Positions 1 to 64,000 of a stretch of 64,000 bases of DNA are shown here, piece after piece. The notes under the pieces were generated by a model. That model was not told where the DNA came from. It was given only the letters and a program-made list of their open reading frames with translations, and ran no database searches. The position numbers were made by a program, and so were the translations under genes. Each line of letters opens with the position of its first letter. The first letter of the stretch is position 1. The DNA is from Yuukianura sp. NJ FZ-2021 (lineage: Eukaryota), in NCBI GenBank assembly GCA_046563655.1, contig CM102285.1, positions 12,524,001 through 12,588,000 of the forward strand, in the 5' to 3' direction.

Positions 1-3000
1 TAACCTCCTTCTCTCTTTTTAGTTTTAAGTTTAGGTTTAAGTGCGTTTCGTCTTAATGAACTGATGAGATCTACACCTTTTCCTGGGCTGACTCATCACA
101 TCTTCTTCACTTCTGATCCCTCCCTCCAGTTAAGATTAACAAGACAGGAAGAAGATTCTATCTTTTTTGTTCTTTTCTGATGGAATCCCCTGAGATCGAC
201 CTGCCAAAATGCCAAGGGGGATCGGAAAGGGCTGTCGTGTTTAAGTGTTTTTGATTTTAATTAAAAATTGCAACTTCTCTGTTAATGGCAAGTTTCTGGC
301 CTGTCTAGAGGATTTTTCCGGGGTTTTAGCTGGGTTTTGGACTTCGCTGATTCGTTGGAAATCCAAAAGCTAGGAGGTTTTAAAATTATTAATTTTGGCA
401 TTGGAAGTCATAATGGAAACCACATTTTAAGTGCAGAAGGGGAAAACAATGGGCGAATGGCTTCTGTTTAATTGCAAATGGTGTGGAAATAAAGCTTATA
501 TTTTGCTATTAAGCGTTTAGCTTTAAGTACATGTACGTCCAGCACAGACGGTTCTGACAGAAAAACTGTAATAGAGGGGAGAAATTTTGGCTTTCGAGAG
601 GAAATTCGACGTTCACACATTCACAATTTTAAATCCAAAGGCTTTAAAAGAAAGTTTTTTTCTAAATTTTCTTGAACATAAGACGTAATTGTTTCTTTTT
701 CAAAGGTCGTGTATCGTGTTTGGAGAAATTTTTAGTCTGAACTCTGAAGGAAGTGAGTATTTTCGGAAGTTGCAACTTTCAAATTTTCAATTTTCATTTT
801 TGGTATTTCTCGTTTAGAAGTCTTATTTTAAAGAAATTCGGAAATTTTTTTTGTCTAATATCCTAATATATAATATATAGTAATAGTCTAATATATAACA
901 TGTTCAAACTTGGAATTTTTATTTTTGTTGGATTTTTGACGATAGACGAAAAATGTGTTCAGGTGATTTACTTTTTGAAAGTGAAAATATTTTTTGAAAG
1001 AGGCGTGACTCTTGAGTGATGTGAAAATATTGATTTTTGAAATTAAGTTTTAATTAAGTTTTGTGTGTAAGGCCTTTGAGAATTGACTTTTACCTTTCTT
1101 GGTTGTGTATTATTCGTGTTGGTGGAATGAATGTGCATTAGTAATTGTAGCTCCCAGCTCTTATTCCTTTCAAGTTCTATTCTAAAGATGGATCTAACTA
1201 ATTCTGTTTGCGTGTGAACGTGTGAAGGTTTGGTGAGGGATGATGACGTGTTTCATTAAGAGAAAGGAATGGACAGTTAATAATAGTTGGGAGTGAGACT
1301 GATTTGTTCTGAAATTATGGGGTAGAATTTCCTCAAAAGTGCAACGGTGTACTTATAGTCTTGGATTTTTTGAAGATTTAGTTTCTGAGAAAGATTTTGG
1401 AGTTTTTAAAATTGGTTTTTATGCACAGGACGATGTGCAAATTGGTTTTGTTTTAAAGTGAATGATGTGGGTGGAGGTTTAAAATTAAAAGGAATTATCT
1501 CGAGGAGAGTTGTGTATTTTTGAATTAAAGTGAAACTCCCATTTCCTGGAAGGGCACTTAAGCTCCCTTGATGTTGATGGACATGGAGGCAGACGGGAAA
1601 TTAGGTTGGTATACGTTGTAAGGAGGGCGGGGAATACAAATTGAAAGTGAAAGGTGTAATGGCGCCAATTAAACGAAACTGCAAAGGCTCGCAGGGAGTA
1701 ACTATAACCAGAAGCGAAGTGTACAGAAAGTGAAAGTGAAGTACAGAAAGTGAAAGTGAACGATGTTTTATCTGCGAATGGAAACTTTTGTTCTGGACTG
1801 TGTTCTGAAAAGTAGGAGAAAAAAATTGCTCTTTTTTCTTGAAAATGGAATGACTAAAAAATTGAGATTTTTTGGCAAAAATGGAACGAAAATCATAATC
1901 GAATTTGAGGAAGGCTCGGGATTTTTAATTCAGAGTTGGCAGAATTTTTTTTCGAGATACTAAGAGAAAGTGCAATTAAGAAAAGTTTAAAGTGAAAGTT
2001 CACTTTTTTGTTCTTTGTTCTTTTGGAAGAGTCATAAAAAAGTCAACCGTACTTTCACCACTTTCGCTCATAATTAAATGGAATGTCAATTTAAGGTTGT
2101 GAGGGATTTTGGAATTTTGAATTATGGAACAAAATGATGATAAATTTCTTCTTGATTAATGGCCTCTGTATGGATGGGAAATGAACTTTGAAACTTTGTT
2201 CTGCAGTAATTTCCAAAAAGGAAGTGATGTTGAAGTTTAAATTTGTAGAAAATTGGACCCAAGGGAAAAATTCTAACTTTCTAGCTTTGTCCTCGTTCAA
2301 CAAAATTTCTGATTTGAGCTGATGAAAATGGGCTAAGATTTAAATTTTAAAACTTAGTTTTTCCCACTGTTAGTTTAGTGTTATTCTATTTACCTTGAGT
2401 TTTTCCGAGGGAATTATTTTTTCAAAAATTCTTTTTCAGCATTTCTGTTTGCTTTCTCTTTCATTTTTTTTTGTAAGTTCGGAGGTCAGTGATGTTTGTG
2501 GACAAAAGAATTGTCCCAGATTTTTTAGTGTTTGGCTACTAATAAATCGATAGGTCACAAAGACGGTTGAGTCGGATGAAATATGGCGTGACTTTCACTT
2601 AAGATCTTTAGTCCCTATACTACTACTTTAGGTTTCCAAAGGAAATGGGATCTTGCCCTGGAGATCATGTTTAGCTTGGAAAGTTTGCTGACATGAACAT
2701 TAATTTCAATTCAGGCGCTGTCCTTTGAGAGAGAGCAAAAAGCAATTGTGTGTTTCCTCCATTTTTCTTACGAGTCAGTCCTCTTTCCTAGTTCTGAAAT
2801 GTCTAAATTTTGATTTAGAAAGTTATTGTAAAATGTTGGCTTTTCAAAAAAAGCAAGTAAAAAGAGGGATTTTCGGTTTTCCTAATAAAAAAAAAGTAAG
2901 ACGCAAGATTTTTTTGATTTAGGAAAACTGCTCGTTCTCATGTTCTGTCATTTCGTTAGTTTTGGTCGTCAGATGGTTCGTTTTAAGTGTCAAATAGAAG

Positions 3001-3845
3001 TTTGAATTGGACTTCTTTTTGTTGATGATGGATAACGGTCCTTGCATGTGCTTTCTACACGAAAACAGGGTTGCTAAATCTGCTCCAGGCAGGTTTTGCC
3101 TAGTTTTATGTCGTAGTTAGGTTAGGTTTTGGAAACTTTGTCGATAAGATCTGGCCTTACATCTGTTTCTGGAATTCTGGAAGCGGAATGTCTAAGCTAC
3201 GACGGAGAAAGCGGAAAGATGCCAAGGATGGTCATGTTTTGGTAGTTTGTCATTTTGCGCACATTTTGTGGACTTGTTCTTTTCTTTTGATTTGGATTGT
3301 GCCAACTGTCCCCCTGGAGCCACTTCTCCAGTCGGAGAACAATACGTCGTTCGTCAGGAAATGGCGAAGAAAGTTCGTTCTACTTCCCTTTCTTTTGTCT
3401 TCCTATCTTCGTCTGCCCTGCTTTCTATCCTAAGCTTTCCTCTCAGAGGAAACTATGGAGTCTTTTCACTACTTACTGATTTTCTGGGTCTCATTTCCCG
3501 CTTTTTTCAATCTTCGCAGAAAAAAATCAGCTTTTTTTTTGAAAGAAAAGAGAGGATGAAAACCGCGAAGGTTGATTTATACGTTTCATTTTCCGGATTT
3601 CTGAAAACTGCAATGATATTCAGTCCAAGACGGGCTTTAACATAAATCAGGAGCTTATGAGGTTTTTTTTAAACAACAAATAGAATATTTCGACTGCATT
3701 TTTCCAGTTTGAAACTTTTGTTGGTTGTGTCAGCAATTTTTGATTTTTGAATAGTTTTTGTGCCATGTGATTGTTAAAGCAAAAATTGTATCGTAAATTG
3801 TTCAACGAGCAAAGTTCCTCCACTGTGTGTAGCGGCAGCAAAATA

Positions 3846-4937
3846 GACACTTAGGAAAACTCTGCGTAAGTTTATGTTTATGTTTATGAATATAAAGTTA
3901 TTCAAACTCCTCCCCTTTTCACAAAAAGTTATTCATAAGCATAAACATGTGCCGATTTGTGTTTATAAAAGCAAAAGATAAACAGTGCACACGAATATGT
4001 TTAACTCTTCACTTCATCTTTCCTAAAGTTAAAATTACCACTAATTAATCAAAAATCAAAGTGATTAGTCATCAATGATGATTTTTCAGTGATCAGTGAG
4101 TATTTTTCAGTGACCACTGATTAATTTTCAGTGACCGCCAAAAACTTTTTAGTGACCCCTGATGATTTCTCAGTGATCAAAAACTTTTCAGTGACCACTG
4201 ACCATTTTTCAGTAACCACCAAAAAGTCTTCAGTGAACACTGATGATTTTTCAGTGACCATCAAAACTTTCCTGTGACGAGTAAAACCTATTCCGTGAAC
4301 ATTGATGATTTTTCAGTGACCACCAAAATGTTTTCAGTGAACACTGATGATTTTTCAGTGACCACCAAAAACGTTTTTGTGAACACTGTTGATTTTTCAG
4401 TGACCACCAAAAACTTTTCAGTGACGAGTAAAAACTTTTCAGTGACCACGAAAATGTTTTCAGTGACCACTGATGATTTTTCAGTGACCACTGATGATTT
4501 TTCAGTGATCACTGGTGAGTTTTTAGTGATCACTGGTGACTTTTCAGTGATGACTGGCGACTTTTCAGTGACCACGAAAATGTTTTCAGTGACGAGTAAA
4601 AACTTTTCAGTGACCACGAAAATGTTTTCAGTGACCACTGATGGTTTTTCAGTGACCACTGATGATTTTTCAGTGACCACTGATGATAATTTAAAAGTTT
4701 ACTTGATCACTGAACAATAATCGGTGATCACTGAAAATTTTTAGTTGGCCAATTTTTACAATTTCCTTAGTACACTACTCCGATCCGGTAGTCGAGACAC
4801 ACATGAATTCTTAAACATATACATAAGGAAGTGCTCTCCTAACTGAGGGGTCCAACTTATGCGTATGTTTATGTTTAAGTTTAAAAAAGATAAACATAAC
4901 CATAAACATAAACTTACGCAGAGTTTTCCTAAGTGTC
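3846..4937. mobile_element. Non-autonomous TIR element (MITE-like), TA-flanked, with an internal 21-bp minisatellite
   Basis: Left end GACACTTAGGAAAACTCTGCGTAAGTTTATGTTTATG (from 3846) is the reverse complement of the right end (to 4937), with ~45 bp near-perfect match. TA lies on both sides (3844-45, 4938-39). No transposase. Confidence 0.8.
4078..4690. repeat. 21-bp tandem repeat array (consensus ~TTTTCAGTGACCACTGATGAT, variant TTTTCAGTGACCACCAAAAAC)
   Basis: About 29 directly visible units. They produce the 7-aa periodic ORFs on both strands (FSVTTDD / VVTEKSS). Confidence 0.95.
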
Positions 4938-7900
4938 TAAACCGAAATGATGATGAAGAAAGTTCAAGTTTCATTTTGAAATGAAAATGGAGTGCAGCAA
5001 AATTAAATTTTGCTAATGAAATGAAACCCAAGCATTTTCCTTTTAACTTGTAACTTTTTTTGTGGTTTTTCAACTTGGGAGTTTGTGGAAAGAAGAAAAG
5101 GCTACTTCAAATTTCGGAAGTGGATGAAAAGTTTTTGTTCAGTTGAATACACAAGTAGGCACAGTGGAGAAGCCGCAAGAAGTGGAGCTCTGTTTTCGCG
5201 TGCCAATTCCTTGGCTTTTCAGCGAAAGTCTCAAGAGGACAGACGAAAACTGCGGAGAAAGTTAACTGGAATATGCCATTTTCATTTCTCATTTCTCGAA
5301 ATTTTGATTTTAAAATTTAAAGTTCGTTTTTGCGCATTTCTCCGGATGGGGGTTCTTGGCCTGGTACAATATTAAATTCTTGACAAAGAGAAAAGTCGAA
5401 TTTTCTCCGCGTTTTTTGAAATGTGAATTTTTGAAAGATTTGAGTCGCTCAGAGAGTTGTGCTGAGGGAGATTTTTGTAAATTTTGAATTGGCAATAAGA
5501 GTTAGTAGAGCACTAAAAAGTGAAATGACTTTATGATTTCCAACCCACAAGTTTTTAGAGGGAGTGAAGTTCTAAGTTCAAAATTAGTCCGCGGGTTCGT
5601 TTCTCGGGAGAGGCATAAATCTAAACTTTTCCTTTGCATGTTTCCGAAGGCAGGGAATTAGTCGGAACCCTCCTGCGTCGACGGAGTTAGAAGTGGAAGT
5701 AGATTTGCGAGACTTGATCAGTATTCTGGTCATAACTCCAGGCTGGCAAATTTTTCCTTTGCTGAAAGAACCAGTTCCACCGAAACGCGACGTGGAAAGT
5801 TTTGCAAACGAATTATACGACTCTTGATTTCGAGAGTTTTACATTTTAGCACTCTGGATACTAAAAATAGAACAAATCTAGAATCTTGGAATCAGAATTC
5901 AGAATCTTAAGAATCAAAATAACATGAATTCTTTGATTTATTGAAGAGAATTTTCAATTGTTTTTTTTAGAAACCGGTATTCGGTAGTTTTAGATCAAGT
6001 TTGTGTGAGATTCGGTGGTTTTGCTTCACTTTCTTTGACATTCCGTGGTTTTGGGCCACTTTGGGTTGAATCTTTGAGTGAGTTTGAGAAAAAAAGTTCT
6101 AAAAAAAATGATTTTTTGGCAAGTTAAAACGGTACCTTGAAGGTTTCAAATATTACTTTTTACTTTTTCAAAAAGTCTGAAAAGGAAGTTGGACCATATT
6201 TCTTTCACAAATACGTGTTTCGCTTTTACTGAGGTTTCTTTTTCTTTCTTATTTTTTGAGCCAAAAACTTTGCAAATGGCCAAGCCGCTCCTCCGTTTCT
6301 TTTCTTTACTTGAAAAGTTTTTATGAGATTCCGAATATTTTTGGGTTCTGAGTAAGAAGCATAGGAATTTGGGGCGCGAAGCATATGGGCTGCCTTTCTC
6401 CCGGGTCGAATAACGGCATAGAGAAAGTGCTTTCTTCTTTGCAGAAGCAGGAGACGGAGCAGAGTAGTTTTGACTCCAATGTGCCTTAGTTGAGGCTAAG
6501 TTTCAAACTTCAAAGGAAAGACGCAGGGATAAGTATGAATCCCTTCATAAACTCTTTTTCTTAACTCTCCCGTCTGCTCCATGTCTGGAGAAAGTCACTT
6601 TTCACTTTTGCGCCGAAGCGTTGGAGTCAAAGGTCAAAGAGGTCATGATCTCAAGCATAATTTTGGTTCCCTGTCTCTCCATTTGCACATTCTTAAGAGG
6701 CTAGCAATCAGAGAAACGTAGAGATTTGGCATAACTTTCTCCTGTGGAGAGAGTGTCCTAGGCATGTATTGAATGCTAATGAAACTTTAAAATTGGATTT
6801 TTAAAGAGAGAAAGCTTCTATGCGTTAGCTTGAAAAGGAAATTTTAGAGGGAATAAAACAATTTCCCATGTGGATTTTCTTCATTCCGGAGATGCAATGT
6901 AAGTTGCATGGAGAAAGGGAGTCGTAAAAAGGTTTCGGATTCAGTTTAAATTCCCAACGCACTTTTACTGTGCTAGAGGAAGCAGATGAGAAGAAATGTG
7001 CGTTGAATATTATAACTATTTTTCATCTGATGAAGCCTTCTGTTTCCTCGGCACTTTGTCTGGAATCCAACTTTTCTTTTTAGTGAAGAACTGATGGCGG
7101 AGGGTCTCGTAGATGGATATGTGTTAAAATTGAGCTCAAATGCTGAAGTGAATACGTAAAATGAAACGAAATGGTTTTCGGTGACGACGTGTGGGTCCCA
7201 GGTGAAATGAAAGTACGGAGCTTTGACTACTGCTCAGCTCGTCTGGCGAGTGTCACATTCCGACGGAGAAAGTTGCGTTCCATTTCAAATTCTCAGTGAA
7301 CTCTCAGTTCGCTGAACTGCCTTTGCGTAGCTCACCTTTCATCAGTGACGTTCATCATTCATGGACTGAAGTAGAACGTAAGTTATGGTGAGCGATTTTG
7401 AGAAAAATTCAAAAAATTTCTTTCTCCTGTGCTTTCTCCCTGAATTTTTCAATTTTCTTATTGTTTCCGATGAGAAATCCGGGGGGAGCATGACGACGCG
7501 GACAATTTCCGGGAGCGTATGCGACAAAGTGCATTGCATAAGATTATCGTAATGGGATAGGTTATGTTTAGGTTGGGCGGAATCAATAACATTGAGGATT
7601 ATGATTTCGGTTATGAGTTTCCTGGAGTTGTGCCGGATCTGGGAATCACTTTGTGTTTAAGTTCGATGGGAAAGAGACCGAATGCACTGGTTTGGTTATG
7701 ATAATGTTAGTAGAAAGTGCATTGGAAATGACTGTGGTTTTTAGGATGAGGGTTAGGTTTAGGTTGCAGGGCTCTGGGTGTGTGTGGAAGATTGTAATGC
7801 CTGATTTCCTAACGACTCTGCTCAATAAATCTCTGTCCTCTCCACACAATGCGTACGAGGAAGAAGAATAGATGGTTTTGTCCGTTCAAAATCAGCGTCA

Positions 7901-10900
7901 CTTCCCTAAGTGCATCCCATCCTCCCAAGTCTAACCTCCCTGTTTTCCCAAAAGTCAAAGCCTGTTTTGGTTTGGGCTTCGGAGAGAACAGAGCTCTTTT
8001 CCCTGGGCTCAAGTTCTGCTGGCAATCTACACAATCCTATTTTCTAGGGAAAAAAAGATATTGGAGCTTCTCTGAATTCAGATCGAAGGAAAATCAATTA
8101 CATTAGTAAACTGCCTCTCCAGACTCCTTTTTGGGTGCATTAGTGGCCAGTGCAATTTGGGATTTTGAAGGGCCTTACCCTAATTCAATTTGGACAAACA
8201 AACTGACGAGGAAACGATATTTTAACATGCGGATTCAGCTGAATTTGAAGTGAAAGTTCAAAAAGTTTTACTTTTTAGTGCTCTCGGAGTTTCATTGGAT
8301 TTCATTTTGGTAAGAAAAAGTTGCTTTGATGTCAAAAACGAAAATATTTGGCTAGGGATTTCTGCTGGACATTGCAAAATCAAAGGGAATTTTTTATGAT
8401 TTGCGAAAAGAAAACAAAGAATTTTTGGCTGATATTTGCTTTCTCTTTGAAGTTTTTCAGCAGGGAGATTTTGTGAGATTTCTGATTTTACTGGAGAAAG
8501 CACTGTTTAGTTTGCTTTTTCTTTGTTTTTTTTTCTTCACAAAAATTTTATTTCAGTTTTTATTCACCAGAGAATTTTGGAATGAGAAGAGGAAGCGTTT
8601 GGGTTTTAGGTCTGCGGCCTTATTGCGGAAAGCCATAAGCCAGAAGCTTCCAAAAACCCAGTGAAGAATGAAGAATTATTTGAGTTAAAAGTCAAGCTAG
8701 AAGCTAGAAGTTAGGTTAGCTGCTTCTGGAAGCTATGAGAGTGTAAATTAAATGTAAATGAAGGATACACCAGGGACAGACAGAGGTAATGAACCTCTTT
8801 GGATCTTATTCCCTGTTGTTTTTTGGCAGCTGGAAATGGTGAAAGTTGAGACTTTTGGAAGTGGTATTGCTTATAAAACGTAAGGAGTTGAAACGAAGTC
8901 GGTCGAATTAGCTCCCAAACCCAACTTTTCCACGGCGGAAGAGACCTACTTAGGAGAGCTGTGCTTTCTTAGGATCCTAATGGGATTCTTCATACTTCCT
9001 TTGTGTCTCCTTTTTCCTTGGATAATGAACACTCCGCTGAGCCAGAGGAGATGAATAATGAAAGTAAAAAAAAAACTAAAGAAAAACTAAAGTGATTCTG
9101 GGAGCTTTCTTTTTGTTTGAGGTCCATTTCCCATTCAGTTCACAATGTCTAGTGAACTAAACTAGGAACGGTGTGAGGAATTGTTAAAATGCGGAGTGTT
9201 AAGTACAGGGTGGAACCTATTGTTAAAAGTAGAGGGAAGAGAACATGTCTCGTGCATTAGATTATGTCCTGAGATCCATTATCTTTGTTCCTCTCTTATT
9301 GTGTGGGATATTCGGCCTAATAAATTATAATACTCATGTCATTTCCCTACGTCCTGTGGCCCATATTTCACTTAGCTCCTTGTGTCCCTGGGTGCGGAGG
9401 AGGATTAAGGAGTCTAATTTACTTTTATGAATAGAGAAAGTACAGACAGGGAACCAAAAGGCCGCAAAAGTGAGAATACAAAGGACTACTACCAAAGTGA
9501 AAGACATCTCGGGAGGAGGCGAAAGCTCTCTTTGTTTGCTAAAATTCAAGGCTAACACACCCATGGGAACTATCTCGGCTGGTGCTTTCTTCGGAACTTT
9601 CTTTGTTCGCTTTTTTTGGGTAAATTTACTCTACCCTCGCTATGATTCTGCTTTTTTAACCAACAAAGTGAGAGAAAGTTAAATTTCAAAATTTCTGGCC
9701 AAAATTTAGTTCCTATCATTCCTGTGTAGAGATTGTTTTTGAAATGTGGTTTGTACATAGAATTTCTAGTAGAGGAGTTGTTTTTAGTTTCACATGAGAA
9801 GAAATTGTACGAGGAGTTTGAGATGTTTTTTTTAAGAATTTGAATTCTCGAAATTGTAAAAATTTTCGCAGGATTTTGAATTCACATTAGGGGAAAACGC
9901 GGAAAAATAAAATTGAGGGAGCTGGACATGCTCTTTGGAGTGTAGTTTTGTTTGCGACGTGCAATGCGTATCTCTAGTATCTCATTGGTCTCGATGTGGT
10001 AGGATATGGATAATGTTTATTCAATGCTACAACTACGGTCTGGGAGCAGTATAAAAAGGAAATGAAGCGAAGCCAAGTTTTTGACACATTTTGAAAAGAG
10101 GTTCTTGTCATAATACCCGGAAAAAAATGGTCGTATACTCTTTTTTCTCTTTTTCCAGAAGGAAATATGGATAAAGTGTCAAACCAAATTCCATGTTTTC
10201 GGGGAATGTATTTTGGCTGGAGAAAGTTGTGGAAGTCACTCTTTTTTGGAAGCGTGTTATGGTAGAGATTTCGATGGTCCATTTTTTTGAAAAAAAAAAA
10301 AAAAACTGGGAATGCGGAAATGTGTCATATGGGCCGAACCAATCTCTGTGGGTTTTCCTGTGTATTTTTGAAACTTCCAAGTGAGTTGTTTGTATTCTTG
10401 AAAGGAATTTCAGAATTTCTTCCGGGAAAAAACTTTCGTTTGCTACGGAGAAAGTTGTATTGCTGGAGAGAAAGTTGCCGAAGCTGATGGAATTTCCCGT
10501 TCCGTGCCACACCCATCATTTAACACTATTTCAAACACAAGTGACTTTCATTTCAAATTTGAAGCATCATCATACGTAAGGGAGAAAACAGCGAGATTTG
10601 CATATCCAATGCCAAAGACTTTTTGAAGATAGTGTTTTAGGATTTTACTAAAAAAAATTGTGTTCAATTTTTAGAATTTTGTTGAAATGTAAGACAAAAG
10701 AGAAAGTTTCCGTTAGAGAATTTTCGCTTAACTTTGCGTAACTTTTCCTCTCGCCTTTTTTTTTTTTTGCACTGACTGAGCCAATTTTTGCTGGGCGTTC
10801 ACTTGTGCTACTTTCGTCCCGCAATGGTAGTAGTGCCCAAGGGATTTGTCGAATTACGTTGTTATCAGATTCCTGGAATTGGACAGCATTGCTGACACAT

Positions 10901-12876
10901 TTTGGTCGATCTGCGTGGCACTGCGTAAATTGAGGAGAAAAGTTGTTTGGGACGGCGACACAAAAAATTAAACGTTGAAAGCTTTTTTTTTAGAACGAGA
11001 TGAGCTTGTTTTGAAACAGAAGTTTTTTTTTCCAAAGAGAAAGTTTTAAGTCAAGAGTGTTTTTGCTCTTTCCACTCTACTTACAGAGACAAGTCTGATG
11101 TAAATTGAAGATTATGCTTTCTCTTTTTAACTTGTTTGCGTTTCTAACTGTATTTGGAAGAGTTGTTCTTCCGCGTGCAAAAACAAACTCTGCCCGCAAG
11201 ATACGCAGGGTTCAGCACTGGAATTGAGTGACTTTATGGGAAAAGTTGAGTGTGCTGAAAGCTGGAACTGAGCTAAGGAAAGTTACTGTTATTATTTTCC
11301 TAAAAATTCTTCCACTTTCATTACTCTGTTTTCACTTTTATACCTCTCGACACTATTCTAGCATATGAATTAATTTCATTAGTTTGAAAATATCTGACCT
11401 TCTTTTTAAAAAACTGCTTTTCAGAATTTATTTTATCCACATTACTTTGCTTTTAAACTGACATCCTAAAGAGAATTTTGAAACTTTGAATGTTTGAAAT
11501 TTTGAAAAACTTTCAAAAATTTTGAAATGAGCAGCTGGAGTCTTTGTATTCTGTACCGGAAACCAACCGGTTTCCGATGCCTTCTTCCGACTATTGCGGT
11601 TTCTGCGGATGAGGTTTTGTTCCTAATTCGACAAAGTTCTGTCTTTCCTGAAGATTTTTCGAAAAGAGGAAATTTTATTTCTTGGCAACATTTTTAGCAG
11701 AACTGGGATTATGGATTTTTTGAAAATCCAATTTCCAGTGTTGCTAAGTTGGAATTGTTGGAGAAAACTATTGAAAATGGCATTTTCTATTTCCATCTCG
11801 TTCTCATTGAAAGTTATAACAAAAGAAGATTAGTGAATAGGATTAGTTTGATGGAACTCTCAGCAGAATATGAAGGGAGAAATTTCGATTGAGGAAGAAA
11901 TCACTATAGAGAAAGCAGGAGAAAGTTTAGTTTTGAATTTAATGGAACATGCTCCTCCAACTGCCAACAGATGCTTTGGCTCCTTCCAAATGGACTTGGA
12001 AGCTTCCCAGGAAGAGGCATTAATGAGTCCATTTTTGGTAAGGAAAAACCATCAATTAAGTTCTGGGTGTCCACTTTTATTTGGCTCTTGTAGTTAAGTT
12101 TTAGTAAATTTTGGAGATTTCAACTAGCTTTTGTATTGTAAAAACAGGAATTTAAACTTCATTTTCATTGAAATTGGATTTAAAATAGTTTCTGTGTTCT
12201 ACTTCAATGTTCATGAGAATTAGTAGATGCAAAGGCACGCGAAGCCTTAACGCTCACTGGCTTTCACCAATAACCGTTTCCTGTTTTCAATTGGTGAAAG
12301 TGCATTTGGGTTTACGCGGGAAAAGTTTCAAACCGTATAATTTGAAAACATGGAATGAGTGCTACGAGAGAATGATTTTAGTTTTTCAAGTAGAGACAAC
12401 AGGAAATGAAATGAAAAAGTGCCGTTGTTTTGGAACTTTAGCACTTTGTGTGCTTATGGAGGATTTTCCAATGAAATGGAACGTTAAGTTCACACGCCTT
12501 TAACAACCGGATGGATGTTGTGTTGGCTGAGGATAATGAGGTTAGGAAATGGACTTAAAATCACAAATCATAGTTGGAACTACACATATTTTCGAATTTT
12601 CTACTTTTTTGGAAATCTGTTTTTCATGGTTTGAATGTTCTTTTTTTTTTGTTTTTCATAATTTTATAGAAAGTGGTGGTACCGGAAGAGAAAGTAGTCA
12701 TTGGATTTTGAAATTTGTTCCGTTTGGGAGTTCAAATTGTGGGTTTTTTGAGTTTATCTGATTTTATTATGGTCTAGAAAAACATGTTTGCTGGATTTTG
12801 GAATTGCCAAATGTAATTTTCTTATGGACTCCCACCACACCTTTCCTTTTTTTTTTTTACTTAACTTAAGGTATTA

Positions 12877-15365
12877 CTAACACCTGCAATCTAACTGTGT
12901 CAAGGAGTGTGAGTTTTTTTACAGTGCAAATGGCGAAAAACTGAACGTTTTTGCGAAAATCTCACCTGACCCCAACCCACACTCCACATTCTTTGAACAA
13001 TAAAAAAAACTTGATATTCGAAAACGATAATTTAAAATTTGCTTCAAACAAAAGTTTAAAACATGTAATGAAAATTAGTTGGGAGTGGGACAGGACAATC
13101 TCTGAGGCCTTCTTTTTGTTGTTGAGGCAGAATTCAATTGTGTGATAATTTCTGTGAAGTGAAGTGAAATTTTTAAATTGGCATTTTCTGGCACAATTCT
13201 GGAGTGTTCAGTTCTACATAATTTAAAATAAGTTCCATTACCTTCAGTGAACACTCCAGAATTGATTCAACACACTTTGTTTGTACTAGTTCAACTTAAT
13301 TGTAATTGTTAATCGTGATAAGATGTAAATTTGCTTGTGAAATTCCTCTCGGTAATCAAATTTACAGAGACACCTCTAAGATACAAACTCTTTTTCTCCT
13401 TTCTCTCAGTGGCGGGATACCGTAAGACTCAAAATTTTGGAGGGAATAGTTTCCGTTGCTGTTTTTTTTTCTCTTCACAAAACGAACTAAAGTAAATGTT
13501 CTCACCTTAACCTTTCAGCTTTAATTGTCTGGTATTTTGTTTAAATTACTTAAAACACTTAATTATAACGAAAAATGCCAAAAGTTGAAAGTCCGACTCT
13601 GTTTACCAAGAGAAAAATACTGGCAGAACTTGGCAATATCCCGCGAAAAGACATCTGTGCCAAATATTCTATCGCTAAGTCGACATTGAGCCTGCTGATT
13701 AAGAAGAAAGATGAACTGGAAAACTTCAAGGGGAATCCAAAGGTCAGTAGATTTTTGAATATAATTACGATTAGTTTTAAATGACCTACGAGAGTTATTG
13801 AAAATTTTTTGATTTTTGACCAATGTTCCTCGTGTTTTTTGCAGAAAAGGAAGTCTGTTGTTCAGGGTAAAGTAAAAACAATGGACGAAGTGCTTATGCG
13901 ATGGATTACTGAACAACGAGCAAATGGAATTCCGCTCTCCAAGTCACTAATTAAAGAAAAGGCTCGAATTCTGGATCCAAATGGGAACAAGAAATTTTCT
14001 AACGGTTGGTTCGAAAAATTTCAAAAAAGGAACAACCTAGCCCATAAGCGAATTTGCGGTGAGGAACTGGAAGTTGACCTAGAAAACCTGGACAACTGGA
14101 AACTAAACGTTTTAGCCCCCACAACACGAAACTACAGTGACTCCGACATTTTTAACGCTGACGAATCAGCGCTTTTTTTCAAAAAACTACCCAGCACGAC
14201 ATTTGATGTAAAAGGTGGGAAGGTCACTGGAATTAAGTTTTAACTTCTAATTTAATTTTAATTTAATGTTTTTTTTTTGAATAGGGAAAAAGTGCTTTGG
14301 CCTGAAAGCTTCAAAGGAAAGAGTGACTTTGTTAGCCTGTTGCAACAAAACCGGCGATCAGAAACAGCCACTGCTAATTATCGGAAAATCTAAAAATCCG
14401 AGGTGTTTCAAGAACACTAAATTCGCCTCAGAATTTACTTATCGTTCGTCAAAGAGGGCCTGGATGACACGGGAATTATTTTCCGAGTGGCTGGCAACGT
14501 TTAATTCAAAGATGGCAGAACAGAAAAGGAAGGTGTTGCTCATACTGGACAATTTTAGCGGACATGTGGTTGAGGAGGAACTTTTTCCAAATTTGCAACT
14601 TTTATTTTTGCCACCCAATACAACTTCAAAGAGCCAGCCACTGGATTGCGGAATTATTCAGTCCCTGAAACAAAATTATTGTTACCAAATTGTTAAAGTT
14701 TTGGATTCTGGGAAAGATCTGCATGATGTGAAACTTTCTGATGGGATAGAAATGCTTTGTCAATCGTGGAATGATGTCAAGCAAGAAACAATTGTTAATT
14801 GTTTTAGAAAAAGCGAGAAAATTGGTTAAGGCTCTAAATTACAAATCCAATCAATAAATGTGTGCACGCCTCGTCGCTTTTTGAAAATTTACGGTATCGG
14901 CGTCCTTTCACTTCCTAAAACAACCAATCACAGCGAGTTTGTATCTTAGAGGTGTTTCTGTACATATTATCACGATTAACAATTACTTATTCGGATTTAA
15001 CTTTGAAATTGAAATGTGAGAAAGTGATTTCCTTTGTTCCTTTGTTGTGTAGGTTGAGGAAAAGTGGATTTGAAATTTACATGAATCCCGCTCATTACAA
15101 GCAAATCAACTTTTTCTCAAACTCCATAGGAAAGGAACAATGCAAGTCACTTCTCACACTATCAACACCTTAAGTTTAACAATTTAACTTTAATAATTTT
15201 AACTCATGTATTTGTTCTATTAATTTGCCTTGTTTTTATTATTGTTCAAAGAATGTGGAGTGTGGGTTGGGGTCAGGTGAGATTTTCGCAAAAACGTTCA
15301 GTTTTTCGCCATTTGCACTGTAAAAAAACTCACACTCCTTGACACAGTTAGATTGCAGGTGTTAG
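12877..15365 (+). mobile_element. Tigger/pogo-type DNA transposon with 134-bp TIRs and TA target duplication
   Basis: 12877-13010 and 15232-15365 are reverse complements: the outer 127 bp match perfectly, with one mismatch in 134. TA at 12875-76 and 15366-67. The element encloses a transposase gene. Confidence 0.9.
13575..14829 (+). CDS. Tigger/CENP-B-like (pogo superfamily) transposase, 3 exons (13575-13742, 13845-14214, 14285-14829), ~360 aa
   Basis: GT-AG introns of 102 and 70 nt join three ORFs in frame. HTH_psq-like N-terminus; CENP-B HTH (LMRWITEQRANGIPLSKSLIKEKA...FSNGWFEKFQKR); junction reads KGKKCFGLKASKERVTLL; catalytic motifs FNADES, LDNFSGH and QPLDCGII (DD31D). Confidence 0.9.
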
Positions 15366-18300
15366 TACGTAAGATTTTTGCTGTTGAGGCTTTTGGAGTG
15401 ACGGTGACGGTGTATAAAATTGGATCAGTTTTTTACAACATTTTTGTTTGTGCACGGAAACTTACATCAAGGTTTGAATAGCTTCTAAAAGCATGCAACA
15501 TGTTTTTTTTCCTGTGATAGCTTTGTTGCTTTGATTCTGAGTGACTATAAATTTGTCCTTGGAGTGTTGGAAGTTATTACTTTTGGAGTTTGAAGCTCTT
15601 ACATGGTTGATTTCGTGTTTTAAGAGTGCCTATTTGCCTACCTCCCCTATCACAAATATATGCTTAGCAAACGGAGATCTCCTCGTCTGGAGTTGCAGTT
15701 GATTCTAAGATATCCAAGGTGCAAAAACAATTGAAGCGTCCTGGGACCAAGGACGCAATACGTAACAACTTTTACAATGACAATGAAACTCGTCTTTCGA
15801 AGTTCCACAACTGCACACGACACTACTATTGTGTCTGCACTTGTTCACTTCACCGCGTTAAATACGCCAGTTTTGAAGTTTTGGTGATAGTGTGTGAATG
15901 TGAATGCACCCAAAGATTTCAGTTCAAATTCAAAGTCACAACAATTTTTAAATAGTTTTTGCTACCTCCAGAATTTGCTGTTGAAATTTTTAGTTAGCGC
16001 AGGAAATCGAGAGGAGTGTTAGTACTCTATGCTGGTTTGGAACGTTTTGACTTTTTTTTAGTGCAATTGTTCGCCAAACGTATTTTCACCTGAATGATTC
16101 TTTGCGTTCATGAAAACATAGAAAAAAAATTTGGTTGAAAAATTATAGTGCAGAAAAAGGTAAGATTTGCCACTGGTTTTGTGTTTTTGGATTTGTTTAA
16201 AATTTTGAATTGTGATTAACAGCAGGTCATATTTAGGTTTGCACATGTTTTAAGAATTGGGTGAAGATTTTATGACACTCTGTACTTATGCTTTCGTCTT
16301 TTGTTTAGCAATTTTTATTATAAAAACTGATATTTGTAGGAGGTTTTTGTGAATAAGTGAGAAATTCCGTTCGATTTTAGATGAAAAAAGCATAACGTCG
16401 TAAATCCTATTTTACGATGATATTAGAAAATATTCATCCGCCCATTCCTCTTAAACCACCACATTGTTTCCATTATATTGCATGTAATATTGTTACGAGA
16501 CACAGTGTCTCAAGAGGTTTCGGATTTTTTAGGGGAACAAAAGGAAGGGTTGTGTAGAGTAAGTGGTGATTTTGATCATAATTTATTGGAAATTACTTCT
16601 TCCTTCATTTCCCTTCTCCTTCAACCCAAAACTTTTCCAACTGAATTTATGAAGGGAATATTTCAAGTCGAGTACTGGCAGTACTTGCAAAGGAAAGGAG
16701 AGTTTCTTACTATATTTCTACCTAATCTGAACAATGTTCAAGTGGAAATGTGTTTCTGTGAAGTAAGAGTGGAGGTCAGTTGTTGAAAGGTTTAAGATTC
16801 TTCTGGACGAAGATCCCAGAAACGATAAGACTCCAAAAACCACTTTCTTCCGTCATGTCCAGTCCGCACTTTCGTAACTTTCTTTGGTTGAGAACAGTTA
16901 TCAACTTAAAGTTTTCTCAAGGAGAAAGTAGGATAGTAACTGTAAACATTTGGAACGTAAGGAATGAAAGTAATAATAAATTTAAAATTTAGCAAACTTG
17001 GAGAATTTTGGGAGCTAATTTTATGAACTCATTTCTCGAACAAGAAGCTCTGCAGTTGACTTTATGTGTTTAACCTACTTGTGTCATTTTTTTATTTTCG
17101 AAAAATAGACTTTCACTGGAGAAAGCTGGAATTTGGAAATGCTTAAAGATGACAATCAGCAATTTGCTGAGTTTTGTATTTGCTTGTTTTTGTGAAAGTG
17201 GGGAATGTTTTCGTTTGCCATTTGCGAAATTGTGAAAACTAGAGTTCTAGAATTGGGTAGGATTCTAATTAGTTGTGGAGGGAATTGTTCCTTTGGGAGC
17301 TGTTACACTCTTGCCCTACAGTCCAAATGGTTTTAGAGTTACTTCGGAATCGGGTACTTGTGCACTAGTTTTAGGCAGTTGAGTGCTTGAAGTTGTCGTT
17401 TGTTTTTGTAAACTCGTTCGGAAGCTGTTCAAAAGCTTTTGTGCAGCGTTTTAAACAGACTGATTTGATTGGTTTTCAGTTTTAGTGGTTCTGTTATACA
17501 AATCTAACACGCTTTCCGTTTTCTAGTAATTTGTAGGCAGATTGTTTGTATTTTTTAATTCAAGTTTGGAGAAAGTGAATTTTGTTTTTGTTATGTTGAA
17601 AATGGACGAAGAAGTTGCGTGAATAACTTTTGTTCGTGTTGCTTTTGTGTGTGTTGTTGGTTTCAGTTTCTGAAATGAAGTAAGAAGTGGAACGTTATTT
17701 GCTTAAGTGGCAACTCATTTATCATCATCAAGTGTGAGGTATTTTGAGTGTCTCGAACTTCAGCACGCACGTCGGAAAGTGGAAATGAAATTTTGAGATT
17801 TCAAATTTTGAGGTTTGCTTTCTCCAGTTTTTGGGGAGAAAAAGAGCTTTTTATTTCTGGAAAAAGAGGTTTAAGGTTGGAGAAAGTGGGTGAAAGTTGC
17901 TTAGGAATTAAGCTACGGTGCGAAATTTTGAAAACTTTTGCATTTGGCGTAAAGCGTGTTGGGTGGTTTTACGTGTTCCATATTGTTAGCAGTCGTTTGA
18001 TGATGGGTTTAGAGATCTCAGATATTCCACGTGTACTAAACAGTTTTTGATTCCTAAGCTGCTTAAATGATGGAAGTTGGGAGATAGTAATCCAATAATA
18101 AAAGAAGGAAGTTTTAAACTCAGCAGCATCCCGTATTGAGCTGGAGGAAGAAGATGTTTATAATCTATGGAAATCGTTGGTGAAAATAGGCATTTTCAAT
18201 CCCATTGTGTTCGGCTTTCCCTTTCCTGCCTTGGTCTGTTCAATGTTCGACGGTTTGGATGGCATTCTTAGGGTTATGGCTATTGTTATTGGCCCATTGT

Positions 18301-21255
18301 CAAAGATCCAGTTTTTGGCGTGGTTATGAGCCAGACGAAATTTCCTTTACTTCGCGTTTCACTATTTTTACTCAAGAAAAAGTTGCGTGCTGGCGTCAGG
18401 GTATGCAATGAAGCTTCAGATTTCATTATAAATGATTTGAAACGGGATAGGAAGCTGCAGGGGAAATGAAAAAGTTGAAGGTTTTTTGGTTTTTGGAGCG
18501 GTGCATGTTGCAGTTTGAACGGGAGAGCGGATTACTGTTTCGGGAGACAAAATTCAATTTGCTAAAGTCATGTTAAAGTTTTTATGGCGAGGGGTTTTAT
18601 GGTGGCTGAAATGGGTTCCGACTGAACAATGTTTACCGATCTACTTCTTCACTTTCACCGTAGAGCACTTTATCTTAGGCTGAAGAAGATGCTGAGAAGG
18701 CTTTGCATCTGGAATGGAGTGTACAGTGTAATAGCGACGTAATTTATCAACGTAAATTGCGCCGCTGGGCTGCTCAGAATGAATCCGAAAAGTCTCCAAG
18801 TTGTGGGAAAATGGCAAAAGTTAGAATTTTTGAAATTGAGACGAATTAGCAATGAGTACCGTGACCTTGGGTTTGAAATTTGAATTGACAGAAACGTACT
18901 CGTGGTTTAAGAAAAATTTAAGGAAATGGAGGGAGTAACTATGCTGTAAGCAGAGAGTAGCTGAATAATCATTTATTGTGTGCGTATGTTAAGTATTTGA
19001 AGAGTAAAGATTCGGCTGAGTTGTTTCAAAAACTTGTTTTTGAAAGAGGCATTGTTATTTGTGAATGTTTCATTTTCACGTCTTTGGAGCTGCAGGCTTT
19101 TGTTAAAGTTTGAATAGAGGGAGATTATGGTCTATTGTTATCCGCAACACCTTCCAGAGTCTTGTTCTGCGTAAGTTTGTCCATGGACTTTTCGTGCTTC
19201 TAGAAACTTTAGTCTGATTGAAACTTGGCTCCAAGGTGGCAAAACAAAAGGACTTTGGAAACTGTGTTAAATACTTTCCTTCACGTCACGCATTAATTGG
19301 AATTCACAGGAAACTCGTGACTGTTTCAAATCAAATGGAGCCGATCCCTTGACTTTTCAGGAAAGTTAGAGAAAGTGAAAACATTTCTGGAGAGGAAAAA
19401 GTAGAAAATAAAGTGCACTACAACTCTATAACTCTTGGTCTACTGCTCTTCTGGAATTCGAAACGCTAGAAAAGACTTTTTTGGCTTTTGTACAAAGATT
19501 TTTGGGTCTTCAATGGTACAATTTTATTATTCTTTTTCTCGTTTTTTTTTTTTGGAAATAGTTATACTGTTGTAACTTAGGAGAGAGCAAATGGCTTCTG
19601 GATTTGGAAGAAACTAAAACTTTCGTATACACTTTTTACTTTTGCTATTCTTTTTTCGGTTTTTTCCATTTTTGTTGAAAAGTTTTTTGGTGGATACCTG
19701 GAAAAGTGAAAGTGGAAAGTTTGCTAAGTAGTTGAGGATTTGTATGGTACGGGGTTAACCAATAGAAAGAATTGAGAAGAAAGATTACTCCAAAGTGCTT
19801 CGGCTACAAATCATCCAAGTTAAGTTTTGATCGAGTTTTTATATTAAGATTTTAACAAAGCACGAATGAAAACTGTCAACGCAGGAATTGAAGTTTTCAG
19901 TTTTTTCTTTCAATTTTTATAAATTTTGTAGAGTTTTCTCCAATTTTTTTTTGAATTTTCTGCTTTTCCCTATATCTTGCCCATTCCGTTTTCAATTTTC
20001 GCAACTTCTTCTCTTCGTGTTTGTTTTTTGGAATTTTGTTATTTGCTGATTCTGAATTCTGGTCAGTCTTCTGCTCTTGGCTTCTTTAAAAAAGTTTTCT
20101 GAAACAGAAAAATTTTGAATTTTGGCAATTTTGGAGTGAAATAATAATAATTTGAACTTTTTCGTTTCTATCTCCTGTCGGTGGTTGAAATTGGGTCAAT
20201 TTTGCTATTCGAAAACATTGGAGGTATGTGGAAGAAGTGGTACTACTAGTTGTATATGTTGATTAGGCAGGAGCATTCCTTCCAGGTTTTCCTCAATTTT
20301 ACTTTTCTGGGATTCGTGTCAGGTTTTGCTGGAAATTGAACAGGGCCCAGAGCCACCAGGAAAGCGGAAGACTATAAGGTTACTCCAGAATTCTCAACAG
20401 GGAAAATTGGCCTAATTTTTTGAATAGTCGTATCAACCCGACTGACTTCTTCTCCTTTTCCCTTGAAATTCACCGGAGGGAGGGCTCTCAGTCATGCATT
20501 TTCTCGTACTATAAGGCAAGAGCCCTTCTTTATAGCTGACTGACCCTTGAACGTGAGAATACTGCTTGAGTTAAGTTGCGGAAGGGCATAAAAGGCTCCA
20601 TTTGAACTGAAAGTGAGGCTGTTCTGTTACTCCTTCGTTACATGATCTCTGGATCTTTTGAGGATGTGGCTGAATAGGAATGAACGTGATGGAAAGATTC
20701 ATTTCTGTGGTCTTATGAGATGTTTGACGAGAAGATTAGGCATTTGATGCCTAAGTGCTTCCAGAATTCTCAAGTTCCTATTACGTTTGATATAACTTTC
20801 ACCTTAGGAGTCAAAAGCATCACCACTTTGAGGTTCCCTTTGTGTTTTTGGAGAAGGATTGAAAAGCACACGGAGATTTCCGTTTGTTCTGAATTTGGAA
20901 TTGGGGTCGGAGGAGTATGGAATTGTGTGATGTGTGATGTTATGTTGTGTTACGAGTGGAAGGAATTGGGATTTGGGATTTCCAGTGGGAGAGAAAGTGG
21001 TTGTAGAGATCGTCTGGGACGGGTGCATAATATCGTCGTAAATCTTTCCACGAACGAGATCCTGTGATATCCTAGGGTTTGGTTGGTTATAGTGGAGGAT
21101 CAAGTGACATAAGATGCAGTGAGAGCTTTCACTGACTCTCACTTTTTGGTAACCTAGTTTGAGTTTTTACCCCTAGTTTTTGGATGAAATTGGATTTTCT
21201 TTGTTAGTTTTTAATTTGGAAAGGTAATAATGTTTACCTTGGTTTTAATTTGCAG

Positions 21256-21313
21256 GTTTCTGTGTGGCGCTTTTGGAGAAAGCGGGGTGATTGCGCAGTG
21301 AAAATCAGCAAAG
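21256..21313 (+). other. Candidate 58-nt non-coding exon, possibly a 5' UTR exon of the tartan/caps-like gene
   Basis: Strong acceptor (ttttaatttgcag|) and strong donor (aag|gtaaga) flank a short, relatively GC-rich segment on the same strand as the LRR gene. Confidence 0.4.
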
Positions 21314-24300
21314 GTAAGAGAGTCAATTTTGAAATTAATTTTTTCTGTCACTTTGTGTGATTTCATGTCAATTGGAAAATTTTATGGGAATGCAATGCCT
21401 GGAATGCTTCGGAAATTAGTTTTCGGTCTTGTTGAGTGTTGAGTTTTTGGGAAGATTTTTGTTAAGCTGCTTCGAATTATTTAATTTTTATGAAAGAATA
21501 GTGAAAAACATGTAAATTAGATATGGCGAAAGCTGAAATAATTGCAGTAATACAAAGACGGAAACAGGAGATCAGATATCATAGTGAGCGTAGGACCTGT
21601 TTTCAGCCATTTTCGAAGAGACAAAGCAGGCAAGCGTGAAAATAAAAGCGGAAGGTGTGAAACTTTTTTTTTCCGTCGTGGAGTGTCATACTTTCTCCAT
21701 TTCGTTCTGAGGTAGAATTGGAAAAATCTCTCTTTCATATTCATTTTAACTAGGAGAAAGTAGAACTTTCAATGTTGTTTGTAAGTTCCTTATGCGAATG
21801 GGCCGTTTTCAATTTGGCATAAGGTATGACCTCTTTAGATTTTCAGTTTCTAAAAATAAAAAAGAGATTTAGACATTTGAATTGAATTTTTAGAAATCAG
21901 TGTTAAGGGAGAATTGAATAGATAAAATGGAATTGAAATCTAATAAGTTGAAAGTGAGATTTAGTTGGTGGAAAAAGTTGGGAAAATGGGCAATTGGAAT
22001 AGGATGGTGTAAGTGAGGAATTGTCAGTTTAAAGAGGATTTACAGCACAATTCTAGCCCTTCTCTTCCTAAGATTCAATTGAAATTGGAATTGAACGCGT
22101 ATGCCAAAGAATGTTATGAATGAAAGGACATGCGTTCAAGTACTCTCCATTACGTTGATCACATTTAACTACGCTTTAAATTGAATAAGGAAACTCAATT
22201 ACTCTTTTATCCCATTGTCTGTCCAATTTTCAGAAAATTACTTTTCTGGAAAATCCACGTCTTTTTCCTGTTTTGACGAATTTCAAATATTTTTCAAATA
22301 AAAATTCAAATTCCAAGTAATTTCTTTTTGAATTGTTACGATAATCGCAGTTAGTGAGAAGCAATGATAATTCTGGTGAAAATGAAGAGAAAAGAGAAAG
22401 TTTGAGTTGTTTTGTTTGGAAAACAGAAGTGTTTTTTTTTCTTAGATTTTTTTAGTGGAGGAAGGTGTTTTCTCTCCGTGAGGAGAAAGTGTAAAACGAC
22501 GTAAGATTTGGGTTGTTTGGTGGGAGATTACAAGGAAATAAAAAGAAATCCTATGGTAGGTGTAGGTTCTTTGGAACGAAAGTCTTGTTTCTTTTTCAGT
22601 TTCAGCAGTGTAAGACTGAACAGGCTGAATTCGTAATGAGACAAAGGATTTTGAACGAAACTCCTGTTGTTTAGAAAAGCTTGGGTGTCTTGAAGGAGAA
22701 AGTTCATTTTGAAGATGAACCCCTGCGGCAGAGCTTTTCGCTCGTCGTGGTGGGATTTAATTTACTACGTTTCTCTAAAACCTTACCCTCTTACAGACAC
22801 TTGCAGTGTGACACTTGATTAAATCTCTTGGGTTTTTAAGCTATTACTCTTCCCCTGGATCACAGCAATCCAATGGGGAAAACAAACATTTTCATTTAGA
22901 AAGTGAGGAACAGGTTTTGGAGAAAGAGAAATGAGGTTTTAAGGAGAAGTGAAAGTAAGAAGTGTTGATTTAAAAAAAGTTAAGAAAAGTGTGGATTAAA
23001 AAAACCTAAGAAAAGTGAGCCTTGTGTTTGCTGAGGTCACGGAAACTTGATTCTTGTGTGAACACATTGGGGAGGGTTAAGCTTCAAATTTTGAGTGACA
23101 GGAGGCTGAATTTTCACGTAGGGCCCATGTCAAAAGCGTCAGATGTTGATGATGGGTGCGCACTGCTAGTCTCAGCTTGTGACGAAGAATTGAAATTAAG
23201 GGTATTGAATTTTAGGGAGCCCTTGGCCCTTGTGAAGAGTTCGTTTCAAATTTTTTCCCCTCAAGGGACCCCGTATGTGCTGTCTGAAGTGGAAGCAAGT
23301 TAGTAGTGGAGTTGAATAAAAATGATTTCTGGGATCCTGAGGGTAGATTTGGTAAAAATGGTAATGGTGGGTAGTTTCCAGTGGTTCTGTAGCTTTACCC
23401 CCTGCGGAATGTAATGAGCTTCAACTCGGAAGATGGACAGAGTACTAAAACCCTGACCAATTATTTACTAAAGTGGAATTGGGGGAAGTTCTGGAAGGTT
23501 TTTTGGGAAATTTGATGTCCTAATTCCAGCAGAAGTTGCTTTTACTTACACCATTCCCCCTCCAGGAAGAAAGTACTTGAGCTATTAACAAATTTTAACG
23601 TTGAAAAGAGACTGGGGGAATCACAATTTGGGAAAGAATATTAATTGAGCTGATGCGGGTTTTGGCCAGCAGCGTAGCATTTTGTGGAGGTTGAGGACAT
23701 GAGGGACCCCTGGAATTGGATTTATTTAGACGAAGTGAGAAGGGATGTCGTTTTTCCATCCATCTTAGTCACTCGACCTCTTCGGTTCATTTCACTTTTG
23801 GAGAAGAGACGAGCTTCATTTTCATTCAGAGAGATCCTATGGATCTCTGAAACTTGCGTGAGAAGTGTCTTCAATTCCCCCTCCTGGAAACACTTGCATT
23901 TCCTTAGGAAATGTGCAGGGAACGAAGCTTTTAGATGGTTGTTCTCCCTCAGACTGAGTTTTCTTTTCCCTTGCCCCCTCCATGACCTCAAATGAGACAG
24001 AAGAGAAATGGACAGGGAGATCGAAGATCAGGAGGAACAAGAGTTATGTTTCCGCTAGCTTCAAAACATGTGTCCCTGACATGCCTAAGTATTTTCAACT
24101 TAAGTCTCATCATTAGAACGCTCAATCTTAGAAAAACTTAAGCGTAGGGTGTAAATTGATTAGTTAAAAAATTGTTAGGTTATTTTTAGAAGTAGAGTTG
24201 GATTTTAGCGATTTCGAAATTCGAGATTCAAGGAGACTTCCTTAACTTTAGGTTTTTACGGTTTTTGGACGACAAATTTTTGAATTTTCTCTAGATGGGT

Positions 24301-27300
24301 TTGAACTTATTTGGAGTTGAGGATTTCGTAGGATTTTCGTGGAAAATGAAAAAAAGAGAAAGTGTTGGATGTTTTTTGTGTAAATTTGCGTGGACGTATG
24401 TTTGGATGTAGCGTTTATTTTATTTACCAAGGAAAAGAGTTTTATGGCCACTTGGCTTTTAGACACTCTTTTCCCATTTTCCGCTTTCCGCTACAGCGGA
24501 TTTTCCTCCCTTTACAAATTGAGTTCGACGCTTCAAGGAAAGTGGACTTCTAAAATCAAAAGCGTAGGAGGGAAGTACTTTTCTCTGAGACGGCCACTTC
24601 CGTTGGTGTCCAAAACTACTTTTTCTATTTAGACTTCCCTCCGAATTCTCGGTTTTCTTGTTTTATTTTCCTTTTTCCATTGACGTGACCTGCATAAAAA
24701 TTAAAACGTGTGTGCGGGAGCTGCGGATATGAGGGTAGTGAAGGGGAATGACTACCCGAGACACTGAAACTGACACTGACAAGAATCTGACTTCTGGGCT
24801 TCTGAACACGCTTCTTAGTTGGTAAACAGTGTGAGAACGGCAGAGATAAAAATCAAAGTCTCATTTTCATTTTTTAGATCACATTTCTTCTCTAGTGAAG
24901 CTTTTCTTTTTAGAAACTTTGATGTTACAATTTTTTTTTACAATATTTTTGAAAATTCCATTTCTGAAAAGCTTAAATTGTTAAATATGGAATACTTTTT
25001 TAGCAAAAAGTGAGCAGCTGAGCATCAATTCGCACATTTTGGTAGATTATTCAATGTTTTTGGAATTTAGACTGAAAGCTGGAAAGAAAGTGGAAATGAT
25101 TGATGTTCCCGTGCATAAAGAGACCATAAACTCACCATTTGAATAGTTTTCTTCATTTGAAAAAATGTTACCAGCAGCAGTACTACTGTGAAGGTTTCTG
25201 TAAATTATTTCGCAGCCCATAAAATTGTTACTTGGAAATGAGAAAAATTTCACCATTATTTTTCGTTTTTTTTTCTTTCGCAATTTCTTCTTTGGCTTTT
25301 CTTCTCCTTTCTCCGTCGTATGTAGCGTGTAGCAGAGTGGGATTGTGTTTATGTGATTCTAAAAATAATGTGAAATGGACAGTGATAAAATGTGGAAATA
25401 AAGGAGAGATGAAACCAGTGGGAAATGGAGCGATTTGAAGTGGAGAAAAGAAGAGAAAGTACACTTAAATTTTGTGTAACTTTTGAAAATAAAAAGTGTG
25501 GAAGGCCAACTGCTCTCTCAACGAAGTTAAAAATATGGAATTCTTTTGTTTATAAATTTCAGAGAATTCTTTTAATTCTCTTCATCTGCGGATGGTTAAA
25601 CTGCTTTTGGTAATTTTTTCTCGGTTGGAATACTCTACCAAATGCTGTGTACAGAAGGGAAGTTGCGGAGGTTACGGAAAATAAGTGAAAGTGGTAGGGT
25701 TAAAGCGATGAATTTTAGGGAAAATTAGGTTTACATTGACGATGGCTAAGATATGAATGGGAACTCATCTGTCTTTTATCTGTCTCATCTGTTTTTTAGT
25801 TCGAGAAAGTGGTGAAATTTGGAAATCTGTGCACTTCCACATGCAAAAAATTTCTTCTTGTGTGTTTTAGTCATTTTTTCGATGAGTTTTGGTGTTATGT
25901 CGATGACATTTCCAGAAAATTATTTTATTCAATCGCGAAAGACGACTGTTTAACAGTTGTTATTCATAAAACGCCGTCACGAATTAACTTTGTCGAAGGA
26001 AAACTATGAGATTGACATTTATAGCAATAAATAATAAATAACTAATTAATATAAATAATAACTAATATTCAATCTCAGTGATCGACCAATTATCCCCGAA
26101 AAAACTGTTTTGATAAGTTGGCGATGAGTATTGGTGAAACTTCCTTTTCAGAAAATGGCGTCTGTGCGTGTCATTTGGAGATTTCTGGGTTTACTCTCAT
26201 CAATTAACACACCGAAACCAATCAACTTTCGATTATGGCTTATGACTATGAAGTGAAATACTAAGTGTGATTTTGGATGTTGTAGTTTAGGAGAGAAAGC
26301 AAAAGTGATGGACCAGAGGTGACTGCAGGAAGTAGCTAAATGTTAGGTTACTTTTTTGTTAGAAACGTAAAAGAATACAAATTGAAAGTGAAAGGTAGAA
26401 GAGGGTGGTGGCATGAGCCTAATTAAATGAAAGTGGGAAAGTGCGGGGAAAGCTGTTGTTGAAATTTGCACTGCCATTGTTTTACGATCCGAAAGAGAAA
26501 AGTGAAAGTCCGGAAGGTAAGTTCTGTTTTTAGATAACTTCAAAGTGCAGTTCTATCGTCCAGAAATAATTCCATTTTACTTTAGTTGTAAATTTAATTA
26601 GAAGTACAAGTACTCTTGCAGTTCTTCTGAGGACTTGAAATTGAGGCCACAGTTACTTTTGCGCTATGTCGATTCAAAACTTTCTTCGCTTTTTGGGTTT
26701 TCTCGTAGTAGTTTGAAGAACGAGCTAACTGCGATGGGTATCGAGAAAGTTAGGAATCAAAAGACTAGGAAGAGTAGAATTTGACGTTAGAGGAAAAGCT
26801 GAAGATTTTGGCTAACAATTCTTTTACTACTTTTTCATTAAAAGGAGAATGAAATGTTTGAGTTTCCTTTGTCTGTTTCACGGTTGAGCAGATGGAGTTT
26901 TTTTTTTACTTTTCTTGTGACTTTGGCTTTTCCGAGGAGCATCGGTCGTAATTAAAGAAGATGCCAATCTTGTTAGTATTGATGCCAGAAGAGGCAATCA
27001 ACGAAGCATTGGGTTTTTGAAACTTCAAAATGTAATAGAAACTTTACGATGTTTCCAAGCAGCCGTCGACTCACAGAAAACTCGATGTGGAGGAATAGAA
27101 AATTTTAAAGTTTAAAGAATAAGTAGTTAGTTATACTATGTAAGTTATGAAATTAAGGCATTGAATTTTTCAGTGAAAGTCGGGCGTGCGTGAATCTTTT
27201 AACGAATTTTTCAATGAAAATGTCGGACGAGCATGCATCTTTTAACGAATTTTTGCCTTTACGTTGTTACATAACGATGTATCTCTATTGGCTCCAAGTT

Positions 27301-28711
27301 TTGGGTAATGTTTATCCAATTTAGCAACACAAGCATGAAACGGAAATGGACCAGAGCCAACTTTGTGACACTTTTTGTAAGTTTTTTTTTTTGTTGTTGT
27401 CGTGCGAAAGAGGCTCGTGCAATACAGAAAAACGGTTTTGTCTCTGGAGAAAGTGACTAGTCGAATTCTCATATTTTTGTAAGATGCGGATATAAAGTTA
27501 TGAACGTCGTGTATTTTCCATTGTGCTAGTCAACAGTAGTTTTGTAAGATTTGGAAATTCGTCCGTGTTCAGAACAAGAACGGAGTCTAGGGACTCTGTG
27601 CTGTCATAAGGATTCAAGCAATCTCCCCTGTTCCCGAATGTTCTTTACATTTTTTGAAACTTCCAAGTGAGTTGTTTGTATTCAAACAAGATATTCTGCA
27701 AAGGAGAAAAGTTTTTGAACGATACTAGAGAAAGTTGCATGGTTAAGGGAGAGGGTTGCTGTAGTGTTCGGAACTTATCCTAAACTAACCAGAAACTGAT
27801 GGAATATCTCACTTTGTGTCACACCCACCATTTACCACTTTCACATGAACTTTCTTCAAAACTTTTTCAAGAACGACACAACCCATCTATTTTGTTGTGC
27901 ATTTTTGGAAAAACAGGCAAGGCGAGTTTAGTGTAGAGTAAAATTTAAAAAAAAATTCGGGAACGACTAAAACCAATATGGGAAATGAAACCGTTTGGAT
28001 GGAGAAAGTCGTTTGCAAAAATGTTTGAAGTGGCGACCGACTCTGCAAAGTCCACAGTGTACACGGAAACAAGTGAAGAGTGAAAATAGCCACAGGAGAG
28101 TTAACCATTTTCGTTTGTGTCGTTTCTTTTTCATTTGTGTGCTAAACTTCAACTTTTTCCATTTGCCAATTCCATTTGTTTTGTTCATGTTTGGAGAGAG
28201 CCGCAAGGGAGTACGACTAGGATTAGGACGTTAGATCTGGATGCTGCTCAAATGGAGAAACATTTGTTCCCTCTAAACATCTGGGAGGCTGTTGGCATAA
28301 GGGCAGCCTGTTTTGGATACTTTTCGTAACCTAAGGCCTGAATTTGCAAAAAGTAAATGAGACTGTTACGATATTCTGCTCATGTTGCCAAAAAATGTGC
28401 AGGAAAACGGAGAAAGTTTGCAGGAACTTTTTCATTTATTTTTGTGCTTTTTGCTTTCCTGGAGGTTAGCATGATTTCCCTGTTGGTAAAGTAACGTAAC
28501 CTAACAAATGCAAGTACTTACCATAAGCACAGATGGAACTTAGGGTGTCGTTGTGACCTGGACCAATTTTTGGGCATGGGATAACGCTATGGCAGGATGT
28601 GGGGTCACGGGGGTCATCAGGGGTAAGCATTTGGTGGAATACAAAACAGTTTGTGTTGATTAGGCTAGAGGTTTTGGACAATTTGAAAGAAGAGCTGGAT
28701 TAGGCTATGCT

Positions 28712-29519
28712 TAGGGGTCGGAATCCGGATTTTGGCTCCGGATTCAAATCCGGATTTTTGACGGATTCGGATTATCCGAAATCCGGATTTTTAAATACTG
28801 AAATCCGGATTTCTGCGTATTTCAAGAGCTATTCGAGGGCATGTGCGGTATCAAAAAAAATAGCCAACCTCAGATTTACTCAATTTCAGGGTTCGCAAAA
28901 TACCGTATTTTGTATTGATGTGCCAATGTTGTGCCAATGTTGTGCTAATGTTGTGCTAATGTTGTGCTAATGTTGTGCTAATGTTAAGCCAATGTTGTGC
29001 TAATGTTGTGCTAATGTTGTGCCAATGTTGTGCCAATGTTGTGCCAATGTTAAGCCAATGTTGTGCTAATGTTGTGCTAATGTTGTGCCAATGTTGTGCC
29101 AATGTTAAGCCAATGTTGTGCTAATGTTGTGCTAATGTTAAGCCAATGTTGTGCTAATGTTGTGCCAATGTTGTGCCAATGTTAAGCCAATGTTGTGCTA
29201 ATGTTGTGCTAATGTTGTGCCAATGTTGTGCCAATGTTGTGCTAATGTTAAGCCAATGTTGTGCTAATGTTGTGCCAATGTTTCATTTTTTTTCAACACT
29301 AGTAATTTGATTCAAAAAATAAACATTTAGAATTTATCATCAAGGTTTTAGCTACGAGTGTTTCCAACCTGCATTTCTGACAGCTTAAACCAATTTTGAA
29401 TTTCTTATGGGAGTTAACACAGAAATTGAAATCCGGATTCAAATCCGGATTTCAGGATTGAAATCCGTCAAAATCCGAAATCCGGATTTCAAGAAACCCG
29501 CTCCGGATTCCGACCCCTA
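28712..29519. mobile_element. Non-autonomous hAT-type element (MITE) with 18-bp TIR and 8-bp TSD
   Basis: TIR TAGGGGTCGGAATCCGGA / TCCGGATTCCGACCCCTA. Identical TSD GCTATGCT at 28704-28711 and 29520-29527. Multiple subterminal AATCCGGATT palindromes. An 8-bp TSD with a TAGGG end is typical of hAT. Confidence 0.9.
28918..29282. repeat. 11-bp tandem repeat (TGTTGTGCTAA / TGTTGTGCCAA / TGTTAAGCCAA)
   Basis: About 33 directly visible units inside the hAT MITE. Confidence 0.95.
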
Positions 29520-32500
29520 GCTATGCTAGAAAGGAGAAATCGTGTAGAAAAAACTGAAAAACTTATGATGCTCTATGGTCTGGAATTGTTAGGATTGTTT
29601 TAAAGTTGTTGGGTTTAGGATTTTAAAATATTTTGGGAGAAAGTTGGCTGTAAAGTGAAAGTTTTGAGCATGAGGGAACAACAGGATTAAAATTCAGTGA
29701 GGATTGACCTGAAAAGTAGGCCAAAGTGAACCGTGTGTTGATGACTGGTGGTGGTGCTTGTTGGTTTGGAAGTTAGTGGAGGTCGTTAGTCCCAAAAAGT
29801 TGAAACTATCGTTAAATCAAGGCACATGCTTGTACTTTACTTGTTACGGAATTTCTCTGAGCAACACGAAACAGAATTTGAGTAAAAGTTGGGCACGGCA
29901 AGTTTTGTTTCTGCAAAAGAGCATGTAGTGCTTCCACTTTGTCATACTTTTGTAAATACTTTGTGACCTTTGTGTTTTAGGGAGCAGAGCGTAAATATGA
30001 GAACATGCTTGTGTCAGCCAATAAATTGTCATTGTGATACTCCGCAACATACCAGGATAGTTGCTTTAATTAAAAGTTCCAGGAACAGACGTGGTTTGTA
30101 AAGTGGTTGGCCACAGAGCGGTTCCTTTGACATATCCTGCTCCTCCGTCAGATTTAGTTTCCATTTTGAGCTCTTTTCCTTTTCCAGACGGCAAAAACAG
30201 ATTTGGTTCTAAGAAAAGTTCTAAAAAAAATTCTACTTTCGAAAAAGTACTCAAAAAACTTTGGGAATCTTGAATTTTTTGAAAAGTGAATTTGGAACAG
30301 GGCCGGAGGTATCTTTTCATGAGAAGCTGGCCTAGGGCAGTATAGACTGTGTCAGGGAAAGTTGAATTTTAGGAATGGCGCAGCGAGCGTAAAATTATGA
30401 AAATGACGTTTCCCTCCTCTTTTCAGCCTGTTCTATTCCAGTTCCATTTCAAAGTAATAGAAAGAAGATTAGGGCAATGGGATTAAGTTGATGGAAATGG
30501 AAGTAGAGGATTCGGTGGATTATTGAGAAACGCTATAGACTGGAGTAACCAAAATGAGGGGCCCGCTAACTTCGAATTATAATTAGGACGAAATATGAAA
30601 TGGCGGGATAAGGGGGTACTTGAATGCTAAAAAAAACTGTTTTCGAGTGCCGATATTTGCAATAGATGGGTAAATTTTTAACTCTAAAGTGAAAGTTGCG
30701 AGCTACACGCGATAAACAATTGGAAGAAAGTTTTGTTTTTGTAAGTTTTTAAAGAAGTTGTGTTGGTTTGGGTTTTGATATGGCCGGGATCCAAAAAAAT
30801 TTTTGGAACTAACTTGCTTGAGGAAAAAAGTGAACGTAAGTGGATTTTGAAAGTGCTTTCTTACCTGTCAAATGTGATTTATACTATTTTTGTACTTTTC
30901 CTATTTCACATGCAAAAGTCACACAGCTTGTCTCTCTTTGATACTGCGTTAGATAATTTTGATGGGAATAAGAAATTCGGTTAAGGTCTTTTGACTCAAA
31001 GTGAAATGGAAAATGGAAGAAAAGAGAAAGTCACCGAAAAAAGTCAATTTTCATTTATTCGATTAAATCGCTTCTTTTCACGTCTACTTTTTCTTATTTC
31101 TTGGTGTCTGTGTTTGGTTCAATGGAAAGATCAAGAAAGGCAGTGCCAGAGACCTCCCGACTTTCTCCCCTCCTCTTATGGCTTCTCTTTTTTCTTCCAC
31201 TTTTTACGACATGACTTGGGCTTGGCGAACTGGCAAAAGTTAAGTCTTTGGCCAAGTCCTGGAACTGGAGCAGCTTCAGTAGCAGAAGTCGTCATGAAGG
31301 AAAAGTTTAAGAGGCTTTTTTACTAATGGGAAATGGAATCTTCTGTAAGATGCGTTTAGTGATTTGGATTTTAGTGCGGCCGGAGAGAGATGGAAAAGGC
31401 TGTATTATGTAATAATATGTGAAGGAAAGAAGTTAGGGGCAGGGTGAGAAAGTGGAGCATATTGGAAATGGGGATTGGTGAAAGCATTCTCTCGCTTTTT
31501 TCATTCCATTTTTTTTTATTTCGGAGTATAAAGGCAGGCTTGAGTTTCATCTATTTTTTATTTTTTGACTTTCACCGACTTTTGATACTCTGAAGATTTT
31601 TTCTCATGCATTTATTTGATCCTCTTCTGTAAAGAGAAAAAATGGAGTAAATTGAAGATGAGAAAAATTGAGAGTGGAGATTACGAGGATTATCGTCACT
31701 TTCTCCGCTTTTTTTTTACCGTGTCAGTGTTAGTTTCTGATGCAGCTTTACCTGTCCTCGTTCAAAATGTTGAGTTCATGATTTTGAAGCCGCCAAGAGA
31801 TCGAAAATTTAAGACAGTAGAAAGTGTTTTGATGTGCAAAGTTCCTCGACAACCTTCAGCCTGACTTTTCGTATTTGTATCAGGTTGGGGTTTTTAACAA
31901 TTCCATACTAAACAGCAAGAAAAATGAAAAATCGGAGCGAGAAAAATTGTCGAAAATATGACAACCACTTTGTAAATTTTTCTGGATTTCACTGTATTTT
32001 GCTTTTCTGAGTATTTTTTGGAGATTTTGTTGGAGGATTTCGAGATTTCATCTTCATCTGAAAGAGTAAAAAGAGTCTGACCCTGTGATTTTTTCTCTCC
32101 TAGAAGATTATATACATACGGTATGAGATTTCTTGGAAGTCTGCTGGAGATTATTTTATTCTAAGAATTTTTTTTTACTTTCCAGACTCTCCTAACTTTT
32201 TTTCTCCTTTTTGCGAAAAAAACTGTCCTAAAGAAATTTTGAATTTATGACTTTTTGAAGAGGAGAGTTTTGAAAGCTGACGTTTTTTCCAGCAAAGCGT
32301 CCGTCATTACACTCTTCTTAAAAGCTACATTTTGAATTCCAGTCTTGTCTTTTAGTACTGGAAGATGGAATTGAAAAAAGTCCTTATCTTTATTCAGTTT
32401 TGCTCTTAAGTAAACAGTTTCTCAGGTGCTTTCCATCCCGAAGAAACTTTACAAGATAACCCGTTCAAAATTTATGGGCCTCTCTAACACTAATCGTTTC

Positions 32501-35500
32501 ATTTCTCGTCTTCTTCTCAATTTCTAATAGCAAAGGCTTTTGCATTTGTTTGAACAGAGATTTGGGTGGGAATGAATTGGATTTAGAATAATGTTGTGAG
32601 ATGCTCACCCTCTTTTCCGTGGTTTCGAGGTTGCTTAAACCCCTCTTTTTTTACAAGTTCAGTTTCAGCTCATGTTTACTTAACAGAATCTTGGTTTTAC
32701 TTGTCGAAGGGCTTCTTCTGTCACATGTAAAGTCAATTTGAGGCTATGGAAAAGGGCAGAGATGGATTTGGATAGGGTTACGTTACTTAAAAACTTTTTT
32801 GTTTCAACTGATTTTGGTGACTGTAGAGTTGAAAAGTAAAAATGATACACTGAAAAGTTGATGGCACTTTCTCTCGGTTTGTTTGAAGTGCTGATTAACT
32901 CTTAATAATGAAAGTGAAAAAGTGAGTTAATGGAACTTTAAGTTAATTTTTTGCTTTCAGCATTGTGTTTTTCCTGATTGATAGAAAAGTAAATTAAAAT
33001 AGGCCTTGTGATGAGTGGCGTATGTTTACATTGGGCGTTTCAAGTTGTTTGAACTTAATTGGAACAATCGTCGCTAAAATTAGGGCTAACTGGCCACTCA
33101 ACTTAAGTTTCTTAAGTAGGATGAGTAATAGTTGAGATAAAGATTTATTTGACTTGTTATACTTTTTAAAGTGCTAAATTTCTTCACACTTGTAATCAAT
33201 TGTTACAAGGCCGTGCTTTTTTAGGTAAAGTTATCTTTTTCTTTTAAAAACATGCCATTTTTAAATCTTTCTTCCCGTAAGTATTAAATTATGTGACTGG
33301 TTAACGTTAGTTAAGTTTTCAAACGCGGGTAATAATGAGATTCCTTTGCGTTAATTACTGTAAATCGGCAGTTACGCAACTGGCTTCGCTTGGCAAGAAA
33401 CTGAATGAACTGTTTAATTTTTGTCTTTTAGATCATTTTATGCAGAGAAAAACCTGTTATGCTGAATTGAAAAAATTGAAAATGTGGTTGAGATTCTTAG
33501 AAATTTGATCTCTGTAAGAAGAGTGACAATGAAAAGTTTTTAAGTTTTGTTTTTGCTTAGTAGTGTAGGGGTTGATGGGTATGTGGATTAATTATCGCTG
33601 TTGGAAGAATGGACAAAGATGCAATCGTAGGCTTAAATCTCATGTTCTTCACTTGCAGTTATGTTGCTTGACGACTCTGCATTTTGCAACGAACTGGTTC
33701 AGTTCCTAAGCGATAGTGACTCTGTATGCGAGGTCAACAGGATCACATCGAGTGACATTGGATTGGAGGAGATTTACGACAGTACTTTGCTCACAGTTTT
33801 GTATTTGTTCTTCCCATCATGCTGTCTTTGAGTATGTAAAACCATGGCTTTTATTTATTATTCTAGGTGTTAGGAGTACCTGTTCAGGTACAGTTTGAAT
33901 CTTGGTTCATCTAAATACTCGTCCTGATCTAACAATTGTGTGGCCTCAGCCACTTAGGAGGTAACAGGGAGCGGCATTATTCCTGGAGATCAAAACACTT
34001 GAAAAGTTAGGGTTAGGAAGAAGGAGGTTTGTTGCGTAATATGGTAAAATAATAACGCGTCTTGTAGTTATTTAGCAGTTAGTGATTTGAAAAGCATTGT
34101 TATTCTTATTTGTAAGAACTCCACTTGGGAGTAAAGTGCTGGTAGTACTTGAAAAAGTATTAGGAAGGGAGTGTTAAAGTGTTTGTTGAAGTTGGTAGTA
34201 AGGAGTTTGGTGAAGTCAATTTGCTAATCACATTTTATCATTCAAGTGACGTCTGACAGCTCCTGAGAAGAAGATGATCTTCATGTCATAATTTGTTCTT
34301 CAGTTGCCAAGTCGCGTGCCAGTAGATTGCTAGACTTTGAGACTTTTCCACTCTTGTCTTCAGATTTCTGTGCCGTCGTTGGCCTTGGATGTAGCTCCTG
34401 AAGGGTTAATTAAAGAAAATTGAAATTTACACCTTGTGTCTGTGTGTGATTTTTCACACTTTAGCAAAGCCGTAAAACAAAGCAGAGAACTTGAGATTTT
34501 CCGATGAACGGTGAGTGAAAATTTGTCAGAAATTTGCTGCAATTTGGTGCCGCTTGAAACTATTTTGGAAAAAGACCATGTTTTAAAATATCGTACAATA
34601 GATACGATAGTACTTCGTTCCCAAAATTGAGTTTGAAATTATTATTTTTTACAATCCATAAACATTCTGTACTTTGTTTTTAAAATTTACTGATTTGAAA
34701 AGTAGAATAACGGAGAAGTCTGCAATTTTGGTTTTGAAAATTCGAGATTTTTTTAAAAGTAAACTTGTCCGAAGCATTTGAAAGATGTTTCAACTGGTAC
34801 ATGGTACTTAAGGTACAGAGGCTTTTCTTGCTATTTTTCCCTGTAATCTTTAACAATCGTAAGTAAAAAGTTGAGTTCTGCGAAATCAGTTTCTCAATTC
34901 ATGTTTCTGTGGACAAAAATGCTCATATGATAGGAACACGTCTTAACTTCTTCGTCCATGAACATAGCTTTCAGAAAAATTTTCGAAACTTTCTCCTCTT
35001 GTGGTAAAAGTGGCCGTTAACTTTATGAAATTTCCGCGAGAATAAGCGAAGTAACAGAACATTTAAGTTGGTGAAAGCAATTTGAGTTTTTATGATCTAG
35101 AATTTCGCGATAGCGATTTCAATTTGTACAATAATTTTTGACAAAGCTTATGAAGACAAACCGCAAAATGCTTTGTCAACAACTGCAGTTTCCTGTGCTT
35201 TTAGTTTAGAAATGCGACGGGTACGCGTCAAGCTTGTTTAATTCGAAATTTTGTTTATTTCTTCTTCGTTACGCCATTTGTATAAATGGTTGCTATAGCA
35301 ATCTTGGGTACGCGTAATCTCCATTTCTACTTGACCCGTAAAAGTTTAATGGAAAAGATGAAATCAGCAATTTTGCGTTTCTGTTTGCACAAATAACGAA
35401 GCTAAGCGGCTTCTTTGTAAAAGAAGTCAAGGCTGATGACCTAAATTAGGAAAATTCTAATTAGAAAGTGGGATGCCACTGTTTTTAGTTGTGAGTTCGC

Positions 35501-36076
35501 TTGCGGTTCTTTCGTTACCATACATTTTATACCGCAGCGTTCCAAGTCATACCGCAGCGTTTTACGAACGTCAAGGTTAAGTTTTATTCCGAAGAATTTA
35601 GAGTTCTCGGAATAAGAATTGAAATACGAAACGACCGATTACAAGGAAGTGAAGTGTTAAAGGTTATCAACGTCCGACGATGGATTCAGAATTTTCTGTT
35701 TACATTTGAACTCTGGTTTAAGATCCTCCAGGGATTTTATTTCAGTTGAACATGAGTCATGTACAACGATCTAGCGTCGATGATTGATGGGTTGTTGTTC
35801 TGGCTGCGACCGGTGTTACATTTCTGGTTCTAATTCTACTAAAGTTTATCTTATCCATTGTTCATACAACGCTCTTAGCCTACGTACTTGTAGTTCTATT
35901 GATATTAATTTACGTTGGAACGTTTTAACTTATCAACCCTTTCATTTTATGTTTATAGGCACTGGGAGATAAACTGGCTCTTCCAGTTCCTAGGAAAAGC
36001 AGGACGATTCATAATTTCGGACCAGTGGGATGTGATCGCTTCGAAGACTACTGCTTCTGCTGAAGAACACGAAAAT

Positions 36077-38668
36077 ATGGCCGCCACGGTGCGACGAAAC
36101 AGCTTTGTCGTCAACCTAGGCCGCTATTGGCCCACGACGCTGACACTTCTACTCCTCTCGACCTTGATTTCAACAGTTCATTGTGTATGCCCGAGCGGAT
36201 GTGCTTGTGACGACGAAAACTTACACGTCAACTGCGTTGACGCAAACCTTGACTTTGTGCCCATCACTCTCAATCCACTCGTGCAGAAACTGTTGTTGAA
36301 AAGCAATCGAATCCGAAGCGTCGAATCGGGGTTTGCTTTCTACCATGAATTGAACTACATTGATTTGTCCCACAATCATCTCCTCAAGATTTCACAAGGA
36401 AGTTTTTCAACACAAGCAAAGTTGAACGAGCTGCATTTAAATAATAATAAAATCACGTCGTTGAGCAACCTAACTTTTGGGAACAGTGCCGGAAACCGCG
36501 GGCTGCCGTCACTCATCCACCTCAACCTCAGAGTCAATTTACTTGAGAATATTGAGCCTGGAACTTTCATCTACACTCGAAGCCTGCGAGAGTTGGATCT
36601 TGGTGAAAACAGCATACGAGAAATTAATTCAAGTACATTTGCCGGTCTTGACAAGTTGCGAATTCTTCGACTGGATCGAAATGAACTTCGGGTAGTTCCT
36701 GGAGTTTTCTCAAACGGAACTCCGAGCAGTAACTTTGGGCAATATCCTGTCAACGGAGGCGGTGGTTCCTTGAGTCAACTCGTGGAACTGTTTCTAGGCA
36801 TGAATCCCATTGACACGCTGGGGAAAAATGCTTTCACAGCTCTCATCAACTTGGCCGTTCTGGATCTGAAGGGATGTCATTTGAATTCTATTGACCCTGA
36901 AGCCTTTCGTGGACTCTCGCAACTCAAGAAACTAATTCTATCAGACAACGACTTGAAGGCAGTTCCCTCTCCAGCCTTTGCACCGCTGCGACACTTGGAA
37001 ACGCTCAAAATTGGACGGAATCCTATTTCAAAGTTGGGAGCCTATGCCTTCAGTTCCCTCCGGGGACTCAAGGTTATGGAAATGAGCGGTGCTCCAGAAC
37101 TGGAGACTGTCGATGTCGTCACATTTGTTTCCAATTTGGATTTGGAAGTTATAGAGATCTCAAGCGCAAAGAAACTGCATGCCTTGCCTCCGAAGCTCTT
37201 CAAAGGGATGAGCAGTCTTCGGAATTTAATTCTGAAGGTACAGCATTCAACAAAACCCGTCATGCTATGAATTTTTGGAAAGTTTTTAATGTTGTGTTTG
37301 AAGTTTTCGAATTTTTTGAACAACGGATCTAGTAATATATATTTTTTATGTAATAATAATATCATAAAAACGGAGCCGCTCCTCTTGAGCAAACTTGAAG
37401 TGCTGTCGCGGACTTACGGAAGTCTCCTCATGAGATGAGTAAATTTTTAGCATTATCGAAAATGATGCTCTTCCTTTTCAAAAACGTTGGGTCAAATGAC
37501 TCGTTTCCGAAAGTAAGTTTTTTGTAGAGTCCAGCCCTTGGTAAAGTAAATATTTGCGAAAGAGGTAGATAATTTCGTGCCACGCAGCGTTTGTTTTACT
37601 GTACCTGGTTGGTTGGAAAGTATTTTTAGGTTGAATTTGCTAATGTGCGTTCTTTTCTTTGTTTTGCAGGACAATGCACTTACAACTCTACATGAAGACT
37701 TGGCTAGCTGGCAAAGTCTCCGCGTTTGTCGCTTGGAAGGGTACGATGTACAATTGCTACAAAGATTTAAAATTTTGAATGTGAAAAATCATTTGGCTAA
37801 AAATTATTTTTATTTTAGGAACCCGTTCCGCTGTTCCTGTGATCTTCTGTGGCTCCGTGATTTACTTTCACTGCCAAGATTCAAGAACTCCTCATTCCTC
37901 GTCCTCTGTGATGAACCCCGAGAGGTCCATGAGAAGCGAATTAGTTCCTTGTCTGAAAATGACTTGGACTGCTACCTCAACGGACCGATGCAGAAGACGC
38001 TCCTCGGCATCTCCATTGCGGCTGTGGTGATTCTCCTCGCCATCCTCTTCTTCGTCCTCTATCGTTTCCATGATAGAATTAAAAATTCATGCAAGAGAAA
38101 CTGTTTTCGCCGAGGACGTAATTCGGGGCTCCGCAAGTCTCAGAGGGGCAATTCGACGTCTACAGTCAAAGCGTCGGAACATGACACGTCAACCAAAACT
38201 TCATTTCTGAGTCAGTCAGCCTACCCATACTCGGATGAAGAGTATGCTCTAAGGACAAGCCTTATGTCACCGTCACCACAACCTCCCAATGGCTCGTCGT
38301 CAATTCACGGCGGCGGTGGTCACCACGGTGCCCTCAACGGTCCCTATTCAACACATTCCCTCAACCCTAATAGCCTTCAGCGTCACTATCCTATTCATAG
38401 TTTGTCTCATCCACACTTTCACTACCAAACGCATGGACCACCGTATGTTCATGGACATCCCAATGGGACGCTACCACTTCCGCACTATGGTGACCCCGAG
38501 TATGAAACGCCAGTTAACTTGGGACTTGGAGGAAGCGACCCCTATGCTGATTCGCACCACTATGCTGCTCCAATGCTCAATGGCTTCAATGGTCACTCCA
38601 GTCAGCATCCAGTTCACTATAGCAATTCTCACCAAATCCAGAAACCGATTCCTGTGACGGAGTTATAG
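36077..38668 (+). CDS. trn/caps: Tartan/capricious-like LRR transmembrane protein, 3 coding exons (36077-37237, 37670-37740, 37819-38668), ~693 aa
   Basis: Signal peptide (TLTLLLLSTLISTVHC); LRRNT CPSGCACDDENLHVNC...VPITLNP; LRRs with FYHELNYIDLSHNHL; LRRCT GNPFRCSCDLLWL; TM segment LLGISIAAVVILLAILFFVLY; C-terminal KPIPVTEL as in Drosophila Trn/Caps. Confidence 0.88.
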
Positions 38669-39739
38669 CGCCATGAGAATTCGTATTTTAGATACTAGTT
38701 AGAACCTTTGTTTAAAGTAACTTTAGAGTTCAGATTGTAAATACGCCTAGAATTTATTTAATTTGATACTCGTTAATTAATTTAGGGGTCACATTAACAC
38801 TCTGTAACTAATTTAATACTGATTCTTTGTTGTATTCGTCGATTTTTTCCTAATTGTGACCGATGTTGGTCTTCACTGAATCTTGTGTATTCTTTGCTAA
38901 AAATGAAAGACTCGTTCCCATTTTGAACAGAAAATGGAGAAATGTTAGTTTAACAAAGGCAGCTTAACTGTACAAGTGTATTTAAAAACTGGAAATATGA
39001 ATTTAGATTGTGTGATACGACTTTGGTTTTAATTTGAGAGCTTTAAAAGTTCAGGGCAGCTGCCAATTTTAGTATTTCCACCTACCTTTTGAAGGAGCAA
39101 TGCACTAAAAAGCATTCAGGTTGATCTTTGTGTTTAACTTACGTTTAGACTTAAAATAAAAACGAACAAAGACAAAGACATTTATTTTTGCTCAAAAATA
39201 ACGTAGTATTTTTCTTCAAAAATGTCTTAAAATGTTTCTAATCCTTTGTAGATTGAGTTCCTCCTGTTAAAATATTAGTTGAGTTAATTAAGGGATTTAA
39301 AACTTGTTAAAATTAAAATTAACCTTGTCACAACTTTCACTTGTGCGTAAACCAACAAACATCCCAAAGCAATATTTCCAAACCCTGATCGTCTTTTAGA
39401 ATCTAAACTTAAACCAATATAAAATAAATTTAAGTGTAACTTAAAAATCGTTCTTTGATTATCTTGATTCTAATTACTTTTGAATTTGTCTTTAGCGTGT
39501 ATGACTCTAGTCATGTATTCAATGATGTCACTTCCTCCACCCAGTTCCATGTTTTTGAGCATCTACTTCCATCTTTGTTAAGCACTACACGATCGTGATG
39601 TTATGTCACCCTCACCCAGTTGTTAGAAAGTTCGTGGTGAATAAACTAAAATTTTTGGAAAGTATCTTGAGTTACCGAAATTTTCATAACCAAAGTTTCA
39701 TAGTGCTTTCAATTCCCCCTTGTAAATGCTTTCTCCACT

Positions 39740-39885
39740 TGAGAAACTTTCCCCTCCTATTCTTTTCGCAGTATGAGAATCTGCTTACTTTCCACTGGCG
39801 CTGATGCATTTGATTTTTTCACCGATCCCGAGTAGTTATCTCCTTGCAAAAAGGCCCTGAAATCCAATTGGGACGCAAAATCGAT
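39740..39885 (-). pseudogene. Inverted, frameshifted copy of a transferrin coding exon (39789-39885) plus ~45 nt of the following intron
   Basis: Reverse complement reads RFCVPIGFQGL/CKEITTR/IGEKIKCISASGK|gtaagc, versus RLCVPSGFQSLCEEMTTTRIAGKIKCISASGK|gtaagc at 48984-49080. Indels create an in-frame TAA. Confidence 0.85.
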
Positions 39886-39889
39886 CTAA

Positions 39890-40680
39890 TTAACACAAAA
39901 ATGTTCAATATTTTACAATTGGTTTCAGTTTAAACGAAAATTGAAGTTGAAGTTTCAAAATTTTGAAAATCCATATCTCTGCAACAAAAAGCGCCACAGC
40001 GATCATCGTTCACGCCATAACACGATCTTAAAGGAAGAATCTTTCAAAATTTTAAAAAGACCGAGATACCGAGAGTACAAAAAAAAAAATTGGCAAGTTT
40101 TGCCTTGCAATTTTTGCAAGTCCAAAATTTTTTCGAAATTTGGTCAAAATTTTGGGGTACCTTTTTAAAGTTTTTATAAAATTCTACATGTTTTTCTGAG
40201 TTTAGGCGTGAAGAGTTTAGCTTTCTATCGCTTTCCATTCCAAAGTGATGAATTTTTAAAGTTTTTAATTTTTTGAAATTTTCTGAAAGAGATTTAACAT
40301 GGAGAAATAGAGGAGTCAGTTTTGAAAGTGACCGGAGCTGCAAGGGGATCGTACGGCCCAGAAAGGCTACCCTGCCCACCTCAACTTTTTTTTTATTTTC
40401 CCGCACTCGCTTCTCTCGTTGGCAAAGGAGGGAGAGGAGCCTTCTTGTGCTTTGTAATCTCCTGTCAACTTCTTACAAAATCTAACTGCTCCACAACAAC
40501 TTTTTGCCCAAGCATTTTGAATTTTTGAAAATTCTAAAAATTTCAACTTCGCAACAATTTCGCCACTTGCAGCCCTCCGTTTACGTTGCAAAACATACTT
40601 CCACATGGTTTAATGCCAACTTTTTGCAAAAAATCAGTTTTCAACCTTGACAATTTGCAAAATTGTTGAAAATTTAACAT
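39890..40680 (-). repeat. Dispersed repeat copy A (inverted relative to copies at 46125-46625 and 48590-48980)
   Basis: 40170-40680 is a close reverse-complement match to 46125-46625 (near-identical spurious ORFs MWKYVLQ...). 39890-40290 matches 48590-48980 more loosely. Confidence 0.85.
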
Positions 40681-40709
40681 TAAAAAGGGTCCAATTCTTC
40701 GTGAATTTT

Positions 40710-40742
40710 TAGTGGCGGGATTTGGTGGGCCAAATTCAAATT
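40710..40742 (+). promoter_or_regulatory. Putative E2F-like site(s) and CHR-like element upstream of MCM2
   Basis: GTGGCGGGAT, TTTGGTGGGCCAAA and TTCAAA lie ~250 bp upstream of the MCM2 ATG. MCM genes are established E2F targets. Confidence 0.45.
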
Positions 40743-40975
40743 CTCTTTGTGATTTTCTTGCGGTATGCACTTTCTGTTTCTGTTTTGTTTTGAAATCGTA
40801 ATCCAAGAAGCACCGCTGTCTTTCTTTATGAGTTTTTCTAAAACAAAAGTAATCGTTTCTCGTTTGTTTCAGATTTACGTTTGGTTCGAATTAATCTTAA
40901 CGTTACATGTACCATTGTTAAGAAGAGCCTTATTGAAGTAATAATTATCGTTTTGATACTGCCAGATTAGCAAGA

Positions 40976-44979
<4,004 letters not shown>

Positions 44980-46124
44980 GAACTACCTCAAGGTCAATGG
45001 TGACAGCTTTCCTCAGCTATTTTTATCACCACATTCTGTATGTACATTGTTATTCGTCTTCCATTAACTTCAAACTCCAATTCCATTTATAGCCCTCATG
45101 TTTTGAAATTGCTTCTTGTCCAGTTATCCAGTTTTATCCGGCCATGTTAATTTTTTGTATTTGGTTTTCCATTGAAAATAAAGTTTTAGCATACGTAATT
45201 TTCAAAATTGAACTTTCAACAGAACCTTATAAGTGGGATATGGGATGCTTTTAACCCTTGGTACTATAGCGTGACTCGCGAGATTTGTCCAGGATCAAAC
45301 CAGTGACGTTGCAAATTTTTAATTGTAGCTCGAACGCCTGCATTTGGAATAATTTTCGCATCTTTTTCATTAGTACATTAGTAGTTTAAAAGCAGTAGAT
45401 TTCGCCCTTGTTACTACTAGCCCTGTGACCTTGATTCCTTGACCTTCAAAAATCACAATAGGAACTCATGCAGTGCATAGAAGGAAGTCTCACGCCAATA
45501 ACTAATTTGCAAGTAAAAATTAACTTTTGTTAGCCTAACTTTTTTAAACATTCACCTCTTTCACCTATGCCATATAGGCTTCGAAAGGAAATTTTGGCAT
45601 CTCTGACAACAACACGCTTCTTTCCACTTGGAACTGAAAGTTCGCAAAAGCCAAATCGACTCTGAATATTCAATGGCTTCATCCATTCAATCCCCGTCAA
45701 CATGTCTGCTATTCGTGTACCCCTTTACCACAAATTCGCAATGATCCAAAACTTTCCAGGAGCATAGTCGGTTTTTCCATGCAGAAGAAGTGAAATATGT
45801 GAGTGCTTGTGCAATTTTTTGAAGACTGATCAGATCTCATCACTAAACTTACACTATTAAAGTTAACAATTCCAAGAAACTTTATTTAATTTTAGCATAG
45901 GTTATTCCAGGACTGGAGTCATCTTTCTGGAAGAAGTGCTAAGGAAAGGAAAATTGATTGCGGAAGTTAATGTTAATTGTGAGTGTGACCATCGCACATC
46001 AAGATAGCATCTAAACTCACTGTGAAGATCATCCTTATAATAGTAGGATTATTGGAAACTTTCCCTTTTGGAGAAAGTTCGGGAAATGCGTTGGTAGGAG
46101 AATCATGTAAGCAATCCAATTTTA

Positions 46125-46625
46125 AAATTGCAAATTTTGCAAATTTTCAAGATTGAAAACTGATTTTTTGCAAAAAGTTGGCACTAAACCATGTGGAAGT
46201 ATGTTTTGCAACTTAACTCGAGGGCTGCAAGCGGAAAAATTGTTGTAAAGTTGAAATTTTTAGAATTTTCAAAAATTCAAAGTGCTTGGGCAAAAAGTTG
46301 TTGTGGAGCAGTTAGTTTTTGTAAGAAGTTGACAGGGGATTACAAAGCACAAGAAGGCTCCTCTCCCTCCTTTGCCAACGAGAGAAGCGAGTGCGGGAAA
46401 AAAAAAGTTGAGGTGGGCAGGGTAGCCTTTCTGAGCCGTACGATCCCCTTGCAGCTCCGGTCACTTTCAAAACTGACTCTGTTACTTCTCCATGTTAAAT
46501 CTCTTTCAGAAAATTTCAAAAAATCAAAAACTTTAAAAATTCATAACTTTGGAATGGAAACCGATAGAAAGCTAAACTCTTCGCGCCTGAACTCAGAAAA
46601 ACATGTAGAATTTTCTAAAATTTGA
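46125..46625 (+). repeat. Dispersed repeat copy B
   Basis: Reverse complement of 40170-40680. Its 3' ~120 bp recur directly at 48591-48712. Confidence 0.85.
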
Positions 46626-47021
46626 AGAATTTTAAAAAACAAAATTTTGAGCAAAATTTTCAGAAATTCGCCAGTAGCTTCTTGTTAGCTATTGAACTGT
46701 TTTAAAACTTTAAAAAACCTACAAGGTTTTTTAAATCTCTGAATTTAGCACTGAAGAGATCTTCCCAATAATAAATACCTTTCCCGAGATATGAATTTTG
46801 ACACTTTTTTTATTTTTGAAATATTTTGTATGGAATGGAACTAAGTTTGAATGTTTGAAAAAGTTGAGGGATTAATCCATTCAACAGTGTTCACTTTTCT
46901 GCTCAACTTTTTGACTTCCACACATAACTGTAATTATTCGACTAATTAGATAAGATAAACCAGTAAACCAAAATTATCTTCGGATCCAATCAGAACCAGC
47001 CCACAAATCATTTCAGACTTC

Positions 47022-47884
47022 TTACACCGTAGCAATGACGATCAAAAGGTGAGCAATGTCGGCAACGCCATTCAGCAAATCCGGTGCTATTCGGGCCAAG
47101 TTTTCGCTTGCAAATTCACAGGCTGGGAAGATTCGAATGACGAAGGATGGCTGTAAATTGAAGGAGAATTTGGCAATTAATCAATGAACGCTCACAGAAT
47201 CAATGAATCAGATTATTAAATAGCTTTCGCTATTTAATAAGTTCTGAATTTCATACGTTTCAGTTTATACCGTATCAGCAGATGACTGATGATGAACATT
47301 CACAATCCCAGCAGCTTGCTTACGTTGAAGATATGTGATAAATCCACTTCGTAGGTTATTGTTACTTTGTAGTACGTCCAAGTGATCCCTTCCACACGGT
47401 AAGGCGAGCAGCATGCAATGCTCTTGTTCCTTCTGTCACAGCCGAAGAATATTTGAGTTGTTATTCAATTCCAGAGTTTACTAGGTTCAAGCGTAAAGTT
47501 TAAATTAAAATAAATAAACATGTACCTGCAATTCCCTTGCGACTCCATCAAGTTGGACAGTCTCAAGTCGCATCCTTTGAGAAATTCGAAGTGGGAGGGT
47601 CGTTCCATTAGGATTTGTTGGTAGCGCATCGGTGGCACCATTCATGTTTCCAGACACGAAATGAAATTGGCATGCAGCACTATCATTCTTGAGTGCGAGT
47701 ATTCCTTGCCAAACGATTGGGTATCGCTGCAAAAACAACAAAATCACTTAGCATTTTAACAAATCTAAGGTCAAATTAGTACTGCAGCAGTACTACTGCT
47801 TATTCGTACGTGAAGCAACACTAGCATTGAATCTCCTCGCGGAGGCAGTTGTGGGGAATTACGTATCCGTGATTCTGGGGCCAT
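47022..47884 (-). CDS. Stand-alone Spen/SHARP-type SPOC-domain protein, 4 exons (47884-47810, 47726-47526, 47432-47271, 47150-47022), 188 aa
   Basis: Spliced translation: MAPESRIRNSPQLPPRGDSMLVLLH-RYPIVWQGILALKNDSAACQFHFVSGN...LRISQRMRLETVQLDGVARELQ-KEQEHCMLLALPCGRDHLDVLQ...GFITYLQRKQAAGIVNV...-PSFVIRIFPACEFASENLARIAPDLL...HLLIVIATV*. This matches the Spen C-terminal SPOC domain. All three introns are GT-AG and phase 0, with no stops. Confidence 0.88.
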
Positions 47885-48347
47885 CTTCCGCGAAATTTAA
47901 GCCGAGGATTCTTTGTAGTGGACGGACGAGGCGAGACCTTTTCCTCAATAATTTGTAAACGTTAAATAACTTCCGCTCTAAAACAAGAGAATCAAAAAAA
48001 ATGAAAAAAAATGTAAACAAATAAGTTTACGAGATGACAAAATGGGGACGGACTATTCCGCTGATCCGCTGATCGGATTCCGCTGCGCCAGATGAAATCT
48101 ACTACATATTACAAGATAATGTCTGTCCGACCACAGTATGAGTGAACCAACCTCGCATCTGTTGTAGCCACTGAAATAGAAAACAGAGGAGTCCCACACA
48201 CCATACTCGCATCGCACCCTTCTCTTTTCTTTCCACTCACTCGGAGCACAAAATAGACAGCACAAGGAATGGGATGCGCTAAAACGGAATTGCGTGATGT
48301 TTTTCACTTTGACTTTAATCTGTCAATTCGGTTGCGTACGCTATAGC

Positions 48348-48387
48348 CTAGGCTTTTCATTTGCCGTGAGGCAAATGAAAAGCCTAG
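48348..48387. repeat. Perfect 18-bp hairpin with GTGA loop
   Basis: CTAGGCTTTTCATTTGCC-GTGA-GGCAAATGAAAAGCCTAG. Confidence 0.9.
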
Positions 48388-48983
48388 TTTAGAATAAGAC
48401 AGAACATGTGTTTTTTAAATTTTGATCTGCACTAAAATATTAAATTTTTCATTCGGCGTGAAGCTTTTTTGAGATCTTTAAAAGTTTGATCTTTTTGAAG
48501 TGTTGCTGTTGCCAAATTTTTGCACTAAAGTAAGGTATGTAAATCGGTACTCTTTTCGGAGCATAATTTCGGCTCCCGGAAATTCTGTATTCTTTCAGAA
48601 AATTTTTAAAAAATCAAAAACTTTAAAAATTCATAACTTCAGAACGAAAAGCGACAGAAAGCTAAACCTTTTCATGCCCGAACTCATAAAAACATACAGA
48701 ATTTTCCAATTTTCTAATATTTTTTAAAAGGTGCCCCAAAATTTTGACCAAATTTCGAATAGCATTGGCTTTTTTTTTTGCTAAACATTTTTCGGTTCGT
48801 TTTCGCTTTTTTTAAATTTTTAAACGATTCTTATAAGATGATGTCCTGGATGTGAAAGATGGGTGTCGTTAGTCCTTTTACCGTTTCATAGATATGAATT
48901 TCCAAAGTTTTAAAATTTCAATTTCAATTTTCGCTTTAAACTGCAACCAATTGTAAAAGATTGACCATTTTTGTGTTGTTTAG

Positions 48984-51693
48984 ACCGATTATGCGTTCCA
49001 AGTGGATTCCAAAGCCTGTGCGAGGAGATGACAACTACTCGGATCGCTGGGAAAATAAAATGCATCAGCGCCAGTGGAAAGTAAGCGGATACTCTTACAG
49101 TCAAAAAATATGAGGAAAGTTTATTCGTCCCGAGTATACATAGTTGACTATTTTTGTTTAGGATTGGATGCATCGAAAAAGTCATCAAAGATGAAGCGGA
49201 TTTTCTACCTCTAGAACCCGAAGAAATTTTCGTTGCTCATAAATATCAGCGAAATGGACTAAACGTCATTGCGGAGATTCGCTCAATTGAATTCGCTTCA
49301 CGTTAGAAGATCATCAAAAATGATTTCAAAATAGAGGCAGATCCAAACAGAGCACGCAATCTAAAATATTTTTAACCATTTTGTGCTTTTTAGGTGACTA
49401 CCGCTATGAGCCAGTTGCCATCGTAAGAAAAAGTTCTGGAATCACGAAGATCTCTGACCTCAGAGGAAAGAAGTCGTGTCATACCGGCTATGGAAGAAAT
49501 GCTGGTTGGAAAGTCCCATTTTCGCATTTGATGGACAAGAACGAACTGCCTGGACTTTGTAACGAAATTGATGCTTCTACGCCTGAGAGAGATCTGTATG
49601 CAATGTCCAAGTATTTTGGAAAAGCATGCGCTCCGGGTCCATGGGTGGAAGAAAAGGACGCCGATGTCAATCTACGTAAGTAATCAATGTATTCAGCTGG
49701 AAATGTGTTGTGACCTGGATTTATTGACCTCATTTTGGAAAAACAGGGAGCAAATATTCCAACTTGTGTGAACTCTGCAAGAGTCCAAGAGACTGCGACG
49801 GTAAAGACGTCTACTCTGGCTACGAAGGGGCCCTTAAGTGCTTGACCGAAAACAATGGAGATGTCGCCTGGACAAAAATGGATGCAGTTCAGCGGTTTTT
49901 TCGATTGAATTCGACGTAAGCATATAAACGGCTTCCATTACGTGACAAATGGACAAGCATCAACTAATTTTCGAATTTTTGATCCAGCACTCCGTCTGCC
50001 ATTGTTGGAAGCTATGCATTTCTATGCTGGGATGGATCATCGCAACCTTTGACCTCACCTAGACCATGTTCTTGGGCCAAGCGACCGTGGAGAGCTTTCT
50101 TAGCTACAAGGCGTCTCACTTATGAAGCAATCGCCGACCTTCAAAAGGAAATCAGTTCCTATGTTTCTCAGGCAAAGCAACTTCGAGAAACGAATACCTC
50201 AGTGAACTGGGACATCAAAGTTCTGGAAGTCAACGCTACTAGCGAAACGGAAGTTCCTTACTTACCACATTTGGCAAAATCTACGTCTGCTTATAGCTAC
50301 CTTCAGCAGAAAAACTACACTGTGACAATTGAGAAACCATCTTGCTCCGTTGCGAAACTTGTCCGAATTTGTGTAAAAGATGTACTGGAGAAGCTCAAAT
50401 GCGAAGAACTGCAACTGGGAGCAATTGGAAAACGAATTGTGCCTGGATTTGATTGTGTTTTAGGAGAAAGTCTTTGGGATTGCTTCAAGAAAGTTCAAAA
50501 TGGACAGGCAGATGCTGTCATTTCAACAGCCAAAGACGCTGCTGTTGGAAAAGCGTAAGTTGAAGAACACAAATTTTGAAAATTGAAATTCACATTTCTT
50601 TAAAAATTCTAGGGAATATGGGCTGGTTCCAATTGTCAGCACTTTGGAACTAATCGACGAAGCATCTCAGGAAAAGGCTCCATACAAGTTTGCAGTTGCT
50701 GTCATTCGGAACGATTCGGCAATTCGGAATATTACGGACTTGAAAGGAAAGAAATCCTGTCATGGATCTATTCGGAGTTTTGCTGGTTGGAACATTCCGT
50801 TGAACCATCTTCGAAATGCTGGATTGATATCTGGACCGACTTGTGGATTGCCTCTGGAAATGGCGAAACTTTTTAATGGATCGTGTGTGCCTGGACTATT
50901 CGACGCTAAGCGCAAGATGCCTTGGCTTCCGGATTCACTTTGCTCGATATGCGCTGGAGATACTGTGGAAGGAGATCCAGCAACGATAACACCCGGGACG
51001 CTGTGTCAAGACGGTCCACAAGAACGATTTTTCGGGCCCCGCGGTGCTCTGCTTTGCCTGACGGAGAATGTAGCTGATGTCGCCTTCATTGATCATGTCG
51101 CACTGCTCAAGCTAGTGTCAGAAGGTTAGTGAATCTCGTTTTTCAAAAGACTAAAAGCATCTAAAACGTTTTAAAAGTTGATGTTTTCCGTTTTACAGGC
51201 GTCATTACCCTGAACGAGGTCAAACTTTTGTGTCCGCAGGGACAGACCATGGAACCAACACAATTCCGACATTGTAACTGGGGGAAAGCTCCTTCCAGAA
51301 AAATTTTGAGCCGAGATGGCGATCCCAGTAAAGTGCTAAGGGAAGATGCAAAATTTAGCTTATTAAAAGCTGGTGCGACATTTTCACCTGACTGGGCATC
51401 CAATGTCGTCCCATTGTTTGGGCCTTACTACAGCAACAGAGACGTCTTATTTCTAGTAAGCTGTAGTTCTACAATAGTTTGACCTGTTAATTGTTTGACC
51501 TTAATTAATCTTTTAATTCCAGGACACTTCAGTGGGTTTGGCCAACAATGTCCAGGACTTGAAATCCGAAGAAATCATCAATGCATTTGATTTTTGTAAA
51601 ACTTCGGCTGCTAGAATTAATTCAGCAGGTTTCGCATTCCTTTTGACAGCGTTCCTTCTTTTCTCACATATCTTGAATATCAGTAATGCTTAG
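48984..51693 (+). CDS. Bilobed transferrin family protein with a hydrophobic C-terminal tail; first (signal peptide) exon not identified
   Basis: Exons begin at 48984 (RLCVP), 49162 (IGCIEKVIKDEADF), 49394 (YRYEPVAIVRK...KKSCHTGYGRNAGWKVP), ~49747 (YSGYEGALKCL...GDVAW), ~49988, ~50613 (KKSCHGSIRSFAGWNIP...GALLCLTENVADVAFI), ~51199 and 51523. Stop TAG at 51691-93. Confidence 0.9.
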
Positions 51694-52113
51694 CTTAAAA
51701 GCAAAGTGATTAATTAATTGTGCATTAGTTAATTGTTATAACTTAACAATAAAAACTCCACCCGTTTAAATTTTCAAAGTATTCCTGGTTTAGTGGCAAA
51801 ATTGAAATTCTACGAGGCAAAAAGGTTCCCACTTTTATAGCGTCCTTCTGTGAGACTTGGCAAAAAACGCGCGAAAATTATTCCATGCAGAAGATTCAAA
51901 ATTAAAAAATAAAAACAAAAGTTGAAAGTAAAAAAAAACAAGAAATCAATCAAACAAATTGAAATTTAGTTTCAAAAGTTAATTGTTTCTCATTAATCCT
52001 TCATTTCAGGTAATTAAGTTGTCAAATTAAGAATTAATGACACATTTGTATTGGCATTAGTGACTATCTTCCAGAAAGTGTTTACTGAAGTTTAGAAACT
52101 GTAAAGAGCAATA

Positions 52114-53169
52114 ATGTTTCGAAGACTAATTTCATCGTCACTGACGAAGTTGTCATCAAACCGATTACTATTCAGAGAACAACCCCAACGATACTTTAGA
52201 ATTACGACTGCTCGACCTGATCTGATGGAATTTTTCGATGATCCGAAGAACTGGGGAGAACAAGAAATCAAGGTCGGACGGTCATGGAAGGTTGATGAAC
52301 TTAGATTGAAGAGTAATACAGATTTACACAAACTATGGTAAGAACTTAAGAAGTTTGTGTAAAAGTATCTTACAAAGCACAATAGAAAACAACAGTCTGT
52401 TTACTACGAAGTTATTTTGTTATTTCCAGGTACATTTTATTGAAGGAGAGGAACATGCTTTTCACAATGGAACACGATGCTAAAGTTGAATTTCGTCTTT
52501 TTCCTAATCCTGAAAGAATTGACAAAGTAGGTTCTGCCAATTACTAGATGTAGAACATGAATGATTAACCTTTGAACCAAGCCTAACTTTGTATAATTTC
52601 CAGGTACAAGATAGCATGGCGAATATTGAAACTGTAGTTCGAGAAAGAAACCGCGCATATTTCCTGCTGGAGACTGGACACACTGGAGAAAGACCTGGAG
52701 CCGAAGTTGAAAATTTCCTGGGACTTAAAGAATATGTACAGCACGATGAATACCACGTTCCAAAAGAACAGAACAAGGAATATCTACTGCGGAAGGAAGC
52801 CGAGCCCAAATCCTCCAGCAGAGAGAAACATTGGTTCCTTGTTCGCTGGAGAGCCAAGCAGAGAACCCTTGCCAGGAAGGAACTGAGGTAAACGAAACTT
52901 TTACAAAGTGATCTCAGCATGTTAAAAGATTACCATGCTAGACTATCAAGTTGTTACAACTCATTGCGAAATTATACGTTTTCAGACGGAAGCAATACGA
53001 AGTACTCAGCATCCTCAGGAACTTCCCTGACTGTGACAAGGAGGCCCTCCAGGAGAAGTATCCCGATGTCAACATCCCACGTTATGTTGCACGTATAAAA
53101 GATAAGAATTTCGAAAATATGATTGGTATTGGTCCTTTTGAAGTATCCAGATATACAGTACGTATTTAA
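52114..53169 (+). CDS. MRPL47: Mitochondrial ribosomal protein L47 (uL29m), 5 exons
   Basis: Mitochondrial presequence-like N-terminus, then [53 protein letters not shown]...[28 protein letters not shown]. Confidence 0.93.
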
Positions 53170-53651
53170 CCGTTTGTAAAGCCTGGCGCAAACCTGTACG
53201 TAAGTAAACTAGCAGTAACTGGTTCCTGTCATTCTGCCGATTTACGTTTTTAAGAATCGCAGGTCATTCTAGAAATGAATTTACCAGTGCCAATCAGTTA
53301 ATCAACCTCTGTCAAAACAACTTTAATTACTTTCTAAATACATCTGCTTAATTTTGCAAAGCAAAACCAGCATTTGTTTGCCACTGACGACGTGAGTAGG
53401 ACAACATTCCGTTTTACGACCGGTCTTGTCATCATGAACCATGAGATTAAGTAATGGGTTGAGGTGACGTCAAGGTTGGCCAGATAAATTTGGATCATGA
53501 ACTAGGAAACAACACATTTGGGGTCGAGAAGGAGGTTATTGCGACTCTTGGATTCAGTCACGACTTAGACGTTCAAACAAGAGCACTGCACTGCCGCCAA
53601 CTATTAGTGTTTACATCTTATTTTTCAGTTTTCAGCGTTGCAATTTTCATA

Positions 53652-54321
53652 ATGGTCACTGCTTGGTACATCGACGACAATGAAAACCCGGGTGACGATG
53701 TCCTAGTGGACGAAATTTATACTAAAACTGGCATCCTATACTACAGGGTAAAAAAAAACGCAATTTCCAACATGTTTGCAGAGGAGTTCTGCAAAAATTT
53801 ATCTCAACTTCAAAAATATAAAAGTATAAATCGTTTTTGTGTTGTTTTTAGTTGAATATGGACTCTTTTGACACGGATGGCAGAATTCAAGAAATTCGGA
53901 AAGAACGGAAATATGGATACCAAGATATTCTGGACATAAACCCTGAGCGTTTGCCAAACTACGAAGCCCGGGTAACAATAACAACTTATACACAATTTAC
54001 GCAATGCTCTAGAATTTTGAAGATGCTTTACGTCAATGATGGTGTAATTTCCAGGTCAAAGGTTTCCACACCGAGCATCAACATCCAGAAGAAGAGATTC
54101 GAATGGTCATCAAAGGAATTACGTTTTTTGATGTTCGTGACAAAGGAGATCGGTGGATGCGACTTCGCATGACCCCTGGTGACCTTGTGGTCCTTCCTCC
54201 AATGATCTTTCATCGTCTGACGCTCATTGAAGAAGACCCTGACGTCGTCATTTATCGACTTTTCAAGGAGAGTCCTATCTGGACAGCCTTCAATCGCCAC
54301 TCCGAAATCACAGCAGAGTAA
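53652..54321 (+). CDS. ADI1: Acireductone dioxygenase (ADI1/ARD cupin)-like protein, 3 exons (53652-53747, 53852-53971, 54055-54321), 160 aa
   Basis: MVTAWYIDD start; LPNYEARVKGFHTEHQHPEEEIR (HxH...E metal ligands); FFDVRDKGDRWMR; GDLVVLPPMIFHR; RLFKESPIWTAFNR. Confidence 0.85.
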
Positions 54322-54577
54322 TAAATCCACGCGTAAGTTGTTCAGGTCAATCGGGTCACTTCTGTAAAGAAAGTAATTAAGTCTAGAACGATAAGCATTA
54401 AGTTGACAACACGTCTTCGACAAGGTTACGTTTGTTTTTAATTGATGAATTAACCATTGTACGTACCTCTTTTACAAAATAAAAAGTTATAAATAATCAA
54501 GATAATTTGAGTTTACCTTTAAATAGAAAAATATGAAACCACGGAAAGCAGCATTTCTGAAAAGCATAATAGTTTTG

Positions 54578-57296
54578 CTACTGTTGTCGAGCTAGGAGCC
54601 CTAAAAATGGAAAACACACAGAATCATAAGCGTTGCTGCGCTTGTGGCCTTTTTAAAAAATAGTTTTCGAAAAACACATTACCAGTAGCGATCAGTACAG
54701 CTAAAACATGTTCACAAGCTTTACCACGAGCGCATGTACAGGTTCTTCCGGCCAATTTGACCTGAATTGATCAATTAATGTTTACAATTTTATAATTTTG
54801 AAATATATTTCAGGAGAGAAATTTTTCAAAGTAGCTCTGCTTACATGGTACTCCGTTCCTCCTAGGCCCTTCACCGAAAAAATTCCTTGTCCCTTCAACC
54901 ACTGTATTCGGTCTTTGGCGATGAAAAAGTGAGCCAACCCTTCGAACAATTGAAGTTCGTTCTCAGAGCATCCTTGGTAGTCGCTTCCACTTCCAAGAAC
55001 TTGCGGTGGATTGCGGGACAACATCGTTACCACTTCGGATGGACAGATAGCATCTTCCAGTATTTCAAATCCACCTTCCGGCAGTAATCGCGCTGCCAAC
55101 GACGGAGAATTGTCAGGCACGTCATCATATTTAGTTTGAACTTGCAAATCTCCAACAACAGTAGGTCCCACTCCAGCTATCGTTCGAATAATTTCGTTGT
55201 AGATGTTACACTGAAGAAAGTACACTAGGTGAACCATTTTCGTGTGGTCGAACGTCAGCGTTTTGGCGCATGACACTAAAATGTAATCCAATTTTGAAGA
55301 AGAGATTCGTGGCCCATTGGGATCAGCTACATGTACGGTTGGAATATCTGGAAGTTGAGTTTCGACGGCCTTGGTAACTCCAGGTTCGTCAAATATAATT
55401 AAATCGACTTCGGGAGTGTTGAGAACTGGAATGAGTTGCTTCATTGTAGCAAAGAAGTTTGCATGAGCTTCTGTGCTGTGTTGCCGATGGAGAAGGACGG
55501 CTACTGGTACATAAGGCGTAGTGTCAAATAATGGATGTCGCAAAAACAGAGTTGTAACGAGGAAGAGGTATAACTTGGCTACGGGTTGGTATGTAAAGGC
55601 CAATTTTGAGTCCAGCAAATCCAGAGCGGCCAGTGTATTGATGTGCTGGAGCAGGTGACTTTCGCAGACGACGATGCAGGAGCCATTGGTAAAGTCCAAT
55701 CGTCTAATCAGCTTGTTCGGTCCGGAGAAGGCTTCATTCAATACGTAGCAGCCGTAAATGTCATCTTTTGCTATGCTTATGTGGAGTCCAGAGATAGAAG
55801 AGGAGGTGGACTTGGTTTTTCTGAAAAGCGAAAGACAAAAAATTATGTCTCACAAATTACTAATTACTTTTGGATTTCGATATTTAGTGACACTAAATAA
55901 CCTGGAATTTGCAATTGGATTTCTATGCTTTAAGTTTGGACCAGTAACTTCGATACCGTTGCACGTTAGTAGAGCAAGTTGTGTCAGGTCAATAACCTTG
56001 TTCGCTCCAGAACCTTCGGATTCTAAAGTTAGAAAGGAAAAGTGCATTGCATCAGTTAGCATCAAAACGTAAGTAACGTAAAGATTAACGATGATACAGT
56101 TGTGCTTTTGTAGCTTGCAAATTTCCATTAGTACCTACAACGGCCCCATAAATTTCCATAGGGTCCGTTCTTCCTCGTTTGATGTCAAGATCATCGTCGT
56201 GGTCAGTGTCTTTCCGCTTGAGGGAATCATCGTTGTCGTCAAGGTCATCCTGATCAGCAATACTAGCAACGGCAGAACTAATTGCCCTGGCTAGTGGATT
56301 GTTCAAAGGAAGTACCAACTCTCTGTGTCTGCCCTTCTTCGGGGATCGCATCAATGGTCCGCCGCCATTTCTTCTTCCAGCATGAGGGGCCAACTGTGCC
56401 TCATTGACAGGATAATTCCCGAAATAGTGAATTACAATGTATGGATGCTTCCACTGAGCAATATTGATCGGGTACTTGAAATTTTTTCCTGTGTCATTAA
56501 TTAACAAGATCAGCAACAACTGAATTAGAAATACCCAGTGATGTAAAAGTGAATTATAAAAGAATACGACACACACGGCACTCACCCGGTTCATGATATT
56601 CGTGGCGAAAGAAGTCAACCTTATTACCATTGTCTAGGAGCCGGAATTCTAGTTGCAAAACGAAGCGAATTCGGATTTTAGGGGAAGAATGTACTTACAA
56701 ACTAAATTAACACTGGTGCGGATACGAATAACTCACCGTGTCTAGTTAAAACAGGCTTCACGTTCTTTTTTGGAAAATTGTTTGCACGAAGGTTCACCCA
56801 CTGAAATCCATCGAATCTCCAGTCATAAGCGCTTTGTCCAGGATTCAAAGCGTATACATAAACCTGGGAACAATAACATGAAATAACACGAAGTTACATC
56901 AATTTGGCAATCAGAGTAAAAGAGTCATCATAACTTCTTTTGTCGCAGGATTGAATAAGTTACCTGCCCGGCGACAATCGGTCTCTGTGGAGGAACTCTT
57001 GTGATCCTAGGGTCATCTGGGTTCAATGTTTTCAGCAATTTCAGAACGTCCATATACGTCTGAAGTCCGCCTTCCGCATAAACAGGTACAGCCATCGGCG
57101 AAGGCAGAGAAAGCACAGTCTCGTCACCAATATCTTCCTTAATAAGGAAAAATTTGTTCTCGTGTTCATCAGTGGCCTCGACTTCCTCGATGTACTCTTC
57201 AGTTTCTTCATCTGCCGGTACCTCAACTTCCGGAACTTCCTCGTCTTCCTGCTGCATGTCTTCTCCCTCCAATTCATTTTCCTCCACGACCATCAT
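54578..57296 (-). CDS. MULE/Mutator-like transposase-derived protein (acidic N-terminus, CG-1-like region, degenerate DDE core, C-terminal SWIM finger), ~8 coding exons
   Basis: Spliced translation includes PPQRPIVAGQVYVY...DWRFDGFQWVN, FFRHEY, IVIHYFGN, TTLFLRHPLFDTTPYVPVAVLLHRQHSTEAHANFF and CTCARGKACEHVLAV (CxCx5CxH). The last exon, 54600-54578, ends GLLARQQ*. A few extra N-terminal residues from upstream exons are possible. Confidence 0.7.
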
Positions 57297-57703
57297 CCTT
57301 TTCTAAAAATGTCAGAAACCCCAGTTAAACCAATTCCATGCCGATTACTTTAATTTCCATTCCATTCCAGTATCCAGTCTCCAGTGGATTGGACCTGGAA
57401 GAAAAAAGCGTGTAGATCAAATGTGACCGTACCTGATGAAACTTAATTGGTTCTCCGTTTACAAAAGAGGCAGTCGACTTCCGATTCACCAACAGATACT
57501 TGTCAGCATAAACAAATGATGAATGGTGAAGTTAATTGACAGATTAATTAGTTAACAATACCTTGTTAATTGTTTTTGTTTATGTTTACTAGCCTAAATA
57601 ACTTAGAGTTAACTATGAGTTTCTCCTTATGGGAGAAGTTAGGTTATAAAAAATGGAAATTTTTTATACCCTAGGTTTGGCCATTTGGAGAAAGCCATAG
57701 TTA

Positions 57704-58625
57704 CCGTAAATGCTCTAATATAAGCGCGCCGCTTATAAGAATTTTCGACCTTTCGGACGCGCCTCTATTAGAACACTATTTATTACCGGAATAATTAATA
57801 AGTTTTAAGTGAGCCTAAATTCAATTAATAGTTAATAGATTTACGCCACAGACGAGGAACGATTTTTTGATTTGGTCACTTGAAATTCCAATCCACGCTG
57901 CAATGACCAAGGAAATCATAACTTCTTTCGAAGGAGCCTTGAGATTTCCGCCTTTCGTGTAAAACTAATCCCCTGCATTCATCCATTCTTCGTACTGCTA
58001 AGCCAGTTTGTCTTTGAACGGTTGTTCCAGCAAACGTCAGGCGCCTGAGTGTACTTGGTACAGCCTCCAGGAATTACGGCAGTGAGAGTGTTAAACTGTT
58101 TTAAGTGTTCTTTCGTTGCGGTGCTAATGTGGCATTTGTAAGAGTCCCAGATCAGGAGTCGTCGCGAAAATGAAAATTTGCCGTAAACAGTGGAAATCCA
58201 ATCGTTGGTCAGATTTTCATTCATCCAACCGTTTTTGCTGCTTGAAATTAGTTAAATTTTTACCGATTTTATCCTTTTGCTTCAGCCAACTGAAGACTTG
58301 TTTTCGGTGTATTCCGAAGTGAGCTGCAGTACCATCCGTGGTATTAGTAGAAGCGTACTGAACCACTTTTAACATAAAACTGAGATCAAACGATCGTCTT
58401 TTAGGTTTCACCATTTTTAAAACTTCTTATTTAAGTGCTACAATTTGATTTCAATCGAATTAGCAACAAATAGACGTTAAACAAATGATGTCACTTTGAT
58501 CTAGGCCCTGTTTTAAACTCAACTTAGCTACCGCGCTTATATCGCAATTTGCCTCCGCTCAAACCGCGCTTGCATTAGAGTATGCGCTTCTATTAGAATA
58601 CGCGCTTGCATTAGAGCATTTACGG
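57704..58625 (-). mobile_element. Internally deleted pogo-superfamily (DD35D, POGK/Passer-like) transposon
   Basis: TIR CCGTAAATGCTCTAAT(A/G)(T/C)AAGCGCG at both ends; TA TSD (57702-03, 58626-27). A Brinker-like HTH ORF (58217-58414) abuts an out-of-frame DDE fragment NGWMNE...LIWDSYKCH...IPGGCTKYTQAPDV (35 residues between the Ds) that carries a further frameshift and stop. Confidence 0.88.
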
Positions 58626-61600
58626 TAACTATACATGGACGACCGTATGTTTACTTTACTTTGGCTGTTTACAATTTAATTTCAAAAAATACATTTGAAC
58701 TTTATTTTCCCGCTTTTTCAAATTAAATTTTTTCCGCATACTTTTACTTCACGTCAGAAGATGGCGACATCCGGATCACTCTTATCGAAACGAAATTTTC
58801 TATTATGAATTGTCAGAAAAATTACAATGTAGTTAAGATGTAATTATATCGAGTGTTCCAGAATTAACAACGACGCCTCAAGGGAAAGGTGAAAGTAAAG
58901 TGGGCGGGGCGAAGAGAGCGAGAGGCGATAATATTATAATGTAATTAATATAAAATATTAATTTAACGTATATTTGCTTCAAAGTTATTTGAGTTATATC
59001 TAGCATTAGAAAATTGTTGTGCCAATTATCCTAATTTGTTGATCATTTAAGTTAAGGTTGAATTTTAAGTCAATTTAGTCTTGGTCACAACTTTCTCCAT
59101 CGTAAAGGTGCTGGAGAGGCACAAGCACAAGTTACTACTAATTTTTTGGCCATTCTGAAGTTTCTCACTTCAAATCGCATCAAAAGAGGAAAAACCAGCG
59201 TAAAAGTTGAATAATCGAATTTAAGTATTTGTAAATTTTCGTGTAAGTTAAAGTGAAATTAATGAGGCTGCCAGTAGCTTTTGGATGAAATTTTGAACAC
59301 ATTTGAGTGGACCACCTGAGCAGGGATCCACATCCATTAGAAAATACTAAAGGTCACGCTAAGATCTTGTCAGCAGGGAGCTTCATTTTTATAAAGGACG
59401 CTTAATTTACGTCTTTGGTTAGCTTTTGGGAAAATATGTTGGAAGTATCAAAGAAAATGCTGGAAGTATACAAGGTACAAGACGAAGGAAGTAGAAATGT
59501 AACAAGCCTAACAAATGTAATGTCAGACAAGTGGACAGGGGCTTTTAGAAGGAGATACCTCATCAGTCAGTCAGTTAACTTAACAAGATCTCATGTCAAT
59601 CCAAATCACAGTGAACATCTTACAATCCTTCATGAAATATTAAATTTTCATCTTCCAAATTTTTTTATTACTCTTTTTTCTTTCAAATTTTTAAGGGCTT
59701 TCACCGCCTGTGGCCAAAACCTGAGATTCCCTTTTATTTTTTATGGCAAACTTTTTGTTCCTTTTTTAAATTATGTTATGTTTTTTGTTTGAATTCAGCT
59801 TTTATGAATAATGTTGAATGAATGCATAATGCACCAGTTTATAAACCCTCACTTACCATTGCTAATATGGGTCTGAATATTTTGAAAGTACTCGGTTTAA
59901 ACAAAACTAAACCCTCGATCGGTCAATATCAATCACCAAATTTCAAATTTTTAAAACCCGAAGGCTCGTCTGTGATTCATGTTTTTTTCGCAGAAGAGGA
60001 ACTTTTGAATGAGCAGGAAAAAAATACACAGATCATAACGAAATGACGATGATACAATTCAATGGGGTGTACCTTGACCTGTGACCTGTGCTGCTAGTGT
60101 GAAGTTAAGGTGAGGTTGGCCATAGGGTACCATAGGGTATGTTTTGTTGTTTCAAATAATTTTGACCTGCCAAGATCACTGTATGGTGCTTCCAGAAGAA
60201 AAGTACTCAAGCGCCCTATGGTGCTCCAAGTCAAGTTCACATTATTCAATTAGTTTTAAACAAACTTCCACACTCCAAGTAAATGTTTCCACAAGTTGGT
60301 GGAAATTTTTGACAAATTTCGAAATCGGTTCAAAAAGAGTAGTTTCGAAAACTCGAAAATTGCTACAAACTTCAAAGTTGTATCTCCACCCCCTGGGAAG
60401 ACAACGCTTTGGCTGTGCTATTATTAGTCGAATTTTTAGTTTATTGAGTCACTGAAGTGAAAGAAATCGAAATTTCCAAATCCTAAAATTCAGTTCAAAT
60501 TCAAAATTATGCAGAGCCTAATGAGATTCTGTTTAAATGAAATTGAAACTGCCACTACATGCCTCTCGTCATTAAATTTCTTCGTCTGAATTGAAAATTC
60601 TCAACGGGTGGTGAAAGTTAAAACAAATACCTCTAACCTTAGTTTAGCTTTTAGTTCAATCCAAACTTAACACACAACTTCAGACTGGCATATTGAAACT
60701 AACCCCTGCGATGAAATGTTACGTAACATCAAATTGCGTAAATTTTAAACCTATTACGTTCCACATCTTTGACGGTTAAGTGTTGGAGCTGTAAATTCTT
60801 CACACTAGGAATTGACAAAAGAATCTTGAACAGATCACTATCAGTTTCGAATGATCAGAAACGACTTTGTACATGGAAGGTCCAGGATGCTTTAGAACAG
60901 GATTTACCACCACTTCGTGTTCAAACCTTTAAGTGTTGTAACAACTTTGTAATCCAATAAATCCTGACATTGATTCTATTCACAAGACGCAAGAAACATG
61001 GATCTTTTCACTTTCACAAAATCAGCTTCCAGCAACTTTTCAATCTTACAAGAAGCTTTAGAACAGAGGGGTACACTTCGTTATGAGATACAGAATATCT
61101 ACAGCGATGCATCAGTATCACTGCGTAAGATGCTGTATTGACTCAGCAATTATCCAAGTGAGTTGTGAGATTTGGCGTCATGTCGTCAGGTCAGGTCACT
61201 TGGATCGTCCATTTCAAAACTGTCTACAGAAAAAGTATTGTCATCCTCAACAAATCTGTTGATTATTGATACGCAATGCAGAGACGTTTGACAATTCAAT
61301 TACCAAATGCTTAACATCACAATTGAAATTGAATTCAACCCGAACATATTTTCAGATTTAGAGTTACAACACTTGAGGTAAACGAGTTATCTAGCATTAC
61401 AAGTATCCGAAAAACTGGATGAAGAAAAAACACTTTTTAGCGTGTGCCGCAGAAGTCCAGCGTGACCTTGATGACCCCGAAAACAGCAATGCCAAATTAT
61501 GCCATACCGGATTTGTGTTTTCAGTGTTGAACATCTTCCAGAATTAGATTTTATAAGAACTTCCATTCATTCCGAATCCTGGATGCTCAAGAAACTACTT

Positions 61601-64000
61601 GCCACTAGCAGAATCACGGCATTCCATATCGACCCATCACCATCTATCACATTGATGACTTTGAGATGCTGAATGCTGGACCAAAGATGCTGGATTGTGG
61701 AGATCACTTTAATGGAAATGTAGACACCCGCTTGCTGGCCTTCCTGGGTCATGACGAATGATATGGTATGGTGTCCATACTGCGAGTTGGCTTCAAAAGC
61801 ATTGTCTTATTCAGAACCTGACGACTAGGTCACCCCTGGCATTTGTCAAGAACATCTCCCCGCTTGTTTCATTTGAATAGAACAGAGATCCAAAGAAACC
61901 TTCTTCTGAACAAGTGGAATTCAAAGTCTATTCTACCAAAGAGAGTCAGACCTCACGCTGCGGCAGAAGCAATCAATAAGCTCCGAAATTGTCTTTTCTT
62001 GACTTGTCGCCAGGAAAGTGTCATTTTCTAGTTATAACATTGTATGAGGTTGGGGTAACATTTTCAACTAGGCTATGCACGATGCACTTTAAACCCGCAC
62101 TTCAAGTATACTTGGAGCGAAGAAGCGTTGAAAATGGTGACGATTTCAAAATGGCCGCAAATCGTTCTTTCACACGGTTAGAAGAAGAAGAAGCCCTGTG
62201 GATTCGCTTCCATGCAAGAGCCTTATCGTTCTCACTCATCGCCATCTCCCTTCTATTATATTCTATTCAATTTGAAATGAAATTTTGAAATCTGATAAAG
62301 AAACTTGAAAATCTGCCTCTGCTGGAACTTTAGCTTCTTCCAGCTTCACGATCTCAAGCACTTATGAACACTTTTTTGTTTAGAAGATTTTTGAATTCTG
62401 TTTTACATCTTCATCTTCGGTGGTCCTTTTTCAAAAAAAATTGAGATTCAAAATTTTCATTTAGAGAAACGTATTAACTTTAAGTTTATCGAGACGCCGT
62501 GGAGAGAAAATTTCATCAAAATTTTGGAGAAAGTTCTCGAGTTTTTTCAGTTTTACTCAACTTCTTTTTTTTTTTTTAGAAAGTTTAGGTTAGGTAAGTA
62601 GAGTTTTTTTGAAATGAGAAACTGATGAAGTGACCCCCGTCTCTTCCAGTTCATCATTTTTAAGTGGACATGAACGAATGAACCAAGTTTTTTTTTTAAA
62701 TTTCAAAAGAAGAAATCCCTGAATTGAATCTTGATTTGAATCTTTTTGTAAGTTAAAAGTTAAGAAGGCCCTTGTCACAAGGGCCAACACGTCTAGCTTC
62801 CTTCGTAGACATTCTGACTCTTACTGCAAAGTACCCCCGGTGGAGGGCCCTTCCCTTACCTTTAAGGACCCCCTTCCAACTCTCCCTTCATACACACAAA
62901 TACGTCAACGTCACTTAACCCATTTACTCATCCTTCATTTCACTCCTAACCAACCTCATAGTTCCCTTTGACAGTCTCAACCCTTTCCCACTTCAATCCT
63001 ACTCGGATCCATTTTCATCAAGAGAGTCCGAATTCGGAACTCTGGAAGAAAAAAACTGAAAAACTATTTTTGGGTTGTCCCTTCCAAATTGAAATTTCCT
63101 TAATTTTGACTATTTTCCCAAGGAAACTGATACACTGGGAACAAGCGACAGAAGAGCCGCAATTGAACCCTCTTTTGTCATTTTACTAAAGAAATTCCCT
63201 TGGGAGAAAGCATCCTTTGAAGTGAAATGGAACTTCCGAAGGGCTCCAATGACACTTTCAATTGGATTTAGCTCTGACTCCATTTCACATTTGAAACAAA
63301 CCACATTTTATACACTTTTGCATCAAAATTAGATTTTTGGAACCACCAAAGTTCCCATAATGTCGTTCGATTGTGTAGCAGGAGCCACAGTTCTTCTAAA
63401 AACGACAAAAATAATGCTCTGGGTACATTTATTTCTCAGGAAACTTTATATTTAGTACATTACGACACAGATATCCAATTCAAATTCTAGTTTTTCAATG
63501 AGTTTTTAAAACTCACGTTAAGCGAGATTTCATAGGAATTGCTTCTCAAATAAAATGAAATTCTGAAACTGAATTCATAGCTCTGCCTAAAAAATCAGTC
63601 AGAAGGAGACGCGGATTAAAATGTTTAATGAAGTTTGAAACAAAAACAATGGTTTTATTTTAATTCCTAACACTAATTGGAAAGCGACAAAAAATTAATT
63701 TAAGAGAAAGTCACTTTTTCCCAACTTACCCTAACTTAAACCTTTCACAGTGATTTCAGAATTTAAATTTTCCAAAACAAAATTTTTTTGCTGGTTTCAA
63801 AATTAAATTTTTTAATTTGAAATTACACTCTTTCACATTATCCTCCAACATACAGTTGTAAATGCTTTTCCAAGTTCCTGTGGAATCTGTCGCTTTCACT
63901 ATAGTTCATTACCAGACCAACTACAAGTGGACGGGCATTTGAACACGAAATTGACAGTTTTCAGTTTCGGACTGGACAAATCTTGTAGCAGATGTGACCA

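What the first reader, a model, noticed from the sequence alone, without database searches (positions are those of the whole stretch)
47022..47884. A gene encoding only the Spen/SHARP SPOC domain (188 aa)
Seen: four intact exons encode a complete Spen-type SPOC domain with only ~15 extra N-terminal residues. An in-frame TAA ends 12 nt upstream of the ATG, the sequence before the ATG is a poor acceptor, and no Spen-like RRM or low-complexity exon occurs upstream in the window. The basic-patch motifs (LALK, LRIxQRMR, ITYLxxK) are retained. Known: Spen/SHARP is a multi-thousand-residue RRM protein whose SPOC binds phosphorylated SMRT/NCoR. Inference: a free SPOC module could act as a decoy or adaptor for corepressor binding, or be the separated C-terminal half of a split spen gene.
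Basis: partly seen in the sequence, partly recalled or inferred. Interest (0 to 1): 0.75.

Follow-up and report, generated by a model that had tools for sequence, protein, structure and literature searches.

The report
Stand-alone Spen SPOC domain gene
A small four-exon gene in an unidentified arthropod-like genome encodes only the partner-binding SPOC domain of the giant regulator Spen; it looks like a relocated tail piece of that gene kept intact by selection, but nobody has yet shown that it is expressed on its own.

Summary
Four phase-0, GT-AG exons on the minus strand (47884-47022) give a 188-aa open frame that is a complete Spen/SHARP-type SPOC domain plus about 9 new N-terminal residues. 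An in-frame TAA lies 12 nt before the ATG.

In 24 of 24 related loci that can be judged, the same exon runs on upstream for 36 to more than 3,300 codons. The window keeps only the last ~16 residues of that exon. No other Spen sequence occurs anywhere in the 64 kb.

The two AGs that could join an upstream coding exon score below all 11 real acceptors of this region. The one strong acceptor (47978) leads into stops.

The gene lies in a ~1.8-1.9 kb segment bounded by direct repeats, and a third copy at 39.7-40.7 kb has the two flanks joined without it. Window-lineage changes are 10 non-synonymous to 18 synonymous (neutral expectation ~3:1), but amino-acid change is faster than in the two nearest relatives. 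One ligand-contact residue is charge-reversed.

Best reading (about 0.5): a relocated or partly duplicated spen 3' end that now forms a SPOC-only gene. Expression and the presence of a full-length spen elsewhere could not be tested: no genome is held and no RNA run was listed.

The parts
47810..47884 (-). Exon 1: ATG at 47884 and 25 codons. About the first 9 residues are new. From about codon 10 (SPQLPPRGDSMLVLLH) it matches the end of the large pre-SPOC exon of Spen, which holds the N-terminal helix of the solved SPOC domain.
   Evidence: 15-residue match to L012 exon, 67% identity, E 0.36; Halyomorpha Spen residues 4070-4085
47526..47726 (-). Exon 2: 67 codons, first half of SPOC. It carries the LALK and LRISQRMRLE basic-patch residues and the K-to-E change at the SHARP R3566 position (residue 90).
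   Evidence: (PF07744, 44.4 bits)
47271..47432 (-). Exon 3: 54 codons, middle of SPOC. It carries ITYLQRKQ with the Y3602 and K3606 equivalents and a window-specific L-to-R change next to K3606.
   Evidence: (E 0.009)
47022..47150 (-). Exon 4: 42 codons plus TAA. The C-terminal strand ends ...HLLIVIATV, identical to the closest relatives.
47897..47899 (-). In-frame TAA that closes the frame 12 nt upstream of the ATG.
47978..48240 (-). Candidate 5'-UTR intron (263 nt): GTGAGT donor at 48240 and a strong pyrimidine-tract TAG acceptor at 47979-47978. The 93 nt from the acceptor to the ATG hold no ATG, and the SPOC frame there holds two stops. This is a prediction only.
   Evidence: (acceptor score 6.4, 97th percentile)
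46809..46814 (-). AATAAA polyadenylation-type signal 207 nt after the stop codon. It lies at the edge of the downstream flanking repeat.
46502..46815 (+). Downstream flanking repeat (B). Positions 46502-46658 are 80% identical to 48591-48755, and a further 40-nt match follows at 46776-46815. It is part of a longer copy, 46118-46658, that is 91% identical to 40681-40136.
48591..48918 (+). Upstream flanking repeat (B'), in the same orientation as B. It runs on into the first recognisable transferrin exon (48984-49082).
39744..40681 (-). Third copy, in which the two flanks are joined with one copy of the repeat and no SPOC segment (an 'empty-site' arrangement). It includes a degenerate copy of the transferrin exon.
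47885..48590 (-). 706 nt between the ATG and the upstream repeat. It shows no similarity to Spen or to anything else in the window and holds a 40-nt perfect hairpin at 48348-48387. This is the presumed promoter and 5'-UTR region.

Best explanation
This is a SPOC-only gene. It arose when the 3' end of a spen gene (the last ~16 codons of the large pre-SPOC exon, three SPOC exons and the 3' UTR) was cut off from the rest and placed in the MCM2-transferrin interval, most likely by partial duplication and insertion.

It acquired an ATG in a good context about 9 codons upstream of the break (shown). It probably also acquired a non-coding leader exon (inferred). The 188-aa product would be a free, folded SPOC domain that still binds phosphoserine peptides. 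It could therefore compete with, or add to, full-length Spen for SMRT/NCoR-type or Pol II CTD-type ligands, possibly with altered peptide preference.

Shown: the anatomy, the truncation, the conservation and the repeat-bounded setting. Inferred: independent transcription, translation, ligand binding, and the existence of an intact spen elsewhere.
For: 1. The frame and splice sites are intact, the SPOC domain is complete, and Pfam matches above threshold. The closest relative's equivalent 188 aa align to the whole solved SHARP SPOC domain (1OW1, E 3.5e-58).

2. The truncation falls inside a conserved exon. In 24 of 24 of the 53 fetched loci that can be judged, the frame continues at least 36 codons upstream of the ...GDSLLMLLQ segment. 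In the window it is closed 4 codons before the ATG.

3. Positive control. The pre-SPOC region of L001 and L012 detects the homologous exon in 8 and 11 other loci, down to relatives with only ~61% SPOC identity. In the window it finds only the 15-residue remnant.

4. Twelve of 12 full-length arthropod Spen proteins hit nothing else in the 64 kb.

5. The only in-frame AGs are weak, and the strong acceptor at 47978 leads into stops. The ATG has A at -3 and G at +4 and is the first ATG after that acceptor.

6. The 11 introns solved here are 68-120 nt. The nearest possible upstream exon would be more than 16 kb away, across at least three plus-strand genes: transferrin, MRP-L47 and ARD.

7. The segment lies between direct repeats, with an empty-site copy at 39.7-40.7 kb.

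8. Selection. dN/dS is 0.022 against L012. Window-specific changes are 10 non-synonymous to 18 synonymous, where neutrality expects a non-synonymous fraction of 0.765 (binomial P = 5e-6). If the flanking repeats (80% identical) date the insertion, about 66 neutral substitutions would be expected in the coding sequence.

9. The equivalents of K3516, R3548, R3552, Y3602 and K3606 are kept.

10. Precedents: C. elegans DIN-1S, and an engineered fly Spen 'SPOC-only' that acts as a dominant negative in Wingless signalling (passages of PMC3656731, PMC6337844 and PMC5501677).
Against: There is no transcript evidence of any kind, and the whole genome is not held. So neither an independent start site nor a second, full-length spen is shown.

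An AAG lies directly before the ATG in phase 0, the phase of all three introns of this gene. Its matrix score (-2.4) is only a little below the weakest real acceptor (-0.8), and the matrix rests on 11 sites.

No relative shows the same SPOC-only arrangement (0 of 24), so there is no cross-species conservation of the new gene as such.

Most of the purifying-selection signal may predate the relocation. Dating by the flanking repeats assumes that they arose with the insertion; they could be copies of an interspersed repeat.

The window's SPOC has a longer tree branch (0.096) than L001 (0.013) and L012 (0.039). It has 10 window-specific amino-acid changes against 1-2 in each relative (Tajima-type P 0.007-0.02), while synonymous counts are similar. 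One change is K-to-E at the R3566 contact. This could mean decaying constraint and not a new function.

The N:S contrast with the relatives is only marginal (Fisher P = 0.07).

The predicted leader exon and intron rest on consensus matches alone.
Confidence: 0.5

Rival explanations
1. These are the ordinary last exons of a full-length spen gene. The preceding coding exon lies beyond the window end, more than 16 kb upstream. It is spliced onto the AAG|ATG (phase 0) or CAG|AA site, with transferrin, MRP-L47, ARD and other genes nested in the intron.
For: A phase-0 AG sits directly before the ATG, and all three introns of this gene are phase 0. In every named arthropod Spen seen, SPOC is the extreme C-terminus of a protein of 2,489-5,852 aa. 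No stand-alone Spen-type SPOC gene turned up in the literature searches. Nested genes in long introns are common in arthropods (general knowledge).
Against: It needs a new intron inside a block (…TPPHASQVPPxGDSLLMLLQ) that is uninterrupted in 24 of 24 relatives. That intron would be over 130 times the length of the 11 local introns, which are 68-120 nt. Both candidate acceptors score below all real ones. The residues between the ATG and codon ~9 do not resemble the conserved block they would have to continue. The segment is bounded by direct repeats, with an empty-site copy.
Confidence: 0.2
2. It is a non-functional relic: a fairly recent partial duplicate or rearrangement fragment of spen (or an assembly mis-join) that is not expressed as a protein and has simply not yet decayed.
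For: It is truncated, relocated, flanked by repeats, and sits in an interval with other duplicated debris, such as a degenerate transferrin exon at ~39.8 kb. Amino-acid change is faster than in the nearest relatives, including changes at sites that are invariant elsewhere: K90E and the H-to-R change in VIHIFP. No orthologous SPOC-only gene was found in any relative.
Against: There are no stops, frameshifts or lost splice sites in 564 coding nt and 6 splice sites. Window-specific changes are strongly biased to synonymous (10 N: 18 S; P = 5e-6 against neutrality). The flanking repeats have diverged to 80% identity, which, if they date the event, predicts about 66 substitutions in the coding sequence under neutrality. 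The ATG has a good context and the frame before it is closed. The window has no N.
Confidence: 0.2
3. It is a true split of spen. The genome has no other Spen-type SPOC. The RRM-plus-linker part is encoded elsewhere and ends without SPOC, and the two products work as separate proteins.
For: The break lies exactly at the N-terminal edge of the folded domain, so both halves could remain functional. The SPOC sequence stays under purifying selection.
Against: An insertion-like, repeat-bounded 1.8-1.9 kb segment fits a copied fragment better than a reciprocal break. The raised amino-acid rate and the changed contact residue suggest a redundant copy. SPOC is needed on the same chain for Spen function in flies (PMC5501677 passages). 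It cannot be tested without the genome.
Confidence: 0.1

Closest known systems
SPOC domain of human SPEN/SHARP (PDB 1OW1, 2RT5, 7Z1K) and of arthropod Split ends
   Same: Same fold family and the same subfamily. The closest relative's equivalent 188 aa match 1OW1 at E 3.5e-58 over the whole domain. In the tree the window groups with Spen sequences at 100/100 support in a clade with L001 and L012. The phosphoserine anchors K3516, R3552 and K3606, plus Y3602 and R3548, are kept.
   Different: In all named Spen proteins seen, the domain ends a chain of 2,489-5,852 aa with RRMs. Here it stands alone with about 9 new residues in front. The R3566-equivalent is glutamate, and the residue before K3606 is arginine.
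[quoted passage not shown]
   Same: It is a natural Spen-family product without the long N-terminal part that acts as a corepressor partner in its own right (passages of PMC3656731 and PMC6337844). That it lacks the RRMs and keeps the C-terminal domain is my recollection of Ludewig et al. 2004, which I did not read.
   Different: DIN-1S is an isoform of the same locus as the long form and carries a nuclear-receptor interaction region. The window's gene has no Spen exon within 64 kb, is only the bare domain, and sits in a foreign gene neighbourhood.
Engineered Drosophila Spen 'SPOC-only' truncation
   Same: It is a C-terminal, RRM-less Spen fragment. It has potent dominant-negative effects in Wingless signalling (PMC5501677 passages citing their ref. 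21). This shows that a free SPOC-bearing piece can interfere with Spen.
   Different: It is a laboratory transgene that keeps a longer C-terminal region, and it had no effect on fat storage. The window's gene is natural and minimal.
Partial gene duplicates / domain-only new genes
   Same: A truncated copy retains introns, gains a new start codon and sits between duplicated flanks. This pattern is known from general knowledge of new-gene origin in arthropods (recalled, not from a call).
   Different: I found no report of such a copy for spen/SPOC in the searches.

Membership tests
SPOC domain (Pfam PF07744), Spen subfamily | Significant match to the SPOC profile | tested here: met
   Exon 2 alone scores 44.4 bits against a cut-off of 25. 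Exon 3 covers profile positions 70-105 at E 0.009.
SPOC domain (Pfam PF07744), Spen subfamily | Covers the whole solved SHARP SPOC fold, including the N-terminal helix and the last strand | tested here: met
   L001's equivalent 188 aa align to 1OW1 residues 19-195. The window is 89% identical to L001 over 159 columns and ends with the same ...HLLIVIATV. The test is indirect: the spliced window protein itself could not be given to the structure tools.
SPOC domain (Pfam PF07744), Spen subfamily | Phosphoserine-binding basic patch and tyrosine (K3516, R3552, K3606, Y3602; R3548 for acidic residues of SMRT) | tested here: met
   All five are present by alignment. Their roles are taken from PMC9834408 passages.
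SPOC domain (Pfam PF07744), Spen subfamily | R3566-type residue that stacks on the peptide's tyrosine | tested here: not met
   It is glutamate in the window. It is K in the other 9 aligned arthropod-type sequences and R in human.
Spen/SHARP family protein (RRM-SPOC architecture) | N-terminal RRMs in the same gene | tested here: not met
   No RRM or other Spen segment is found in the 64-kb window with 12 full-length Spen queries at E<=1. The frame is closed by a TAA before the ATG. Beyond the window this is not testable.
Spen/SHARP family protein (RRM-SPOC architecture) | Long pre-SPOC exon continuous with the ...GDSLLMLLQ segment | tested here: not met
   It is present in 24 of 24 relatives that can be judged. 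The window keeps only ~16 residues of it.
Short isoform from an internal promoter (DIN-1S type) | Shares its locus with the exons of the long form | tested here: not met
   No Spen exon lies within the 16 kb upstream or elsewhere in the window. Larger distances are not testable.
Processed retrocopy | Intronless, poly(A) tract, short target duplications | tested here: not met
   Three introns are kept at the same positions as in L012. The flanking repeats are 155 nt or longer.
Expressed protein-coding gene | Transcript with its own start site; protein product | not testable with these tools
   No RNA run was listed and no genome is held.

The most novel reading that the evidence does not exclude
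This would be a naturally evolved, selectively maintained SPOC-only paralogue of Spen. A 21-kDa free phosphoserine-reader would work as an endogenous competitor or modulator of Spen-corepressor (SMRT/NCoR-type) or Pol II CTD contacts. Its peptide preference would be re-tuned by the charge reversal at the R3566 contact and the new arginine beside K3606. If so, it would be the first natural 'dominant-negative-like' Spen module outside nematode DIN-1S.
Probability: 0.3. Interest if true: 0.7.

Novelty: new variant of a known kind. Interest (0 to 1): 0.5.

Why it matters
Spen/SHARP works by bringing a silencing effector (SPOC) to RNA- or DNA-bound sites. Laboratory SPOC-only fragments interfere with Spen in flies.

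A genome that keeps a bare, intact SPOC gene under selection would show that evolution has used the same trick. It would also give a minimal natural protein for asking which SPOC contacts matter in vivo and how a changed tyrosine-contact residue shifts ligand choice.

The locus is also a clean example of how a domain-only gene can arise: a break at a domain boundary, retained introns, a new start codon and repeat-bounded insertion. If transcripts show that the exons are simply the end of a long spen gene, the finding is ordinary.

Tried and rejected
- Whole-genome search: no genome is held for this window.
- RNA evidence: no RNA holder was listed for 46900-48400, so read laying could not be used.
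- Earlier findings of this scan: nothing for this genome, its look-alikes, the sequence or the words searched.
- Reaching proteins longer than 2,000 aa with the search for homologous proteins by giving a long window reference plus 'region' returned an error because of stop codons. I did not repeat it. Long relatives came from the representative library instead.
- A mixed alignment with the separate exon pieces was not conserved enough for the locus search. A three-protein alignment worked.
- Naming the organism failed. An MCM2 exon is 88-92% identical to crustaceans, chelicerates, insects and vertebrates alike. A transferrin exon has one unnamed 53% hit, and otherwise 37% or less to vertebrate melanotransferrins. 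The SPOC tree places the window with five unnamed sequences, beside the named insects with weak support (81/31).
- The window's own 188-aa protein, or anything more than 71% identical over exon 2, was not found among proteins of 119-2,000 aa. Nothing above 70% was found among cluster representatives of any length.
- The weak repeated tblastn hits of SPOC proteins at 49602-49748 and 24009-24086 (E 0.1-8) were taken as chance.
- The sigma-70 promoter and terminator scan is not meaningful for a eukaryote. My scan for TATA, DRE, Motif 1 and Inr+DPE upstream of the ATG found only two Inr-like TCATTT sites without a DPE.
- Rfam and tRNA scans of the window found nothing.
- No convincing signal-peptide exon of the transferrin gene was found between 45.0 and 48.98 kb. 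It therefore stays open whether the SPOC gene lies in a transferrin intron or shares a divergent promoter region.
- Synteny: L012 has a DNMT2-like gene next to the spen 3' end. Neither the window nor any other locus has it, and no locus has MCM2, transferrin or ARD. With a single informative relative this says little.
- Structure prediction and complex prediction were not run. The spliced 188-aa protein is not a contiguous translation of the window, and the match to solved structures was already decisive for the fold.

Full report
**The observation**

On the minus strand, four exons give a 567-nt reading frame of 188 codons plus TAA: 47884-47810, 47726-47526, 47432-47271 and 47150-47022. All three introns (83, 93 and 120 nt) are phase 0 and GT-AG. 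The window contains no N.

An in-frame TAA (47899-47897) ends 12 nt before the ATG. Pfam's SPOC model matches exon 2 alone at 44.4 bits (cut-off 25) and exon 3 at E 0.009.

**Which kind of SPOC it is**

Database relatives of exon 2 are Spen-type SPOC sequences. Among cluster representatives of any length, the best hits are 60-70% identical. They include full-length 'protein split ends' from many groups, always with SPOC at the extreme C-terminus:
- Hemiptera, Diptera, Hymenoptera, Coleoptera, a termite and a mayfly.
- Ticks, spiders and Limulus.

A scan of metagenome contigs gave 53 related loci. The closest are L001 (84% identity over residues 13-188, contiguous), L012 and L011.

In a maximum-likelihood tree of 28 SPOC sequences, the window forms a 100/100 clade with L001 and L012. 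That clade sits inside a 100/98 clade of six unnamed sequences, which lies beside the named insects with weak support (81/31). I could not name the organism. It behaves like an unsampled pancrustacean-type arthropod.

The 188 aa of L001 that correspond to the window's protein match the solved human SHARP SPOC domain 1OW1 at E 3.5e-58, from its N-terminal helix to its last strand.

**What is missing**

L001 is transcript-like. It has no introns where the window and L012 have them, and its frame is open for 387 codons upstream of SPOC.

L012 is genomic and has introns at the same three positions as the window. Its exon ending ...QVPPHGDSLLMLLQ is at least 273 codons long.

Across the 53 loci, 24 can be judged at this point, and in all 24 the frame continues upstream by 36 to 3,317 codons. 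The rest either start too late or are too distant.

In the window only ...SPQLPPRGDSMLVLLH survives. The preceding ~9 residues (MAPESRIRN) resemble nothing in the conserved block …TPPHASQVPP…, and the frame is closed four codons before the ATG.

As a positive control, the pre-SPOC parts of L001 and L012 find the homologous exon in 8 and 11 other loci. These include relatives with only ~61% SPOC identity, where the exon lies ~2 kb upstream. In the window they find nothing beyond the 15-residue remnant.

Twelve full-length arthropod Spen proteins hit only 47025-47860 at E<=1. There is therefore no RRM exon anywhere in the 64 kb.

**Could an upstream exon still be spliced on?**

Between the TAA and the conserved part there are two AGs: AAG|ATG (phase 0) and CAG|AA (phase 1). 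I built a small matrix from 8 MCM2 introns solved here plus the 3 introns of this gene.
- The two AGs score -2.4 and -10.0, the 60th and 14th percentile of 7,470 AG sites.
- The real acceptors score -0.8 to 11.7 when each is left out in turn.

The matrix is crude (n = 11), and the AAG site is only slightly worse than the weakest real site. This weakens that route but does not exclude it.

A strong acceptor (score 6.4, 97th percentile) lies at 47978, 263 nt downstream of a GTGAGT donor at 48240. The 93 nt from it to the ATG contain no ATG and hold two stops in the SPOC frame. Transcripts using it could only start translation of SPOC at 47884. That ATG has A at -3 and G at +4.

An AATAAA lies 207 nt after the stop codon. 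These are predictions from consensus, not evidence of use.

**Surroundings**

MCM2 (plus strand, ~41.0-45.0 kb) converges on the gene. Upstream lie three plus-strand genes:
- a transferrin gene, first recognisable exon 48984-49082, running to ~51.7 kb;
- MRP-L47;
- an ARD dioxygenase.

Further upstream are minus-strand ORFs without any family match and a transposase remnant.

The 11 introns solved here are 68-120 nt. An ordinary spen would therefore need an intron of more than 16 kb, containing at least three foreign genes, inside what is a continuous exon in all relatives.

**A repeat-bounded segment**

Positions 46502-46658 and 48591-48755 are direct repeats (80% identity). A further match follows at 46776-46815 and 48879-48918.

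A third copy at 40681-39744 (minus strand) is colinear with 46118-46658 (91%) and then directly with 48591-49122 (74.5%), sharing one copy of the repeat. It even carries a degenerate copy of the transferrin exon.

Relative to that copy, the ~1.8-1.9 kb holding the SPOC gene, its 3' UTR and 706 nt of unrelated upstream sequence is an insertion between duplicated flanks. The alternative is that the third copy lost this segment by recombination between the repeats. The unequal identities (91% against 74.5%) show that the history is not simple.

I read this as support for relocation or duplicative insertion of a spen 3' fragment. I do not read it as proof.

**Selection**

Synonymous sites are saturated against all relatives (pS 0.66-0.91). 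dN/dS is 0.022 against L012, compared with 0.024 between L001 and L012.

Changes unique to the window, by parsimony against L001, L012 and L011, are 10 non-synonymous and 18 synonymous. Neutral change would give a non-synonymous fraction of 0.765 (P = 5e-6). If the flanking repeats date the insertion, about 66 neutral substitutions would be expected in the coding sequence. The frame and all six splice sites are nevertheless intact.

Against this, the window's protein evolves faster than its nearest relatives:
- Unique amino-acid changes number 10, against 1-2 in each relative (P 0.007-0.02), while synonymous counts are similar (18 against 14 and 11).
- The tree branch is 0.096, against 0.013 and 0.039.
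- The N:S contrast is only marginal (Fisher P = 0.07).

**Function**

By alignment, the equivalents of K3516, R3548, R3552, R3554, Y3602 and K3606 are kept. According to passages of PMC9834408:
- K3516, R3552 and K3606 anchor the phosphoserine.
- Y3602 helps to coordinate it.
- R3548 binds the acidic residues of SMRT.
- R3566 stacks on the peptide's tyrosine.

The window has glutamate at the R3566 position, where the other nine aligned sequences have K and human has R. It also has a new arginine directly before K3606. The domain should still read phosphoserine, perhaps with a changed preference. This is inference.

A free SPOC would most simply compete with full-length Spen for its ligands. 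Two precedents exist:
- An engineered fly 'SPOC-only' Spen is a potent dominant negative in Wingless signalling, though it has no effect on fat storage (PMC5501677 passages).
- C. elegans makes a short DIN-1S form that acts as a corepressor with DAF-12 (PMC3656731 and PMC6337844 passages).

The SPOC review PMC10111866 lists RRM-SPOC, TLD-SPOC and a few other architectures but no Spen-type SPOC-only gene (section 5 and searched passages). My full-text searches found none either. Supplements were not consulted.

**Verdict**

The most likely reading (about 0.5) is a SPOC-only gene made from a relocated or partly duplicated spen 3' end. The rivals are:
- an ordinary spen end with a giant intron (0.2);
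- an unexpressed relic or assembly artefact (0.2);
- a true split of the only spen (0.1).

Transcript data and a whole-genome search would settle the matter, and neither was available here.

Noticed in passing
window 40136-40681 (minus) and 46118-46658 (plus): These are 91% identical inverted copies that bracket the MCM2 gene (41.0-45.0 kb). They could be an inversion-type breakpoint signature or a pair of interspersed repeats.
   Followed up: partly
window 39744-39900 (minus): A degenerate copy, with indels, of the first recognisable N-lobe exon of the transferrin gene (48984-49082) and of its upstream flank. It lies between the LRR gene and MCM2.
   Followed up: partly
window 48348-48387: A 40-nt perfect hairpin (16-bp stem, 4-nt loop plus flanks) lies 460-500 nt upstream of the SPOC ATG. 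It matches no Rfam family, and its role is unknown.
   Followed up: partly
window 54785-55849, 56088-56633, 56931-57302 (minus): Long minus-strand ORFs (355, 182 and 124 aa; the last is very acidic) have no Pfam match even at E<=1. They may form a gene of unknown family. It ends with its own stop codon, so it is unlikely to feed into the SPOC exons.
   Followed up: partly
window 57982-58251 (minus): A remnant of a DDE_1 (pogo/Tigger-type) transposase (Pfam E 2.7e-6).
   Followed up: no
window 48984-51700 (plus): A two-lobed transferrin/melanotransferrin-like gene. Its signal-peptide exon was not found between 45.0 and 48.98 kb, so the SPOC gene may lie in its first intron or share a divergent promoter region with it.
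   Followed up: partly
window 35909-38665 (plus): A large leucine-rich-repeat protein gene: a 453-aa ORF with seven LRR_8 stretches, followed by a 372-aa ORF with no family match.
   Followed up: no
L012 4539-5369 (minus): In this close relative, the 3' end of the full-length-type spen converges on a C-5 cytosine methyltransferase (DNMT2-like) gene. The window has MCM2 in that place and no such methyltransferase.
   Followed up: yes
L001 2-1702: This intron-less contig from a metagenome collection has a Spen frame at least 566 aa long and a 1.3-kb 3' region. It is probably a transcript. It shows that the nearest relative makes SPOC as part of a long Spen chain.
   Followed up: yes
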